Notes under the pieces: generated by a model
The model's database searches: none
Told to the model about the DNA's origin: nothing
What the model saw: the letters and a program-made list of their open reading frames with translations, nothing else
Assembly: GCA_963725105.1 (NCBI GenBank)
Contig: CAVRXZ010000009.1
Location: 91,363 to 155,362 of the forward strand
Direction: 5' to 3'
DNA length: 64,000 nucleotides
From: an uncultured Acidobacteriota bacterium
GTDB lineage: Bacteria; Acidobacteriota; Vicinamibacteria; Vicinamibacterales; CAVVIG01
Shown: positions 1-64,000 of the stretch, piece by piece
How positions within the stretch are numbered: position 1 is the first letter of the stretch
Layout: the number at the start of each line of letters is the position of its first letter
Position numbers and translations under genes: made by a program

Positions 1-934
1 GCCTGCGACTGACGTCGTCCGCCGCATCGAGCTTCTCTCTGGACTCGGCACAGGCATTGTCACGCTGAGCGGGGGCGAGCCAATGCTGCATCCTCAGCTG
101 GATGACATCGTTTCAGCGATCCGCCAGCGCGGCATGATCGCGACGCTCATCACGAACGGATACCTGCTCACGTCTGATCGGATCGTGCGCCTCAACCGGG
201 CGGGTCTGGACCACCTGCAGATCAGCATCGACAACGTGATGCCTGATGAGGTGTCGAAGAAGAGTCTGAAGGTGCTGGATCGCACCCTTCAGAACCTCGC
301 GCGCCACGCCGAATTCGACGTCACGATCAACGTCGTTGTCGGCAGCACCGTCCGCCGGCCGGATGATGCACTTGTCATTGCGCGGCGGGCGGCGACCCTG
401 GGGTTCTCAACCACAGTCGGCATCATCCATGATCATCATGGGCAACTGCTGCCTCTAAGCGATGAGCAGAGGGGCGTCCTGGATAGGATCGTCGGGCTGG
501 GCGCGTCGCTCTTCGATTTTGCGAATTACAATCGCTTTCAGAAGAACCTGTCGCAGGGGAGACCAAACGCGTGGCTCTGCCGTGCCGGTTCGCGGTATCT
601 CTACGTGTGCGAGGATGGCCTGGTGCACTGGTGCTCGCAGCAGCGTGGCTATCCGGGAATCCCGCTCGAACGTTATGGCCCGGACGATCTCGAACGCGAG
701 TACCACTCGTCCAAACCGTGCGCGCCGTTCTGCACGGTCGGCTGTGTTCATCGAGTCGCGCAACTCGATGAGCTGCGGAACGAGCCGCTCCAGGCCTTGA
801 CCGATTGGTTCGCACCGACCACCGGCGAGAGGAAGATGCCGGTCGGAGTCCGCGCGTTGTCGTGGATGTTCGTCACGAGCCCGCACCGCGACCTCTTTCG
901 AACCGCGGCACAGCGCGTGTTCGGTATCAGATAG
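1..934 (+). CDS. Radical SAM protein with C-terminal SPASM/twitch-like Cys cluster (5' end outside window)
   Basis: Frame is open from base 2: VTLSGGEPMLHP, LITNG and QISID core motifs, then CRAG..C..WC and CAPFCTVGC. The CxxxCxxC motif would lie upstream of the window. Confidence 0.85.
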   Translation, partial: PATDVVRRIELLSGLGTGIVTLSGGEPMLHPQLDDIVSAIRQRGMIATLITNGYLLTSDRIVRLNRAGLDHLQISIDNVMPDEVSKKSLKVLDRTLQNLARHAEFDVTINVVVGSTVRRPDDALVIARRAATLGFSTTVGIIHDHHGQLLPLSDEQRGVLDRIVGLGASLFDFANYNRFQKNLSQGRPNAWLCRAGSRYLYVCEDGLVHWCSQQRGYPGIPLERYGPDDLEREYHSSKPCAPFCTVGCVHRVAQLDELRNEPLQALTDWFAPTTGERKMPVGVRALSWMFVTSPHRDLFRTAAQRVFGIR

Positions 935-945
935 GCCACCCGCAC

Positions 946-1875
<930 letters not shown>

Positions 1876-1908
1876 TCGTTGGTCGTTGGTGTCTTTAGTC
1901 CTCCCGCT

Positions 1909-2362
1909 CTAGCTGCGAGCGGCAGCAAGCGAGCGTTCGATGGGGCCGGCGACCGGCCGCTCGAACGGGATCATGTTGCGCAGGACGGCGATCGACCAGA
2001 CCCCGTTGTCTTTCGTCGCGACCAGGCCCATCGACGAGCGCTTGATTGGGAAGGGCTCCCCGTCAGGCGTACGTAACATCCACGACGCGTCCACGACCGC
2101 GACGTCAGGTCGCACAAACCGAATCTGATCGATCTCCGAGTGCAGACGCGTCCCCTTGAAGAACGTGGCGAGGATTTCGTCGTGGCCACGGGCGATCACG
2201 TCGCGACCGTGCGCTCGCAGGCCCATGATGTTGGTGAAGTCAGCGTCTTCGGCGAAATCCTCGTGCGAGGGTGGCCCCGTCGGCAGCATTCCAGCCTTCC
2301 ACGAACTGATCGACAAGGCTTCTGATGGCGGCATCATCGCTTGCGTTGACGTCAGACTCCAT
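1909..2362 (-). CDS. SgcJ/EcaC (SnoaL-like, DUF4440) family protein, one frameshift
   Basis: GGAGG + ATG 2362 gives MESDVNASDDAAIRSLVDQFVEGWNAADGATLARG. One extra T near 2256 joins this to FAEDADFTNIMG..GRDVI..IRFVRPDVAVV. Confidence 0.75.
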
Positions 2363-2385
2363 GATGTCCTCCCGGCTGGTGGTAT

Positions 2386-2446
2386 ACTTGACACAATGTC
2401 AAGTTCAGGCCGCTATCGTAGCCTGTCACTAGACACAGTGTCAAGT
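2386..2446. promoter_or_regulatory. Two 19-bp palindromic operators, probable TetR sites
   Basis: ACTTGACA-CAA-TGTCAAGT (2386-2404) and ACTAGACA-CAG-TGTCAAGT (2428-2446), 42 bp apart, between the divergent tetR and sgcJ-like genes. Confidence 0.7.
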
Positions 2447-3021
2447 CCAGCTGGGGACCCGGCCACGCGGCGCCGCATCCTCGATGCCACGCTCAGGCTC
2501 GTGGTCAGGCGCGGCGGGGCCGACGTCAGGATGGCCGATGTCGCCCGAGCCGCGCGTGTCTCGCGACAGGCGCTGTATCTGCATTTCGCCGACCGCGCCG
2601 AGCTCTTCACCGCGGTCGTCCGTCACGGAGACGAGCGCCGCGGGCTGACTGCGGCGATTCGGCGGGTCACCGATGCGGCCAGCGCCGTCGACGCGATTCG
2701 GCAGATGGTGGCGCTGCAGGCCGAATTCAATCCGGACATCTGGCCCGTGGCCCGGGCACTTGAAGCGGTCCGGCGTCAGGACGAGGCGGCTGAGCGCTCG
2801 TGGCAGGACCGACTCGAGAATCGCCTTCAAGGATGCCGGGGAATCGTCGCGCGGCTCGCGCAGGAAGGGACCCTGGGCAGGGGCGTCGATCAGGCCGTGG
2901 CCGCCGATCTGCTCTGGACGCTCACGTCGCTGAGGACGTGGGAGGATCTGGTCCTGCAGCGAGGATGGACCGCGGCTCGGTACGAAGAACAGATCACGCG
3001 GCTCTTGCTGATCACGCCTGA
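2438..3021 (+). CDS. TetR/AcrR family regulator (stop probably lost through an indel)
   Basis: TRRRILDAT..VRMADVARAARVSRQALYLHFADRAEL HTH. Coding signal ends near 3020, where a TGA lies one base off-frame. Confidence 0.85.
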
Positions 3022-3040
3022 CAGGCGGGGCGGGATCCCT

Positions 3041-4069
3041 TCAGCCGAGCATGTCCCGCACGAGCGGGACAACCTTCGTCCCGTAGAGCTCGATGCTCGT
3101 CATCAGCTTGTCGTGCGGCAGCGTCCCGTTCGCGTATTTCAGATCGAAACGCGACAGGCCCAGCGCTTTGACGGTGCGGACGATCTTCGCCGCGACCGTC
3201 TGCGGAGATCCCACGAAGAGGGCCCCGTCGCGGGCCTCGCGTTCGAAGTGATCGCGCCCGATGGGCGACCACCCTCGTTCCGATCCGATGCGGTTCATCA
3301 ACACCGCGTAGTGAGGCCACAATTCTTCCTTGGCCTGTTCGTCGGTGGCGGCCACATGACCTGGCGAGTGCGCGCCAATCGGCTGGATCGCCTTGCCGAA
3401 CCGCTCGAGCTGCTCGCGGTAAAGCTCGGAATACGGCGCGAAACGAGCCGGGTTTCCGCCGATGATCGCCAGCATCAGCGGCAGCCCGTAGTGCGCGGCC
3501 CGCGCAACCGATTGCGGGGTCCCGCCGACACCGACCCACGTGTACAGCGTGCCCTCGATCTCCGGATAGACGCGCGCGCCGTTCAGCGGGGCGCGGAGAC
3601 GCCCCTTCCAGGTAATCGGTCCGCCTTTGAGCAATTCAGCAAACAGGTTCAGGTGTTCTTCGAACAGCTCGTCGTAGTTCGCCATGTCGTAGCCGAACAG
3701 CGGATACGACTCCGTGAACGACCCGCGCCCGACGATGATTTCGGCGCGGCCGTTCGAGATCGCGTTCAGCGTGGAGAAGCGCTCGAAGACGCGGACGGGG
3801 TCGTCCGTGCTGAGCACCGTGACCGACGACCCGAGATGGATGCGGGAGGTTCTCGCGGCAATCGCGGCGAGCACGACCTCAGGCGCCGAGACGGAAAAAT
3901 CCGGGCGGTGGTGTTCGCCGACGCCGATGAACGCCAGACCGACCTGATCGGCAAGCTCTCCCTGCTTGACGACATCGCGGACGGCCTGCGCCTGAGACAG
4001 GGGCGCGCCGTCCGCATCGACAGTCGCATCGCCGAACGTATCCAGACCAAGCTCGAGTGGTTGTGTCAT
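3041..4069 (-). CDS. LLM class flavin-dependent oxidoreductase (luciferase-like)
   Basis: GVGEHHRPDF, LGSSVTVLSTDDPVRV and GRGSFTESYPLFG. Confidence 0.92.
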   Translation of the reverse strand: MTQPLELGLDTFGDATVDADGAPLSQAQAVRDVVKQGELADQVGLAFIGVGEHHRPDFSVSAPEVVLAAIAARTSRIHLGSSVTVLSTDDPVRVFERFSTLNAISNGRAEIIVGRGSFTESYPLFGYDMANYDELFEEHLNLFAELLKGGPITWKGRLRAPLNGARVYPEIEGTLYTWVGVGGTPQSVARAAHYGLPLMLAIIGGNPARFAPYSELYREQLERFGKAIQPIGAHSPGHVAATDEQAKEELWPHYAVLMNRIGSERGWSPIGRDHFEREARDGALFVGSPQTVAAKIVRTVKALGLSRFDLKYANGTLPHDKLMTSIELYGTKVVPLVRDMLG

Positions 4070-4090
4070 GAGGGCGCGCCGCGCCGCAGC

Positions 4091-4898
4091 CTACCGGGGC
4101 TTGCGGGCTATCAATTGATGATTCCGACAGTGCCCGACCAGCACCTGCGGATTGTCGTCGGCCTCGCGCATCTGCTCCGCCAGTTGTGCCAGGCGGTCGC
4201 TGGTCAGCAGGCCTTCTTCGATGAGGCTGGGACCTGCTTCGAGGAACGTCCAGCTCCAGAAGTTCTTGTGTGTACCGTTCAGGTAGTGCGGATGATACGC
4301 AGTTGCGTCGAGAACTTCGAAGCCGGCTTCGCGGGCCCACACGTGCAACCGACGGCCGCCTTCGTAGTCCACGCCGCGCTTGCGCCCCGCCGCGAGCGCG
4401 AGATCCCGGTAAGTGTGGTAGCCCTTGGTCTCCGGCTCCGTGTACACCTGCGCGACGTCCACCTCTTCGCAGACCATGATGCCGCCGGGCTTCAGCGCCT
4501 CGCCGATCTTGCGCATGGCGTCGACAGGCCGGTTGAGATGAACCAGAAGCCAGCGCGAGTACCGAGTAGTCGTACGTCGCCGAGGGCAGACCGTGGTCGT
4601 AAATGCTGCGGTTGAGAAACTCGACATTCGTCAGCCCCTCAGCTTTCGCAAGCCGGCTCGCCTCACCGAGATGCTCCTCGCTCAAATCGATTGCCGTGAC
4701 CTGGGCCGCCTGCGTCGCGGCCCAACGCGACACGTAGCCCAGACCGCAACCGAACTCGACATAGCGGTGCTCGCGCCCCAACCCCGCCCGCTGCAACAAG
4801 TTCCGCGTATGCGGATCATGAATTTCGCACAGCATTCGAAGACGGTCGTGCCCGGAGCGTCCGGAAGCGAGCACGTAACGATCGCCAAATGAGGTCAT
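4091..4898 (-). CDS. Class I SAM-dependent methyltransferase, one frameshift near 4563
   Basis: EFGCGLG motif I and IDLS in ORF 3879..4898; YSRWLLVHL and LKPGG in ORF 4091..4627. Removing one G joins the two. Confidence 0.8.
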
Positions 4899-4923
4899 GC
4901 TTTTGAAGTCTAGCAGACCAGCT

Positions 4924-4950
4924 TGTCACGTTCAGGAGCCTTGACTCGTC
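4924..4950 (+). promoter_or_regulatory. ECF41-type promoter
   Basis: TGTCACG-N16-CGTC fits the described ECF41 consensus TGTCACA-N16-CGTC. It lies ahead of an epimerase operon that ends in an ECF41 stub. Confidence 0.7.
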
Positions 4951-4952
4951 CT

Positions 4953-5363
4953 ATGGATATGACCGGAAATCGCAGCCGTGCCTGGACCTGGATGACCGCG
5001 GTTGTTCTCGCGCATCTCCTGGTCGCCATCGTCCACGGCATCGCTCACACCCAGGCTCAGGTACCGCTCTCACCCACGCAGAATCTATTCGTCCTGCTCG
5101 TCATTCTCGCGGGTCCGCTGATTGGACTCGCGCTGACCTGGCCCGCACCGCGTTTCGGGAGCTGGATTGTCGCGATCACCATGGCGGGGGCATTCATTTT
5201 CGGGCTGGTGAATCACTTCGTCTTCGTCAGTCCCGATCACGTCGCTCACGTGGACCCGCACTGGCGGCCGCTGTTCGCAACGACCGCCGTCCTGCTCGCC
5301 GTGCTCGAATTGCTTGGCGCCGTGCTGGCAATCCGTTTCGCCCGAGAGAGGAAGTCGTCATGA
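4953..5363 (+). CDS. Small membrane protein (~4 TM) with His residues
   Basis: Four hydrophobic stretches, HGIAH and NHFVFVSPDHVAH. ATGA overlap with the next gene. Confidence 0.65.
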   Translation: MDMTGNRSRAWTWMTAVVLAHLLVAIVHGIAHTQAQVPLSPTQNLFVLLVILAGPLIGLALTWPAPRFGSWIVAITMAGAFIFGLVNHFVFVSPDHVAHVDPHWRPLFATTAVLLAVLELLGAVLAIRFARERKSS

Positions 5364-6268
5364 ATGTCTTTGTAGCGGGTGGATCTGGGGTCATTGGCAT
5401 TCCCCTCGTACGCGCGCTGGTCGCCGCTGGCCACCAGGTCGGTGCGCTGACGCGCTCGGGAAGCAGACGGGACGAGCTGCGCACGCTTGGCGCTTCCGTA
5501 GTGGTCGCCGACGCGCTGGATCGAGCGGCTCTCATCGCCGCGGTCGAGTCGGCCCATCCTACGCACGTGATTCATCAATTGACTGCCCTTCCCAAGGGCG
5601 GACCGCGCCGGACCCGCGATCTCGAGGCGACGAACCGCCTTCGCATCGACGGCACACGAAACCTGCTCGACGCAGCCATCAAGGCTGGCGCCAGACGATT
5701 CATCGTTGGCTCGTTTGCCATGCTGTCAGAACGAGGCCCCGGATCCGACGCGACGGGCGATGCTGGCGCTGCAGCCGTTCGCTCGATGGAGACCCAAGTG
5801 CTTGACGCGACAACCCGCGGGTCGATTGAAGGCGTCGTGCTCCGCTACGGCATGTTCTACGGTCTCGAAACGGCGTCAACCGTTGCCATGATCGACATGG
5901 TCAGGAAACGACGTTTGCCGGTCGTGCGCGGCGATGCGAGCCAGTTGCCGCTCATCCATCTTGACGATGCGGTGAGCGCGACCGTACGCGCTTTGGATCT
6001 GGCCCCAGCGGGCAGCGCGTACGATATCGTGGACGATCGTGCGGTGAGCATGACGGAGATTGTCGAGGCGCTCGCGAAGTACAGCGGATCGGCGGCGCCG
6101 TTCAGGGTGCCCGCCTGGCTGCCGCGGCTTGTCGCCCCTTACATGGCCCGTGTCGTCTCGATCCGGATGCCACTGTCCAACGCCAAAGCGAAGGCGGAGC
6201 TTGGCTGGCGGCCGAAGTATCCGACGCTGCGCGAGGGCCTCGCGCAGATGTTCCAGCAGGCGGCTTGA
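5360..6268 (+). CDS. NAD-dependent epimerase/dehydratase family protein
   Basis: VFVAGGSGVIG Rossmann motif, VIHQLT, LRYGMFYG, IHLDDA and SNAKAKAELGWRP. Confidence 0.9.
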   Translation: MNVFVAGGSGVIGIPLVRALVAAGHQVGALTRSGSRRDELRTLGASVVVADALDRAALIAAVESAHPTHVIHQLTALPKGGPRRTRDLEATNRLRIDGTRNLLDAAIKAGARRFIVGSFAMLSERGPGSDATGDAGAAAVRSMETQVLDATTRGSIEGVVLRYGMFYGLETASTVAMIDMVRKRRLPVVRGDASQLPLIHLDDAVSATVRALDLAPAGSAYDIVDDRAVSMTEIVEALAKYSGSAAPFRVPAWLPRLVAPYMARVVSIRMPLSNAKAKAELGWRPKYPTLREGLAQMFQQAA

Positions 6269-6502
6269 GGTCCTCAACTTTCTGATCGGCCTGCACCGCG
6301 TGGCGCAGACGACAGGCATCGGCGACGTCTCGCTGAGAATCGAAGACGTCAATTCCGAGCCGGCGCTCGTCGTGCGGATCGGCCAGCGGCTGGAATCGAT
6401 CTTCGTGTTCTCGATTGCCGACAATGGGGTTTCAGCGATCCGGGTTGTACGCAATCCGGCAAGCTCGCGCATATCGACCGCCAGCTGACGACGCTACACT
6501 GA
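6267..6502 (+). pseudogene. C-terminal remnant of an ECF41 (SigJ-like) sigma factor
   Basis: EDVNSEPALVV...IRVVRNP[frameshift]KLAHI matches the SnoaL-like tail and NPDKL motif of ECF41. No start codon and no sigma2/sigma4 region. Confidence 0.65.
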
Positions 6503-6517
6503 GACGGGGGCGCTTTT

Positions 6518-7468
6518 TCACTTCAGCTCGTCGAACGCCGCCTGCACGTTTGCCTTCAGCCGATCGGGTGCAGGCTGCTCGTACCCGACGAACTTTCCCG
6601 GCACCTTCCAGCTGGCCGCCACATCGTCAACTGACTTCCCCGCTTTCTTTGCGGCGCGCACGGCGTCGATGAACTCGCGGTTGAACGCGGCGTATTCCTT
6701 GAGGTCCGCCATCGTCATCACCGTACTGTGGCCGGTGATGATGGAGTCCACGTTCTGCACCGAGCCGGCAGCTTTTGCGAGCGTATCGGGCAACGCGACG
6801 GCGCTGCCGCCGTTGCTGGTATCGACCAGCGGCCAGCCCTTCGCCGCGAAGATGTCGCCGGCGTGCATGACGCGCAGCGCCGGGAACACCACCCACGAGT
6901 CGCCGTCGGTGTGGCCCGGACCAAAGTAATAGAGGTCGACGCGATCCGGACCGCTGCCGAGCGACAGCTTGTCTTTGTACGTCTTCTTCGCGATGTTTCT
7001 TCCGTTGTTCGCCTTGAAGACGTCGGGGCCTGCCAGCTGCTCGAAGCCTTTCGGCGGAATTCCCCGCTCCATGTTCTTCTTGGTGTTCTCATGCGCGACG
7101 ACCTCAATATCCGCCGGGAAATCGACGTTGCCGCCCACGTGATCGAAATGCGTGTGCGTGTTGATGAGCGTCGTCACCGGCTTGTTCGTCAGCTCCTTGA
7201 TCTTGTCGATCAGCGGCCGGCCCCAGCCCGGAATCTTCGTGTCGACGATGACCACGCCGTTCGTGCCGACGAACATGGCGGTGTTGCCGCCGCCGCCTTT
7301 GAGGATGTAGAGATTGTCGCGAAGCTTCTCGACCTCCACCACCGGAGGCCCTTCGGGTCCGCGACCGCGACCGGACTGCGCCTGCTGCGCTGAGACAGCA
7401 AGGGACAACGCGCCAACGGCGACGAGCGCGCCGAGAATCGAACTCCTGCGCAGGCTCATGCGGATCAT
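6518..7468 (-). CDS. Secreted MBL-fold metallo-hydrolase (cyclase-like)
   Basis: Signal peptide, INTHTHFDHVGGN, GHTDGD, HAGD and ITGH. Confidence 0.88.
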   Translation of the reverse strand: MIRMSLRRSSILGALVAVGALSLAVSAQQAQSGRGRGPEGPPVVEVEKLRDNLYILKGGGGNTAMFVGTNGVVIVDTKIPGWGRPLIDKIKELTNKPVTTLINTHTHFDHVGGNVDFPADIEVVAHENTKKNMERGIPPKGFEQLAGPDVFKANNGRNIAKKTYKDKLSLGSGPDRVDLYYFGPGHTDGDSWVVFPALRVMHAGDIFAAKGWPLVDTSNGGSAVALPDTLAKAAGSVQNVDSIITGHSTVMTMADLKEYAAFNREFIDAVRAAKKAGKSVDDVAASWKVPGKFVGYEQPAPDRLKANVQAAFDELK

Positions 7469-7494
7469 TTTACGTCCCTCCTCAGGGTCGAGAG

Positions 7495-7550
7495 CAGAGA
7501 GCTGAGGGCAATTCGAGCCATCGAACTTGCCCTTTGCCCTGTGCTCTCTG
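7495..7550. repeat. Intergenic imperfect inverted repeat built from short repeated units
   Basis: CAGAGAGCTGAGGGCAA...TTGCCCTGTGCTCTCTG (2 mismatches) enclosing an inner TTCGA-GCCA-TCGAA hairpin. Confidence 0.5.
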
Positions 7551-7551
7551 G

Positions 7552-8532
7552 TTAGAGCGGCTCAATCTCGTGAATCCGGCTGATGTCCACGGCGACCCGC
7601 GACCGCGCGTCAGGCTGCAGGAACATCGACTTGAATCGGGCGTTCCAGATGATTTCATCGGCGCGATACGACGACCGTGCGTGAACAGTCTGCTCCAGCG
7701 CTTCGTCTATGCCGGTCAGCAGGACCAGGATCTCGGCCTGCGCTCGCTCCAGGTCTTCGGGAGTTCGCCCAGCCAGGGGGCTCGCAGCATCAATCGGGTG
7801 CACGATGGTCCAGGAGAGAGGGAAAAACGTCACCTTGTTGCGTTCAAGAGAGAGCAATGTGTACCGGCGCGTAGCTCCGCCGCGTGAGTCCGGCTCGACC
7901 GCGCTGAACAGCACTTGCGCTTCGAGTTCGATGATCTCACTCCGCCGTCCGTTCACCAGCCTGAACATCAGCCCCTGTCCGTCGTTGTAAGGAGCAACGA
8001 CGGCGATACGGCTGAAGAGCAAGGCGGGATGGGGCCGTGTGAACCTGGCAAACAGCAGCCCCGTCGCGAGCGCCTGGTACATGAGACCGACCAGCGCCTC
8101 GACTGTGACGACCAAGTTTGGGGCCAACCCGTTCGGGCCGATCTGGCCGTACCCGATCGTGGCGAACGTCTGGATGCTGAAGAAGAACGCCTGGCTGAAC
8201 CGCCCTCCCAGCATCGTCGCCCCCTGGCCAAGCAAGGCGTCTGGGCCGCAGAGCACGTAGGCCAGCGCGAACACGAGATTCAGAACCAGATAGATGACGC
8301 TCACCACTCCCAGGAAGCCGGCCCAGGAGATCGTCAGGAGTACGTGGTACGGCGCAAAGTTCTCGAGCAGTCCTAGTCCGATCCGGGCGACGTTGAACGA
8401 GCCGTCTCGATTGAGCAGGCGCTGTCGGCTTTCGCGTCCGACGACCGTTCCGAAGCCGAGGTCGCGATCCCGGGACCGAGCCTCGGGCGAGTTCCGAGGA
8501 GCCAGCGGGCTGGGTTCAAAGGTGCGGGCCAC
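7552..8532 (-). CDS. Inward-rectifier potassium channel (KirBac family)
   Basis: AFFFSIQTFATIGYG selectivity filter, two TMs, FARF, WTIVHPIDAASPL and ARSSY. Confidence 0.92.
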   Translation of the reverse strand: MARTFEPSPLAPRNSPEARSRDRDLGFGTVVGRESRQRLLNRDGSFNVARIGLGLLENFAPYHVLLTISWAGFLGVVSVIYLVLNLVFALAYVLCGPDALLGQGATMLGGRFSQAFFFSIQTFATIGYGQIGPNGLAPNLVVTVEALVGLMYQALATGLLFARFTRPHPALLFSRIAVVAPYNDGQGLMFRLVNGRRSEIIELEAQVLFSAVEPDSRGGATRRYTLLSLERNKVTFFPLSWTIVHPIDAASPLAGRTPEDLERAQAEILVLLTGIDEALEQTVHARSSYRADEIIWNARFKSMFLQPDARSRVAVDISRIHEIEPL

Positions 8533-8594
8533 GACGGCATGCTACCACCTGACCCACGAAAACAGCTCGCGGCTATGACGCGCCTTACGCCCTC

Positions 8595-9284
8595 GTGATC
8601 TTTGCCGTGCTCGGCACGGCTTTCTCGATCGCGACGATCGTTGCGTGGCGGAGCCAGCAAGGCTACCTGACGCTCATCATGGGTTTCTATGGCGTGTTCT
8701 TTCTGGCGAACGCCGCGAGTTTCTCCTACACGACCAGGCGCGGCAAGTTCCTGGTCTGGGACGACCTCCTCGACGACCTTCACCTTCGCGGCGACGAACG
8801 CGTGCTCGACATGGGGTGTGGACGAGGCGCGGTCCTCGTCGCCGTCGCGAGACGACTCCGGACCGGGCACGTCACCGGCGTCGACCTCTGGAGCACGCAC
8901 GATCAGTCGGGAAACTCGCACCAGGTCACGCTGCACAACGCGAAGATCGAAGGCGTCCCGGATCGAATCGACATCGAGACGGGCGACATGCGGGCGCTCC
9001 CGTTTCCCGACGCAGCCTTCGATCTCGTGGTCTCCAGCCTCGCCATTCACAACATCAAGTCGGACGGTGACCGTGCGAAGGCAGTCGCCGAAGCCTGGCG
9101 TGTGCTCAAACCCGGTGGGCGCCTGGCGATTGCCGACATCCGGGCCACAGCGCTTTACGCGAAGACACTCAGCGCGCTTGGCGCAACTGACGCAACACGC
9201 CGGGGTCTCGGATGGCGGTTCTGGTACGGCAATCCATTCGCGGCGACCAGTCTGGTCACGGCCACGAAACGAATCTCGGCGTAG
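8595..9284 (+). CDS. Membrane-anchored class I SAM methyltransferase (true start slightly upstream)
   Basis: VLDMGCGRG, GDMRALPF and LKPGG, with two N-terminal TMs. In-frame GYDAPY lies upstream without a start codon, suggesting an indel. Confidence 0.85.
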   Translation: MIFAVLGTAFSIATIVAWRSQQGYLTLIMGFYGVFFLANAASFSYTTRRGKFLVWDDLLDDLHLRGDERVLDMGCGRGAVLVAVARRLRTGHVTGVDLWSTHDQSGNSHQVTLHNAKIEGVPDRIDIETGDMRALPFPDAAFDLVVSSLAIHNIKSDGDRAKAVAEAWRVLKPGGRLAIADIRATALYAKTLSALGATDATRRGLGWRFWYGNPFAATSLVTATKRISA

Positions 9285-9342
9285 CGATACGACGCGAGGA
9301 GTCCGTCACATGGCAGCGCTGAACCGGCGATGCCCCGCGAGC

Positions 9343-10993
9343 CTATCTCCGCGGTCGACCGAACCTCAGGAACGGGTTGAGCTGCACGGTTCGGGGCGGC
9401 GGTACGATCACCAGATTCTCCTCATCGACTTTGAACAGGACCAGATTGTTCAGAAATGCGATCAGCGCCTGTTGATTGCCGAGCGGTGCCCCTCTGAACG
9501 CCGCTGTGGACTGGGCGGCTTCTCCACCGTGTTCGAGAATAGCCTCTGTCAGGGTCGTCGCTCGTCCGTCGTGGAGATATGGCGCCGTCGACCCCACGCC
9601 CCACAAGTTGCGAGTCAGGAAGGTTGACGCGCCCGTGCCTTCTTCATCGATGGACTCAGCCAGCCGCGATCCCATGTTGTGTCGCTTGAGGTCGCCGAAC
9701 AGCTCAACGATGGCGCGACCCTGACTGTCCCGCTTGAACGAGCCGAACGAGATCACGCGGCCGCTGTCGTTCTTCACCCGGTTGTCGGGCTGATCTCTCG
9801 TCAGATCAAAGCTGACAGGAAATCTCGGATCGACAAGGCGCGCGACCGGATCCTGCTGCGCCGGAAACGTCTGGTCCCTGTACTGCGCATTTCGGCTCGG
9901 CATGCGGAAAACCGGGTCGTCGAGAAGCAGCTGCGGCACGTGACACGAAGCACAGCCCATGTTCCCGAATACCTTCGAGCCCGCGTTGATCGCGGCCAGC
10001 TCAGCGCTCGGCAAGGCGTCAATCAGGTTAAGCGAGGCAAGCTCGACTTTCGTTGTCGGACGCGGCTGCGCGGCCAGGTATACCGACAAGGCGGTGATAT
10101 CGCCGACGGTCAGCTCGTCCGCAACGCCATCGCCGTCGCCGTCCACGCCGTCACCCACGATCTCCACCGCCTGCATCCCGATTTCGTCGTGGGCCGCGTT
10201 GCGATTGAACTCGCGGATGGTCGCAACTGTGCCCTTCCACTGAAACGGTCGGACGACGAGATCGCTCGACACCCCGACAACTCGGGACGTGTCGAAGGTG
10301 GAGGCGCAGGGGAACCCTGATCGGCGGGTCGCGCGGATCGACCCGAAGCTGATGCCTTTCGCGCATGAGCGGCAGCGTCACTGACCCCGCGCTGCACGCC
10401 TGGTCGGATGCGAGCGTTCGCGTCTGCTGCAGCGCCTCGGTCATTTCTTCCGCGAGGCGCTGCGATGCGCCGAGCGCGAACACGTGCGGCGTGTTGCGCT
10501 GGATGAACTGCTTCAGATTGCCGCTATGCAGGGGATCGCGATGGACGTTGCCGACCGCTGAGCCGGATCCGTCGTCGAACAGCTGGACGTGACAGGCGTT
10601 GCACGAAATCGCGTTCGGTCCGGTCGCGCGCTTCGGCGTATGGCTCGCCCACTGACCAGGTCCGGCCAGATCCGCCCGAGGCACACGTGTAAAGCGGGTG
10701 CCGTCGCCGACGTTGGCGCCGACGCCGTCGACTGAGGTGAATTCGGTCTCGAACAGCTCGTCGCCATGTTCGAAGGCCTCGGTGAACGCATCGGCGGCCT
10801 TGTTGGCGCGCACGAGATCGTAGAGCGTCTTCTGGTCGAGGTGTTCCGCCTTTGCTGGATGCAGTGCTTCCACGAGCGAGTAGTCGGTCACAATCGCCCA
10901 CAGCGCGGCGCCTGCCGAGACGGCGAGCGCGATGGTGAAACAGCCTCTGACGACGATCGACGGCGACAACAGACGATCAGCGTGGCGACCCAT
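9343..10993 (-). CDS. Di-haem oxidoreductase (DHOR/peroxidase-like) family exported protein, frameshift near 10362
   Basis: CNACH and CASCH haem motifs, RNTPH, PFQWKG and PYLHDGRATTLTEAILEHGGEA. Confidence 0.8.
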
Positions 10994-11344
10994 TGGCCCT
11001 CCGGAAACAGAAATCGGGTTGTGCGAGCGAGTGCCCGCCGGAGGGCAAGATGGGGGCCGTGCTGACGACCTGCGGAGTTGCTAGTGTTTTCTTGGATCGA
11101 TTGGAGAACGCGACGGTAGCGTTGCGAAAGAAGACTCGACGGTAGGACCCATTGTTACATCACGAATACCGCCCACATGTCCGTACCTCCATGAACCCAC
11201 AGAACTTCCACATACTCCGTGTCGCCGTGTGCCGAAGCAATCGCTGAGTTCTAAATCCCGACGTCCAGGGGCCGAAGCGACGGCGATCGGAGCACGATGT
11301 ACGCCGCAGCTATGCCGGCGGTGGTCAGCAGCAGCGTGCCAGCG

Positions 11345-11620
11345 CTACGCGCGGTCAGCGCCGTTCGCGGCGGCTTGTCTCGCATCGTCGATACCTTGCG
11401 ACACTGCCTTACGCGCTTGGTCGTACACTTCACGCCCGCGATCGGCGAATTCTCCGGCGGCCTCCGAAACGCGGCGATAGCTCTCTGACGCCGTGCTCGC
11501 CAAGTCGCCGGCCCGCTGGCCGAGCTCACTCCGGAGCTCCGCGCCCGCCTTGGGGGCGAAGAGCATCCCCAACCCGGCGCCGAGGGCTGCGCCGGCGAAG
11601 AACCTGACGCCTCCCTTTGT
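11345..11620 (-). CDS. YtxH-domain protein (start region damaged)
   Basis: FFAGAALGAGLGMLFAPKAGAELR signature followed by an Ala-rich coiled segment. Confidence 0.75.
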   Translation of the reverse strand, partial: TKGGVRFFAGAALGAGLGMLFAPKAGAELRSELGQRAGDLASTASESYRRVSEAAGEFADRGREVYDQARKAVSQGIDDARQAAANGADRA

Positions 11621-11769
11621 GACGGCACACTCGCTACGTCAGCCCCAGCGAGAGCAGAGTTCCGCAGATGAGTTTCATGTCCCTCTCCTCCTCCGGCTCG
11701 GTGAGGATGCCAGATCCATGCCGCTCACTCGGCGGGCTGGAGGCCCCTTCCTTGCAACGGGCTCCCGGC

Positions 11770-12927
11770 ATGAACACGGTATCAAGCTCAGCGGAGACCA
11801 GGCTCACGGCTATCCCGCGCGGCGAACCCCGGAACGCGGACGTCAACGCAGTTGTCGGCGGGTTGTTGCGGGATCTCGCCCTTGTACAAACTTCCCGGCA
11901 AAAGATGCTCGGTTACAAGCGAGCCGCCGCGGCCGTGCTGGCGCTCGAGCAGCCGCTCACTGAGCTCTTCGGGCGAGGAACTGGAGGACCGAAGATTCCC
12001 GGTATCGAACACGCTGCAATGCAGGTGATTTCAGAGGTTGTCGGCACTGGGACTTCGGACAGCGTCGAACAGGCCGTCGGACAAAGCGGGCTGACCGCCG
12101 ACATAGGACACCGCCGCTGGCTGCGCGGGCGCTTTCTCAGTCGTGCCGCTGTGCTCGGGGTTTTGGGCGATGACACCCTTCAAGGTCCGAGGTTCTCAGA
12201 TTATCGGGGAGACCTGCAGCTCCATTCCGAGTGGAGCGACGGTGAACCGAGCCTGGATGCGCTGGTCGAGGCCTGCATCGAGCGTCGCTACACGTTTGCC
12301 GCCGTGACGGATCACTCACACGGCATGAAGATCGCTGGCGGCCTGTCTATGCCGGAGGCCGCCGCGCAGCGCAGAGCGATTGACCATCTGAACGACATGT
12401 ATGAAACCCGGTTCAGATTGATTCGAGGAATCGAGGCCAATATCGCGAGCAGCGGAGGTCTGGACTTGTCCGCCCCCGAGGCGGCCCAATTCGAGCTAGT
12501 GCTGGCCGCTCCTCACTCCGGACTCCGCAACGGCGGTGATCAAACCGACCGACTCGTCGCGGCAATTCGCAACCCTCACGTCAATATCCTGGCACATCCA
12601 CGCGGCCGCATTTCCGGCACGCGGTCAGGCTTATCGGCCAACTGGGAGGCCGTCTTCTCCGAAGCTGCGCGACACGGCGTTGCCATCGAGATTGACGGCG
12701 ATCCGGCCCGACAGGATCTGGATTACTCATTGGCTGCGCGCGCGTTTGCCGCCGGCTGCGTGTTCGCACTCGACAGCGACGCACATACAACGTCCCAGCT
12801 CCGTTACGTCGAGACCGCGCTGGCGCACGCGCGGCTCGCCTCTATTCCTTCAGATCGCATAGTCAATTGCTGGCCGACCGAACAGCTGCTTGCCTGGCTG
12901 TCCGACCGGCGCTTAGCGGTCGCCTGA
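11770..12927 (+). CDS. PHP-domain protein with PolX-like N-terminal helical domain, lacking the polymerase core
   Basis: N-terminal YKRAA...KIPGI; PHP motifs GDLQLHSEWSDG, TDHS, GIEAN, AHPRGR and DSDAH. Confidence 0.8.
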   Translation: MNTVSSSAETRLTAIPRGEPRNADVNAVVGGLLRDLALVQTSRQKMLGYKRAAAAVLALEQPLTELFGRGTGGPKIPGIEHAAMQVISEVVGTGTSDSVEQAVGQSGLTADIGHRRWLRGRFLSRAAVLGVLGDDTLQGPRFSDYRGDLQLHSEWSDGEPSLDALVEACIERRYTFAAVTDHSHGMKIAGGLSMPEAAAQRRAIDHLNDMYETRFRLIRGIEANIASSGGLDLSAPEAAQFELVLAAPHSGLRNGGDQTDRLVAAIRNPHVNILAHPRGRISGTRSGLSANWEAVFSEAARHGVAIEIDGDPARQDLDYSLAARAFAAGCVFALDSDAHTTSQLRYVETALAHARLASIPSDRIVNCWPTEQLLAWLSDRRLAVA

Positions 12928-12959
12928 TCGTCGACCGACGAAGCGGTCTCAGGCGGGAG

Positions 12960-13744
12960 GCGATCGCCAGCGTGCGCGTTGAAAACCTGGCGTGTTCGAT
13001 GTTCGGCGGCGGTGCCAATGCTGATGGTGCTCCTGCTCTGCGGGACCGGTCTGACGGCGTTCGAACTGCAGGGCGAAGCCGTAGCGTTCGTCAATCGTTT
13101 GCCTTCGGCCGCCCATACGGCGGCGCGGGCAATTCACCAGGCATGGGACACACCGGGGACGATGGCAAGCTCCAGGAGGCCGCGCGCGAGCTCGAGAACG
13201 CAGCAAGGGGCACGAACCGTACACGAACAAACGATGGCGTGGCATCTGTGCGCGTCGAGGAGCCGACGTTCAAATGGTCCGACTGGCTGCTTAGTGGATC
13301 CCTCAACATCGCGCAGTTCGGAACGCAGATCTTTGCGGTCGTTTGCCTTACGTTCTACCTGCTCAGTGCAGGGGACCTGTACAGGCGCAAGCTGGTTCAT
13401 CTCGTACCGACGATCACAAGCAAGAAGATTACCGTCGAGATCCTCGGGGAGATCGACCGCCAGATCGAGCTGTACTCCTCGCGCGCGTCGCGATCAGCGG
13501 GATCACGGGAGTAGCGGTCTGGGTGGTGGCGGCATCGGTTGCGGCGTTCGTTCAATTTGGTTCGCTTGCGGTGGCCGCCCTGGTCACAGCGGTCACCATC
13601 GCTATGGGGGCCGTGGAAGGCAACCTGCTCACCCCGTGGCTTATGAGCCCGGGCCGGCAGGATGAACGCCGTGGCCGTCTTTGTGAGCCTGTTGTTCTGG
13701 GGATGGCTCTGGGGTGCGTGGGCGCCGAGCTGCTGAAGGAATGA
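12960..13744 (+). pseudogene. AI-2E family transporter remnant
   Basis: Pieces in several frames: LTFYLLSAGDLYRRKLV, EIDRQIE, EGNLLTPWLM and MNAVAVFVSLLFWGWLWG. Shorter than an intact member, so internal deletions are likely. Confidence 0.7.
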
Positions 13745-13801
13745 GCTTTACGTCACACGGTGACAACGAACGGTGATGCAAGTCACCCGATCACACGCCC
13801 A

Positions 13802-15211
13802 TCATGACGGTCCAGGAATAGCGCGTGGCGATGTCTCCTTCAATTCCCCAATCTTGTACGCGCCCAGCCTGTTGTACAGCGTCTTCAAACTGACGCCGAG
13901 AAGCTCCGCCGCTTTGGTCTTGTTGCTGTCGCAGTGCCGAAGCGTGGCCATGATCAGCTGTCGCTCCGCTTCGGCGATCGGTGTGCCCACCTTCACGGTG
14001 ACATGAACGCCCGCGTCCTCCTCGTGAGCCGGACCAGCCTGCGTGTGCATTTCGGCCGGGAGACTGTCGACGTCAATCACACTTCCGGCGAGGATGTAGG
14101 CCGAATGCACGACGTTTCGCAATTCCCGGACGTTGCCCGGCCAGGCGTACGCAACCATCTGCCTGAGTGCCCCTTCGCTGAACTGTTTTCGTGCCCCCTC
14201 TCCTTTCATCAGTTCGTCGAGGAACCAGTGAGCCAGCGGCGGCACGTCATCCGGGCGGTCACGTAACGCCGGAAGGCTGAGCTGAAAGACCTTCAGGCGA
14301 TAAAAGAGATCCTCGCGAAGCTTGCCCTTTTCAAGCGCGTCTTGAATATTCCGATTCGACGCCGCGATGATGCGAACGTCCACGGTCAGCGGCTCCTCTC
14401 CACCGACGCGTGTGAAAGAGCCTGACTCGAGAACCCGCAGAAGCTTTGCCTGGAGCTCGATCGGCATTTCCGTGATTTCGTCCAGGAAAAGCGTGCCGCG
14501 GGATGCACGCTCGAAATAGCCTTTATGCCGCCGATCAGCCCCGGTGAAACTGCCGCGCTCATGACCGAACAACTCGCTCTCAATCAGTGTCGGTGAAATG
14601 GCGCCACAGTTCACCGGAACGTACGGGCCATGCCTGCGGCGGCTGAGCTGATGAATCGTTTCCGCCATGACATCCTTGCCCGTTCCGCTTTCTCCGGAGA
14701 TGAGGACGCTCGCACTGCTCGGTGCAATGCGCGCGATGAGTTCGCAGACGCTCTGGATGGCGGCGGACTGACCGACGATCGTGCCGAACCGTCCGGACCG
14801 CGCCTGCTCGACACGGAGGTTGCTGATCTCACCGGGCAGGCTACAGGTTTTGGCGATGTCTCCCAGAATCTGGCGCAGCCTCTCGATATCCAGCGGCTTC
14901 GTCAGGTAGTCCGTGACGCCGCGGCGAAGCGCTTCCACCGCGGTATCGATGCTTGCATGACCGGTAATCAAGACGACGGCCGGGCCCGCGACGTCGTCGA
15001 TCGCGTCAAGCAGCGTCATCCCGTTGCCATCGGGAAGCTTCAGGTCAATCAACACCACATCCGGCTTCTGTTTGCCGAGCTCGAGCCGCGCCCCCTCAAT
15101 GGTCGGAGCTACAGAGACGGTGAAACCCTCCGCCCGGACGAGTTCCGAAAGGGCGTCAAGCGTGCCTGCGTTGTCGTCGACAAGTAGGGCGTGCGGCATA
15201 TGAGTACTCAA
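13802..15211 (-). CDS. Sigma54-dependent response regulator (NtrC family: REC-AAA+-HTH)
   Basis: LVDD receiver with DLKLPD, GESGTGK, ESELFGHERGSFTGA, LFLDEI, WPGNVREL and a Fis HTH. Confidence 0.95.
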   Translation of the reverse strand: MSTHMPHALLVDDNAGTLDALSELVRAEGFTVSVAPTIEGARLELGKQKPDVVLIDLKLPDGNGMTLLDAIDDVAGPAVVLITGHASIDTAVEALRRGVTDYLTKPLDIERLRQILGDIAKTCSLPGEISNLRVEQARSGRFGTIVGQSAAIQSVCELIARIAPSSASVLISGESGTGKDVMAETIHQLSRRRHGPYVPVNCGAISPTLIESELFGHERGSFTGADRRHKGYFERASRGTLFLDEITEMPIELQAKLLRVLESGSFTRVGGEEPLTVDVRIIAASNRNIQDALEKGKLREDLFYRLKVFQLSLPALRDRPDDVPPLAHWFLDELMKGEGARKQFSEGALRQMVAYAWPGNVRELRNVVHSAYILAGSVIDVDSLPAEMHTQAGPAHEEDAGVHVTVKVGTPIAEAERQLIMATLRHCDSNKTKAAELLGVSLKTLYNRLGAYKIGELKETSPRAIPGPS

Positions 15212-16047
15212 TGGTGAAGTGAAGCTAGGTGAACGACGAAGCAGCTCCCCCCCGACGGATTTGGTTCGTAACGTATGGTTCCATCGTGCGATTCGACGAC
15301 AGATCGAGCGACATGGAGACCGAGTCCGGCCCTATCTGTTTTCGTCGTGTAACCCGGCGCCCAGATAGCCGCCGCTGCGTTGCCGGGAATCCCCGGTCCA
15401 GTGTCCCGCACCTCGATCTGCACACCACGAATCTGGCTTAACACCAAGTCGAGCCTGCCACCCTTCGGCATCGCATCGAGCGCATTGATCATGAGACTCA
15501 AGATGGCTCCGTGAAGCCGATCCGGATGACCGTGCGTCCGAAGAACGCCCGTGCTGGTGAGAGCGATTGTGACGCGTTGTCGAGACGCCCGCGGGCCAAT
15601 CAACTCAACGAGCATCTTGACGACCTCCGTCATGTCGACGACCTGGGGCGCAGTCTGTGCCACCATTCGGCCGCTCAAGAGCACCTCGAGCTGGCGGTCC
15701 AGCCGCCGCAGCTCTCGACGGACGGTGTCCGCGGAACGCTTGGCCGTGAGATGCCCGGACGTCTGCGTGCTGCGTTCAGCGGCGCGAGCCAGTAGTTCGA
15801 CGTTCATGGCGATGACATTCAACACATCTCGCAGGTCGTGTGCGGCATCCTGCATCAAGGACATGATTGATTGATCCCGCATCGCGGAAAAAAGCGAGCG
15901 ACTCGAGATCTCGGACTGATTGACCCGGACCGCTGGAACTTCGGTGCGACTCCGATCTTTGACTGACAACAAAACGTCCTGGGAAATGGCACTGTGCGTG
16001 CCAAGGGGTAAAAGCTCGGGTCGGTCCGCGTATCCCATTGAGGCCAA
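15208..16047 (-). CDS. Cytoplasmic histidine kinase without an evident sensor domain
   Basis: AHDLRD H-box, INALDA, DTGPGI, TTK and GLGL. Overlaps the start of the regulator. Confidence 0.8.
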   Translation of the reverse strand: MASMGYADRPELLPLGTHSAISQDVLLSVKDRSRTEVPAVRVNQSEISSRSLFSAMRDQSIMSLMQDAAHDLRDVLNVIAMNVELLARAAERSTQTSGHLTAKRSADTVRRELRRLDRQLEVLLSGRMVAQTAPQVVDMTEVVKMLVELIGPRASRQRVTIALTSTGVLRTHGHPDRLHGAILSLMINALDAMPKGGRLDLVLSQIRGVQIEVRDTGPGIPGNAAAAIWAPGYTTKTDRAGLGLHVARSVVESHDGTIRYEPNPSGGSCFVVHLASLHH

Positions 16048-16112
16048 GTAGATTGTGGGTCATACCCAAAATCCGCTGCCGCTGAGCGGCCCAGGGAGCC
16101 TTCGGACACCGT

Positions 16113-16162
16113 TGTAAGAATTACACTGAGCATCGCGCGTGGCGGGCGGACCGCAGATTGCA
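16113..16162 (+). promoter_or_regulatory. Palindrome (candidate enhancer) plus weak sigma54-type promoter
   Basis: TGTAA-GAA-TTACA at 16113-16125 and CGGACC-GCAGA-TTGCA (GG-N10-GC) at 16147-16162. Confidence 0.45.
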
Positions 16163-16222
16163 CTGGAAACGGGCAATCGCCACTTTCTGGAGTCCGCAGA
16201 CTCGGTGGCAGAGGGATCGGAT

Positions 16223-16579
16223 GTGCGAATCCTCGGAGTCGAAGACGACCCCCTAGCCAGACAGGCGTTGCGCTGGATTCTTGAGCAGGATGGCCACCGA
16301 GTTCTCATGGCGGGGAACGGAACCGCAGCCGTCGGCCTGATGGCTGCGTTCGATCCAGACGTCATCATCATGGACTGGCGGGTGCCCGGACTGTCTGGAA
16401 AACAGCTGTGTCGCGAAATCCGACGCCAGAAGCCGGGCATCCCGACGATCATCGTTTCATCGGCAGCCGAGGCGTTCAGTTGCCAGATTGATGTCTCCGC
16501 AAGACTTCGCAAGCCACTCGATGTCGGACGCCTTCGCGAGATCCTTGCAGACCCTGAAACTTTGTCTCTTCGTTTGTAA
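16223..16579 (+). CDS. Single-domain response regulator
   Basis: ILGVEDD, DVIIMDWRVPG, VSS and KP receiver motifs. GAGGGA precedes GTG 16223. Confidence 0.85.
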   Translation: MRILGVEDDPLARQALRWILEQDGHRVLMAGNGTAAVGLMAAFDPDVIIMDWRVPGLSGKQLCREIRRQKPGIPTIIVSSAAEAFSCQIDVSARLRKPLDVGRLREILADPETLSLRL

Positions 16580-16670
16580 GAACGCGCAGCGTGTGGCCAC
16601 CACTGGCATCCCAGCCAGCCGGCCCGACACCCTCTGCCAGGAAACTGCGCTCGAGAATGGTCTCATTCGG

Positions 16671-16686
16671 TGGCACCCGACTTGCT
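16671..16686 (+). promoter_or_regulatory. Sigma54 -24/-12 promoter
   Basis: TGGCAC-CCGAC-TTGCT, an exact match to TGGCAC-N5-TTGCW. Confidence 0.8.
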
Positions 16687-16696
16687 CAATCAGATG

Positions 16697-16790
16697 GCAG
16701 CTCTCCGTGATTCCGCATCCGCGGAATCAGCATGCTTTCCCACCACACGGTCGGGAGGCTCCAATGCCTCCCGACTCGCCCTTTCATTTC
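16697..16790 (+). ncRNA. Candidate sigma54-dependent small RNA (~90 nt)
   Basis: Begins ~12 nt after the -12 box. 9-bp stem TGATTCCGC/GCGGAATCA (16708-16729), C-rich linker, then 10-bp stem GTCGGGAGGC/GCCTCCCGAC (16750-16775) followed by CTTTCATTT. Confidence 0.5.
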
Positions 16791-16810
16791 GATCCGCACG
16801 CGCCGGATGT

Positions 16811-16826
16811 TGGCGTGTGCTTTGCG
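16811..16826 (+). promoter_or_regulatory. Sigma54 -24/-12 promoter for the BON gene
   Basis: TGGCGT-GTGCT-TTGCG. Confidence 0.65.
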
Positions 16827-16902
16827 AGAGTGCTTATGCCACGAGATGACACGAGTTCAACCTGACCCGATGAAGCGAAACCAATCACTCTAAGAGGTGA
16901 AC

Positions 16903-17553
16903 ATGAAGAATCAGATTCGCACGACCATGATGGCGATGCTCATCCTCGGGGGCGTCTCGGCGTTCGGCATTCCAGCTGGCGTCGCGAAGGCGGCCCAGGA
17001 TCACAAGACGGAAAAACAACTGAGCGATCAGATTGAAGATCGCTTCGAAGGCGACTCGACGCTGAAGAATCACAACCTCAAGGCTAGCGTGGACGGGACT
17101 GTCGCCACTCTTACGGGAACAGTCGAGACGACCACGCAGAAGGATCGAGCTGGGCGGCTCGCACGCGTGGTCGGAATTACCAGCGTCGAGAACCTCATCG
17201 TCTTGGGTCCGATACAAAAAGGCGTCGCACAGAAGACCGAGGACAAGGTTAAGGAGGGCATCGAAAAAGGCGTCGCCGCGACTGGAAAGGGCCTAGAGAA
17301 GACGGGAGAAGCGCTGTCCAAGGCCGGTGACGAGGTGGCGGACGCGACGATCCTGAGTGCGGTGAAAGGCCGCTTCATGGATGAAGATCTCCTGAAGGGT
17401 AGCGATATCAACGTCGATTGCGATCAACACATCGTGACGCTGAAGGGTACGGTCGCTTCGCAGGCCGGACGCGACCGGGCCGTCGAACTGGCGCGCGGCA
17501 CCAAGGGCGTGCAGAAGGTGGTCGATAGGTTGGTCATCGCGCCGAAGCAGTAG
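16903..17553 (+). CDS. Dual BON-domain exported protein (OsmY-like)
   Basis: Signal peptide; two BON repeats (VATLTGTV..GITSVENL and IVTLKGTV..GVQKVVDRL); AGAGG RBS. Confidence 0.9.
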   Translation: MKNQIRTTMMAMLILGGVSAFGIPAGVAKAAQDHKTEKQLSDQIEDRFEGDSTLKNHNLKASVDGTVATLTGTVETTTQKDRAGRLARVVGITSVENLIVLGPIQKGVAQKTEDKVKEGIEKGVAATGKGLEKTGEALSKAGDEVADATILSAVKGRFMDEDLLKGSDINVDCDQHIVTLKGTVASQAGRDRAVELARGTKGVQKVVDRLVIAPKQ

Positions 17554-17573
17554 AGTTAGAGGGTAGGAGGGCC

Positions 17574-17604
17574 GACTCGCGGGCGGTACGTCCGCCCGCG
17601 AGTC
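17574..17604. terminator. Strong hairpin between convergent genes
   Basis: Perfect 13-bp stem GACTCGCGGGCGG/CCGCCCGCGAGTC with a 5-nt loop; no clear U tract. Confidence 0.6.
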
Positions 17605-17619
17605 CGGGCCAAGTCAGAT

Positions 17620-17844
17620 TCAGCGTCCTCTCACCGAATCCGCTCGCTTGTCGTCACTCAGCCAGCTATCGACCTGGCGTTCTGCTTCTGCCCGCGCGAT
17701 CCCGTAGCGTTCCTGAACCCTTCCGACGAGCTGCTCGGAAATCCCCGCAATCTGATCGACATCGTCATCTGTCAGCTCGCCCCATCGCTGGCGTACTTTG
17801 CCCTTTAGCTGTTTCCATTGCCCTTTTAACGTGTCTGCATTCAT
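17620..17844 (-). CDS. csbD: CsbD family general stress protein
   Basis: MNADTLKGQWKQLKGKVRQRWGELTDDD..QERYG; AAGGAGG RBS. Confidence 0.93.
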   Translation of the reverse strand: MNADTLKGQWKQLKGKVRQRWGELTDDDVDQIAGISEQLVGRVQERYGIARAEAERQVDSWLSDDKRADSVRGR

Positions 17845-17894
17845 CGGAACCTCCTTGGTGTCTTGGTAGCCAGACGCCGACATCGGAGGTTCGA

Positions 17895-17910
17895 AGCAAG
17901 CACGAAGCCA
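17895..17910 (-). promoter_or_regulatory. Sigma54 -24/-12 promoter for csbD
   Basis: Minus strand TGGCTT-CGTGC-TTGCT. Confidence 0.65.
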
Positions 17911-17989
17911 TCACGAGAGTTGGAAGGACGGGCGAGTGTCATGGTTCTTGCACCACCTTCGGTCTGCATGACTCGCATGGAGGTGCGCC

Positions 17990-18532
17990 ATGACATTCCG
18001 TAGAGCTGCAGCTTGGCTGACCAGCCTTTTGGCCGTCTTCGCGCTCGGCATCTTTGTCAGTCCGTACGTGACGAATCGGGTCGGCAACTCTCCGGCCGAC
18101 TCGACGTCCGTCCGGGGGGTCGCTGATCAACCAACAGCGTCGCCAGAGGTGAGCCACCAGCGACCTACAGTGACGCTCGTACGCGTCCCTCCCGCAACTC
18201 GCGCATTGAATCGCAAGGGCGTGATGTCGTTTACGCCTGAGTTAGAGGAGCGTCTGCAATCGATTCTGAATCGTGGCGCAGACATCGCGGTCGCGTCGGA
18301 CGGTTTCCGCGATCCCGAGCAGTTCGCCGAGGTGGCGCACGCGGCCCGCAACACCAACGTACCGTTTATGGTGCTCAGACATGCCGTCGTGGACCAACGA
18401 CAGAGCCTGACGGCCGCGATTCACACGTTCAAGCCTGACACCGATGCGGCCGCTCAGGCCGATCTGGCGCGCGCCCAGGCGAGGGCAGATATCGCGTCGG
18501 CGCAGTTGGCCTTCGCAACAGGTGCCGAGTAG
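17990..18532 (+). CDS. Hypothetical membrane-anchored or exported protein
   Basis: GGAGG RBS, N-terminal hydrophobic helix, low-complexity linker, and a helical domain with FAEVAHAARNTNVPFMVL. Confidence 0.6.
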   Translation: MTFRRAAAWLTSLLAVFALGIFVSPYVTNRVGNSPADSTSVRGVADQPTASPEVSHQRPTVTLVRVPPATRALNRKGVMSFTPELEERLQSILNRGADIAVASDGFRDPEQFAEVAHAARNTNVPFMVLRHAVVDQRQSLTAAIHTFKPDTDAAAQADLARAQARADIASAQLAFATGAE

Positions 18533-18582
18533 CTGTGTTGCCGCCTGGTGCCTGGCGGATGTAAGGGTTTCGATGCCGATCG

Positions 18583-20139
18583 CTAGCGCGGCGGCTCGCG
18601 CCGCCGCGCCGCTTCCGTGTATACGCGCGTCTTGAGTCGCCAGCCCTGCGGCGTCTTTGCGTACTCGTCGTCGTATCGACCGACTGCGAAAATCGAGTGC
18701 GGCTGACCTTGCTGGCCCGGCACGATGTCGACGACGGCTACGTATTCCCTGCCGATCGCGCCAGTTGCGGTGGGCTCGATGAGATGGTTGAAGATGAAAT
18801 GGTGTGTGTAATTCGGAGCATGCCGCTCTTCAGTATTCACCATCTTGGACAGCGCCTCGTGCCCACGCGCTCTCGGACGGACCTCTGCGACGGATTGACC
18901 TTTAAACTTCTCACAGCCTGGGGGCTCATCAGGCAGAACACATCCGAACGTGCCGTCTGGCGTAAAGAGATTCGCGTACGATTGCCCGTTGTCATTGTTC
19001 ATGTCGAGCGTGTATGGATAGTTCGCGACCAACTGCTGGAGCTCGACGTAGTCCTCCGCGCTCAGCGACGATCGCTTCGCGACTTCGGCGTTGATGTCTG
19101 TAGCGCCGGCTAGCGTGCGCAGCGGCGGAAGTGGCGCGGGGACTTGCACATCGGGTTCGCCCCACTTGGACTCATAGTACGCGCGCTTCCTGATGCGCCA
19201 GCCGCCAGGGGTCTTCACGTATTCGTCGTCATAGAAGCCGCCGTGCCCTGCACTCGGCGAGCTTCCGGGCTCCCCGAGATCGACGATCCCGACGTACACC
19301 CTGCCGTGCGCGCCACCAGGCGTCGGCGTCACGACGACGTTGGTCACAAGGTGGCTGACGAACAACGGTCCTCGTCGGCCGCCGCGAGCAAGCGCGGCCA
19401 GATTGTCACGGCCCTGATACGTACGGCCGGTCGGCCCCTGATTGGTGCCGGTGAACGTTCCGTCCAGGGCGTACAGGTCGGCGTAGGCGTAGCCGTTGCT
19501 CTCACCACTGTCGAGTGCCCAGCCGTACTTGAAAATCAGTTGTTCGATTTCGAGGTAGTCGAGGGCAGCCAGCCGCGCTGCTGCTGCTGAAGGCGCGACA
19601 GGTTGTGCCGTGTGCGGCGTCGCATCCGTGGTCGTGCTCGCCGCAGGTGACGCGGCTTCGGACCGAATGAATCGGCGAGTCTTGAACCGCCACCCATTGG
19701 ATGTCCTGACGTACGCGTCCTCATAGTGCCCGCCGCCCCACACGATATTCGACTGACCGGGTTCACCGTACCGCAGGTGCAGCAGGTACTCCTGGCCTCG
19801 CGCGCCATCTTCCGTCGGTTCAATCACGTGGTTGACGATGAAGTGCCAGGCAGTCTGAGGGCCTCGTGCGGTCTTTTTGGCCAGCGCGGCCAAATCGTCC
19901 CGGCCGCGCGTTTCTCCGAACGTGCCATCTGGCGCAAACAGATCTGCATAGGCGTAGCCGTTGTCAGCGCCCTGATCGACAGCGTGCGCGTAACGCGCGG
20001 CAAGCTGACGAATTTCGACATAGTCGAGCGGCGTCAGAGCCACGATCTTTCCCGATCCGGTGCCCGCCTGTTGTTCCCCGTGAGCGACCGCGAGTAACAG
20101 GATGCCGAGGCCGAGCACAGCAAGCAGGAAGCGTCTCAT
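18583..20139 (-). CDS. Secreted protein with three tandem SnoaL/NTF2-like domains
   Basis: Three repeats of DY.EI.QL..Y...D..NG..YA.LF..DGTF ... H..N.I.P ... G.Y.D.Y.KT..GWR.K.R. Confidence 0.85.
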   Translation of the reverse strand: MRRFLLAVLGLGILLLAVAHGEQQAGTGSGKIVALTPLDYVEIRQLAARYAHAVDQGADNGYAYADLFAPDGTFGETRGRDDLAALAKKTARGPQTAWHFIVNHVIEPTEDGARGQEYLLHLRYGEPGQSNIVWGGGHYEDAYVRTSNGWRFKTRRFIRSEAASPAASTTTDATPHTAQPVAPSAAAARLAALDYLEIEQLIFKYGWALDSGESNGYAYADLYALDGTFTGTNQGPTGRTYQGRDNLAALARGGRRGPLFVSHLVTNVVVTPTPGGAHGRVYVGIVDLGEPGSSPSAGHGGFYDDEYVKTPGGWRIRKRAYYESKWGEPDVQVPAPLPPLRTLAGATDINAEVAKRSSLSAEDYVELQQLVANYPYTLDMNNDNGQSYANLFTPDGTFGCVLPDEPPGCEKFKGQSVAEVRPRARGHEALSKMVNTEERHAPNYTHHFIFNHLIEPTATGAIGREYVAVVDIVPGQQGQPHSIFAVGRYDDEYAKTPQGWRLKTRVYTEAARRREPPR

Positions 20140-20197
20140 GGCCAAGCCCTCCGGCATGGATATAGATATTGATCAGGGGCTGATCGATTCGACCCCG

Positions 20198-21034
20198 TCA
20201 GAACTTCTGTCGGTCCAGGAACCCCATGACGTGCTGGTTGAACTCGGCGGGCTTCTCCAACATCAGGAAATGTCCCGTGCCGGGCACGTTCAGAAACTGG
20301 AGGTCGGGGATGTCGGACTTGGTCACATCGAGGCTGGCCCCGCCGTAGGTCGCGGCAAAAATGGCCAGACCGGGAATCTTCAGGACGTGGTTTTCCCAGA
20401 CTGCTGGATCCGCCATGGAGGCCATCGCGCCCTTCGCGGTCGCTTCCGGCGCGCCCAGCATCATCTTCATGATGCGGCTCTGCAGCTCCGGCGTCGTCGC
20501 CGAGGAGAACATGCTTCGAATCATCGTCTCCCGGCCCTTCGGGCCGTTCTCACCTGTCACGCGGGGCAGGGTCTGATCGACGAAGGCGCGGGCATCGGCG
20601 CCTCTGAAGAGCGGTGCGTCGACGAGGATCAGCGCCGCGGTGTGCTCCGGGAACAACTGGGCGTACCGATAAATCACGGGACCACCCATGCTGTGGCCCA
20701 TGAGAATGACCCGATCGACGCCCGCCTCTGCCCGCACCGCCTCGACAGCCTTGGCGAACACGTCCATGGAGAACTTTCCGTCCTTCGGCTGGTCGCTCTG
20801 GCCGTGACCTGGCAGGTCGACAGTGATGACGCGGTACTTCTTCGAAAGGACCGGGACCTGTTCGCTCCACGACGTTTCGTCGCAGGTCCATCCGTGGATC
20901 AGAATCAGGGTCTTGCTCCCGCTGCCGGTGGAGGTTGAATGAATTCTGGCGCCATCGAGGGTGGCCGCACCCAGCCGCGAGGACGGCAGCGTCAGGGCGA
21001 CCAGCGAAAGCACGAGCAGGAATCGGATCTTCAT
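20198..21034 (-). CDS. Secreted alpha/beta hydrolase
   Basis: Signal peptide, LIHGW, DLPGHG, GHSMGG and GHFLMLEKP. Confidence 0.9.
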   Translation of the reverse strand: MKIRFLLVLSLVALTLPSSRLGAATLDGARIHSTSTGSGSKTLILIHGWTCDETSWSEQVPVLSKKYRVITVDLPGHGQSDQPKDGKFSMDVFAKAVEAVRAEAGVDRVILMGHSMGGPVIYRYAQLFPEHTAALILVDAPLFRGADARAFVDQTLPRVTGENGPKGRETMIRSMFSSATTPELQSRIMKMMLGAPEATAKGAMASMADPAVWENHVLKIPGLAIFAATYGGASLDVTKSDIPDLQFLNVPGTGHFLMLEKPAEFNQHVMGFLDRQKF

Positions 21035-21123
21035 CGGTATCAGCCTCCAGCGTTCCCGATCTACGGTGAAACTCAGCCGAGGCGTGTAGTCTAGCAGTAC
21101 AGCTGTTCAGCGAAACGTCGGCG

Positions 21124-22318
21124 CTAAGGGGTGGGATGGCTCTGGCGGCCATCCACGACGCGTTGCAGCCTGCCCCCGAGGACCATGGCACGGATGTCCT
21201 GGACTGTGCGCGGCCCCGGACGACCGAGTCGTCGTTCAAGCGCGTCGAGGGGTGACATCTCGCCCGCCAGAATCTGAACGGCCCACGAGCGATCAATCTG
21301 GGCCTGCGCTTGTCTGGTCACGTCCACCGCGTCACGTCCCGATTGCGCGGCGACAACGAGCAGCCGGCCTTGCTGCTCGCGTAGTTCAAGAACATGACCG
21401 CTCCGCGCCAGATCCCGACCCTGCGTATCGAAGCTGTGCACAAAGCACGCGTCGCCGGCCTGCGTCTCAGGCGTTGACGTTGCCTCGCGGTCGCCAAGGT
21501 CAAGGCGCGTAATCAGCGCGTCAATGGCCGGCAGGATCTGAATCCATTGCCCTTGCCGGTCCAGTCGGTCTTCGACCGGTCGCAGACAGGCCTGGAGTTC
21601 AGTCCAGATTTGTGCAAACGCGCCCGTGGCGGAGTCTCGCGGCGCGAATACGGGAAGCGGCATGCGGCGAATGGCCATCTGTTCCACGATGCTGGCGTAA
21701 GGGATGTTTCCGGAAAGAAAGACTTCGGGATGATCCACCGACCACTCGCACGATCTCCGGTGCATCGTCTTCCGGCGGTCGACCATGCTGAAGAACATGG
21801 CCAGCCGGGAGGGTGAGTGGGTCCGCTCGGCCCACCTGATCAGTCGTCGCGACCGTCCGCAGCGAAAGTACGGTCGGAATCGTCGGTACGAGGACGACGT
21901 CGGCCGAAGCGATGATGCCCTCGGTCAGCAGCGAGAAGCCGGCCGGACAGTCGAGGAAGACGACGTCAAAGTCGCGACCAAGCGTGTCAAGAAGGGACGG
22001 CAGGAGGCGCTCGGGCTTGCCGATGGACCCGAGAAACCTCTCGAACTTTCGGTAGGCGAAGTCGGCCGGCAGGAGATACAGGTTGTCGTAGTCGGTTTCT
22101 TTGATGGCGGCGCCGAGCGCCTGACCGTCCTCGAGGCTCTGCCTGCCAAACCCGGAGACGTGCGGTCGCACGCGGAAGGCAAAGCTGGAGGCCGCCTGCG
22201 GGTCGAGGTCCCAGAGCAGCGTCTTGAGTCCGGCCGTTGCTGCGAAATAGGAGAGATTGACGGCGGTCGTCGTCTTCCCGACTCCGCCCTTCATGTTGTA
22301 GACCGCGACGATCCTCAA
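21124..22318 (-). CDS. ParA/MinD family ATPase with C-terminal CYTH-like extension, frameshift near 21849
   Basis: KGGVGKTT deviant Walker A, DLDPQ and LDCPA. Removing one base gives VARLIRWAE..FFSMVDRRK. Tail contains SFDTQGRDLARSGHVLELRE. TTG start overlaps the CHAD stop. Confidence 0.85.
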
Positions 22319-23901
22319 AGTGCACGCTCCTGCAGCCACGCCTTCTTGAAGGCGCGCCGACACGCCGATCGCGTCTCCCGCGCGCTGAATTGCGCCAGCT
22401 TCTCGACCACGCGATCGCGCAATTGGTCGCGGCGCTGATGGCTTCGCTCAGCCAACCGCCCGAGCGCAAGCAGGACGCCTCCCGATCCCCCGGATGCAGC
22501 CAACGCACGACCGCATTCGAGCAGCTGCTTCTCTTGCACATGTGCGTCGTTGAAGTCGCCGAGAACCCGCTGAAGCTTTTTCAGGGCACCAAGGATGCGG
22601 GCAAGATCGGCGGCATTGCCGAAGCTCGGCATGACGTCAACCAGATACCGCAGCTTCTTGGCATCAATGCGGAGCGCATGGAGTCGTTCGGGGTCGGTGT
22701 GCACGTCGATGGTTTCAGCGCTGTCGGTAATCCGCCGGCTCAGCCGCCATGCGCGCCGGGCCACAGTTTCCGCCAGCGGGCGTCGTGCGTTTTGCGCTTC
22801 AGGCTCCATCGGGGCTGGCCGCTCGAGAAAAGTCCTCCAGTCCGCAAGCAGACGCTGGTAGCGATCAGTCTCCAGCGCGCTGACGAGCGCGGCATGCCCC
22901 TTTTGCTGCTCTTCGCCCAGGAACGCCATCAGCTGGTCGAGATCCGCATCGGACAACTCTCCACGCCGCTCCCGAAGCCCGAGAACGAGCACATCCAGAT
23001 CGCGCGGCCGGCCGGTGAGGTGACCGAGCCAAGAGAACTCGGCCGCGAAATGCTGCACAACATCAGGCGCGAAGACGTGGCGGATCTGACCGAGCAGCGA
23101 ACGCGTCCGCCTGACGGCCACCCGGAAGTCATGGAGGAATTCGGTGTCCAGGTTGGCACGGAGGCCCGGCTCATTCGCCTCGAGAATACTCAGCAGGGCC
23201 CGATGAATTGTCCGGGCGCCGACATCCGCCTTGACTGTCGGGGCGAGTTCCACGTGAGGTGAAGACATGTCGCCACGCACGGATGCACCCGCCCGGCGCA
23301 GCATCACGTCGAGGAGACCCTCGGGGCACGGCTCCACGCCCGGGCGGCTCTCAATCACGGGCACAAGTCGCTCGTACGCGTCCTTGTAGCCGCGCAGACC
23401 CGTGAGGGTCACCATGGTCGGCAGCGGCCGCCAGGCGCTACGGGCCGTGGGAAGCCGTGCCCGGCCCGCCGCGATCCGAAGTCGCGCCACCGTCTTGTCC
23501 CGATCGTCGAGAATCTCGAGCAGCGACCCGTACTCCTCGGCGTCCGTCTGTGCGAGCAGGCATCGCACACCGATGACAGGGGCCAGGGCTCGCTGGAGAG
23601 GACCCTCCGGAAGATCCCAGGCGAAGCTGACGGGCTCGGTCAGCCGAACTGCCAGTCGGCTTCCTCCGCCGCTCGCCTGCCACTCCACGGTCGAATGGCC
23701 GTTGACGCCCCCTCGGGTTAGGCTCGCTCCCGCGCGCCGAATGCGCCCATCGAACGTATCGAGCACGGTGAACCGATGCCTGGCGATTGGATGATGACGC
23801 GTGGGAAGGAGCGACTGCAGGCTTCTGGTGATCGCCTCCGCCGAAATCTCTTCCGGAACGACGTATGTCGATTCGCTGGCCGCCGAAGGACTCGTGCCCA
23901 T
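22315..23901 (-). CDS. CHAD-domain protein with degenerate N-terminal CYTH-like domain
   Basis: EFLHDFRVAVRRTRS, RDLDV, LHALRIDAKKLRY and LQRVLGDFNDAHV; N-terminal LDTFDGRIRRAG. Confidence 0.92.
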   Translation of the reverse strand: MGTSPSAASESTYVVPEEISAEAITRSLQSLLPTRHHPIARHRFTVLDTFDGRIRRAGASLTRGGVNGHSTVEWQASGGGSRLAVRLTEPVSFAWDLPEGPLQRALAPVIGVRCLLAQTDAEEYGSLLEILDDRDKTVARLRIAAGRARLPTARSAWRPLPTMVTLTGLRGYKDAYERLVPVIESRPGVEPCPEGLLDVMLRRAGASVRGDMSSPHVELAPTVKADVGARTIHRALLSILEANEPGLRANLDTEFLHDFRVAVRRTRSLLGQIRHVFAPDVVQHFAAEFSWLGHLTGRPRDLDVLVLGLRERRGELSDADLDQLMAFLGEEQQKGHAALVSALETDRYQRLLADWRTFLERPAPMEPEAQNARRPLAETVARRAWRLSRRITDSAETIDVHTDPERLHALRIDAKKLRYLVDVMPSFGNAADLARILGALKKLQRVLGDFNDAHVQEKQLLECGRALAASGGSGGVLLALGRLAERSHQRRDQLRDRVVEKLAQFSARETRSACRRAFKKAWLQERAL

Positions 23902-23912
23902 CTTTGCCCGCC

Positions 23913-24323
23913 TCAGGAGCGCAATTCGACGACAGCCTCGAGATGATGGATGAACTTCTTCAGCTCTTTCCGCAGGCGGGCCGAGGCGTCCGGGATGCGC
24001 ATCCAGCGCCGGCGCCGAAGCTTGTCTTCGCGCCAATGGTCGCGCGCGTTGGTGACACGCATCAGATACACGTCAACCCTGCGCGAGCCATCGCTCTTGA
24101 TGTGCAGATAGCGGCCAAGCGGCTTCCGTGGGACCACGCCCCGAAGGCCAGCCTCCTCCTCGGCTTCGCGGATCGCCGCGTCGCGGGGCCGCTCCCCCTC
24201 ATCGACCGATCCCTTCGGCACGATCCAGCCCTTGCCTCCGGATCGCGTCACCAGGGCGACTTCAACTTGCTCCTTGCGGATCCGATAGGCTATGACCGCG
24301 GCCTGCTGAAGTACACGCGGCAT
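23913..24323 (-). CDS. NUDIX hydrolase (DIPP/Ap6A-like subfamily)
   Basis: ALVTR..WIVPKG, Nudix box GERPRDAAIREAEEEAG and RRRRW. Confidence 0.88.
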   Translation of the reverse strand: MPRVLQQAAVIAYRIRKEQVEVALVTRSGGKGWIVPKGSVDEGERPRDAAIREAEEEAGLRGVVPRKPLGRYLHIKSDGSRRVDVYLMRVTNARDHWREDKLRRRRWMRIPDASARLRKELKKFIHHLEAVVELRS

Positions 24324-24451
24324 CCATCCTCCTGGGCTGTGGAGGAAACGTACCAAAGTCGGATCAGAAGTACAAGATGCCAGTTTGAAAAAGTTTACGA
24401 ACGCGTGCGTGTCGGAAAGGGCACGGGAGGAGAAACCGGCCTGGTGCCGAG

Positions 24452-25735
24452 CTATGGGTTCAGTTTCTTGACGAGAATCTTCGAGTGACGCCCGCTCTGT
24501 TCATACTTCTCGCGGCGCGTCGCTGGGAGATCGTCAGGGACGCCTTCCGCGAAACCGCCCTTGGATTGAAAGTACGTGAACGCCTGCGTCGACAAGGCCA
24601 GCAGCTCCTCGAGGTTCAGTTCCCGCGCCTTGTTTTCGACGAACTGAATCAGCTTGCGCCCGATGCCCTGATTCTCGTGTGACGGGCTGACATAGAGACA
24701 GGCCAGCTCGCCCTTGCGCTGCTCGGGATAGACATGCAGGGCGATGCAGGCGACCGGCTGTTTGTCGATTTCGAAAATGGAATAGTCGCCCAGGCTTTTC
24801 TCGATCGTGACCCTCGTGCGCTTGAGCAGCTCGTCCGCTTCCACCGCCTGCTCGGTCAGCAGCTGAATAGCCCGGACGTCCTTCTTTTTTGCCGGCCGGA
24901 TGTGCTGGTACTCGTTTGCATAGATCAACGTCCCGGTGCCCTCGTTCGAAAACACCTCAGCGAGCAGCCCCTCCTCAACCGTACCGTTGATCACGTGGAT
25001 GCGGGGAACGCCGGCTTTGCACGCGGCAGCGGAGTATTGCGCCTTCGACAGCATCTCGTGCGCGAAACCCGCGCCGTTCTGCTGCAGCAGCGACTCCAGC
25101 TCCGGCGCGAGCATTCGCCGAATCAGCTGGCCGCGGTGAATCAACCCGTCCTGCGCCGTGATGAAAATCAACTTGATCGCCTTCAGCGCGTCGGCGACAG
25201 CCACCGCAACGCCGTCGGAGTTCACGCGATAGGTTCTGCCGTCCCCGTCGAAACCGAGCGGCGGGATGACCGGTACGACGCCATGCGAGAGCAGCAGCTG
25301 GAGCAGCTCTTCATCGACCCGCTCGACTTTGCCCGTGTAGAGCTGATCCACTCCCTGAATGATGCCCATGGGATGCGCAATGATGGCGTTCGCCGCTGCC
25401 GCACGAAGGTCGTTGGCCGACAGACCCTCGAGGATTTCGTGAGTCAACCGGTTCGCGGCGGTGAGCGCCAGCGAGAGTGTGGCCGCATCGGTGACCCCAG
25501 CGCCATCGAAACTCGTCGCGGCGATTCCGTTCTGCTCCGCAAGCGCTCTGATCTGCGCCGACGCACCGTGAACGATGGCCACCCGGATGTTCAACGACCA
25601 GAGCAGCGCCACGTCGAGGAGGAGCGTCGCGAAGTTCTCGTCCGTGACGATGGCGCCGTCAATCGCCAGGACGAAGGTCTTCTCACGGAATTGCGGGATG
25701 TACTGCAGGATCCCGCGCAGGTCGGTCAGCTTCAC
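24452..25735 (-). CDS. argA: Amino-acid N-acetyltransferase (AAK + GNAT)
   Basis: YIPQFREKTFVLAIDG, VHGA, LLAEVFSNEGTGT, GELACLYV, QGIG and RHSKIL. Confidence 0.92.
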   Translation of the reverse strand: MKLTDLRGILQYIPQFREKTFVLAIDGAIVTDENFATLLLDVALLWSLNIRVAIVHGASAQIRALAEQNGIAATSFDGAGVTDAATLSLALTAANRLTHEILEGLSANDLRAAAANAIIAHPMGIIQGVDQLYTGKVERVDEELLQLLLSHGVVPVIPPLGFDGDGRTYRVNSDGVAVAVADALKAIKLIFITAQDGLIHRGQLIRRMLAPELESLLQQNGAGFAHEMLSKAQYSAAACKAGVPRIHVINGTVEEGLLAEVFSNEGTGTLIYANEYQHIRPAKKKDVRAIQLLTEQAVEADELLKRTRVTIEKSLGDYSIFEIDKQPVACIALHVYPEQRKGELACLYVSPSHENQGIGRKLIQFVENKARELNLEELLALSTQAFTYFQSKGGFAEGVPDDLPATRREKYEQSGRHSKILVKKLNP

Positions 25736-25824
25736 GGCTTTACGATGCCAGCTTCATGTCACGACACTGTAACGCAGCGCCGTGGAGGCGCGAGGACATT
25801 TCGCGCGAAGCAGGTGACCTCGCC

Positions 25825-27027
25825 TTACGATCGCTGGATCGCCGTGTAGAGCGCGTCTCTGAGCGCAATGTCCCGCGGGTCTCCGGTGATATGGGTTCCC
25901 ATCTGGCTCGTCACGTAGCCATACCCGATGCCCATCGTCGGATCAGCAAAGCCAAGCGAGCCGCCGGCTCCGGGTGCGCCGAACGAACCGATGTGGCCAA
26001 ATGGCCATGCCGGACTGGATTTCATGAACCCCAGCGAAAACTGGACGTCGGCCTGCATGCACTCATCATGGAAGCCGTATTTCGGCGGAATCGCAGGGGC
26101 TTCGAGCGCACGGATTGTCTCCGGGCGCAATCCCAGCTCCCCTCCTCCAGTCGCAAACACGCCGTAGGCCTGCGCGATTCCGCGCGCCGTGCCGACGCCA
26201 CCGCCCGACGGCACCTCGAAATTGCGCGCGTAGATACGCTGCTGGTCGTGCGGCAGCGCCGTACCGGGGTTGGCAATGAGCGATCGGTAGATGATGGATC
26301 GACGATTCATCGAGTCCAGCGTCAGCCGAATCGGAAGGCCAAAGAGCCTGTCAATCAGCCCAGGAGGCGCCAGTGTGGCCAGCCTGGAGTTCGGGATCGA
26401 TTCCGGAAGGCGAATGTACAGATCCAGTCCGAGGGGTGACGCGATTTCGTCCTGAAAGATCTGCCCCAGACTACGATGCCGCGGATCCACCCGCCGCAGC
26501 AGCTCGCTTTCGTAGAAGCCGAGACTGATGGCGTGATACGCCTGCCTCGTCCCCGGCTCCCACGCCGGCTTCTGGCGGGCCATGACGACAGCGAGGCGAT
26601 CGAGATCGGCCACGACGTTCCGGTCGACAGGTTCATCGAAGCCGAAGAGTGCCGCCTGATGAGCCAGAAGCTGCCGGACCGTGATCTTCTCCTTCCCCTG
26701 TTGTGCAAACTCCTTCCAGTACGTGCACACGCGCTCGTCATAGTCGAGCCAGCCTCGGGAATGGGCGACGGCGAGCGTCATCGCAGCCAGGCCCTTGGTG
26801 GCCGAGTAGACCAGCACCATCGTGTCCCGCTCCCACGGCTCGCCCGTCTGCTTGTTTCGGATGCCGCCCCACAGGTCGACGACTTTCTTGCCCCGGTAGT
26901 AGACCGAGCAGGCGCCGCCCAACTCGTGTCGTCGGGCGAAGTTGTCCGCAAACGCTTCGCGCACGGCCTCGAAGCCGCTGCTGACGTGTCCTTCAACCGC
27001 GACCGGGCCTGATGCGAACATCGCCAT
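25825..27027 (-). CDS. Serine hydrolase (beta-lactamase/EstB family)
   Basis: SATK (SxxK), LLAHQA, WEPGTRQAYH and GAGGSLGFADP. Confidence 0.9.
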   Translation of the reverse strand: MAMFASGPVAVEGHVSSGFEAVREAFADNFARRHELGGACSVYYRGKKVVDLWGGIRNKQTGEPWERDTMVLVYSATKGLAAMTLAVAHSRGWLDYDERVCTYWKEFAQQGKEKITVRQLLAHQAALFGFDEPVDRNVVADLDRLAVVMARQKPAWEPGTRQAYHAISLGFYESELLRRVDPRHRSLGQIFQDEIASPLGLDLYIRLPESIPNSRLATLAPPGLIDRLFGLPIRLTLDSMNRRSIIYRSLIANPGTALPHDQQRIYARNFEVPSGGGVGTARGIAQAYGVFATGGGELGLRPETIRALEAPAIPPKYGFHDECMQADVQFSLGFMKSSPAWPFGHIGSFGAPGAGGSLGFADPTMGIGYGYVTSQMGTHITGDPRDIALRDALYTAIQRS

Positions 27028-27195
27028 GCCTTCCCTTCCGGGCGTCGAGCGATCGACAGCCATTCTGCGGAAAGGCAAACGACATGCCCTGCCGAGCCGG
27101 CTGGCGCGAGCTGTTATCGGATCCGAAAACGACCGGGGCGCCGAATGTTCGGTGAGCTGTCGGAACTTCGGCGCTTCGGCGTCACCGTTCCATGT

Positions 27196-27862
27196 TCATG
27201 TTCCGAGTTCTGCAATGTCCCTGTTCTCCAATACTCGGCTCGGAGCTCCCTCGCGAACAACCCGAAGCATCGCCCGCCCAATTTCCTCCGTCGTCGTCAC
27301 GTAACTCGGGAAGATTCGGCGAAGAGCGGGATAGAGCCAGCCAGTCGCCGCGTACGCGGCGCGGTAAAGAGGCACGCGCGAAGTTTCGCCGTGCATCGGC
27401 TGTACGAACGCGGGCCGAAACATGTACGCGCCTTTGAACGATAGCGCGAGGATCGCGTTCTCCGTCTCGCCCTTCACGCGGGCCCACATGATGCGGCCCC
27501 GCGCGGTACTGTCGGTCCCGGTGCCGGAGACGTAGACGAAGATCATTCGCGGATTGCTACGCGACGAGTGTACGCGCGGCGGCGAGCGCGAACTCATAGG
27601 TGACTCGCCGGTAGTCGGCCTCCTTCATCCCGGCCGACGACACGCCGAGGCAGAAGAAACACGCGTCGAAGCCGGTGAGCTGCGTCTCTACGGAGGAAAA
27701 GTCGGTGAAGTCCCGATGCACCAGTTCCGTCAGCTTCGCGTGGCGGTTGCCGGTGGGCGTGCGTCCGACGGCAAGAACCCGTTCCACATCGGGCGCGAGC
27801 AGCGCCTCGCGCAGCACGCCCTGGCCGAGCATGCCCGTCGCACCGAACAGGATGATATCCAC
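27196..27862 (-). CDS. NAD(P)-binding epimerase/oxidoreductase, frameshift near 27560
   Basis: FGATGMLG and CFFCLGVSS, then FVYVSG.G and WARVKGETEN in a second frame. Confidence 0.8.
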
Positions 27863-27955
27863 AGACTCGGGAGTCTACCCGCCAGAGAGGCAACGATGCG
27901 AGCCGTGCGCCGCGAACGGGTAACTCACCGGCTTTCGCCGTTGTCGGTGACGCGC

Positions 27956-29137
27956 TTATGCGGCTAAAGGCATCACCGGCGCCAGCCGCCCTGCACGTCG
28001 ACTGACGTGCACGCGTTGAAGGGAGTGCAACAGCGCAGCGATGGCGAGGATCAAAATCGCCTGGGCCAGGGTATTCGCCCAGAAGCCGTCCCGGAGTGGC
28101 AGGTGCGCGAGCGCGAGGAGGCCATAGACGTGCAACACGAATGCGCCAAGCGATTGCTGTCCGAGCGTGACAAACACGACGTGGAGAGGGCGCAGGAGCG
28201 TCCAGAGCCACGCCAGAACAGCGAATCCGAGCGGCAAGGCGACGGCGAGATTCAAGAGCCGTCCGATGCCGAGATCCGTCAGCATGAAGTACTGCGCGTA
28301 CAGGTCCGAGAAACGCTCGGCCGAGACGATGTTCCACGGCAGCCACGACGGCCCGTCCAGCCACGGATTACACAACGCGAATGCAACGAACGCCGCACAC
28401 GCACCGGCGGCCGTGACAGGCACGAACGTGGGGCAGCGCGCTACGAGCATGCCGACCTGTTCGCGGTAATAGCCGATGACAATGCCGTGGACGAACAGGA
28501 GCTGCCAGACCAGTATCGGAAACACCGACTCGAACTCGGCGGAGGTCAGCTGGTAGGGCGTGATGCGGTACCAGAAATACGCAACCCAGCTGACTGCCAG
28601 GAGCGGGCGCCAGCCAACGAAGCGAAGCGCGATCATGCAGGGAATCGCAGCCGCCACGAGCCACACATACAGGGCCACAATCTCGAACGGCCAGGGACCG
28701 TGCCGCATGAGCGCGATGTCGAGCCAGGCGGCCGCGTTCATCATGCGCGGGTCGAGGAACCACGCGACGGGCGTGCGGTCTGCTGAAGTCGTGATGGACC
28801 GGACGTCGATGCCCGCCCACGACATCAGCAGTACGGACAGCGTCACCACAATGAAGGCGAGATAGAGCGTGAGCGCGCGACGGCCCAGTCCTCGGACCAC
28901 GGTGAGCCATCCGTCCTGTCGAAGCCGGCGTCCGTACACCATCCCCAGCACCACACCCGACAGGACAACGAAGACTTCGGCGGCGGTGACGACCCAAAAG
29001 CGCTCGTAGGAAAACCAGCTCAGCAGCGAGGCCAGCTTCGAGTGATTGACGACCACGCAGGTCATCGCGAGACCGCGCAGCCAGTCGATCCGCAGGTCGC
29101 GGCTCCCTTTCTGGTGAGATTCCCAACCGCTCAGCAC
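27956..29137 (-). CDS. opgC: OpgC-domain membrane protein
   Basis: RDLRIDWLRGLA..NH, AAEVFVVLSG, WQLLFVHG and LGQQSL..F.LH. Confidence 0.85.
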   Translation of the reverse strand: MLSGWESHQKGSRDLRIDWLRGLAMTCVVVNHSKLASLLSWFSYERFWVVTAAEVFVVLSGVVLGMVYGRRLRQDGWLTVVRGLGRRALTLYLAFIVVTLSVLLMSWAGIDVRSITTSADRTPVAWFLDPRMMNAAAWLDIALMRHGPWPFEIVALYVWLVAAAIPCMIALRFVGWRPLLAVSWVAYFWYRITPYQLTSAEFESVFPILVWQLLFVHGIVIGYYREQVGMLVARCPTFVPVTAAGACAAFVAFALCNPWLDGPSWLPWNIVSAERFSDLYAQYFMLTDLGIGRLLNLAVALPLGFAVLAWLWTLLRPLHVVFVTLGQQSLGAFVLHVYGLLALAHLPLRDGFWANTLAQAILILAIAALLHSLQRVHVSRRAGRLAPVMPLAA

Positions 29138-29148
29138 GCCCCAACCGG

Positions 29149-29164
29149 AGCAAGGGCGATGCCG
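29149..29164 (-). promoter_or_regulatory. Sigma54 -24/-12 promoter for opgC
   Basis: Minus strand CGGCAT-CGCCC-TTGCT. Predicted +1 falls almost on the GTG at 29137. Confidence 0.55.
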
Positions 29165-29316
29165 GCTTCTTCAATGAGATGCGGGCACGGCCGCATGAAA
29201 TCAGAACGAGCGCGCTTCACGATCGCGCAGTGTTTACGCGGTGTTCCTCGGCCGATGCGGACGCGCTGATGCGCTCACATGGAGAGAGGGCCGACACAAA
29301 TGTCGGGAGGGCACGC

Positions 29317-30558
29317 TCAGCGCAGCTTCTTGCCGACCGCCTCGACCTGCTGGAAGACGCGCAGGAAGTTGCCGCCCCAGATCCTGGCAATCTGCTCTTC
29401 CGTGTACCCGCGGCGCACCAGTTCGCGTGTCACGTTGGGCGCCTGGCTCTCGTCGTCGAAGCCGTCGATGCCGGCGCCGTGATTGAAATCTGAACCGATG
29501 CCGACGTGATCGACGCCGATGCGTTTGACGATGTAGTCAATGTGATTGACGTAGTCGCCAACCGTGGCCCTGGGCACGAGTTTCCGCGCCGCGGTCAGGT
29601 ACTCGATCGAGGCACTTGCGGGAATCGACGCTGCGCCGTCTTCGATCCCGGCGTTTCCCGCCTTGCTCGTCTCCGGCAGCCCGAACTTGCGCCGGACCGC
29701 GTTCAGCTGCGCGCCAAAATCCGGCGGCAAGGGTTTCAGGTAGGCATTGAAGGCCGTCACGTCCACGACGCCACCGTTGGCCTTGATCGCGTCGAGCTCC
29801 CGATCGCTCAAGCTGCGAGGATTGTCGACCAGCGCCCGAACCGCCGAGTGGCTGGCCACAACCGGCGCCTTCGAGAGCTCGAGCGTCTGGAGCAGGCCCG
29901 CCGGCGTCAACTGCGAGACGTCGATAATCACGCCGAGCCGATTGAGTCTGGTGACCACCGCCTTGCCGAGCTCTGAAAGACCGTGGTGTTGTTCTGCCGG
30001 TTCGCTGGTGGGTCGGGACGAATCCGCAAAGTCGTTGTTGCCCGCGTGAGTAAGACCAAAGAGGCGTACACCGTCTCGATAGAACGTGTCGATCGCAGAT
30101 AGGTCCTTCCCAATCGACCTGGCATTGAGAAAGCTTTCGATGATCGCCACCTTCCCGCTCTTGTGTATGCGCACGACGTCGTCGGCGCTCAATGCCAGCG
30201 CCACCTGATCGGAATGATCCTTGACGAACGCACGTATCGCCGCGAGCTTGTCGTCGGCTTCCTTTCGCGCTTCCGCGACGCCTTCCGGCGAGCGGGGACC
30301 TGGTCCGACCGCGATTGCGAACGCGACCGCGCCGATGCCGCCGCGTTTGAGCTTGTCGACGTCGGATCGCGAGGAACCACCGGACAGAAAGTACTGAGCC
30401 GGCGTGGACGGCAGCAGCACGTCGACGTGGCTGTCGATCGCGAGAATGCGCTGGTGGATCGCGCGAGCGCGAGCGTCAAGATCATCCTGGGCGAGAAGGC
30501 CGGTGGTCAACGCGGCGGCGGCCAACACGACCAGCAGCAGGTGGTGCGATACTTTCAT
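29317..30558 (-). CDS. Secreted membrane-dipeptidase (peptidase M19) family protein
   Basis: Signal peptide, DSHVD, GLTH, VASHS and HVGIGSDF..GG NFLRV. Confidence 0.9.
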   Translation of the reverse strand: MKVSHHLLLVVLAAAALTTGLLAQDDLDARARAIHQRILAIDSHVDVLLPSTPAQYFLSGGSSRSDVDKLKRGGIGAVAFAIAVGPGPRSPEGVAEARKEADDKLAAIRAFVKDHSDQVALALSADDVVRIHKSGKVAIIESFLNARSIGKDLSAIDTFYRDGVRLFGLTHAGNNDFADSSRPTSEPAEQHHGLSELGKAVVTRLNRLGVIIDVSQLTPAGLLQTLELSKAPVVASHSAVRALVDNPRSLSDRELDAIKANGGVVDVTAFNAYLKPLPPDFGAQLNAVRRKFGLPETSKAGNAGIEDGAASIPASASIEYLTAARKLVPRATVGDYVNHIDYIVKRIGVDHVGIGSDFNHGAGIDGFDDESQAPNVTRELVRRGYTEEQIARIWGGNFLRVFQQVEAVGKKLR

Positions 30559-30658
30559 GGGACCGCTCCGTTTGATTGTCGGTCGCCGTGCCTTACGTGT
30601 CGAGGTCGGCGGAATTATACCTGTCCCGCCATGAGCAGCCGTAGCCTGCGGCGGTTCT

Positions 30659-31612
30659 ATGAGACGATCGACCGATGTGATCGACGATGCATTTCGCCGC
30701 GGCGATCTCGACGCCCTTCGCGCCGCAGTCGGCGACCCGGCGCTCATCCCGAACGGCAGGATGCCGGACACGATCGGGTCGTGCCTGGTGTATGCGATTT
30801 ACCACAGCCCGCTTCCGTTTATTCGTACGCTGCTGACGCTTGGTGCGGATCCGAATGCCCCGGTCGATGATGGATTTCCTCCACTGATCGCCGCGCTCAG
30901 CTGCGCCCGCCAGGTGCCTGGAGCCACCTCACGCATGGACGTCAACGACATCCTTCGCCTGTTGCTCGAAGCCGGGGCGGACCCCAATCAACGCGGCCTC
31001 AATGACTGCACGCCGCTTCACATGGCTGTGGCGGAACACAATCTGCTTGCCGTCCAGATCCTGCTCGACAAGGAGCCGATCCCGATCTCCAGTACGCGAA
31101 TCGACGAGTGTGAGACCCCGGCCGAGATGGCGAGCCGGGCGGGGCTCGAGGATTTCGCGGCATTGCTGAATCGGAAAGGACAGCCCCTTGGTCGACGGCT
31201 GCGATCGGGCCTGACGCTTCTTTTGGACGTGCCGGGCGCTGGCGATGTGTTACGTCGCCAGCACGTGTACCGCATCTGCCTGCGCGTGTGGATGAATCGC
31301 GGCGAACCTGTTCGCTGGCAGAATCCATGGGGACCGGTGAGCGTCGCGAGACTGGAGGATGACGGCCGGACGCTCTTCACGGAGGTCCGAATCGACCGGC
31401 GGTCGCTTGTCAGCGGGCTGTTCTATGGCGTTGAGGGCATGCGTGTCGGCGGAACACGACGCTTGGAGATCGCGCCCCACCTGGCCTATGGCGATCGTGG
31501 CGTTCCTGGCGTCATTCCCGCTGGTGCGCTGCTGACCGCCGAGATCACCATCCTCGAAGCCGGGCCTTCGACACACGAGCCCCGGCCAGCGCAGACTCCG
31601 GCCGGCGGCTAG
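30659..31612 (+). CDS. Ankyrin-repeat plus FKBP-type PPIase fusion
   Basis: GADPN repeats and TPLHMA; C-terminal GVEGMRVGGTRRLEIAPHLAYG..GVIPAGALL. Confidence 0.8.
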   Translation: MRRSTDVIDDAFRRGDLDALRAAVGDPALIPNGRMPDTIGSCLVYAIYHSPLPFIRTLLTLGADPNAPVDDGFPPLIAALSCARQVPGATSRMDVNDILRLLLEAGADPNQRGLNDCTPLHMAVAEHNLLAVQILLDKEPIPISSTRIDECETPAEMASRAGLEDFAALLNRKGQPLGRRLRSGLTLLLDVPGAGDVLRRQHVYRICLRVWMNRGEPVRWQNPWGPVSVARLEDDGRTLFTEVRIDRRSLVSGLFYGVEGMRVGGTRRLEIAPHLAYGDRGVPGVIPAGALLTAEITILEAGPSTHEPRPAQTPAGG

Positions 31613-32073
31613 CGAGTCAAGGGGCTGTCCCAAACTCGAAGGAGCAGCTCCTTGAGCCGGATGAAATCTCCGGAGCCAAGTTCGGTGCGCCACTCGCGCT
31701 CGATGTCCCGGAGAATTTCGTGAATCTTGGCGTATGCTGCACGTCCCCGTTTGGTCAACCGGACAATGCGTGCGCGGCCTTTGTCCGGGGCGTCGGATCG
31801 GGCGAGATAACCCAGACCCTCGAGACTCCGCAGCAGCTGGTTCATGGCCTGCTTGCTCATTCCGGCGCGTTCGGCGAGCACGCCAGGGCGAGCGCCATCG
31901 GGTCCCGGAAACTGCAGGACCGGCATATGCGGTACGCGGAGCTCCTCGAAGCCCGCGGCGTTCAAATCCCGGATGATTCGGCGGTGAATGGCCTGCGCCG
32001 GGACCCGCAGCAGGGCGCCGATGAGCATCTCGCTCGGGGCGACTGACGGTGGCCGTAAAAGGGGCCTTGACAT
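31609..32073 (-). CDS. MarR family regulator
   Basis: LAERAGMSKQAMNQLLRSLEGLGYL..D.RARIVRLTKRG. Confidence 0.9.
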   Translation of the reverse strand: MSRPLLRPPSVAPSEMLIGALLRVPAQAIHRRIIRDLNAAGFEELRVPHMPVLQFPGPDGARPGVLAERAGMSKQAMNQLLRSLEGLGYLARSDAPDKGRARIVRLTKRGRAAYAKIHEILRDIEREWRTELGSGDFIRLKELLLRVWDSPLTR

Positions 32074-32119
32074 GATGGTAAATCGCATTTACAGTATATA
32101 TCAGTAAATGCAGTTTACT
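32067..32119 (+). promoter_or_regulatory. Sigma70 promoter overlapped by two palindromic MarR-type operators
   Basis: TTGACA (32067)-N17-TACAGT (32090); GTAAAT-CGC-ATTTAC (32078-32092) and AGTAAA-TGCAG-TTTACT (32103-32119). Confidence 0.7.
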
Positions 32120-32142
32120 TATCTTCGCCGAAGGAGGTATCC

Positions 32143-32611
32143 ATGACTTCGAACCAGACCGACGTCCGTATCAATCCAGCCGACGAAACCATTCGTCTCG
32201 GGGGGCTCGCCGTCCGCTTCCTCGTGACCGGAGAACATGCCAGCGGCAGCATCGCCGCCTTCGAGCTCTCGGTTCCCGGCGCGCAACGTCTGACGGCTCC
32301 GGCCCACAGCCACGATCACTATGAGGAGACAATTTATGGACTCGAGGGTGTGCTGACCTGGACCGTCGATGGCAGGCCGATCGACGTCGGGCCGGGACAG
32401 GCCCTCTGCATCCCGCGCGGCGCCATCCACCGGTTCGACAATCAGCGGCAGCCAGGACGCGAAGGTTCTCTGCGTGATCACGCCCGCCGCCATTGGTCCG
32501 CAGTATTTCCTTGAGGCGGCCGAGGTGATGAAAGCGGCAGCCGGTGGGCCGCCGGATCGGGTCAAGATGGCCGAAATCATGCGCCGCCACGGTCTGACCT
32601 CCGCGCCCTAG
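32143..32611 (+). CDS. Cupin domain protein, frameshift near 32442
   Basis: AHSHDHYEE..LEG and IPRGAIHRF; continues as LCVITPA..YF in the next frame; AAGGAGG RBS. Confidence 0.85.
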
Positions 32612-32691
32612 CGGCGACGGCGAGGTTTCGCGCGCTCCTTGGCTTCAAGGCCGGTCGCATAAGATATGGCCGAATTGGAGAAGGGGCCCCG

Positions 32692-34404
32692 ATGAACAGG
32701 CGTCGACGATGGGAAGTTGGCGTGTTACTGGCCGTGCTGACGTTGGCGGTCGGTCTTTCAGGGCGCGCTCAGGTCAAGGAATTCAAGGCCGTCACTGATG
32801 CCAGCCTCGAGAACCCCGATCCGGGCGATTGGGTCAGCTGGCGGCGCACGCCCGACGGCTGGGGCTACAGCCCGCTGAACCAGATCAACCGGAACACGGT
32901 CCAGCAGCTTCAACTGGTGTGGTCAGCGCTGCTCGGATCGGGCGTGAGCGAACCGGCCCCGATTGTCTACAACGGCCTGATGTACGTCCCGCAGCCCCAG
33001 GGAGTGGTTCAGGCGTTCGACGCCGCGACCGGCGATCTTGCGTGGACGTACAGCAAGCAATTCGAGGCGTCGCCCGACACAGGGCTGGCGAGCCGCCTGC
33101 GCTCGCTCGCCATCTACGGCAATCACATCTTTGTGGGGACACCGGACGCGCACCTGGTGGCGCTCGACGCGGCAACGGGCGCCGTCGTGTGGGATCACAT
33201 GGTGGCGGACTACCGGCTCGGCTTTCGGTACACGAGCGGGCCGATCGTCGCGAAAGGCAAAATCGTGGCCGGCATGACCGGGTGCGAGCGCTACAAAGAC
33301 GAGGTGTGCTTCGTGTCCGCGCACGACCCACAGACCGGCAACGAAGCGTGGCGTGTCCGGACGATTGCGCGTCCGACCGAGCGCGGCGGCAACACGTGGG
33401 GCGATTTGCCTCAGAGAATGCGCGCCGGCGGCGACGCCTGGATTCCCGGCACCTACGACCCGCGGTTGAATCTCGTGTTCTGGTCGGTGGCGCAGGCCAA
33501 GCCGTGGGCGCGCGTCTCGCGCGGCACCGACGGCGACGCGTTGTTCACCAACAGCACACTCGCCATCAATCCCGACACAGGCGAGCTGGTCTGGTACCAC
33601 CAGTTCCTGCCGGGCGAGACGCACGATCAGGACGAGGTATTTGAAAGCGTCCTCGTGGACATCGCCGGCCGCAGTTCGATCTTGAAGATGGGCAAGCTCG
33701 GCATACTCTGGGAGATCGATCGGAAGACCGGCACGTTCGTCGCGGCTCACGATCTCGGCTATCAGAATCTCGTCGATGTGGACGCGAGAAGCGGCAAGGT
33801 CAGCTATCGGCCCGGCATGCTGCCCAAGCCCGGTGTGCCACTCGAGTTCTGCCCAGACGTACAGGGCGTGAGGAACTGGCCGGCGACCGCCTACCATCCG
33901 GACACGCGGGCGTTGTACATCCCGATCCAGCTGGCATGCCAAAAAGCGGTGTTCACTGGCGGCGTCGAGAATGAGAACATCGGCAGCTTCTCGTGGTACT
34001 CGAAGACGTCCTACACCGGCTACGAGTCGCTGGGCACCATGCCTCATCCCTCGAGCCCCGATCAGCGCGGCGGCATGGTTGCCGTGGACGTCGACACCGG
34101 ACGCGTACTCTGGCGGCACGCCACGCGGACGAAGCCGATGGGCGCCGCGTTGACCACGGCCGGCGGTCTCGTGGTCAGCACCGATTCCGACGGCCACGTC
34201 TACGTCCACAATGTCGAGACCGGCAAGGTGTTGTACGAGACGCGATTGCCGTCGATGATTCAAGGATTCCCGATCACCTACGCCGTCAACGGGCGGCAGT
34301 ACCTGGCTGTTCCGACCGGATCCGAGCAGAATCCCGGAGGCCGAGGCGTGAACGCGATGTTCGTCTTCGCTCTTCCGGAACGGGCGGGCAGCTCCGCACG
34401 GTGA
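32692..34404 (+). CDS. PQQ-binding beta-propeller dehydrogenase family, secreted
   Basis: YSPLNQIN, repeated A.D..TG...W docking motifs, TTAGGLV and PITYAVNGRQYLAV. Confidence 0.88.
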   Translation: MNRRRRWEVGVLLAVLTLAVGLSGRAQVKEFKAVTDASLENPDPGDWVSWRRTPDGWGYSPLNQINRNTVQQLQLVWSALLGSGVSEPAPIVYNGLMYVPQPQGVVQAFDAATGDLAWTYSKQFEASPDTGLASRLRSLAIYGNHIFVGTPDAHLVALDAATGAVVWDHMVADYRLGFRYTSGPIVAKGKIVAGMTGCERYKDEVCFVSAHDPQTGNEAWRVRTIARPTERGGNTWGDLPQRMRAGGDAWIPGTYDPRLNLVFWSVAQAKPWARVSRGTDGDALFTNSTLAINPDTGELVWYHQFLPGETHDQDEVFESVLVDIAGRSSILKMGKLGILWEIDRKTGTFVAAHDLGYQNLVDVDARSGKVSYRPGMLPKPGVPLEFCPDVQGVRNWPATAYHPDTRALYIPIQLACQKAVFTGGVENENIGSFSWYSKTSYTGYESLGTMPHPSSPDQRGGMVAVDVDTGRVLWRHATRTKPMGAALTTAGGLVVSTDSDGHVYVHNVETGKVLYETRLPSMIQGFPITYAVNGRQYLAVPTGSEQNPGGRGVNAMFVFALPERAGSSAR

Positions 34405-34547
34405 CACACTTCTTTACGTTCTCGCACGGGGCGGCAGCCTGTTGCTGGCGCCCACGCTAATCTGCGCTCAAGGACACCGCCAGCAAACCCGATACAGATC
34501 GGTGATAGCGACACGACCGTCTCCCCCGCCCTTGCACCAGGTCGAAC

Positions 34548-36809
34548 ATGTCGTTTCCGCTTCGTTATCAGGTTGCCGTTGCGCTCGTCGGGCTCAACGT
34601 CATCGTCACCGCGGCGCTCGCCACCTACACGTATCGAGCCGCGCGCGCCAGCCTGGAGAGCCAGGCGTCGCGTGCGGTCGATGTGGCCGCGCGCGAACGC
34701 GCGCAGGCGCTCACGCGACTGCTCCAGCAGCGGCACGATCGGATGCGTGCATTCCTCGGCAGCGTCGAATCGCTCTGCGGTGAGCGCACGGACCAAGGCA
34801 CGTACGCCTTCGAACAAGGGTGCGTTCGCGTTGCGCTGGGCGGATTCCAGACGGCTGAGCACGCCGAAGCCGCGGAATTGCGGTACGGCATGCGACAACT
34901 TGCGGTTCGAGGCTCATGGGAACCGCCGTTGAACTCGAAGCAGCCGTTGAGCATCCCACAAACCGGACAATTGGCCACGATCTCCGCTGATGGCGCGGAC
35001 AGCTCTTACACTATGGAAGCGGCGCGCCAGCGCCTGACCGTGCGCGTGCGGATTCCGCTCGATGACGTCGACGCGATCCTGCAGGATCGCTCCGGGCTGG
35101 ATACGAACGGCGAAGTGTTTCTCACCAACTCTCGAGGACTGTCGTTGACGACGACTCGCGACCCGCGAGGTTCGCTGACCGCATTGAACGGGCCACTGCA
35201 AGCGTGCCTGTCTGGCACGTCCGACCAGGTCCGCGTGGTCGACGACCGCGGGACCGACACGATCAGTGCGTTTCAACCTGTGCCCGCCGTCGGCGGCGGT
35301 TGCATCGTCGCCAACCGTCCGTACGCAGACACGCTCGTCCCGATCCGTGAGCTCGGACGTCAGTTCGTCCTGGGCTCGATCGTGTTCATCACCCTGGGCG
35401 GAATCATTGCCGTCGTGATCGCTCGAACCGCGACCAAGCCCATTGCCCGGCTGGCGGTAGCCGCTCGCGAACTGGAAGCCGGACGCTTCGATCAGCCAGT
35501 ACCCATCGCGGGTCCGCTGGAAGTTCAACAACTCGGGCGAGCGCTGTCGAGCATGTCGCGATCGGTCGGAGACCTCGTGCAGCGCGAGCACGACGCGCGA
35601 CTCGAGGCCGAGGCGGCAAACCGGACGAAGGACGACTTCCTGGCCATGCTGTCGCACGAACTTCGAACGCCGCTGACCTCCATTCTCGGTTGGTCCACGA
35701 CCTTGATGAACCACCGCACAGACGAGGCGCTGGACACCGAAGGGCTCCAGGCTATCGAGCGAGCCGCGACCAGGCAGGCGCGGCTTGTCGAAGAGCTCCT
35801 GGATGTGTCGCGCATCATCACCGGGAAGCTGCGCCTGAACATCGTGTCGCAGGCCTCGCTGACTCAGGTTGTCGAGGCTGCGCTGGAAGAGGCCCGTCCG
35901 ACGGCCGAAGCGAAGGGGCTCGAGATCATCAGGCGCATGACTCCTGAGCCGCTACTCATCGCTGGCGACGTCGGCCGGTTGCAACAGGTGGTAGGCAACC
36001 TGTTGTCGAACGCCGTGCGATTCACGCCGGCCGGCGGACGCATCGAGGTCGTGCTGGCCAACATCGATGAGACCGCCGAGATTCGTGTGACAGACACCGG
36101 GATTGGCATTTCCCCGGAATTCCTGCCGCGCGTATTCGAGCGCTTCAAGCAGGCCGACAGCAGCACGACGCGGTCATATGGCGGGCTCGGGCTTGGACTC
36201 GCGATCGCCCGGCACTTCGTGGAGCTGCACGGCGGAACGATCCGAGCGGAGAGCGCGGGTGAGGGGTGCGGAGCAGCGTTTATCGTGCGCCTGCCATGTC
36301 ATGTGGCGCCAGCCGTCGCACGTGGGCTCGAGTCAGTCCGCAGGACCTCGGTGCCGCCACTCCTGGAAGGCACACGCATCCTCGTCGTGGACGACGATCC
36401 CGATACGGTCGCCGTCCTGAAGGCGATTCTGACCGGCGCCGGTGCAATCGTCCACACCACCGGTTCGGCAGACGAGACTCGGGAGCTTCTCCAGCTCGGT
36501 CATCCTGACTTGATAATTGCCGACATCGGCATGCCGAAAGAAGACGGGTACTCGCTGATCCGATCCGTCCGTTCGCTAGAGTCCGCTGAAGTGGCCCAGG
36601 TGCCGGCGATCGCGTTGACGGCGCATGCGCGACCCGAAGACGCGGAGCAGGCGTTCGCGTCGGGCTTCCAGATGTATCTGGCGAAGCCGGTGGACTCGGC
36701 CAAGCTGCTGTCTGCGGTCACCGCAACGCTTGTGCGCAGCTGGTCAGGTGCGACTATGCGATACGGGGCGGACAGTCACGGCGGCCCGTTGCCGACTCAG
36801 GTGATGTAG
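34548..36809 (+). CDS. Hybrid sensor kinase (periplasmic domain-HAMP-HisKA-HATPase-REC)
   Basis: Two TMs, SHELRTPL, NLLSNAVRFT, DTGIGI, GGLGLGL and a receiver VVDD..DIGMP..KP. Confidence 0.93.
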   Translation: MSFPLRYQVAVALVGLNVIVTAALATYTYRAARASLESQASRAVDVAARERAQALTRLLQQRHDRMRAFLGSVESLCGERTDQGTYAFEQGCVRVALGGFQTAEHAEAAELRYGMRQLAVRGSWEPPLNSKQPLSIPQTGQLATISADGADSSYTMEAARQRLTVRVRIPLDDVDAILQDRSGLDTNGEVFLTNSRGLSLTTTRDPRGSLTALNGPLQACLSGTSDQVRVVDDRGTDTISAFQPVPAVGGGCIVANRPYADTLVPIRELGRQFVLGSIVFITLGGIIAVVIARTATKPIARLAVAARELEAGRFDQPVPIAGPLEVQQLGRALSSMSRSVGDLVQREHDARLEAEAANRTKDDFLAMLSHELRTPLTSILGWSTTLMNHRTDEALDTEGLQAIERAATRQARLVEELLDVSRIITGKLRLNIVSQASLTQVVEAALEEARPTAEAKGLEIIRRMTPEPLLIAGDVGRLQQVVGNLLSNAVRFTPAGGRIEVVLANIDETAEIRVTDTGIGISPEFLPRVFERFKQADSSTTRSYGGLGLGLAIARHFVELHGGTIRAESAGEGCGAAFIVRLPCHVAPAVARGLESVRRTSVPPLLEGTRILVVDDDPDTVAVLKAILTGAGAIVHTTGSADETRELLQLGHPDLIIADIGMPKEDGYSLIRSVRSLESAEVAQVPAIALTAHARPEDAEQAFASGFQMYLAKPVDSAKLLSAVTATLVRSWSGATMRYGADSHGGPLPTQVM

Positions 36810-36820
36810 AGTCGTTCTAC

Positions 36821-37681
36821 GTGCATCACCGACCGACCGGGCGACAAACCGCGAGACACCTTATGTTCGCCTGTCTGGCGCTGGCGCTGGCGACCAGCGC
36901 GCCGGTCGGCGCCCTCGAGCTTCACAGCGAGACACTAAGCGCGTACCGCGAATACATCGGGTCGGTCCGAAAATGGTTCGAGGAGCGTACCAGAAGCGGT
37001 AGTTCGCTCGGCGACCTTGCACAAGGCGACTTGAGCCGCAGCGTGCGGGACGGATATGTCCCGGTCCAGGCGGGTCGCGGAGACGGCATTGTCGACGTTC
37101 CCGGAGGATTGGTGCACCACTGGAAAGGCGTGGCGTTCATTCCTCACGTCACCCTCGAGGAGGCGATGAACGTCTCGCAGGACTTCGCGAGCTACAAGCA
37201 CGCTTACTCAACAATCATGCAAGCCAGCCTGCTCGAGCGGAACGGAGACACGTTCCGCGTGTTGATGCGAATCCACAAGAGCAGCGGTCCAGTCGGTGCG
37301 GTACTCGACATTTGGTCCCTCGTGCAGTACCAGTGGCACGGCGCCAACCTGATGTACAGCTCGTCAGACTCCGAGCGCGTCATAGAGGTGAAGAATGCCG
37401 GCAAGCCCGACGAACGGCGCCTGCCGCCCGACCAGGGGGCAGGCTATCTGTGGCGGGCCAATACCTTTTCGCGCATGGCCGAGCGCGACGCGGGCGTGCT
37501 GGTGGAGTTGGAGAATATCGGTCTCAGCCGCACGTTCCCTCCACTTCTCAGTTGGATTGTCGAGCCAATTGTCCGTAGCATCGGCAGGAGCAGCGTCGAA
37601 GATTCGCTCTTGGAGTTCCGACAGGCCGTCATCGCTGCGCACCGGGCGCGCGCGCCTGCTCCTCTACCCTCGCAGCGCTGA
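36821..37681 (+). CDS. Hypothetical secreted protein (possibly START/SRPBCC-like)
   Basis: Signal peptide, GLVHHWKGVAFIP and GYLWRANT; coding-like codon usage. Confidence 0.6.
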   Translation: MHHRPTGRQTARHLMFACLALALATSAPVGALELHSETLSAYREYIGSVRKWFEERTRSGSSLGDLAQGDLSRSVRDGYVPVQAGRGDGIVDVPGGLVHHWKGVAFIPHVTLEEAMNVSQDFASYKHAYSTIMQASLLERNGDTFRVLMRIHKSSGPVGAVLDIWSLVQYQWHGANLMYSSSDSERVIEVKNAGKPDERRLPPDQGAGYLWRANTFSRMAERDAGVLVELENIGLSRTFPPLLSWIVEPIVRSIGRSSVEDSLLEFRQAVIAAHRARAPAPLPSQR

Positions 37682-38630
37682 GGATGTTCTCGAGGCCGCG
37701 GTTTCCTTCGTGACACGCGTATTCGTAGATGCTTTCCTGCTGTTTCAGGTCGAGCACGGCTGTGTAGGGTCGCTCGAACGTGCCCGGATCGTCGACGGTC
37801 ACTTCGTAGCGCATCTGATCCGGACCGGTACGGGTGTAGCGCTCGATCAGGTGCAGCGTCGCGCCGGACCCGCGGAAACTGGCGGTCGGGTGGAAGGTCG
37901 TGATGTCTGGGTGGAAGTTCGTGACGTCAATCACAAGGGTGTTCCCCTCCCAGCGTCCTCTTGAGTCGCCCATGTACTGGCGAATGGCCGGCGACAGATG
38001 CGGCCGGCCGTCAAGACTCACGATGCGCGCGTCGTGGATCATCTCGTGCGTGATCGTCACGTAGCCCCGCGTCTGGAGGATCCTCACGTTGTTGTTGTAG
38101 CCGGTCGGGAACATGACATACGGCAATCCCACGGTAATGCACCGATCCCACAGGCTTCGATCCTCCCACGAGTCGGCCGGACCGCGCCCGGTGCTTGCCG
38201 CGACAGCGGCCCGTTGACGTGCCGCCGCCGTCAACGCGGGCAGCCGCCCATTCTGCGGATCGATGATGAGCGAGCTGCGCCGAGAGCGTGCTGTCAGGTT
38301 TTCGTACCAATGCGGGGGGCCAGCGCCTACGTCGCCCCCAGTCGCCACGGCCGCAATGGTCCGGGCGCGCGCGGCCAGAGCCTCCTCCAGATCCTTTCCA
38401 TCAAGGAAGGCCTTGTCGGCGAACTGGACAGGGCGTTCGAGCGGAACCGAGAAATTGTCGTCGGTCGTCCAGACACCCTCGAGATCGGGATCGCCCCACG
38501 GTGTTCGGGGTTGCGTCCATGGCCTCGTACCGGGGCCCGGCGCGTCCGGTCGCTGCCCCGCCAGCCGCGGCAGGGCCACCAGAGCGATGGCGAGTGCCAA
38601 CAAGATGATGCGCTCGCGGGGCCGCATCAA
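37629..38630 (-). CDS. Uncharacterised secreted protein, paralog of 59000-59908 and 59905-60714
   Basis: PDLEGVW, DRCITVG, GDSRGRWEGNTLVID, ERY, DP.TF and YEYACHEGN. Confidence 0.75.
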   Translation of the reverse strand: MMRPRERIILLALAIALVALPRLAGQRPDAPGPGTRPWTQPRTPWGDPDLEGVWTTDDNFSVPLERPVQFADKAFLDGKDLEEALAARARTIAAVATGGDVGAGPPHWYENLTARSRRSSLIIDPQNGRLPALTAAARQRAAVAASTGRGPADSWEDRSLWDRCITVGLPYVMFPTGYNNNVRILQTRGYVTITHEMIHDARIVSLDGRPHLSPAIRQYMGDSRGRWEGNTLVIDVTNFHPDITTFHPTASFRGSGATLHLIERYTRTGPDQMRYEVTVDDPGTFERPYTAVLDLKQQESIYEYACHEGNRGLENILSAARVEEQARAPGAQR

Positions 38631-39745
38631 CGTGTGTCGAGCTGCTTCTTCTTGAGATAGTCGGAGAGCAGGTCAGCGACCTGAACGTTGTTCAGGTCCG
38701 AAAATGGAAAGTGGGTGTTGCCGCGAACACCGATCGACGGCAGATGCAGCACCTCCGCGTCGCCCCCGTGTGCCCTGATCGCGGCGACGAACCGACCGGC
38801 CATCTCCAGGCGGCCTCTCCAACTGTCGAGTCCCGCATTTGGCGAAGGCGCTGATGGGATGTTGTCGCCGTACACGATCTGAATCGGGATTCGCGCGAGC
38901 TTCTGAAATTCGGCCGCGGGGATCGGTACCCCGATCACATCACCGGCGCTGGTCGGCACAGGAGCCGGGATCTCGCCCTCGGGAAACAAGAACCCGCCGG
39001 GCTCGTATGCAACGATGCCCTTGACGTGGTCGGTTCGCGTCGCCGTTCGCCACCCCATGACGCCGCTCGCTGAGTGCGTCATGAGCACCGCCGGTCCGAT
39101 CCTCTCGAAGAGCGCCACCGTGGCCGCAACAAATACCTTTTCATCCAGCTCCGCACTGTTTGGTACTTGCTGGCGAAAGAACTGATCGAGGGCGGCCGGA
39201 TCGCGAGAGAACTGCACACCGGGAAAGAAATCTGGCCAGATGCCGAGCCGAAAGCGGGTGAAGATCGCCTGCTCGCCGAAGGGCCCGAGCGGGGGCTGAC
39301 GTGCCGCAAGCGCCAGCGGTCGGCTTGCTCCGCCGCTCCGCGGCTGGTCGATGATGTAGGTCGCGAAACCGCGGCGCAGGAAGATATTCTGGAAACCCTC
39401 CCGGCCATCCGGTGTTGTTTCCCAGCTTTTCGAGAACTGGGCACCGCCGTGCCACATGACGAGCGGCAGCCGCCGCGAGTTGACCGGAATCTGGTACCGC
39501 ACGTAGGCATGATCGCCATGTACGGTCTGACCGGCCGGCGTCGGATTCGGGTCCCGCGGATCGAAGGTCCCGGGATTGGTCACCACGGCCCCGCCAACCA
39601 TGAAGCTGCCTTGCTGCGCGATCTGGAGCGGCAGGGGTGCCGGGAACTGACTTTGCGGGGCGGCACTCCCGGTCGCGAAGGCGAGGCATGCGGCCGTGAT
39701 CAATCCACCTCGCAAACACCGTCTTGCGGACGCACGCGCAGTCAT
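38627..39745 (-). CDS. Secreted alpha/beta-fold hydrolase/esterase
   Basis: VMWHG, WETTPDGREG, THSASG, YEP and GNTHFPFSD. Confidence 0.8.
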   Translation of the reverse strand: MTARASARRCLRGGLITAACLAFATGSAAPQSQFPAPLPLQIAQQGSFMVGGAVVTNPGTFDPRDPNPTPAGQTVHGDHAYVRYQIPVNSRRLPLVMWHGGAQFSKSWETTPDGREGFQNIFLRRGFATYIIDQPRSGGASRPLALAARQPPLGPFGEQAIFTRFRLGIWPDFFPGVQFSRDPAALDQFFRQQVPNSAELDEKVFVAATVALFERIGPAVLMTHSASGVMGWRTATRTDHVKGIVAYEPGGFLFPEGEIPAPVPTSAGDVIGVPIPAAEFQKLARIPIQIVYGDNIPSAPSPNAGLDSWRGRLEMAGRFVAAIRAHGGDAEVLHLPSIGVRGNTHFPFSDLNNVQVADLLSDYLKKKQLDTR

Positions 39746-39756
39746 CGCCAACCAGG

Positions 39757-40895
39757 TCAGCTCTTGGCTTTGGGCCAGGCGCTCGGATAATCCGACAGGT
39801 CCCAAGCCAGCTGGATCACCGTTCGCTGGAGCTTAGGCATCTGGTACACGAGCACCACTGTAGATACACGTCCGCCCTTTGTCTGCGCGACGATCCAGCG
39901 CGCGTCGTGTGCCGACGAGCCGGGCGGAAGCGCCACGTTGTCCACCATCTTCTGCACCGAGGCGTTGGCGTCCTGCGCTGATTTTTCCATCTCCTTCTGC
40001 AGTTTCTCGATCTCTGTCGCTGCGGACTGATCGCCTTTTGCCATCTTTTCGGCGAGTTGCTGAATGCGCGTCATCTTGGACTGATCAAAGCTCTTGAATG
40101 CGAGTACGGCCTGCTCGGACCGTTGTTTCATCCACCGTTCCATGTCCCACGCTTCGGCATGCAGCGTGTCGCTGAACCAGCGCGACACGGCGGCGACGTC
40201 GTCCTTCGTGGACCAGCCGATAGAGCGATCCGAATCCGCGGGCGAAAACCACTCGGCCGCGGGATACTTCGGAAACCCGATGCCGGCATAGTGGGCGGGA
40301 AAATCGGGATACTCGTCGTACACGCCGGCCTCGGACAGGCCTTCGTGATTGCGGATCCACAGACGGCCGACGTCGGCCTGCGCCTCGTCGGGATCGCGGC
40401 TCAGCAGCTGTGCGGCCGCGCGCTGGACTTCAAGGTAGGGGCTCTCGAGCACCTGGGGCAGCATCTTGCCGGCGATCCCGGGCGTCGGTGGAAAGTGGCC
40501 AAGGATGCGACAGGCAGCGATGAAGATTTCCGGCTCGTCGGCGAAATCGAGCGCCGCCAGCGCTTCCTCGACATCCCGCTGATCGCGGGATACCTCGATG
40601 TCCTCGAGCGCCATGGCCACTTCGACGACGAGCAGGCTGCGGAGGATTTCGCAGGCGCGCGATGGCGTTTCCTCGCTGCTGCATTGTTTCTGGTAGTCCG
40701 CCGCCAGCTCGACGGCGTCGCCCGACCCCAGCGGTTCGACGGCCCCCTTGGCCGGCAGGTGACGGGGGGGACCCGGTTGCTGGCGTCGACGGTTCGGCTA
40801 TGGCGGACTTCGCCTTGTCGGTCGAACAGCCGGCCAGCGGACCGGTGACGATCAGCACACAAGAGAAACGCGAGAACCTTGTGGCACATGTTCAT
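39757..40895 (-). CDS. Lipoprotein with Ser/Thr/Pro linker and HEAT-like helices, about two frameshifts
   Basis: Reconstructed across frames: MNMCHKVLAFLL.. GPLAGC lipobox, STDKAKSAIAEPSTPATGSPPSP, then the body of ORF 39757..40620. Confidence 0.6.
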
Positions 40896-40899
40896 CGGT

Positions 40900-41637
40900 T
40901 CATCTCGTCCGGGGCCCGCCGGCCCGCTTTGGGGTCTTCTTCGCCGGCTTTTTCGCCGGAGCACTGTTGAGTCCCTTGAGCCCCCCCGCAGCGTCGCGGC
41001 GCGCGGCCGTGCCGTCCTTCTTGGTGCTGCATCCCCGCTTGCGCAGGCTGGATTTGATGGAGTCAACCTTTGCCTGAGCCCCTGACCGGTACAGCTCCTT
41101 GAACTCAGCAAGCCCACCGGGCTTGAACCGATCGGCTTTGTCCTTCTGCAGTTCAGCCTGGCAGCGGCTCTGTCGCACCTGTGCTGCCGCGTACTCCGCT
41201 TCGACGAGCTCTGAGCAGGAGTTGCTTTCAGCCAGCGCCTGCTCCAGGCTGCGATTCGCCTTCTGGTCGTACGCCTCGTGTGGATTTCGCATTTCGAAAA
41301 CTGATTGATCCCAAAGCGCTCCGCTTCCGAATAGACATATTGGGGTGGACACCTGCCGTACTTCCTGTACCACTTTCTCATCTCTTTCGACATGGCTTGA
41401 GCGAATCGATTGACTTCTGCCTCGACTTCGAGGTCAGTCGCGTCTACGACTCCCAGAACTCCTTACTCACCATCTTCACCGCCCGCAAGCGTCGCCTTCT
41501 CCTTCATGAGCTCCCAACGAAGCTCGCACGGCAGTTTCTCCTCGCAGCGGGCGGGCACGCAAGGCCTGGCTTTGGCCTCGAGTCCCGGGAGCCAGCCCGA
41601 TGAGCAACAGAGCCGCGAACAGAACCGCACGTCTCAT
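40900..41637 (-). CDS. Hypothetical secreted Cys-containing protein, several frameshifts
   Basis: Signal-like MRRAVLFAALLLIG at an ATGA overlap; coding-like segments in three frames; basic tail. Confidence 0.5.
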
Positions 41638-43012
41638 GGCGAGACCTCCCGGGATCGAAAGACGCGGGACATCGTGGCAATCTCGGAACTGAATGGAGCG
41701 ATCCTCGTCGCGGCCGACAGCGCCTCCCCCGCTTCGCGGTGTCGGCCTTCCTGCCGCAACAGCACTGCATACTGCATGTAGGGTCGCTCGTTGACCCGCG
41801 ACTTGGCCGCAGCATCCTGCCACAGTTTCAGCGGAGATTGGAACAGTCTTGCGCGGCCTGCTGTTTCGACGGTGAGGAAGACGAAGATCAATGCACACCA
41901 AGGGAGGCGCCGCGAATCGCGGCCATCGTCGGCGCGCGTCCCGGCCGGTCGGCCGCGCTCCACGCCTCGCGGACGCGGCTCAGTGCCGCGCCGACGAGCG
42001 GCGCGATCGCAAGGAGCACCCCGGCCAGGGCGAGGCTCAACGGTCGGTTGGCTAAAGCATCGAGTTTCGGCAGAATGATTGAGTCGGCAGCAATGCCGCC
42101 AGCCACAACGCCAGGCCCACGGCGGCTGCGCGTGAACGACGAATCAACAGGACAGATGCCAGCGACGGCCGCAAAGTACATCAGGACGCCGAGGAGGAAC
42201 AGAGGCTCGGTGAATGTGCTCGGTAGTGGAATGCCGTAGTCGATCGACAACGCCGCGGGATGAAACAGCAGCTCCAGCCCAACTGGCACGGCGCCGACCT
42301 GGCTGGCGAGGCTGGTCTGGAAGGGCCGGCCCAACAAGGAGTACTCCCCCAATTGGAGGTAGCGTGGCGTGGTGAGAATCCAGCAGAGCACGAGGGCGCC
42401 AGCCGCCAGCAGGGGCGCGAGTTCGTGAAACAGGCCCTTCAATCTCCCGCGATGTCTACCAGCGGCGAGCACGGCGAGCGGCAGCAGCGCCGCCACCGCT
42501 GTCTCGCGCGACAGGCACGCCAGCCCAAACAACAGCGCCGAAAGCGATCGGCGCGACCGATCGAGGGCCAGCAGGGCGGCGATTACGAAAAGGTTCGAAA
42601 GTACCGCCGTACGGCCGCTCGCAAGCAGCACAGCGTCAGCGTGCACCGGGTGCACGAACCAGATGGCGGCGAGCCATGCGGCACCAAGTGGCGCCGCGCC
42701 GGGAGCGAGGCGCCCAATCAAGAGGAGCAGCAGGCCCGCCGATACGCCGTGCAGCACGATGGAGATGACGCGCCTCGCGGCCGGGGCGTCCGAGAGTCCC
42801 GCCTCCGCCTCGAGCGCATAAGTGAGCTTGGTGACCGGCCGCAACGTGAGCCGCAGGTGCTGCTGCCACGCTGAAAGTGATTGGCTCGCGGGGTCGCCCA
42901 CCGGCGTGGCGTAGTCATCGAAGTGGTACGGGCCGCGAAGACCACCCGACCAGGCCCACAATCCAGCGGTGAGCAGCACGAGCAAACCTGTCGAGCGCAA
43001 CACGCGTGTCAC
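41634..43012 (-). CDS. TMTC-like GT-C glycosyltransferase with C-terminal TPR, frameshifted
   Basis: YHFDDY, RPVTKLTYAL, WFVHPVHADAV..SGR, LSRETAV, LSIDY and NR.L.LA; tail LWQDAAAKS..NERPY with a TPR-like helix pair. Confidence 0.7.
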
Positions 43013-43540
43013 CGCAGCGACGCCCTGTCGGCTAACACGCTACTGCTCGTCAAACACGTCGCGCCGCGCTTTTCGCGGACCGCCTGGGCTATGTCGTAGA
43101 TCCATACGGTCCACGCATCACCCGCGAATTGCACGCCGGCCGCGACGTCACGACGTTCGTTCGGCGACGTCTGATAGGTGAAGGTGCGCTGTTTCGACCA
43201 GCCGTCCTTGTCCGCAGCCTCGTTCGCGACCTTCAGGGGCCACTCAATGTTCTTGTATGCGGCCCAGCCAGCCGCCAGCGCTGCGTTGCCGTCCAGGAGC
43301 GTGCACGTCGACCAGGGCGACCCACGAATTGCCTTCCGGTGCTTCGAGGATTGTCGCCGGACCACGGACAGAAATGCTCCACCCCGCCGGCGCGACGAAT
43401 GAGTTGCCGAGCACTGTCGTCGTGGGCGTGTCCGCCGTCAAACGCCGGCTCGCCGGGACTGGATCCTGGAACAGGGCCGGAAGGGGACGGGCGTTTGGCA
43501 GCGCCTGCTGTGCTGCGAGAAAAGCTGCGACGAGGGTCAT
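43009..43540 (-). pseudogene. N-terminal remnant of a large secreted protein (resembles the N-domain of long serine hydrolases)
   Basis: Signal-like start, TADTPTTTVLGNSFVAPAGW..LEAPEGNS and YQTSPNERR..EKRGA, then breaks off; no catalytic domain. Family call from memory. Confidence 0.45.
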
Positions 43541-43649
43541 GCTCGCAAGCGGCCGCATCGGCGGGAGGATATCACCTTCAAACAGCAATCGCCCCCGGCC
43601 ACCCAGCAGCCCTCTGTCGGCGATACACTGCCTTCTAATGGGAGTCCCC

Positions 43650-45362
43650 ATGACTGCTCAAGTCGATGCTGCACAAGTCTCTCGCCCAGTCGTACCCGTC
43701 CAGCGCCGTGTGCTCGTCGTCGGCGGCGTCGCCGGAGGCGCGTCGTGCGCGGCGCGACTGCGCAGGCTCGACGAGTCGGTCGAGATCGTCGTCTTCGACC
43801 GCGGGCCCTTTGTGTCGTTTGCCAATTGCGGCCTGCCGTATTACGTCGGCAACGTCATCGAGGACGAGCGCGCACTGCTCGTGGCGTCGCCGGAGCTGTT
43901 CCGCGAGCGATTCAACATCGAGGTGCACACGGACACGGAGGTCACCGGCATCGACCGCCAGGCGCGCGTGATCAGCGTGCGCGATCTCAAGAGCGGCGCC
44001 AGCCGCTCGGAACGCTACGACGCGCTCGTCCTGTCGCCGGGCGCGGCGCCGATCCGGCCGCCGCTGCCAGGCGTCGATCTGGCCGGCGTCTTCGCGATTC
44101 GGACCATCCCCGACTCGCGCCGCATCCGCTCGTGGATCAGCGATCGCCGCGCCAGGACGGCGGTCGTCGTCGGTGGCGGCTTCATCGGCCTGGAGATGGT
44201 CGAGAACCTCGTCCATCGCGGCCTCGCCGTGACCGTGCTCGAGAAGCTGCCGCAGGTCATGCCGCCGCTGGATCCGGAGATGGCGGCACCCATCAAGGAG
44301 CACCTGACGACGCACGGCGTGACGCTCCATCTGGGCGACGGACTGGCGCGCATCGAGGAGAACCCCGACGGCAGCCTGACGGTGGTCGCGGAGAGCGGCG
44401 CGCGGCTGCCGGCCGATCTCGTGATCCTGGCGATCGGCGTGCGGCCGGAACGTCGCGCTGGCCAGGGACGCCGGTCTCGCCATCGGCTCGCGCGGCGGCA
44501 TCGTCGTCGATGCCGAGATGCGCACGTCGGATCCGAATATCTGGGCCGTCGGCGATGCGGTCGAAGTGCCGGACGTGCTGACGGGACAGGAGACCGTGCT
44601 GCCGCTCGCCGGGCCGGCCAATCGCGCAGGGTCGCGTGGCGGCCGAATCGATCGCCGGACGCGCCGACTCGGTTTCGCGGCGTGCAGGCCACGGCCGTGG
44701 TGGGCGTACTGGGCCTGACCGTCGCGTCGACCGGCGCCAGCGAAAAAGGGCTCCGGCGCGCCGGGGTGACGGATTTCGAGAAGGTGTATCTGCACCCGGG
44801 TCACCACGCCGGCTACTATCCCGGCGCGCGGCCGATTCATCTCAAGCTCCTGTTCTCGAGACCCGACGGCCGCATCCTCGGGGCGCAAGCCGTGGGACTC
44901 GAGGGCGTCGAGAAGCGGATCGACGTCATCGCCACGGCGATCCAGTTCGGCGGCACGGTGCACGATCTCGCCGCCGCCGAGCTGTGTTATGCGCCGCAGT
45001 TCGGGGCCGCAAAAGATCCGGTCAACCTGGCCGGCATGCTGGCCGAGAACGTCCTGAACGGCGACATGCCGGTCGCCGACTGGTCGGCGCTCGGCCACAG
45101 CGATGCGCTGCTCCTCGACGTGCGCGAGCCTGACGAGTTCGCCGCCGGGCACATGCCCGGCGCCGTCAACCTGCCGCTCTCGCAGTTGCGCGACCGCTAC
45201 GCCGAGCTGCCGACGACCCGCGACATCTGGATCTCCTGCGGCGTGGGACAGCGCGCGTACTACGCGACGCGCTTCCTGGCGCAGCACGGATATCGAGCGT
45301 GGAATCTGTCAGGAGGGTACGCGACCTACACGGCGTTCCGCCTCGTCGGCCTAACGAAGTGA
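43650..45362 (+). CDS. CoA-disulfide reductase-rhodanese fusion (CoADR-RHD), internal frameshifts at 44450-44675
   Basis: GGVAGG, SFANCGLPY, GGGFIG, WAVGDA (off-frame), CYAPQF and a rhodanese LLDVRE..CGVGQR. Confidence 0.9.
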   Translation: MTAQVDAAQVSRPVVPVQRRVLVVGGVAGGASCAARLRRLDESVEIVVFDRGPFVSFANCGLPYYVGNVIEDERALLVASPELFRERFNIEVHTDTEVTGIDRQARVISVRDLKSGASRSERYDALVLSPGAAPIRPPLPGVDLAGVFAIRTIPDSRRIRSWISDRRARTAVVVGGGFIGLEMVENLVHRGLAVTVLEKLPQVMPPLDPEMAAPIKEHLTTHGVTLHLGDGLARIEENPDGSLTVVAESGARLPADLVILAIGVRPERRAGQGRRSRHRLARRHRRRCRDAHVGSEYLGRRRCGRSAGRADGTGDRAAARRAGQSRRVAWRPNRSPDAPTRFRGVQATAVVGVLGLTVASTGASEKGLRRAGVTDFEKVYLHPGHHAGYYPGARPIHLKLLFSRPDGRILGAQAVGLEGVEKRIDVIATAIQFGGTVHDLAAAELCYAPQFGAAKDPVNLAGMLAENVLNGDMPVADWSALGHSDALLLDVREPDEFAAGHMPGAVNLPLSQLRDRYAELPTTRDIWISCGVGQRAYYATRFLAQHGYRAWNLSGGYATYTAFRLVGLTK

Positions 45363-45400
45363 AACCGACCCGCGGCTGGCTGACTCAACCACGCCGAGCG

Positions 45401-45550
45401 CTACTGACACCCCGGGTGCCGGCATTCGCACCGCAGTTCGGTCTGTTGGCCCTTTTCCTTACAATGCTCACTGCAGTACTTGCCGTATTCCCCGCCCCTT
45501 GACACCGTGCAGCTGCACGACGGATGTGCGCATTTCTGAGTGTCTGCCAC
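45401..45550 (-). CDS. Bacterial metallothionein-like protein (49 aa, not in ORF track)
   Basis: AAGGAGG-N6-GTG; MADTQKCAHPSCSCTVSRGGEYGKYCSEHCKEKGQQTELRCECRHPGCQ; 8 Cys and 3 His. Confidence 0.85.
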   Translation of the reverse strand: MADTQKCAHPSCSCTVSRGGEYGKYCSEHCKEKGQQTELRCECRHPGCQ

Positions 45551-45604
45551 GGCGTTCCTCCTTCACGGAGTCTACGCCCGGCCTTAATCACCGGCAAGCG
45601 CGCG

Positions 45605-46330
45605 TTAACGCATGTTCGCGCGATACGTGACCGTCTGACCCGGCTCGACGAGCACGTCGAAGCCAACTGATGGGTAGCCCTCGTTCCCGATCTCGATGTG
45701 ATGCGGAACCGGCCTCGAGATTCAGGTGCTGGAACACGCCGTCGTAGTCGTCGACGAGACCGGCGTAGTAGCCGTCGACGAAGACCTGGGCGTCACGCGG
45801 CGCGTCCACGATCCGGACAGCACCGTAGGCGCGTCCAGGAGCCAGGGCGTAGTACCCGTAGCCTGCCGTTGGATAGCCATACCCCCGATACGCGTAGCCG
45901 TAGTACGGCCGGCCAAAGTAGAGGTTCAGGCTCCAGCCCGGCCGATAGCCGTACGGTCGATAACCGTATGGAAGCACGTACGAGTGGCCGTAGGAGTAGT
46001 GACCATGCGACCGGTAACCGTACGATTGGTAGCGGATTGGTAGCCGTGCGATTGGTAGCCATGCGATCGATTGTCGTACCGCCGATTGTCGTAACCGCGG
46101 TTGTCATGTCCACGGTTGCTCTCGAAACGTTCTTGAGGCGCGACGCCTCCGTGCGACTCGAAGCGTCCGCGGGATTCGGCGTCACGGCGTGGCTCGGCGC
46201 GCTGGGCACCGTTATGCCGTTCGCGCTCGCCGCCGTTTCGCCGGCCGCCGTGTTGCGCAAATGAGGGACCCGCTGTGAAGACGACCCCTCCCACGAGCAG
46301 TGCCGCAATCCGGGTATGGAACGATGTCAT
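45605..46330 (-). CDS. Secreted PEGA-domain protein with Tyr/Gly/Arg low-complexity region, frameshifted
   Basis: Signal peptide MTSFHTRIAALL..SFAQ, YDNR/HGYQS repeats, PRDAQVFVDGYYAGLVDDYDG..L.LEAG, ending VTYRANMR*. Confidence 0.75.
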
Positions 46331-46355
46331 GGATGCGCCCCCCGCCGCACCATGA

Positions 46356-46371
46356 GGCAAAGCTGCTGCCA
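46356..46371 (-). promoter_or_regulatory. Sigma54 -24/-12 promoter for the PEGA gene
   Basis: Minus strand TGGCAG-CAGCT-TTGCC. Confidence 0.6.
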
Positions 46372-46536
46372 AGGCGACTGAAAGGATTTCCTAAGTTTTT
46401 CATCAGTCGCTCATGCCATGACGGCTGAGGCATCACCTGCGGGGGACATTCCCGAGGACGGTCCGTCCGGTATCAAACTCTCGCGACGTTTGCCCTACTC
46501 GTTGGTGAGGTAGGGTACTCGCGGGGAGCTCAAATC

Positions 46537-46956
46537 ATGGGATGGTTGGGTTACGCGTTTGTCTCGGCTGGTGCAGCAGCGCTCACAGCCATTCTGGCGA
46601 AGGTGGGAATCGAAGGTGTACCGTCGAACCTCGCGACCGCTATTCGAACCGTCGTCATCACGGTGTTCGCCTGGACCATCGCTGCTGCCGCCGGCGAACA
46701 TCACGCGCTTACGCACGTATCGAAACGCTCGCTCTGGTTCCTGGTGTTGTCAGGCATTGCGACCGGCATTTCGTGGCTCGCATACTTCAGGGCTCTCCAG
46801 CTTGCGCCCGCTTCCCGCGTATCCCCGATCGACAAGTTGAGCCTGCCTTTGACGATCGTCCTCGCAGCCGCGTTTCTCGGCGAGGCGGTTGGCTGGCGCC
46901 TCGGTGTCGGGGTGGCGCTGATGACGGCCGGCGCCATTCTGACGATTGCTCCATGA
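46537..46956 (+). CDS. EamA family small transporter
   Basis: AILAKVG, ATAIRT, SWLAYFRALQ, PIDKLS and FLGE. Confidence 0.9.
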   Translation: MGWLGYAFVSAGAAALTAILAKVGIEGVPSNLATAIRTVVITVFAWTIAAAAGEHHALTHVSKRSLWFLVLSGIATGISWLAYFRALQLAPASRVSPIDKLSLPLTIVLAAAFLGEAVGWRLGVGVALMTAGAILTIAP

Positions 46957-46996
46957 GCCGCATCGCCGGTGTATCGCCGGCAATCCTGGCCGCGCG

Positions 46997-47560
46997 TCAG
47001 CGCGAGGCGAAGGAGCGATCGTACAGCTGGTCGATGGCCCGCTGGCCGTTCGGAAGGAGGCTGCGCGTTCCCGTGCCCGTGAAGTGGGGATGAGCAATCA
47101 CCGGGCCGTCTGCTGATCCGAGCGCCTGCCACGCGGTGCCCATCCATCTGAACCACGAGTCCTTTTCCTGGTCGAAGACGTGCAACGGCTTGTTGCACAG
47201 CTTCGCGAATTCGGCGCCCCAGCCTGTGCCGCCCCTCACCGTGTTGTCTGCGAGGATTGTCCCGATGACATAGATTTCCTGGCCGGAGTTCACCTGATAC
47301 CACAAGGTCTGCAGGACCTTCCGGATCGTGGCGCTCTCGGAGTAACGCCGGTTCATCAGTCTCGAGACGTACTCCAGGCTGACATCGCCCGCCTGCAGCT
47401 CCTCGTGATTGAGCACCCGCACGCCGCGCCGCCGCACCTCGTGATGGCCCTCAAACGTGAAGTTGACTTCTTCCATGCCGTGGCGTTCGGCGCCGGCGCC
47501 GAACGCGGCTTCAGCGCCCGCCGCGCCGCCGCTGAACAAGATGCAGTCCCGTGGGTTCAT
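46997..47560 (-). CDS. Hypothetical protein, probable SLOG superfamily (YpsA/DprA-like)
   Basis: LFSGGAAGAE, VRGGTGW..A...KPLHVFD and FTGTGTR. Confidence 0.55.
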   Translation of the reverse strand: MNPRDCILFSGGAAGAEAAFGAGAERHGMEEVNFTFEGHHEVRRRGVRVLNHEELQAGDVSLEYVSRLMNRRYSESATIRKVLQTLWYQVNSGQEIYVIGTILADNTVRGGTGWGAEFAKLCNKPLHVFDQEKDSWFRWMGTAWQALGSADGPVIAHPHFTGTGTRSLLPNGQRAIDQLYDRSFASR

Positions 47561-47753
47561 GGGTAGTCTTCTATCTGATCAGGGGCGATTCCACAACCGG
47601 CTTCGTCCCGCTAGGCCAATGAGGTGCCGCCGGAGACTTTTGTGGACCCACCGAAAGACAAGGTCCAGGATCGGGGTGGTACACCAGTGAGTTGGCCGGG
47701 ATCTCTCGGGTGTTCTTCTTGCACTGCGACACGTTGCCCTGCCGATCCGATTT

Positions 47754-48836
47754 TTGTTCGCGCCTATCCTGCTGCTGCTCGCGGCGTCCCTCAGCGTCGC
47801 CGAGCCACGTGCCGCGAGAGATCCGATCGCACTGGCGCGCCAAGGCGCCGCGGCCCTGGAGGATCACCGGTTCGGTGAGGCACTCGACGCGTTTACCGGG
47901 GCAGCGGCAATGCGACCGGGCGACGCGAGCCTGTGTTTCGGTGCCGGAGTTGCCGCGTTCATGCTCGGACAGAACGACGTCGCACAGGCGCGCTTCGAAT
48001 GCGCGATGGCGATCGATCCAGGTTACCTCCCGCCGGCGGTGTGGCTCGGAGACCTGCACTACCGGGCGGGCCGTCTGCACGACGCAATTTCGATCTACGA
48101 AACCGCGACGCAGCGCTCACCGGGGGCGCTGGAGCTTCGGCAGCGGCTCGCTGACTGGCGCAAGGAAGAGGAACTGCAGCGCCGCTTCCAGGAAGCACGC
48201 ACCGAGCATTTCACCGTGCTCTTCGAAGGACCGGCCGACGCACCCGTCACGCGCCTGGCTATCGAGCGGCTCGAGGCGGCGTACGCGCGAGTCGGTAACG
48301 CGCTCGGCGCTTCCCCTGCCTCGCCCATTGCCGTTGTGTTCTATACGCGCGAACAGTTCGCGGACATTACCAGGCTGGCCTCGTGGTCGGTGGCCGCATT
48401 CGACGGACGCATCCGCGTGCCCCTCAGTCGAGCGCTCGAACAGCCCGAGGAGCTCGATCGCGTGCTGTCTCACGAACTCGTCCATGCCCTCGTCGCGCGA
48501 CTCGGCGGCCGCACCGTGCCGGCCTGGCTGAACGAGGGCCTCGCCACGGTGCTCGAGCCAGAAGGCTCGCTGGAGACCGAATCAGCGCTGTCCTACACCC
48601 ACGTGCGGCCCGACCTGGCAACGCTCCAGCGCAGCTTCGCAGGGCTCTCCACCCGCGACGCCGAGGTTGCGTACGCGTCGGCCGCGCAGGCGGTCCGTTT
48701 CCTGGTAGAGCGCCGTGGTCTAGCCGCCCTTGTGGCACTCCTGAAGGACCTGGCACAAGGCAAAGCGTTCAGCAGGGCGTTCGATCAGCAAATGGGGATG
48801 CGCTACGAGGATTTCGCGGCGCTCGTCGCGCGGTAG
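47754..48836 (+). CDS. TPR plus peptidase MA-like metallohydrolase, secreted
   Basis: Signal peptide, TPR repeats and HELVH..PAWLNEGLA gluzincin motif. Confidence 0.85.
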   Translation: MFAPILLLLAASLSVAEPRAARDPIALARQGAAALEDHRFGEALDAFTGAAAMRPGDASLCFGAGVAAFMLGQNDVAQARFECAMAIDPGYLPPAVWLGDLHYRAGRLHDAISIYETATQRSPGALELRQRLADWRKEEELQRRFQEARTEHFTVLFEGPADAPVTRLAIERLEAAYARVGNALGASPASPIAVVFYTREQFADITRLASWSVAAFDGRIRVPLSRALEQPEELDRVLSHELVHALVARLGGRTVPAWLNEGLATVLEPEGSLETESALSYTHVRPDLATLQRSFAGLSTRDAEVAYASAAQAVRFLVERRGLAALVALLKDLAQGKAFSRAFDQQMGMRYEDFAALVAR

Positions 48837-48851
48837 CACTATGATCATGAG

Positions 48852-49559
48852 ATGGCCGATTCGCGCTCGTCGGTGCTCACGTCGTCTTTTGCGCCAATCG
48901 AGGGCGGTTGGTTCACGATGGGCACCGAGCTCGGGCAGGAAGACGAGCGCCCGCCGCATCGCGTCTTCGTGGACAATTTCGAGCTGGGCGTTTGTCCCGT
49001 GACACGCGCCGACTACAAAGGCTTTCTGGACGCCACCGGACACGAGACGCCGCGCGATTGGGCGCATCCGCTCTTTGCGCAGGCAGACCTTCCTGCTGTG
49101 GGCGTGAGCTGGACCGATGCGGTCGCCTATTGCGCGTGGCGATCCGAGCAGGATGGGCGCGAGGTCCGATTGCCGACGGAAGCCGAGTGGGAATTCGCCG
49201 CACGCGGGCCGAAGCAAGCCCTTTTCCCATGGGGCGACGCCATGCCGGAATGGATTCCAAACGCCGGACGCGGTCCGTTGCAGGCACCGTGGCCGGTCAC
49301 CCTGGGCGAGCCGACAGACTTCGGTCTCTTCGGCATTGCCACAAACGTGCACGAGTGGTGCGCCGACTGGCACGACAAGGATTACTACAGTCGATCGCCG
49401 GAACGGAATCCCGCGGGTCCCGATCAGGGCGTGCGTCGCGCTGCGCGCGGCGGAGCCTGGCGCCACGCGTACACTATCTGCCGTGCAACGCTGCGCAGTA
49501 AGCTCGACCCGTCCTTTCGCTACAACGATTTTGGCTTTCGCCTTGCGCGAAGCCTTTGA
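48852..49559 (+). CDS. SUMF1/EgtB/PvdO (FGE-sulfatase fold) protein
   Basis: F.MG, P.H.V, RLPTEAEWEFAARG, NVHEWC.DW, RGGAW and GFR. Confidence 0.88.
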   Translation: MADSRSSVLTSSFAPIEGGWFTMGTELGQEDERPPHRVFVDNFELGVCPVTRADYKGFLDATGHETPRDWAHPLFAQADLPAVGVSWTDAVAYCAWRSEQDGREVRLPTEAEWEFAARGPKQALFPWGDAMPEWIPNAGRGPLQAPWPVTLGEPTDFGLFGIATNVHEWCADWHDKDYYSRSPERNPAGPDQGVRRAARGGAWRHAYTICRATLRSKLDPSFRYNDFGFRLARSL

Positions 49560-49606
49560 ATGCGCCAGGACTTTCAAACGATGGACAACTCAGACCGGAG
49601 GCATGA

Positions 49607-49810
49607 ATGACAGGAACGATTCGCACGCTACGAGTGGACAAGGGGTTCGGTTTCATCAAGGACTCTACGGGCAAGGAATACTTCTTTCACCAAAGTGCGG
49701 TCTACGGTGAGGGGCTTGCGGACCTGCGCGAGGGTGACAGCGTCGAATTCGACGCCGGCGAAGGGCCGAAAGGACCTCGCGCCGAAAACGTTCGACGCAC
49801 GTCCACCTAG
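49607..49810 (+). CDS. Cold-shock domain protein
   Basis: KGFGFI (RNP1), YFFHQS (RNP2) and GPKGPRAENV; GGAGG RBS. Confidence 0.93.
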   Translation: MTGTIRTLRVDKGFGFIKDSTGKEYFFHQSAVYGEGLADLREGDSVEFDAGEGPKGPRAENVRRTST

Positions 49811-49834
49811 AAGCGGCAACGCGCGGTTAGCGCG

Positions 49835-49975
49835 TCACGTCAGATCGGCAAACACAAAGCCATCGCGCTCGATGTGGTCGCCCGACTCGATCCGAATCGG
49901 CTGGGCGAACATCGGGCCGTTGTACGCTTCATTGGGCGACCCGAGATCGGCGAGATCGAGCAGCGGTTTGCCTGA
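49835..49975 (-). pseudogene. Probable C-terminal remnant of an unidentified gene
   Basis: Coding-like GKPLLDLADLGSPNEAYNGPMFAQPIRIESGDHIERDGFVFADLT*, cut off by the start of the next gene. Confidence 0.3.
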
Positions 49976-49993
49976 CCATCTATTGGCCCGACC

Positions 49994-51662
49994 ATGGCTG
50001 AAATCCCTGCGCCGCTTCCCTTGCGCATCGACCACGTCTTTCCAAAACTGACGCCGGCGCAGATCGCTCGAGTCTCCACGCACGGGCCCGCGCGTCGGCT
50101 TCGCGCTGGAGACGTGTTGTACGAGCCTGGAGAAAAGGCGGCTCCGTTCGTCGTCGTGACGGCCGGTCAGATTGCCATTGTCCGCCCGTCAGGTGCCGAC
50201 GATGTCCTGATCGCGACGCTCGGCCCCGGCCAATTTACAGGCGAAGCCAACTTGCTGTCGGGACGGCGAACGCTGGTTCGCGTGCGAGCGACGGAGTCGA
50301 GCGAAGTCATCGAGCTGGCCCGCGCAGACATGCTCGTGCTCGTTCAGACCGACGCCGAACTCAGTGAAATACTGATGCGGGCGTTCATCCTCCGCCGCGT
50401 GGAGCTCATCGCGCAGGGTTTCGGCGACGTCGTCCTCGTCGGGTCGTCGCATTCCTCTGGCACTCTTCGAATCAAGGAGTTCCTCACCCGCAACGGTCAC
50501 CCGTACGCCTACCTCGACCTTGATCGCGACGATGACGTTCAGGAACTGTTGGATCGCTTTCACGTGGCCGTCGGCGAGGTGCCTGTGTTGATCTGCCGCG
50601 GCGACGTGGTGCTGCGGAACCCGACGAATCAGCAGATCGCCGACTGCCTCGGCTTCAACGACGCCATCGACCGGACGCACGTGCGCGATGTGGTGGTCGT
50701 CGGCGCCGGACCGGCTGGGCTGGCCGCGGCCGTGTACGGCGCCTCGGAAGGGCTGGATGTGCTCGTGGTGGAGTCGAGCTCGCCGGGTGGGCAGGCCGGG
50801 TCGAGCTCACGGATCGAGAATTATCTCGGCTTTCCGACAGGCATATCCGGACAGGAACTGGCAGGTCGCGCATACAACCAGGCGCAAAAGTTCGGCGCGC
50901 AGATCATCATCGCGAAAGGCGCTACCCAGCTCGCCTGTGACAAAACGCCATACGCTGTCCAGATTGACGACGGCATGCAGGTCCCGGCGCGGACGGTCAT
51001 CATCGCCACAGGCGCCGAGTACCCGGAAACCCTCACTTGAGAGCCTGGCGCAGTTCGAAGGGGCGGGCGTGTATTACGGGGCGACGTTTGTCGAGGCGCA
51101 ATTGTGCGTTGGCGAAGAGGTGATCGTGGTGGGAGGGGGCAACTCCGCTGGTCAGGCCGCCGTATTTCTGGCGCAGACCGCTCGGCGTGTGCTCATGTTC
51201 GTGCGGTCGGACGGTCTGGCCGAGACCATGTCGCGCTACTTGATTCGGCGGATCGAGGACAACCCCTCGATCACGCTGCGTACCCGCACGGAAATCGTCG
51301 CGCTCGAAGGCAACGACCACCTGGAACGCGTGCGCTCGCGGGACAACCGGAGCGGCAGCGTCGAGTCGCACGATATCAAACACGTGTTTCTCATGACCGG
51401 CGCCGTGCCGAACACACGCTGGCTTCGCGAATGCGTGCTGCTCGATGCCAAGGGGTTCATCAAGACCGGTCCCGACCTTTCACAGGACGACCTGACGACC
51501 GCCCATTGGCCGCTGACGCGACGTCCATACCTCTTCGAAACGAGCCTGCCTGGCGTCTTTGCGGTCGGCGACGTTCGATCTGGCAACATCAAGCGTGTGG
51601 CATCGGCGGTCGGCGAGGGATCGGTTGCCATCACACTGGTGCACCAGGTGCTCCAGCACTGA
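49994..51662 (+). CDS. cNMP-binding domain plus thioredoxin-reductase-like FAD oxidoreductase, frameshift near 51023
   Basis: GQFTGE cNMP domain, GAGPAG, IENYLGFP, ATGA, GGGNSAG and FAVGDVR..KRVASAVGEG. Confidence 0.9.
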
Positions 51663-51670
51663 CAGATCAA

Positions 51671-53314
51671 TCAAAGGCGCAATGACTCTGGCAGCGACTG
51701 CATGAATTCGCGAACGGTCGCGATCTGACTGTTCTCCGAAATGAATTCGAACGCAGAGGCACTGACGGTGCGCATCCGGGAATCCCGTGTTGCGCCGATT
51801 GCCGCGTGCATCACTGGGCATTCGTCAATCAGTCCCAACGAGCGCGGCCCACGCGGCGTGTCCAGAATCACGATCACCTCCAGCGAGTCCCGAGCGCGCC
51901 ACGGCTCCCCGGCCCGCCAATACTTCTTCATCTCGACGCGAAGCTTGTTGAGTCCAGCTTGAATCTCGCGGTCGTCACACCGCAACGGGGTAAGGACACC
52001 GATCAGCCGCTCTGCCGCATACATGCACACGTCCGTATAGAGGACCGTCCAACCGACCTGGAACACGCTGACCAGGTCGCGAACGACAAGAAAATCCTCG
52101 TGCAGCGCCGTCAGCGGCCAATTCTCCAGTCCCAGGTTGCAAACCGCCGCGGCCGCATCCGATGCTTCCTGCGGGGTAAACGGCCGACCCTGGATCGAAC
52201 ATCCGGCGATGATCGTGTTCGCAAGATACGCGAGCTCCTGGCTCCTCAACGCGTAGACGGCGGGCTCGCGGTCGCGCACAAACAGCAGCTGCGCCTGGAT
52301 GCGCGCGAAACGAGTTGCCTGACCCTGCGGTCCGTCGAGCAACGCACGCGGCGGCCGTGTGAGGACACCCTCATCCATGAGTACGTCGACGACGGCCGCG
52401 ACCGCCTGGGCGGAGTCTTCCGGATCGGGCGGCGCGCCTGACGCCGCCGGCAAACGACGAGCTCCGAGGTTCGCTTCCGCCGGCGGCGTCTCTTCAATGG
52501 CCCGGAAATACGCGCGGGCGATCGGATTGTCGGGCGGCGTCGGGTCGTGCCCGAGCCGAATCTGTCGCGACATCTGAAGAAACGCGCGAGCCTGCGCGGG
52601 TGTCACATATCCCTGCTCCTCTCGGCGTTGTTCGCGATCGAACGCCAGGTCGAACATGCCCTGCTCCCGGCCGGTGAGCAGATCGTCCAATCCATCGATC
52701 TCGGGCAAGGAGTTCGACAGAGTTCGACACCCACGCATCACACGATGGAAGTAGTCGCGATGCGCCGCGTCGAGGGCGGTCAGCACACCGACGATGGCGT
52801 CCCACGAGTCGGCGCGTCTGGCGCGGACCTGGTAACCGCCGACGTCGCACGCGAGTCCATCGTTCAGAACGGGATCTCCGGGCAATTCTTCTCCGTCCGT
52901 CGAGACGGAAGGTGACGCCGCCGCGGGATCGAACACGGACACGTGCTGTGCCAAGGCCGTGATTACCAGATCGACGTCGATCTCCGCGAGCGTTTGCGCC
53001 GCGACCGTGTCGCCCGATTCCATCAGGACTTCAAGCCACACCCCGAAGCGATCGGCGTCGAACCGCTCGTCCAGACCTGGTTGGGCCGGACGCCACAAGT
53101 CGAGATCGAAGACACGCGCCAGCTGGTCAGGTGTCGCCAGCGTTACGAGCTCGCCGCAATCCTCGAGTCCACAGCGCTGGATGATCCGGTGCAGCACTTC
53201 AGGAGGCAGTCGGGGGACTACGTGCGCGAGGTGGGGCGTGTCGAGAATGCGCTGGAGCAGAGGGCGCGGCGCGGTCCCTCGGCGACGACGAGTACGATGA
53301 CCGGGGCTCGACAT
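51671..53314 (-). CDS. DUF6178-like hypothetical protein
   Basis: GLED..ELV.LATPDQL..VFDLDLW, REQRREEQGY and ELAYLAN; family recalled from memory. Confidence 0.6.
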   Translation of the reverse strand: MSSPGHRTRRRRGTAPRPLLQRILDTPHLAHVVPRLPPEVLHRIIQRCGLEDCGELVTLATPDQLARVFDLDLWRPAQPGLDERFDADRFGVWLEVLMESGDTVAAQTLAEIDVDLVITALAQHVSVFDPAAASPSVSTDGEELPGDPVLNDGLACDVGGYQVRARRADSWDAIVGVLTALDAAHRDYFHRVMRGCRTLSNSLPEIDGLDDLLTGREQGMFDLAFDREQRREEQGYVTPAQARAFLQMSRQIRLGHDPTPPDNPIARAYFRAIEETPPAEANLGARRLPAASGAPPDPEDSAQAVAAVVDVLMDEGVLTRPPRALLDGPQGQATRFARIQAQLLFVRDREPAVYALRSQELAYLANTIIAGCSIQGRPFTPQEASDAAAAVCNLGLENWPLTALHEDFLVVRDLVSVFQVGWTVLYTDVCMYAAERLIGVLTPLRCDDREIQAGLNKLRVEMKKYWRAGEPWRARDSLEVIVILDTPRGPRSLGLIDECPVMHAAIGATRDSRMRTVSASAFEFISENSQIATVREFMQSLPESLRL

Positions 53315-53383
53315 GGGTCGGCGATGATACCCGCTCCGACGCGCAACAAACAGTCTTGAACGGCTGGGAAAGGTGAAGGAGAA

Positions 53384-54166
53384 TTAATGTAGAGAAAGAC
53401 GCGGTCCAAAGCACGTCCCCAGCTCTCGTCGAGTCGGTTCATCCAACGCGTCAAAAGGAAACACCGCTGTTTCGCCGGGAAACAGCTCGGCGATCGTGAG
53501 TGATTTCGTCGGCAGTGGCGCACTCAACGTGGCCGACGCGCGACCTGTTGCGCCGGCGCTGCCGTTTCCCATCTTCTCTTGCCCGACCAAGGTGTGCGCG
53601 ATTTGTGGGCGTTCATCGGAAGACACGAAGAACGTGCGATTCGTTTGCGGCTCGGGAGACCACGTGAGCTGCATTTCGCCTTGATGCCCCGAGACATCGC
53701 ACACGACCGTCAATCGATACAGCGGCGCATCGGTGTTCGGCTTACGCGGCGAGGCCTCACGCACGATGCTCGCCGTCAGCATCGATCGCGTTGTGTCAGA
53801 TGCTGCAGGGCGAAGCACCGTCCAGTTCGTGGCTCCCGCCGCTTGCGTGGTCGTGGCTGCAACCCACGCCTCTCTGGTTGGCTTGTCCGGAATTCCCAGA
53901 CCGGCTGCACTCATGGCGCCGTTTCGCAGTTTGCTGAGGACCATTGCCGCAAGCGCGGGATCCAGACGGGCAGCATCATAGTGTTCGAGGGACAGACCGC
54001 CGTTGTTCGCGGCGTCGGTGTGGCATACCGCACAGTACGTCCGCACTAAGGCGTTTTGCTGCGCCGGCGACAGCTCTTCCCCCGCCGCGACAGTCGCGAG
54101 GAAACCGACAAGCACCATCGCTGCAGCTGCCATCCTGAGAATCCGCGTTCGCAAGCGGAAATACAT
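53384..54166 (-). CDS. Exported mono-haem cytochrome c domain protein
   Basis: Signal peptide, YCAVCH..GGLSLE..KLRNGAM, plus an unknown C-terminal domain. Confidence 0.65.
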   Translation of the reverse strand: MYFRLRTRILRMAAAAMVLVGFLATVAAGEELSPAQQNALVRTYCAVCHTDAANNGGLSLEHYDAARLDPALAAMVLSKLRNGAMSAAGLGIPDKPTREAWVAATTTQAAGATNWTVLRPAASDTTRSMLTASIVREASPRKPNTDAPLYRLTVVCDVSGHQGEMQLTWSPEPQTNRTFFVSSDERPQIAHTLVGQEKMGNGSAGATGRASATLSAPLPTKSLTIAELFPGETAVFPFDALDEPTRRELGTCFGPRLSLH

Positions 54167-54290
54167 TCACACCTCAGCGTCCCGTCACATTCTAGTCGGT
54201 TTCGTCTGAGCCACGTTGACGAACAAGCCATAGGGATCAGTCATCTCGAATCGTTTGCGCTGCCACTCGATTTGGCATAACGATCCACTC

Positions 54291-55094
54291 ATGGTCGAAG
54301 CCGCGACCGGGGACGAGCGTCCACCCACAATTATCGAGTCCGCACTGCGATACGACCGAGTGCCTGCGGTGGTGCTGCTGATCGTGCTGCCGCTGGTTTC
54401 GTGGCTGTGGATCGTGGTCATGGCGCGCGACATGTACGGATCGATGACCGGCGCGAGCGTCTGGATGATGACCGGTATCTGGGACCTCCGGCATCTGGCC
54501 CTCCTCTGGGCCATGTGGGCAGTCATGATGGTAGGGATGATGCTGCCCTCTGCATCACCGATGCTGTTGTTGTACGGCGCTGTCGCACGGCGCTCCGCAA
54601 CGGGAGCCTTCGCCGCGTCGCGTCAGATCTACGCGCTCGCGGCCGGCTACCTGGCGGTGTGGACCTTGTTCAGCCTCGGGGCGACCGTGCTCCAACGTCT
54701 CCTGGCGAAGCTCCTGCTCGTCTCGTCGATGATGGAGGTCACCAGCCCTGTCGTCGGCGCGACGCTGCTCGTCGTCGCGGGGGTGTATCAATTGACACCG
54801 CTCAAGCTGGCATGTCTACGGTCGTGCCAGTCACCGCTTGGCTTTCTGATGAGCCACTGGCGCACAGGATGGGCTGGCGCGTTTCGCATGGGCCTCGAGC
54901 ACGGCGCCCTCTGTGTGGGTTGCTGCTGGGCGCTGATGCTGCTGCTGTTTACCGGCGGGGTGATGAACCTCGCCGTCATCGCGGCACTCACGGTGTTCGT
55001 GGCCTTCGAAAAGCTGACACCGTTCGGCGCCCAGGGCGCCCGAATCAGTGGTGTCCTGCTGATTGCCACGGGACTCTGGATATTCGTGCGCTGA
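54291..55094 (+). CDS. DUF2182 predicted metal-binding integral membrane protein
   Basis: MWAVMMVGMMLPS, YQLTPLK.ACL..C, CVGCCWALM..GGVMN and EK. Confidence 0.88.
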   Translation: MVEAATGDERPPTIIESALRYDRVPAVVLLIVLPLVSWLWIVVMARDMYGSMTGASVWMMTGIWDLRHLALLWAMWAVMMVGMMLPSASPMLLLYGAVARRSATGAFAASRQIYALAAGYLAVWTLFSLGATVLQRLLAKLLLVSSMMEVTSPVVGATLLVVAGVYQLTPLKLACLRSCQSPLGFLMSHWRTGWAGAFRMGLEHGALCVGCCWALMLLLFTGGVMNLAVIAALTVFVAFEKLTPFGAQGARISGVLLIATGLWIFVR

Positions 55095-55125
55095 ACGATT
55101 GATCATCACGGGGACGTCCGCGTCC

Positions 55126-55743
55126 TCAGGGCAACCGCCATTCGCCCGGGCCAGAAATCGTTCGCGTGTGATGGAATGCGTACTCGCCCAGCAGTCGCTC
55201 GGCTCCTTCCCTTTCGACAGCCACGAGACGCGCAATCAATGTGTTGGACGGTGACGCCTTTGCAAAGGTGATGGACTGCTGGCAGATGACCGCGCCGGCG
55301 TCACCCCGAACTGGGATGTCGGCCATTCGCAGGAACTCAACACCCCGGTCATCGCACCAGCTGAGATCGACGCGCGGTGCGCTGCTCAAGTCCGCGGCAA
55401 GACGAGCGACGAGCAGGTCATCGTCGGCCGCCACGGTGCACTGCACGCTGCCTCCTTGCGGAGGCGCGTACTCGCGGACGCGCTGGCCCATCTCCCCGGC
55501 ATGCTTCACGAACTGATCGCTGAGTACCACCACCAACGATCCCGACCGCGCCAGTGTCCGGAGACCTTCGGCCAGCGCCATCACCTCGCGAAGCCGGTCC
55601 CCACATCGGTCACAGCTCATCAGGTGCTCTTCGACCGCCTCTTCAGTCTTTGATGGCAACCCACCGAGCCAGTAGTCCATGAGGACGGCAGCCTCGATTG
55701 GCTGCGCACAGTCGACGGGCACGCGTCCTTCCCAGGTCGTCAT
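55126..55743 (-). CDS. Zinc-finger (ZAS/zf-HC2) anti-sigma factor, soluble
   Basis: EEHLMSCDRC (HxxxCxxC); ATGA overlap with the ECF gene; no TM segment. Confidence 0.8.
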   Translation of the reverse strand: MTTWEGRVPVDCAQPIEAAVLMDYWLGGLPSKTEEAVEEHLMSCDRCGDRLREVMALAEGLRTLARSGSLVVVLSDQFVKHAGEMGQRVREYAPPQGGSVQCTVAADDDLLVARLAADLSSAPRVDLSWCDDRGVEFLRMADIPVRGDAGAVICQQSITFAKASPSNTLIARLVAVEREGAERLLGEYAFHHTRTISGPGEWRLP

Positions 55744-56279
55744 GCGCTGGCTCCCATGCAGGCGCGCAGCTGCTGGATGGCGCGATGGCGGATCACCCGA
55801 ACGTTGCTTTCCGAGATCCCTAGAAAGCCTGCGGCCTCCGCGGCAGTCTGCTCATCGTAGAACGTGAGTACCACAACGGAGCGCTCGCGCTCCTTGAGCA
55901 TCTGGACACAGCGGGCCAGTTGCGCATCGTCGAGACGCGGCAAAGGCGGCTGGTCCGGAATCAGATCCGCTCCGAACTCCGCCAGCAGCCGTTCCTGGCG
56001 GCGCGCGGTGCGGCGCAGGTCGACCACCGTCATCCGGCACGTGCCGAGGGCGAACTGCGCCAGCTTTTCCGGCTCGCGCAAACGACCTGCGCGCAGGGCT
56101 TGGAGCATCTTCAGCAACACCTGCTGCACGAAGTCGTCTGCCGCCGACGCCGACCGCAGGTGACGGAGCCCATACAGGCGGATGCGCGGTCCCATCCGGC
56201 GGCACACCTCGGCTTCAGCGTCGGGGTCGCCGTCTGCAATACGAACGGCGAGATGCGCGTCGCTTACCTCGAGGCTCAA
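55740..56279 (-). CDS. ECF RNA polymerase sigma-70 factor
   Basis: AADDFVQQV..VDLRR sigma2 region; L.ERERSVV..LGISESNVRVIRHRA sigma4 region. Confidence 0.88.
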   Translation of the reverse strand: MSLEVSDAHLAVRIADGDPDAEAEVCRRMGPRIRLYGLRHLRSASAADDFVQQVLLKMLQALRAGRLREPEKLAQFALGTCRMTVVDLRRTARRQERLLAEFGADLIPDQPPLPRLDDAQLARCVQMLKERERSVVVLTFYDEQTAAEAAGFLGISESNVRVIRHRAIQQLRACMGASA

Positions 56280-56325
56280 CGATCATCATTCTACGCAACC
56301 GACCCGCAGGCCCGGAGACTCAAGG

Positions 56326-56814
56326 TCAAGCGACGCGCGGCTCTTCCGGGAGCGGGCCCAGAATGTCGACGCCAAATCTCGAGGCCGCCTCCACGAGCCT
56401 CGCCATGTCCGGAGGGCCCGGCGCCGCGTCAAGCGGTGTGCACAGTTCCAGCACGAACTTTTCGAATCCGGCCGGCATACACATCAGCAGCATCCGCGCG
56501 GGCTCCGGGCCGACCACTTTGAAGCCGTGCGGGATCTCGCGCGGGCCGTACACCCATGTCCCTGGACCCGCGCTCAGCCACTTGTCGCCGCAGATAAACC
56601 GGACGTTTCCGTCGAGCACGTAAAAGGCTTCGTCCTCGTTAAGATGCGTGTGGTACGGCGACGCCAGGCCGGGAGGCAGGGTCACCTGCTCCATCAGGCA
56701 GAGGCGGCCGTCGGTCGTCGCGCCGGTGGCATGTAACACCGTGGGCGAGCCGAAGAACTGGAAGTCGATGTCCTGTCGGGTCTTGAGGTAGGGCTGGCGG
56801 TCCTGTGCGATCAC
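56326..56814 (-). CDS. Cupin (quercetin 2,3-dioxygenase-like)
   Basis: PYHTHLNEDEAFYVLDG, PREIPHGF and PAGFE; AAGGAG before GTG 56814. Confidence 0.85.
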   Translation of the reverse strand: MIAQDRQPYLKTRQDIDFQFFGSPTVLHATGATTDGRLCLMEQVTLPPGLASPYHTHLNEDEAFYVLDGNVRFICGDKWLSAGPGTWVYGPREIPHGFKVVGPEPARMLLMCMPAGFEKFVLELCTPLDAAPGPPDMARLVEAASRFGVDILGPLPEEPRVA

Positions 56815-56940
56815 GGGGGTTCTCCTTTGGGCGGATGGCTTCATCTCGATATCCGCGCTATACCCCCTATGTGTCACCAGGAGCCGTTCCCGTTACACGC
56901 GAGGTTGCAGGTCAGACAAACACTTCGAAGGAGGACGCTC

Positions 56941-57966
56941 GTGAGGACACTGGTGATGATCAGGGTGGCTGCCGCCTGGCTTGTCGTCTTGATGGGTAGC
57001 GCTGGTGTGGCGTACGCGGCCCATGACGTGGTGATTACGACCACCGGCGACAGGCTGGTCGGCGAAATCAAGAGTGTCGGGAAGGACGTGCTGACACTCT
57101 CCACGGACTACTCAGATTCCGATTTCAAGATCAAGTGGGACAAGATCGCCTCGATTGAAAGCGATCGGCAGTTCGTGGTGGAGACCTTCGACGGACAGCG
57201 TGTGTCGGGATCGTTGAAGCCGGACCCGGAGAAGAAGCCCGTCGTGCGAGTCGCCGAGACGAGCGTGCAGTTGCCGGAGGTATCGACGGTGCAGCCGTTC
57301 GAGCGGGCGTTCTGGTCGCGGTTCGACGCGGCCCTGGACTTCGGCTACAGCATGACGCGCACCAACACGGCGAAACAGCTCTCACTCGCGACGAACATCT
57401 CGTACCGGGATGACCGCTATGTCGATGTCGTCTTCGCCAACATCTTCAGAAGCTCCCAGGAAAACGCTCCCGAGACCCAGCGATGGGACCTTGGGAATGA
57501 TTTTCGCCGCTTCCTGGGCAGCCACTGGTACGCCAACACCACCCAGGATTTCCTGAACTCCGAAGAGCAGGGCCTGGATCTGCGGACGACCATTGGGGGC
57601 GGAGGAGGACGATACCTGCTGCGCTCGTCGTCGCAGTATCTGGCGCTCGGTGGCGGGCTGGCGTGGACCAATGAGAATTACCTCGACCCGACGTTATCCA
57701 CGAAGGACTCGGCAGAGGCCTATCTCGGCACCGAGTTCATGACCGAGAAGCTGAAGATCACTGACCTCATCACCCGGTTCAGCTACTACCCCAGCCTGAC
57801 AATTTCCGGTCGGCACCGGTTGATGTATCGGTTCGACCTGGACTTCAACCTGCCTGGCGACTGGTATTTCCGGGTCGGGCTGTTCGACAACTACGACAAT
57901 AAGCCGCCGGAGGGATTTTCCAAGAACGACTACGGCTGGTCGAACGGTTTCGGCTTCAAGTTCTGA
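56941..57966 (+). CDS. DUF481 outer-membrane beta-barrel protein
   Basis: Signal peptide, GDRLVGEIK N-domain, alternating beta strands, C-terminal FGFKF. Confidence 0.8.
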   Translation: MRTLVMIRVAAAWLVVLMGSAGVAYAAHDVVITTTGDRLVGEIKSVGKDVLTLSTDYSDSDFKIKWDKIASIESDRQFVVETFDGQRVSGSLKPDPEKKPVVRVAETSVQLPEVSTVQPFERAFWSRFDAALDFGYSMTRTNTAKQLSLATNISYRDDRYVDVVFANIFRSSQENAPETQRWDLGNDFRRFLGSHWYANTTQDFLNSEEQGLDLRTTIGGGGGRYLLRSSSQYLALGGGLAWTNENYLDPTLSTKDSAEAYLGTEFMTEKLKITDLITRFSYYPSLTISGRHRLMYRFDLDFNLPGDWYFRVGLFDNYDNKPPEGFSKNDYGWSNGFGFKF

Positions 57967-58023
57967 GGCAGGCGCATCTCACTTCACGCGGGTTGTCTGC
58001 ATCCGGAGTAATCTTATGGGTAT

Positions 58024-58179
58024 ATGGCATCCACCACCGCACCGCAGGCTCGTCAGTCGCACAAGAAGCTGAAGCCGAAGCCCAAGACCGAGTCGAAGTC
58101 GTGGCAGGCGCGGAACGCCGCGCGCAAGGAGAAGCAGACGGCGCACGCTGCAAAGTTGGCGGCAGCAAGCGGGCAGTAA
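58024..58179 (+). CDS. Small basic protein (51 aa, not in ORF track)
   Basis: MASTTAPQARQSHKKLKPKPKTESKSWQARNAARKEKQTAHAAKLAAASGQ; mostly G/C third positions; no clear RBS. Confidence 0.55.
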   Translation: MASTTAPQARQSHKKLKPKPKTESKSWQARNAARKEKQTAHAAKLAAASGQ

Positions 58180-58190
58180 ACACCAACCTT

Positions 58191-58508
58191 CTACGCTTTC
58201 GTCCGCTTCACGAGCCGCGGCTGCCGACCGACATTGCCTGACGCCGTCGTGGGCCTGGGCGACAGCTCTTGCAGCTCGCGCGCAAAGCCTGCGGCCGCAT
58301 CCTTCGCGTGGCGCGCTTTCCGCCTGCCTTCATTCAACGCGTGCTTGTGCCCATCGCTCAGAGTCTTCGCCGCCTTGAGTCTTGTCGGCAGGACGGCGCC
58401 ACTCGAACCCGCCAGCGCCGCGAGCGCCGCGTCAACGGCCTTCAGCTGATCCAACAGCTCCTCCCGTCTGGCTCGCAGCAGATTCACCGCATGATTTGAA
58501 TGGGTCAT
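58191..58508 (-). CDS. Small coiled-coil/basic protein
   Basis: GAGGG RBS, N-terminal heptads LLRARREELLDQLKAVDAALAAL and basic helix LSDGHKHALNEGRRKARHAK. Confidence 0.6.
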   Translation of the reverse strand: MTHSNHAVNLLRARREELLDQLKAVDAALAALAGSSGAVLPTRLKAAKTLSDGHKHALNEGRRKARHAKDAAAGFARELQELSPRPTTASGNVGRQPRLVKRTKA

Positions 58509-58530
58509 CGCACCCTCAATGCCACGCAGA

Positions 58531-58968
58531 TTACTGCTTCACCGCCGGGGCCGCCTCACCGAGCCCGGCAGGCGCCGAACCGCCGGAGAACAGCTCGCGG
58601 CCATCGGGAAGCGTGACTGTCTTGGCGTTTGCCACGGGCTCTCCGGACTTGGCGCGATAGCCTTCGATTTTGACCGGCGTGCCCGGCGGGATGGAATCCT
58701 TCCTCCAGCCCATGCGCAGCAGGGCATTCGGTGGACCCATTTCGAACCGCCAGGTGACCACCTTGCCGTCCGCCTCTTTCACGTCAACGTAGATCCAGGA
58801 GTGGGGATTCACCCAGGTCATCTTGTTGACGGCTCCATTCACGGTCACCGGACTATTTGCGTCGAATTCGGCGGCAAAGGAATGATGAGCGACGGCGGGA
58901 CTGGTGATCGCCAACACCGCGGCGAAGACTGCGAGGATGTGAAGGAGGATGCGAAGAGTGATCTTCAT
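58531..58968 (-). CDS. DUF6152 family secreted protein
   Basis: Signal AVA|HHSFAAEFD, WVNPHSWI, W.FEMG.PN.L.R.GW and LPDG. Confidence 0.85.
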   Translation of the reverse strand: MKITLRILLHILAVFAAVLAITSPAVAHHSFAAEFDANSPVTVNGAVNKMTWVNPHSWIYVDVKEADGKVVTWRFEMGPPNALLRMGWRKDSIPPGTPVKIEGYRAKSGEPVANAKTVTLPDGRELFSGGSAPAGLGEAAPAVKQ

Positions 58969-58999
58969 GGATAGATCTCCCGCTTCTCTAAGAGAGCAG

Positions 59000-59908
59000 T
59001 CACCGGTTGCCCGGCACGCGGTCGGGCGCGAACTCGAACCCGAAGACATTCGGGAGCGTCTGGCTGCCTTCGGCACAGGCAAACTCCATCAGCTCCGTTT
59101 CCTTGGCTGCAGCCTGAAACGTGCCGGCGATCTTGATGGGCCGCGTGAACATCTTCGGATCGTCGAGCGTGATCTGGTAGTCAAGAATATTGGGATCGAT
59201 CCTCGTGTAGCGCTCGATGGTATGTAGCGCGTCACTGTGGTACGGAACGGTACGCCCCAAGGATGTCTTGTCGTTGAAGTTGGTGGTGTCCACCACCAGA
59301 GTTTCACCCTCCCAGTGGCCGACGGAATCCCCCATGAACAAGCTGATCTGCGGACCAAGGTGCGGGCGGCCGTCGGTTGGGATCACGCGCGTTACATGGT
59401 TGTACTCGTACATGATCACGAAATAGCCCGGCCGTTGGATGATCTGGTAGGGGTGCCTGTCGTCGGCTTCGATGGGGCCAGGCAGCACGCACCGGGCGGA
59501 CTTTTCAATGTAGGCCAGGGACGCGGGCGGAATCATCTTGGGGATGAATTCACGCCGAGCTGCATCTGCTTCAGGCCGCCACGGCAGCACTCGATCGGCC
59601 GGATCGACCAGGCCCGCCGGGCGCCCTTGAAGGACGGAAGCCGCCTGCGTGGTGAACACGCCGGTGTTGAAGACAGTCGGATAGGGTTGGCCGGTGCTTT
59701 CGAAGTCGCTCAACGGTGTGCTGGGAGCGTTGGCTTCCTGAAGGCGGACACCGCGTCGCGCCCAGGCGCCCTGCATGTCAGGGTGATCGTCGGCTGTGCG
59801 CGGGGCGACGTACTTCGCAGCGCCCTTTTCCTGGGCATTTGCCGGAAGGGCCGTCATGGCCAGAGCCAAGACGACCGCGGCGGTTGTTCTGGACAGTGCG
59901 GTTTTCAT
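59000..59908 (-). CDS. Uncharacterised secreted protein (DUF6152 partner family)
   Basis: HPDMQGAW, ARCVLPG, GDSVGHWEGETLVVDTTNF, HSDALH..ERY and MEFACAEG. Confidence 0.75.
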   Translation of the reverse strand: MKTALSRTTAAVVLALAMTALPANAQEKGAAKYVAPRTADDHPDMQGAWARRGVRLQEANAPSTPLSDFESTGQPYPTVFNTGVFTTQAASVLQGRPAGLVDPADRVLPWRPEADAARREFIPKMIPPASLAYIEKSARCVLPGPIEADDRHPYQIIQRPGYFVIMYEYNHVTRVIPTDGRPHLGPQISLFMGDSVGHWEGETLVVDTTNFNDKTSLGRTVPYHSDALHTIERYTRIDPNILDYQITLDDPKMFTRPIKIAGTFQAAAKETELMEFACAEGSQTLPNVFGFEFAPDRVPGNR

Positions 59909-60714
59909 TTGTGCACTCCCACGGGTTTCGCGTTGCCGTACCGTTTCTCCTGGAGATAGTACACACACTCGTATTCCAGGAGCTTGACGTTCTTCTCGAT
60001 GCGGCGATACAGCGGCATGCTGATCTTCCAGGGCCGCGTGAACACCTTGGAGTCCTCGAGCGTGGCCTCGTACATGATGTGCTCGGCGTCTATGGGCGTG
60101 TAGCGTTCCACCACGTGCAGGGCATCGCTGTGAAAATTGCCTGCGTGATCGAGCCACGTGTGGTCGTCCAGATTGGTGACATCCACCACCAACGTGTCGC
60201 CCTCCCAGCGTCCGCGCGAGTCTCCCATCCAGAAATCCGGAAAGCCAGAGGGATGCGGTGATCCGTCCGTGAACACATTGCGACGCGCATGCGCAAACTC
60301 GTAGGAGAACACAATCAGCTGTGGCGACTGAATGATCTCAAACGGGAAGGGCAAGTACGTGACCCTGGGGACGCCGGGCAGGTAACACGTGGCCTCGGCC
60401 GGGTCGTCGGTGTCGCGGTGCTCGAAGTTGTCCCGTTGCTTCACGGCCGCCGCGGGCAGGTAAGGGATCGTGCCGCCTTCCACCACGCTCTGTCCGGCAG
60501 GCAGGCCAAGCGCGGCGGAATGATCCTGCAGGTCCCAGGCCGCGCTGGTCAGCACCTGCCAGATGCCGCTCAGATCGGGTTTGCCGTCCGGGCCCCGTGG
60601 AACGTTGGGTGAAGTGTTGGGCGCCCTCGCCTGAGCCTGTCCGACGGCGGGAATCGCCGCACACAGAAGCGCCAGGGCAACAGCCTTCAATATCGGTCCG
60701 CGCTTTGGAGTCAT
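59905..60714 (-). CDS. Uncharacterised secreted protein (DUF6152 partner family)
   Basis: KPDLSGIW, DDP..CYLPGVPR, GDSRGRWEGDTLVVD, HSDALHVVERY and LEYEC. Confidence 0.78.
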   Translation of the reverse strand: MTPKRGPILKAVALALLCAAIPAVGQAQARAPNTSPNVPRGPDGKPDLSGIWQVLTSAAWDLQDHSAALGLPAGQSVVEGGTIPYLPAAAVKQRDNFEHRDTDDPAEATCYLPGVPRVTYLPFPFEIIQSPQLIVFSYEFAHARRNVFTDGSPHPSGFPDFWMGDSRGRWEGDTLVVDVTNLDDHTWLDHAGNFHSDALHVVERYTPIDAEHIMYEATLEDSKVFTRPWKISMPLYRRIEKNVKLLEYECVYYLQEKRYGNAKPVGVHK

Positions 60715-60824
60715 GCTGCCCCCCTGACTTTCCAAGACCAGATTGTGATCACCGTAGATTAGTCCAAAGAACACCGGATCGTTTGCCTAATGCGCGTGGC
60801 TGGCAAGCCATGCGCGCGCCCCGA

Positions 60825-61112
60825 TCAAGCGGGCCAGATACGCTGGCCGTCGACCGAGATCGCGACTACCCACCCCGGATCGAGCCGCATGATGTAACTA
60901 CGAGTCGGCGAGAGCTGATCCTCCGGAAACAGTTCGCGAACCCTCACGAACACCAGGCGTCCCTCTTCCAGACCGACAAACCGCATCCCGCCAAACTCCA
61001 CTCGCGCATGACCGTCGGTATCGTCGGCGAAGACGATCTGGTCGGTCGGCAGCGACACGTTCAGGCCGTTCGGAAAGAGGACGAACGTGACCGGGTGGGC
61101 CGTTTCCGACAA
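60825..61112 (-). CDS. Small hypothetical protein
   Basis: 95-aa ORF with coding-like codon usage; no motif recognised. Confidence 0.5.
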   Translation of the reverse strand: MSETAHPVTFVLFPNGLNVSLPTDQIVFADDTDGHARVEFGGMRFVGLEEGRLVFVRVRELFPEDQLSPTRSYIMRLDPGWVVAISVDGQRIWPA

Positions 61113-61223
61113 TCGGAAGCTGGGATGTCCGGTTGCGTTCCCGCCGCAGCGAAGTCGGCGCCGCGAAGTCGATGAGCAATGGCATTGCCTTGCTTCTGAG
61201 GTGTCAGTCCACGCGGAGACGCT

Positions 61224-61574
61224 TTAGTAGCGCGGGACAGAGGGATCGACGAGCTGCGACCAGGCGTCGATGCCGCCCAGCAGATTGTGAAGATTGCGGA
61301 ACCCTTCTCGCCGAAAGAACTCGGCGGCCTGCTGACTGCGTACGCCGTGGTGGCACTGGAAAACGATGGGCGTATCCCGATCCAGATGGAGCAGCGCGTC
61401 GAGATATGCTTGATCGAGCAGGCGAGATCCGTCGATCTTCGCAATCTCGCGCTCCTCGTCGGTGCGGACGTCGACGAGTTCGAGCGGCGTGCCGCTCTCG
61501 ACCAGGGCCTGCAACTCCAGGGCTGACAGCTGACGAATCGGAGGAGGCTCGTTCGCTGTCGTCTGTTCACCCAT
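61224..61574 (-). CDS. Rhodanese-like domain protein
   Basis: LVDVRT..E, CHHGVRS and NLLGGIDAW..DPSVPRY. Confidence 0.9.
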   Translation of the reverse strand: MGEQTTANEPPPIRQLSALELQALVESGTPLELVDVRTDEEREIAKIDGSRLLDQAYLDALLHLDRDTPIVFQCHHGVRSQQAAEFFRREGFRNLHNLLGGIDAWSQLVDPSVPRY

Positions 61575-61754
61575 GGACTGTTGATTCTCGTTCCTGAGAT
61601 CCCATCCGGTCAACATTTCGCGGTTGATTCCAGCTCACTCCGGCAGCGTTGGGAGAGCCTTCAACGTATCGTCAACGCTCTGATAGACTCCGCACAACAG
61701 CTGGACCTGTCGGGGCGTACTCGCTCGCAAAGCGCCCACTCAAAGAGGTTGCAA

Positions 61755-62885
61755 ATGAAGAAGTCTTTGTCCTGGTTCCGCGCCATGGCGATCGCCGTGA
61801 TCGGCGTCGCTACTGCGAACGTGCAGGCGCAGCGCGGCCCGGCCGTTCCGCAGATGCGCGGCGACGGTCCTCCACCCGAGGCCAAGCCCTTCTCGATCAC
61901 GAAGACCGATCCGGCGCTCGACGACATCGTCTCGCCCGACGCCAAGCTGGTGGAGCTTGCCCGCGGCTTCGGTCTCACCGAAGGCGGGCTGTGGATCGCG
62001 GACGGGACCAGCGGCTACTGGATTTTCGCCGGTCTGCTCGACAACGTGCTCTATAAGGTCACCCCGCAGAAGCAGGTCTCCGTCTTCATGGAGAAGGCCG
62101 GTTATACCGGCAACGATCCCGAGCATGTCGGCACGCAGACTCGCTCCGGTCGCAGTCATGTGCTTCTGATCGGTCCGTCCTGCACGGGCATGGATCATCA
62201 GGGCCGCGTGATCTGGTGCGCCGACAACGATCGACAGGTGATGCGGCTGGAAAAGGACGGCACGCATACGGTGCTGTCGGGCGGCATGGACGGTCAGAAG
62301 TTCAGCGGCCCGAACGACATCGCGATCGCGGCGGACGATGCGGTCTATGTCACGGACAACGATTTCGGCCTGCGCGACGGCGGCAGGAATCCCGACAAGC
62401 AGCTGCAGAACGGCATCTACCGGATCAAGGATGGCAAGACGACGCTCGTGCTGAGCGGCGCGGATCTCGGTGGCATGCCGAACGGCATCGCGCTGTCGCC
62501 GGACGGTAAGTGGATGTATCTGTCCACCGCAAATCGTCAGATGCGGCGATATGCCGTCAATCCCGATGGCACGCTCGGCGCGTTTACCGTCTTTACCGAA
62601 GGCGTCGGCATCGGTGACGGCCAGAAGACAGACACGGCAGGCAATCTGTTCTCGACCGGCGGAGCGGGCCCCGGCATCATCCGCATCACGTCGCCTGCGG
62701 GCAAGCTGCTCGGCACGATCAACCTGCCGATCTACGGCGGCGAGCCGAAGAAACAGATCTGTGCGACGAACGTCGCATTCGGCGGTCCGGATGGCAGGAC
62801 TCTGTTCATGGCGGGATGCGATTCCGTCTACACGATCCAGTTGAAGACACCTGGGATCGTGCCGGCGCACAACGTGAACAAGTAG
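61755..62885 (+). CDS. SMP-30/gluconolactonase family secreted protein
   Basis: Signal peptide, TEG..W, GPND, PNGIALSPD, DG.K.D..GN and TNVAFGG.DG.TL. Confidence 0.9.
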   Translation: MKKSLSWFRAMAIAVIGVATANVQAQRGPAVPQMRGDGPPPEAKPFSITKTDPALDDIVSPDAKLVELARGFGLTEGGLWIADGTSGYWIFAGLLDNVLYKVTPQKQVSVFMEKAGYTGNDPEHVGTQTRSGRSHVLLIGPSCTGMDHQGRVIWCADNDRQVMRLEKDGTHTVLSGGMDGQKFSGPNDIAIAADDAVYVTDNDFGLRDGGRNPDKQLQNGIYRIKDGKTTLVLSGADLGGMPNGIALSPDGKWMYLSTANRQMRRYAVNPDGTLGAFTVFTEGVGIGDGQKTDTAGNLFSTGGAGPGIIRITSPAGKLLGTINLPIYGGEPKKQICATNVAFGGPDGRTLFMAGCDSVYTIQLKTPGIVPAHNVNK

Positions 62886-63006
62886 TTGTGAGCCAGCTGG
62901 TCACTGCACGGCACCAGTTTCGGCTGGCGCTCTGGCGGACACAAGACCGTCGAGGCGGGCGTCACGTCTTTTGCCGACTGGCGGAGGCATTTCTGGACGG
63001 TCATTG

Positions 63007-63693
63007 ATGTTCTTGACTTCTTCTCGCGGACGTCTCACGGATCGCGATCTCGATCGCTTTCCTGACAACACGCTCTTTCATCGAATCGGACGAGCGGTCT
63101 GTCATGCGGGATGTTTGCCTCGCAAGGAACTGTATGAGACATGGGAGATGGCGCGGCGAGTGCGGCGGCTCTTTCGCGGCGGGCGCGTGATCGATCTCGG
63201 TGCGGGGCACGGCCTGCTCGCGCAGCTCATGGTCTTGCTTGACGATTCTTCGCCGACGGCACTCGTGGTCGACAAGACCATTCCCGCGTCCAGCGCGAAA
63301 CTGCATCAGGTGTTCGTTCAGGCCTGGCCGCGGCTGTCCGGGCGCATCGCTTTCGTGGCTGGAGGAGTGGAGTCGATCGACATCCTCGACACAGATGTCG
63401 TGGTGTCAAGTCATGCATGCGGGATCCTCACCGATGTGGTGCTGACTCGGGCGGCCGCTGCCAACGCACGGGTCGCCGTACTGCCTTGCTGTCATGATCA
63501 CACGGCTGGTGATACGGGAGGACTGGCAGGTTGGGTTGACGCTTCTCTCGCGATCGACATCATGCGCGCGCGCCAGCTGAGCGCGCGGGGCTATCGGATC
63601 TGGACCCAGACGATTCCGGCTGATATCACCCCGAAGAACCGGCTATTGCTGGCTCAACCTTCGCCTCGCACGGACGACGGTATACCATTGTGA
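63007..63693 (+). CDS. SAM-dependent methyltransferase (Methyltransf_32-like)
   Basis: IDLGAGHG, HACG.LTD, LPCCH and ITPKN. Confidence 0.82.
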   Translation: MFLTSSRGRLTDRDLDRFPDNTLFHRIGRAVCHAGCLPRKELYETWEMARRVRRLFRGGRVIDLGAGHGLLAQLMVLLDDSSPTALVVDKTIPASSAKLHQVFVQAWPRLSGRIAFVAGGVESIDILDTDVVVSSHACGILTDVVLTRAAAANARVAVLPCCHDHTAGDTGGLAGWVDASLAIDIMRARQLSARGYRIWTQTIPADITPKNRLLLAQPSPRTDDGIPL

Positions 63694-63745
63694 TCCGCCG
63701 AGTGGCGGTGGTAAGTAAGGAGCCAGGTAACCGGAGGAGGCAGGA

Positions 63746-64000
63746 ATGAACACTGAACAAGCGCAAGTACTTCGCGACACGTTGGTGGGGTCGATCGAAC
63801 AAGAAGGAGCCGGCACACGGAAAGTGATCGGTGCGATTACCAACCGCGACTACAAACCGGACGCCAAGTCGCGCACGGCGTGGGACCTGGCGACGCATCT
63901 GACGATGAGCGATGTCTGGTTTGCCGACTCGATTCTGAACGGCGCGTTCGCGTATAGCGGCGAACCACCCGTGCCCGCAGAGATGACCAATCCGGCGGCG
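63746..64000 (+). CDS. DinB family protein (3' end outside window)
   Basis: GGAGG RBS; MNTEQ..E...TRKVI.AI..DYKPDAKSRTAWDLATHL. Confidence 0.75.
   Translation, partial: MNTEQAQVLRDTLVGSIEQEGAGTRKVIGAITNRDYKPDAKSRTAWDLATHLTMSDVWFADSILNGAFAYSGEPPVPAEMTNPAA

Follow-up and report, generated by a model that had tools for sequence, protein, structure and literature searches.

Three minus-strand genes of a soil acidobacterium, encoding a DIPP-like NUDIX hydrolase, a protein with a CYTH-fold and a CHAD domain, and a ParA/MinD ATPase, raise the question of whether a ParA-type motor positions polyphosphate (polyP) granules in the cell. The genes lie in a window of 64,000 nucleotides, the whole stretch of DNA analysed here, and their features are collected in Table 1. 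As the initial annotation had described, the genes are co-directional and tightly packed: 11 nucleotides (ggcgggcaaag) separate the NUDIX stop codon from the CHAD gene, and the CHAD and parA genes overlap at a TTGA. The hairpin that precedes the trio was the sole terminator-like site found, a number not above chance given a mean of 2.6 in shuffled sequences, and is a weak hint that the trio forms its own transcription unit. The same promoter and terminator scan returned no promoter-like sites, fewer than in the shuffles.

Table 1. Features of the NUDIX, CHAD and ParA genes and their upstream boundary (positions in the window)
Feature	Position	Strand	Details
Terminator-like hairpin directly after the upstream argA-like gene	24436..24450	-	
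NUDIX hydrolase gene, 136 aa + stop	23913..24323	-	ATG at 24323, AGGAGG upstream; ORF, translation
CYTH/TTM-fold + CHAD protein gene, 528 aa	22315..23901	-	ATG at 23901, TGA at 22315
N-terminal CYTH/TTM-fold domain (predicted), residues 1-230; predicted ParA docking surface	23212..23901	-	AF2, Foldseek, co-fold
CHAD domain, residues 234-459 (Pfam match)	22525..23202	-	motifs HDFRVAVRRTR and RIDAKKLRY conserved
ParA 5' part, frame 1	21849..22318	-	TTG start at 22318 within the CHAD TGA (TTGA overlap)
One extra base (G, GTCGC[G]ACGACTG); placement ambiguous within GCG 21848-21850	21848	-	DNA alignment
ParA 3' part, frame 2: last third of the ATPase fold (FFSMVDRRK, IPYASIVEQ), helix, variable linker	21457..21847	-	
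ParA C-terminal CYTH-derived domain + short tail + stop codon	21124..21456	-	

The three family assignments made earlier were confirmed by Pfam, with E-values of 4.5e-17 for NUDIX, 2.3e-50 for CHAD and 8.2e-31 for the AAA_31 model on ParA. The NUDIX protein contains an intact Nudix box, GSVDEGERPRDAAIREAEEEAGL, of the form GX5EX7REUXEEXGU, and is DIPP-like in sequence. Its assignment to that type in the initial annotation held up against solved structures: the 15 best matches were all DIPP/NUDT3, 4, 10 or 11 (5e-13 to 2e-11, one of them carrying a structural-genomics code name), the best at E ~5e-13 over residues 6-119, while the next family followed at 3e-8. The protein differs from DIPP/Ddp1-type enzymes, its best solved relatives, in being a bacterial protein of 136 aa with ~30% identity to them, and none of the trio's proteins reached the cut-off of any NCBIfam model, the NUDIX protein matching no equivalog. 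Ddp1-type Nudix enzymes are described as polyphosphatases in the section that cites Lonetti 2011 (PMC6537752).

The CHAD domain of the middle protein matched PF05235 with 172.2 bits, against a gathering cut-off of 25.6, and the solved CHAD structures 6qv7 and 3e0s at 1.2e-30; it is the sole CHAD match of the genome, which is 74% complete. The first 230 residues of this protein had been labelled CYTH, a label that stood as to fold and failed as to sequence. The AF2 model of the domain (pLDDT 85.9) gave 55 Foldseek matches at E ≤ 1e-3, headed by E. coli YgiF (5a60, E 2.8e-9) and then other TTMs; the rows listed were mostly TTMs, with Mediator Med18/20 chains also among them. Pfam, including PF01928, returned nothing up to an E-value of 10 for three of three orthologues, and the first strand (ES.YVV) has no ExExK, the N-terminal motif of CYTH/TTM proteins. 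The domain is assigned to the CYTH/TTM fold by structure prediction only. YgiF has its CYTH/TTM and CHAD domains in the same order, and differs in that the N-domain here escapes the Pfam CYTH model and lacks the first-strand motif; to our knowledge, no ParA is encoded beside E. coli ygiF. Two papers describe CHAD domains, in their sections on them, as polyP binders located on granules (PMC6537752, PMC9239181), and the CHAD domain of YgiF is among those that bind polyP (PMC6537752).

The 5' part of parA encodes Walker A KGGVGKT (within NMKGGVGKTT), LLWDLDPQ and Walker B VVFLDCP (within VVFLDCPAG), and these motif positions are invariant in 124 sequences, as in deviant-Walker-A ATPases. CbiA was a further Pfam match (6.9e-13), and the nearest solved relatives were the segregation and positioning ATPases Soj, McdA and ParA (1e-18 to 1e-10). 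By sequence, the protein is a Soj/McdA-like deviant-Walker-A ATPase. Its last ~105 residues (21148-21456) make up a separate conserved domain that was absent from the initial annotation. The AF2 core of this domain has a pLDDT of ~90, Foldseek ranks 1-40 were all TTM/CYTH chains (E from 2e-3), and the seven best VIA-wide rows were TTMs with Z from 8.1 to 4.4. A profile of the domain reached proteins of ~225 aa at 1e-8 to 1e-3, and all four of those tested were Pfam CYTH proteins (1e-17 to 1e-19); a long ParA fusion, P0305, scored 28.1 bits with the Pfam CYTH model against a cut-off of 23.2. Judged by profile and predicted fold, the domain is homologous to CYTH/TTM. Pfam gave no relevant match on the domain itself, hhalign against the CHAD protein family gave a probability of 0.2, and the profile picked up a single weak match when run on 400 further Acidobacteriota genomes. 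Weak matches were considered in three cases (G033, G016 and G241) and set aside when reading of their ORFs revealed nothing related to the module.

The extent of the CYTH part varies among relatives. It is full length in some metagenomic ParAs; the window ParA and its orthologue in genome G023 retain only the central ~100 residues (HxFDT ... LRR in the alignment), and both end segments, present in P0305, P0323 and stand-alone CYTH proteins, are missing from them. The domain here accordingly has no complete closed tunnel, which would comprise the ExExK strand and C-terminal acidic strands, while P0323 and P0305 keep full ExExK and EVEVE strands within the ParA-CYTH fusion. A CYTH domain fused to ParA could mean ligand sensing or catalysis, and was counted against positioning.

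The linkage of this ParA clade to CHAD, which the initial annotation had made a condition of its proposal, proved strong. The trio occurs in the same order at each of the 14 genome loci that were informative for this ParA form (a 15th, cut by the contig end, was left out as uninformative). Among metagenome loci that encode a fusion of ParA with a full CYTH domain, found with three long-form sequences as query, a CYTH-like/CHAD gene lies directly upstream in four of four informative cases, with NUDIX ahead of it in three. A sample of 150 other Acidobacteriota held nine ParAs scoring at least 236 bits against the clade model, the next best reaching 116; seven of the nine directly follow a CHAD gene, the other two (G130, G102) having none adjacent. 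In the six pairs first fetched from this sample, the CHAD and parA genes share a 4-bp start/stop overlap in four, and ppk1, ppk2 or ppx lies within 3 kb in three; among the first 80 CHAD loci retrieved, no CHAD-ParA pair is accompanied by a NUDIX gene. The expected linkage of the trio's flanks to ppk2, ppx or sixA was not found: none of these is conserved at the 16 loci compared, where, counted by shared ORF families, no flank family is common to more than five. This absence, the two clade ParAs without an adjacent CHAD gene and the lack of NUDIX at the 80 CHAD loci were weighed against granule positioning. The genome carries ppk1, ppx and two ppk2 genes. At locus L121, a stand-alone CYTH protein of the ParA-domain subfamily adjoins a PPK2-like ORF. 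The best explanation of these data is a single conserved and self-contained module, made up of the three genes and tied to polyP; the ParA-CYTH fusion supports the polyP link independently, since it is not an argument from gene neighbourhood. A PADLOC search for defence and mobile systems returned only short partial matches (3.5e-5 and 5.8e-6), and the trio as a known defence system was discarded on that result.

ParA had been read as one open frame from 22318 to 21124, a reading that does not hold for the assembled sequence. The span of 1195 bases is not a multiple of three; past the extra base near 21848, which splits the ATPase fold after residue ~157, frame 1 runs into a stop codon at 21599 and the rest of ParA continues in the next frame. 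The base is absent from every relative aligned (n = 5-6). ParA is in a single frame in the genomes of three of five aligned relatives, the other two being shifted further downstream in ParA in one case and in CHAD in the other, and the ATPase frame is uninterrupted in G023, G003, G018 and G002. Programmed frameshifting was rejected, there being no slippery heptamer at the site and no extra base in the aligned relatives. A GC3 frame-plot scan of the window failed to detect the parA shift, since these genes have a GC1 no lower than their GC3.

We lean towards an assembly error. True inactivation of parA by a very recent one-nucleotide insertion, with the module decaying in this organism, falls somewhat short of an even chance: the base stands in the assembled sequence outside any homopolymer, and rpoB and rpoC, unbroken over ~8.7 kb, show that indels are not rife in the assembly, but 246 codons of open, correct frame follow the shift with every invariant family residue kept, and the NUDIX and CHAD genes are intact. 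Also against inactivation, related loci are frame-broken in five of ten long 'contig_N' assemblies versus none of five 'k141' assemblies, with up to five or more breaks per locus among the former, a pattern that suits consensus errors; we infer from their names and contig sizes that the 'contig_N' assemblies are long-read data. Logan contigs from four runs did not span 21848, two of them ending at 21850 and 21851, and the best of 23 sequencing runs contained 0.26 of the sampled words. Error or lesion, the question is independent of the module's function; the broken frame of the copy in this window was itself counted against positioning.

The co-fold of the cognate ParA and CHAD protein from G023 gave an ipSAE of 0.74, compared with 0.23 for the best of three controls. 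Of 80 solved complexes, 58 scored at least as high as this pair, as did 2 of 110 mismatched pairs; these counts are rough because the alignments were our own. Runs agreed in at least 70% of contacts, with a partner pLDDT of at least 76. The result supports, at the level of structural models, binding of ParA to the CHAD protein, as had been proposed, and moves the proposed contact: the ATPase domain is placed on the CYTH-like domain (residues 82-174 of the G023 orthologue) and not on the CHAD domain. Across six distant pairs the residues at the core of the interface are conserved, namely D134, K138, T139, R/K172, G173 and Y174 in the CHAD protein and G30, R32, R49, V50, I72, D76 and R218 in ParA. 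By adjacency and predicted binding, the ATPase has a dedicated partner gene beside it. ParB, McdB and MinE contact their ATPases by a short basic N-terminal peptide; the contact predicted here is a broad domain-domain surface, which would be as compatible with a stable complex as with a motor-cargo cycle.

We consider that ParA, with the CHAD protein as adaptor, may position polyP granules, and give this reading, drawn by analogy, a probability of roughly 0.45. The middle protein would bind polyP through its CHAD domain, as established for the family, and offer its CYTH-fold domain as the docking site for ParA predicted by the co-fold. ParA dimers with bound ATP, using the nucleoid as a polyanionic matrix, would then pull or space the granules through this adaptor, much as McdA does with carboxysomes, while the DIPP-like NUDIX may trim polyP or a related phosphoanhydride. 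The CYTH (triphosphate-tunnel) remnant that ParA carries on a flexible linker in this lineage could grip polyP or the partner directly, as a second point of attachment. The likeness to McdA/McdB lies in an orphan ParA-type ATPase encoded beside a cargo-binding partner, in the appearance of McdA (6noo, 1.5e-11) among this ParA's solved relatives, and in a cargo that would here too be a nucleoid-associated storage or metabolic body. The differences are that the partner, with its CYTH-fold and CHAD domains, is unrelated to McdB, that the contact is predicted to be domain to domain, that this ParA has a CYTH-derived domain and that a hydrolase gene belongs to the unit.

A bolder version, which we regard as doubtful, is an ATP-driven partition machine for polyP granules whose motor would recognise the cargo directly and whose track and cargo would both be phosphate polymers. 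The TTM-derived domain of ParA would grip either the ends of polyP chains or the CHAD coat protein by its CYTH-fold, and polyP, a polyanion like DNA, could serve as a ParA matrix or compete with the nucleoid.

The strongest rival to granule positioning, in our estimate somewhat unlikely, is that the ATPase serves as a switch or as an assembly factor and the granules are not moved: a stable complex of ParA and the CYTH-CHAD protein might control the CHAD coat via ATP, gate polyP hydrolysis, or report polyP or triphosphate. Many ParA/MinD relatives, among them BcsQ, FlhG, Get3/ArsA and NifH, are not positioning motors. A domain-domain interface with no peptide contact would suit such a complex, as would the fusion of ParA to CYTH, with catalytic-type strands complete in P0323 and P0305, and the presence of the hydrolase gene in the unit in the fused forms. 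Yet the nearest solved relatives of this ParA are segregation and positioning ATPases, the CYTH part in the window's lineage has lost the strands that bear the catalytic motifs, and the N-domain of the CHAD protein lacks ExExK in its first strand, all of which counts against a switch.

It is less probable still that the module acts on a soluble phosphoanhydride, with CHAD and CYTH as ligand binders and triphosphate, short polyP, dinucleoside polyphosphates, or inositol-pyrophosphate-like or nucleotide alarmone compounds as candidate substrates. Solved TTM/CYTH and DIPP-type NUDIX proteins do, by their entry titles, use small tri- and diphosphates, and the stand-alone CYTH protein beside a PPK2-like ORF would agree with this, but it is not obvious what a ParA-type ATPase would do in the turnover of small molecules, and three of the six distant pairs lie beside polyP kinases or ppx. 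CHAD is, moreover, described as a polyP-specific, granule-located module in the sections that treat it (PMC6537752, PMC9239181). A DNA partition or mobile-element maintenance system, with the CHAD protein replacing ParB, has very little to recommend it, for although the trio occupies different genomic contexts in different genomes and its ParA resembles partition ATPases, ParB_N finds no match in the CHAD protein (the window has none, in keeping with the initial annotation, the genome's only two being on contigs C21 and C25), a canonical parA-parB pair sits elsewhere in the genome, PADLOC gave no match of note, and the absence of any ORF family beyond the trio from more than 5 of 16 loci leaves no mobility gene as a conserved neighbour.

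The closest published precedent is a conserved folD-ppk-parA-CHAD gene group in Acidithiobacillus, reported as a gene-context observation (PMC10892726). There, parA adjoins a CYTH/CHAD gene genus-wide with ppk1 beside it; the genus belongs to another phylum, and the section on this group reports neither NUDIX nor a ParA-CYTH fusion and proposes no function for ParA (PMC10892726). Full-text literature searches turned up no proposal of a ParA system for polyP granules, that remark being the sole related item. The statement in the initial annotation that no such system is characterised agrees with the relevant sections of two recent papers (PMC13052382, PMC13081873), with the qualification that the Acidithiobacillus cluster was already in print. 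A 2025 review, in its section on polyP granules, lists AlgP as the sole factor, marks ATP dependence for these granules as unknown and says that whether energy is spent "remains to be seen" (PMC13052382). AlgP of Pseudomonas aeruginosa gives the outcome proposed here, even spacing of polyP granules on the nucleoid, in the descriptions of PMC9239181 and PMC13052382, and differs in being a histone-H1-like DNA binder without an ATPase. A 2026 study describes cyanobacterial granules as regularly spaced by a "yet-to-be discovered" mechanism, and states that Synechococcus elongatus spaces its granules without any ParA-family system (PMC13081873), so a ParA-based granule system would not be general.

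With this module, the placement and inheritance of polyP granules in bacteria gain a concrete candidate, a ParA tied to polyP-type domains through gene order and predicted binding and, in certain lineages, also through domain fusion, and one that comes with named interface residues. The adaptor role, if true, would give the CHAD 'phosins' a function beyond polyP binding.

The NUDIX, CHAD and parA genes are densely spaced and, by ORF reading of the window, all lie on the minus strand. An AGGAGG motif stands a few bases 5' of the NUDIX start codon, the gap between the NUDIX stop and the start of the CHAD-protein gene is 11 nt, and the start of parA overlaps the CHAD-gene stop as TTGA. This co-directional layout, described in the initial annotation, is real, but a frame break within parA had gone unnoticed; the three family assignments were all borne out by Pfam. 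The trio of this uncultured soil acidobacterium is preceded by an argA-like gene and followed by a gene for a secreted alpha/beta hydrolase (Pfam), neither of which is kept beside the trio at the other loci compared. A terminator-like hairpin directly 3' of the argA-like stop is the sole such site in 3.7 kb, and shuffled sequences give more.

Coordinates of the trio and adjoining upstream features in the window
Feature	Position	Strand	Description
NUDIX gene	ATG 24323 to stop 23913	-	136 aa; Pfam NUDIX 4.5e-17
CHAD-protein gene	ATG 23901 to TGA 22315	-	528 aa; Pfam CHAD 2.3e-50, residues 234-459
parA	start TTG 22318, end 21124	-	ParA-type P-loop ATPase; Pfam AAA_31 8.2e-31
argA-like gene	24452-25735		amino-acid-kinase/GNAT protein (Pfam)
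Terminator-like hairpin	24436-24450	-	directly 3' of argA-like stop

The parA span is 1195 bases long, a number indivisible by three. Frame 1 encodes Walker A, the switch and Walker B, followed by nonsense up to a stop at 21599; the remaining ATPase (FFSMVDRRK, IPYASIVEQ) lies in the next frame, which runs to the end of the gene. DNA alignment with five relatives placed a single additional base at ~21848, GTCGC[G]ACGACTG, and it is this base that breaks the frame. In relatives parA is intact (411-485 aa). A real lesion of parA is favoured by the unbroken rpoB and rpoC of this assembly and by the position of the site outside any homopolymer. Against it, the right frame is free of stops over all 246 codons 3' of the break and retains every family-invariant residue. 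Moreover, among 15 related genome loci, split NUDIX, CHAD or ParA frames occurred in five of ten assemblies with contig_N names vs none of five with k141 names. These breaks (loci L018, L019, L021, L024 and L032), at least four at two contig_N loci and five or more at most, are probably consensus indel errors; their confinement to the long-contig contig_N assemblies is consistent with consensus errors arising from a single kind of sequencing, a kind that contig names and sizes suggest. None of the public contigs compared spans the ~21848 site. An assembly error is the explanation we favour for the extra base, and a genuine lesion keeps a substantial chance.

The trio is a conserved, translationally coupled module. 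A pattern scan for the ParA C-terminal domain, with one genome per species, yielded 15 loci, including five relatives found earlier, all labelled Acidobacteriota or Vicinamibacterales MAGs; NUDIX-CHAD-ParA order was the same in 14, and the 15th begins inside ParA. A metagenome scan for a longer form of the fusion gave ten loci, five of them ParA-CYTH fusions. Where upstream sequence was available, a CYTH-like/CHAD gene directly preceded ParA in 4/4 and NUDIX preceded that gene in 3/4. The remaining five, all on short contigs, were fragments or CYTH ORFs standing alone, and one of them lies 3' of a PPK2-like ORF. The 7-kb flanks held nothing else common to more than five of 16 trio loci.

CHAD was present in 87/151 sampled Acidobacteriota genomes, a tally that takes in the unpublished genomes G188, G086 and G063, which enter into none of the other results. 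From 95 CHAD places we fetched 80, omitting the window's own, three in those unpublished genomes and the eleven weakest. ParA lay directly downstream of CHAD at six of the 80, always with the N-domain type of the window's CHAD protein, and these ParAs were short (198-264 aa) and without the C-terminal domain; G059, from among the omitted places, supplied a seventh pair. Nine ParAs scored 236-312 bits against a clade model (next best in the same genome sample, 116 bits), and seven of them adjoined CHAD; the other two, in G130 and G102 (L125, L126), had no CHAD beside them, each genome having CHAD elsewhere. The linkage to CHAD and polyphosphate (polyP) genes expected of this ParA clade was seen for CHAD in all three surveys. 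In three of the first six pairs ppk1, ppk2 or ppx lay within 3 kb; the trio's own flanks showed no conserved ppk2, ppx or sixA. Another acidobacterium has a compact polyP locus, L036 (G155:C153, ~17-6075), where ppk1 is followed on the other strand by a tandem pair of PPK2 genes, then ParA and CYTH-like/CHAD, these four head to tail. The window's genome has two ppk2 genes, an apparent fused ppx-ppk1 and only one CHAD match, that of the trio. In the apparent fusion a single open frame of 1243 aa covers both Ppx-GppA and polyphosphate kinase 1 (contig C21:24239-27970, minus strand; also L104:5253-9008), and an ORF 58% identical and of similar length is found in another acidobacterial genome.

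The CHAD domain matched the solved CHAD entries 6qv7 and 3e0s at 1.2e-30. The 230 residues before it had no Pfam match, so that the CYTH label given to this part found no support there, but they were predicted to adopt a CYTH/triphosphate-tunnel (TTM) fold (pLDDT 85.9), with E. coli YgiF as best structural match (Foldseek, 2.8e-9). The first strand lacks the ExExK motif of CYTH/TTM proteins, and we therefore do not call the domain an active triphosphatase.

ParA itself ends in a conserved domain of ~105 residues after a linker of variable length. Its model (core pLDDT ~90) matched only CYTH/TTM chains at Foldseek ranks 1-40 (E from 2e-3), and a separate, independent search of the all-against-all kind likewise had CYTH/TTM in each of its top seven rows, at Z 8.1-4.4, middling by that tool's calibration. 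A profile of the domain, run on 1.84 billion representatives, matched 126 proteins at E <= 1e-3. All four ~225-aa matches tested were Pfam CYTH (1e-17 to 1e-19); both 508-544-aa matches tested were ParA ATPases, one also with Pfam CYTH above cut-off; four more, of 242-399 aa, had no Pfam match. We regard it as settled, on sequence comparison, that the domain is a CYTH homologue. In the alignment, the stand-alone proteins have the ExExK strand and C-terminal acidic strands, as do certain long fusions (P0305, P0323); ExExK is lost from other long fusions, and in the lineage of the window just the central third is left. These three grades of completeness indicate that a CYTH domain was fused to ParA and later cut down. 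The stand-alone CYTH mentioned above as lying 3' of a PPK2-like ORF belongs to the source subfamily; its metagenome contig is 1470 nt long (L121:62-1244).

For co-folding we used the intact cognate pair of a relative, G023 (530 + 419 residues), with alignments of our own. The score was 0.74 (runs 0.75, 0.74 and 0.72), vs 0.23 for the best of three controls; that mark was reached by 58/80 solved complexes and 2/110 mismatched pairs, counts that are rough with such alignments. At least 70% of contacts agreed between runs, and partner pLDDT was at least 76. No solved structure of a ParA-CYTH complex on which the model might have drawn is known to us, but one may exist. In the predicted interface, the CYTH-like domain contributes residues 82-174 and the ATPase domain residues 30-81 and 218; the core residues of the interface are retained in six distant pairs. 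The models support binding of ParA to the CHAD protein, as first proposed, but through the CYTH-like domain, the CHAD domain being left uncontacted.

Published passages describe CHAD as binding polyP and decorating granules (PMC6537752, PMC9239181), Ddp1/DIPP-type Nudix enzymes as cleaving polyP (PMC6537752, citing Lonetti 2011) and, in reviews, ParA-type ATPases as placing cargo via a partner. The granule-positioning interpretation of the initial annotation survived the computational tests able to refute it. We infer, at a probability of roughly 0.45, that the CHAD protein would act as granule adaptor, ParA would space or partition polyP granules, NUDIX would trim polyP and the CYTH-derived domain may give ParA an additional, direct grip on polyP or its partner. 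Somewhat less likely, but still a serious alternative, is a ParA-CHAD complex that is regulatory and not a motor. By logic, the closest system to the trio is McdAB. Among solved structures, those most similar to its ParA are mycobacterial ParA-like proteins, Thermus Soj, McdA and Helicobacter Soj (3e-18 to 4e-10), and no NCBIfam equivalog was reached.

The NUDIX protein has an intact Nudix box, and its best 15 solved relatives (5e-13 to 2e-11) are all DIPP/NUDT3, 4, 10 or 11, one under a structural-genomics code name, in agreement with its first description as DIPP-type; DIPP denotes diphosphoinositol-polyphosphate phosphohydrolase. A blastp search at 1e-8 detected no NUDIX at the 80 CHAD loci fetched. 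Service of the module in soluble phosphoanhydride metabolism is improbable. A DNA partition system is the least credible alternative, a very long shot: as first noted, the window has no ParB_N match, and the canonical parA of this genome adjoins one on contig C21.

A full-text literature search found no paper proposing a ParA system for polyP granules. [quoted passage not shown] As a ParA-type system, the trio stands out by its new partner, by the unusual fusion of ParA to CYTH and, probably, by a new cargo.
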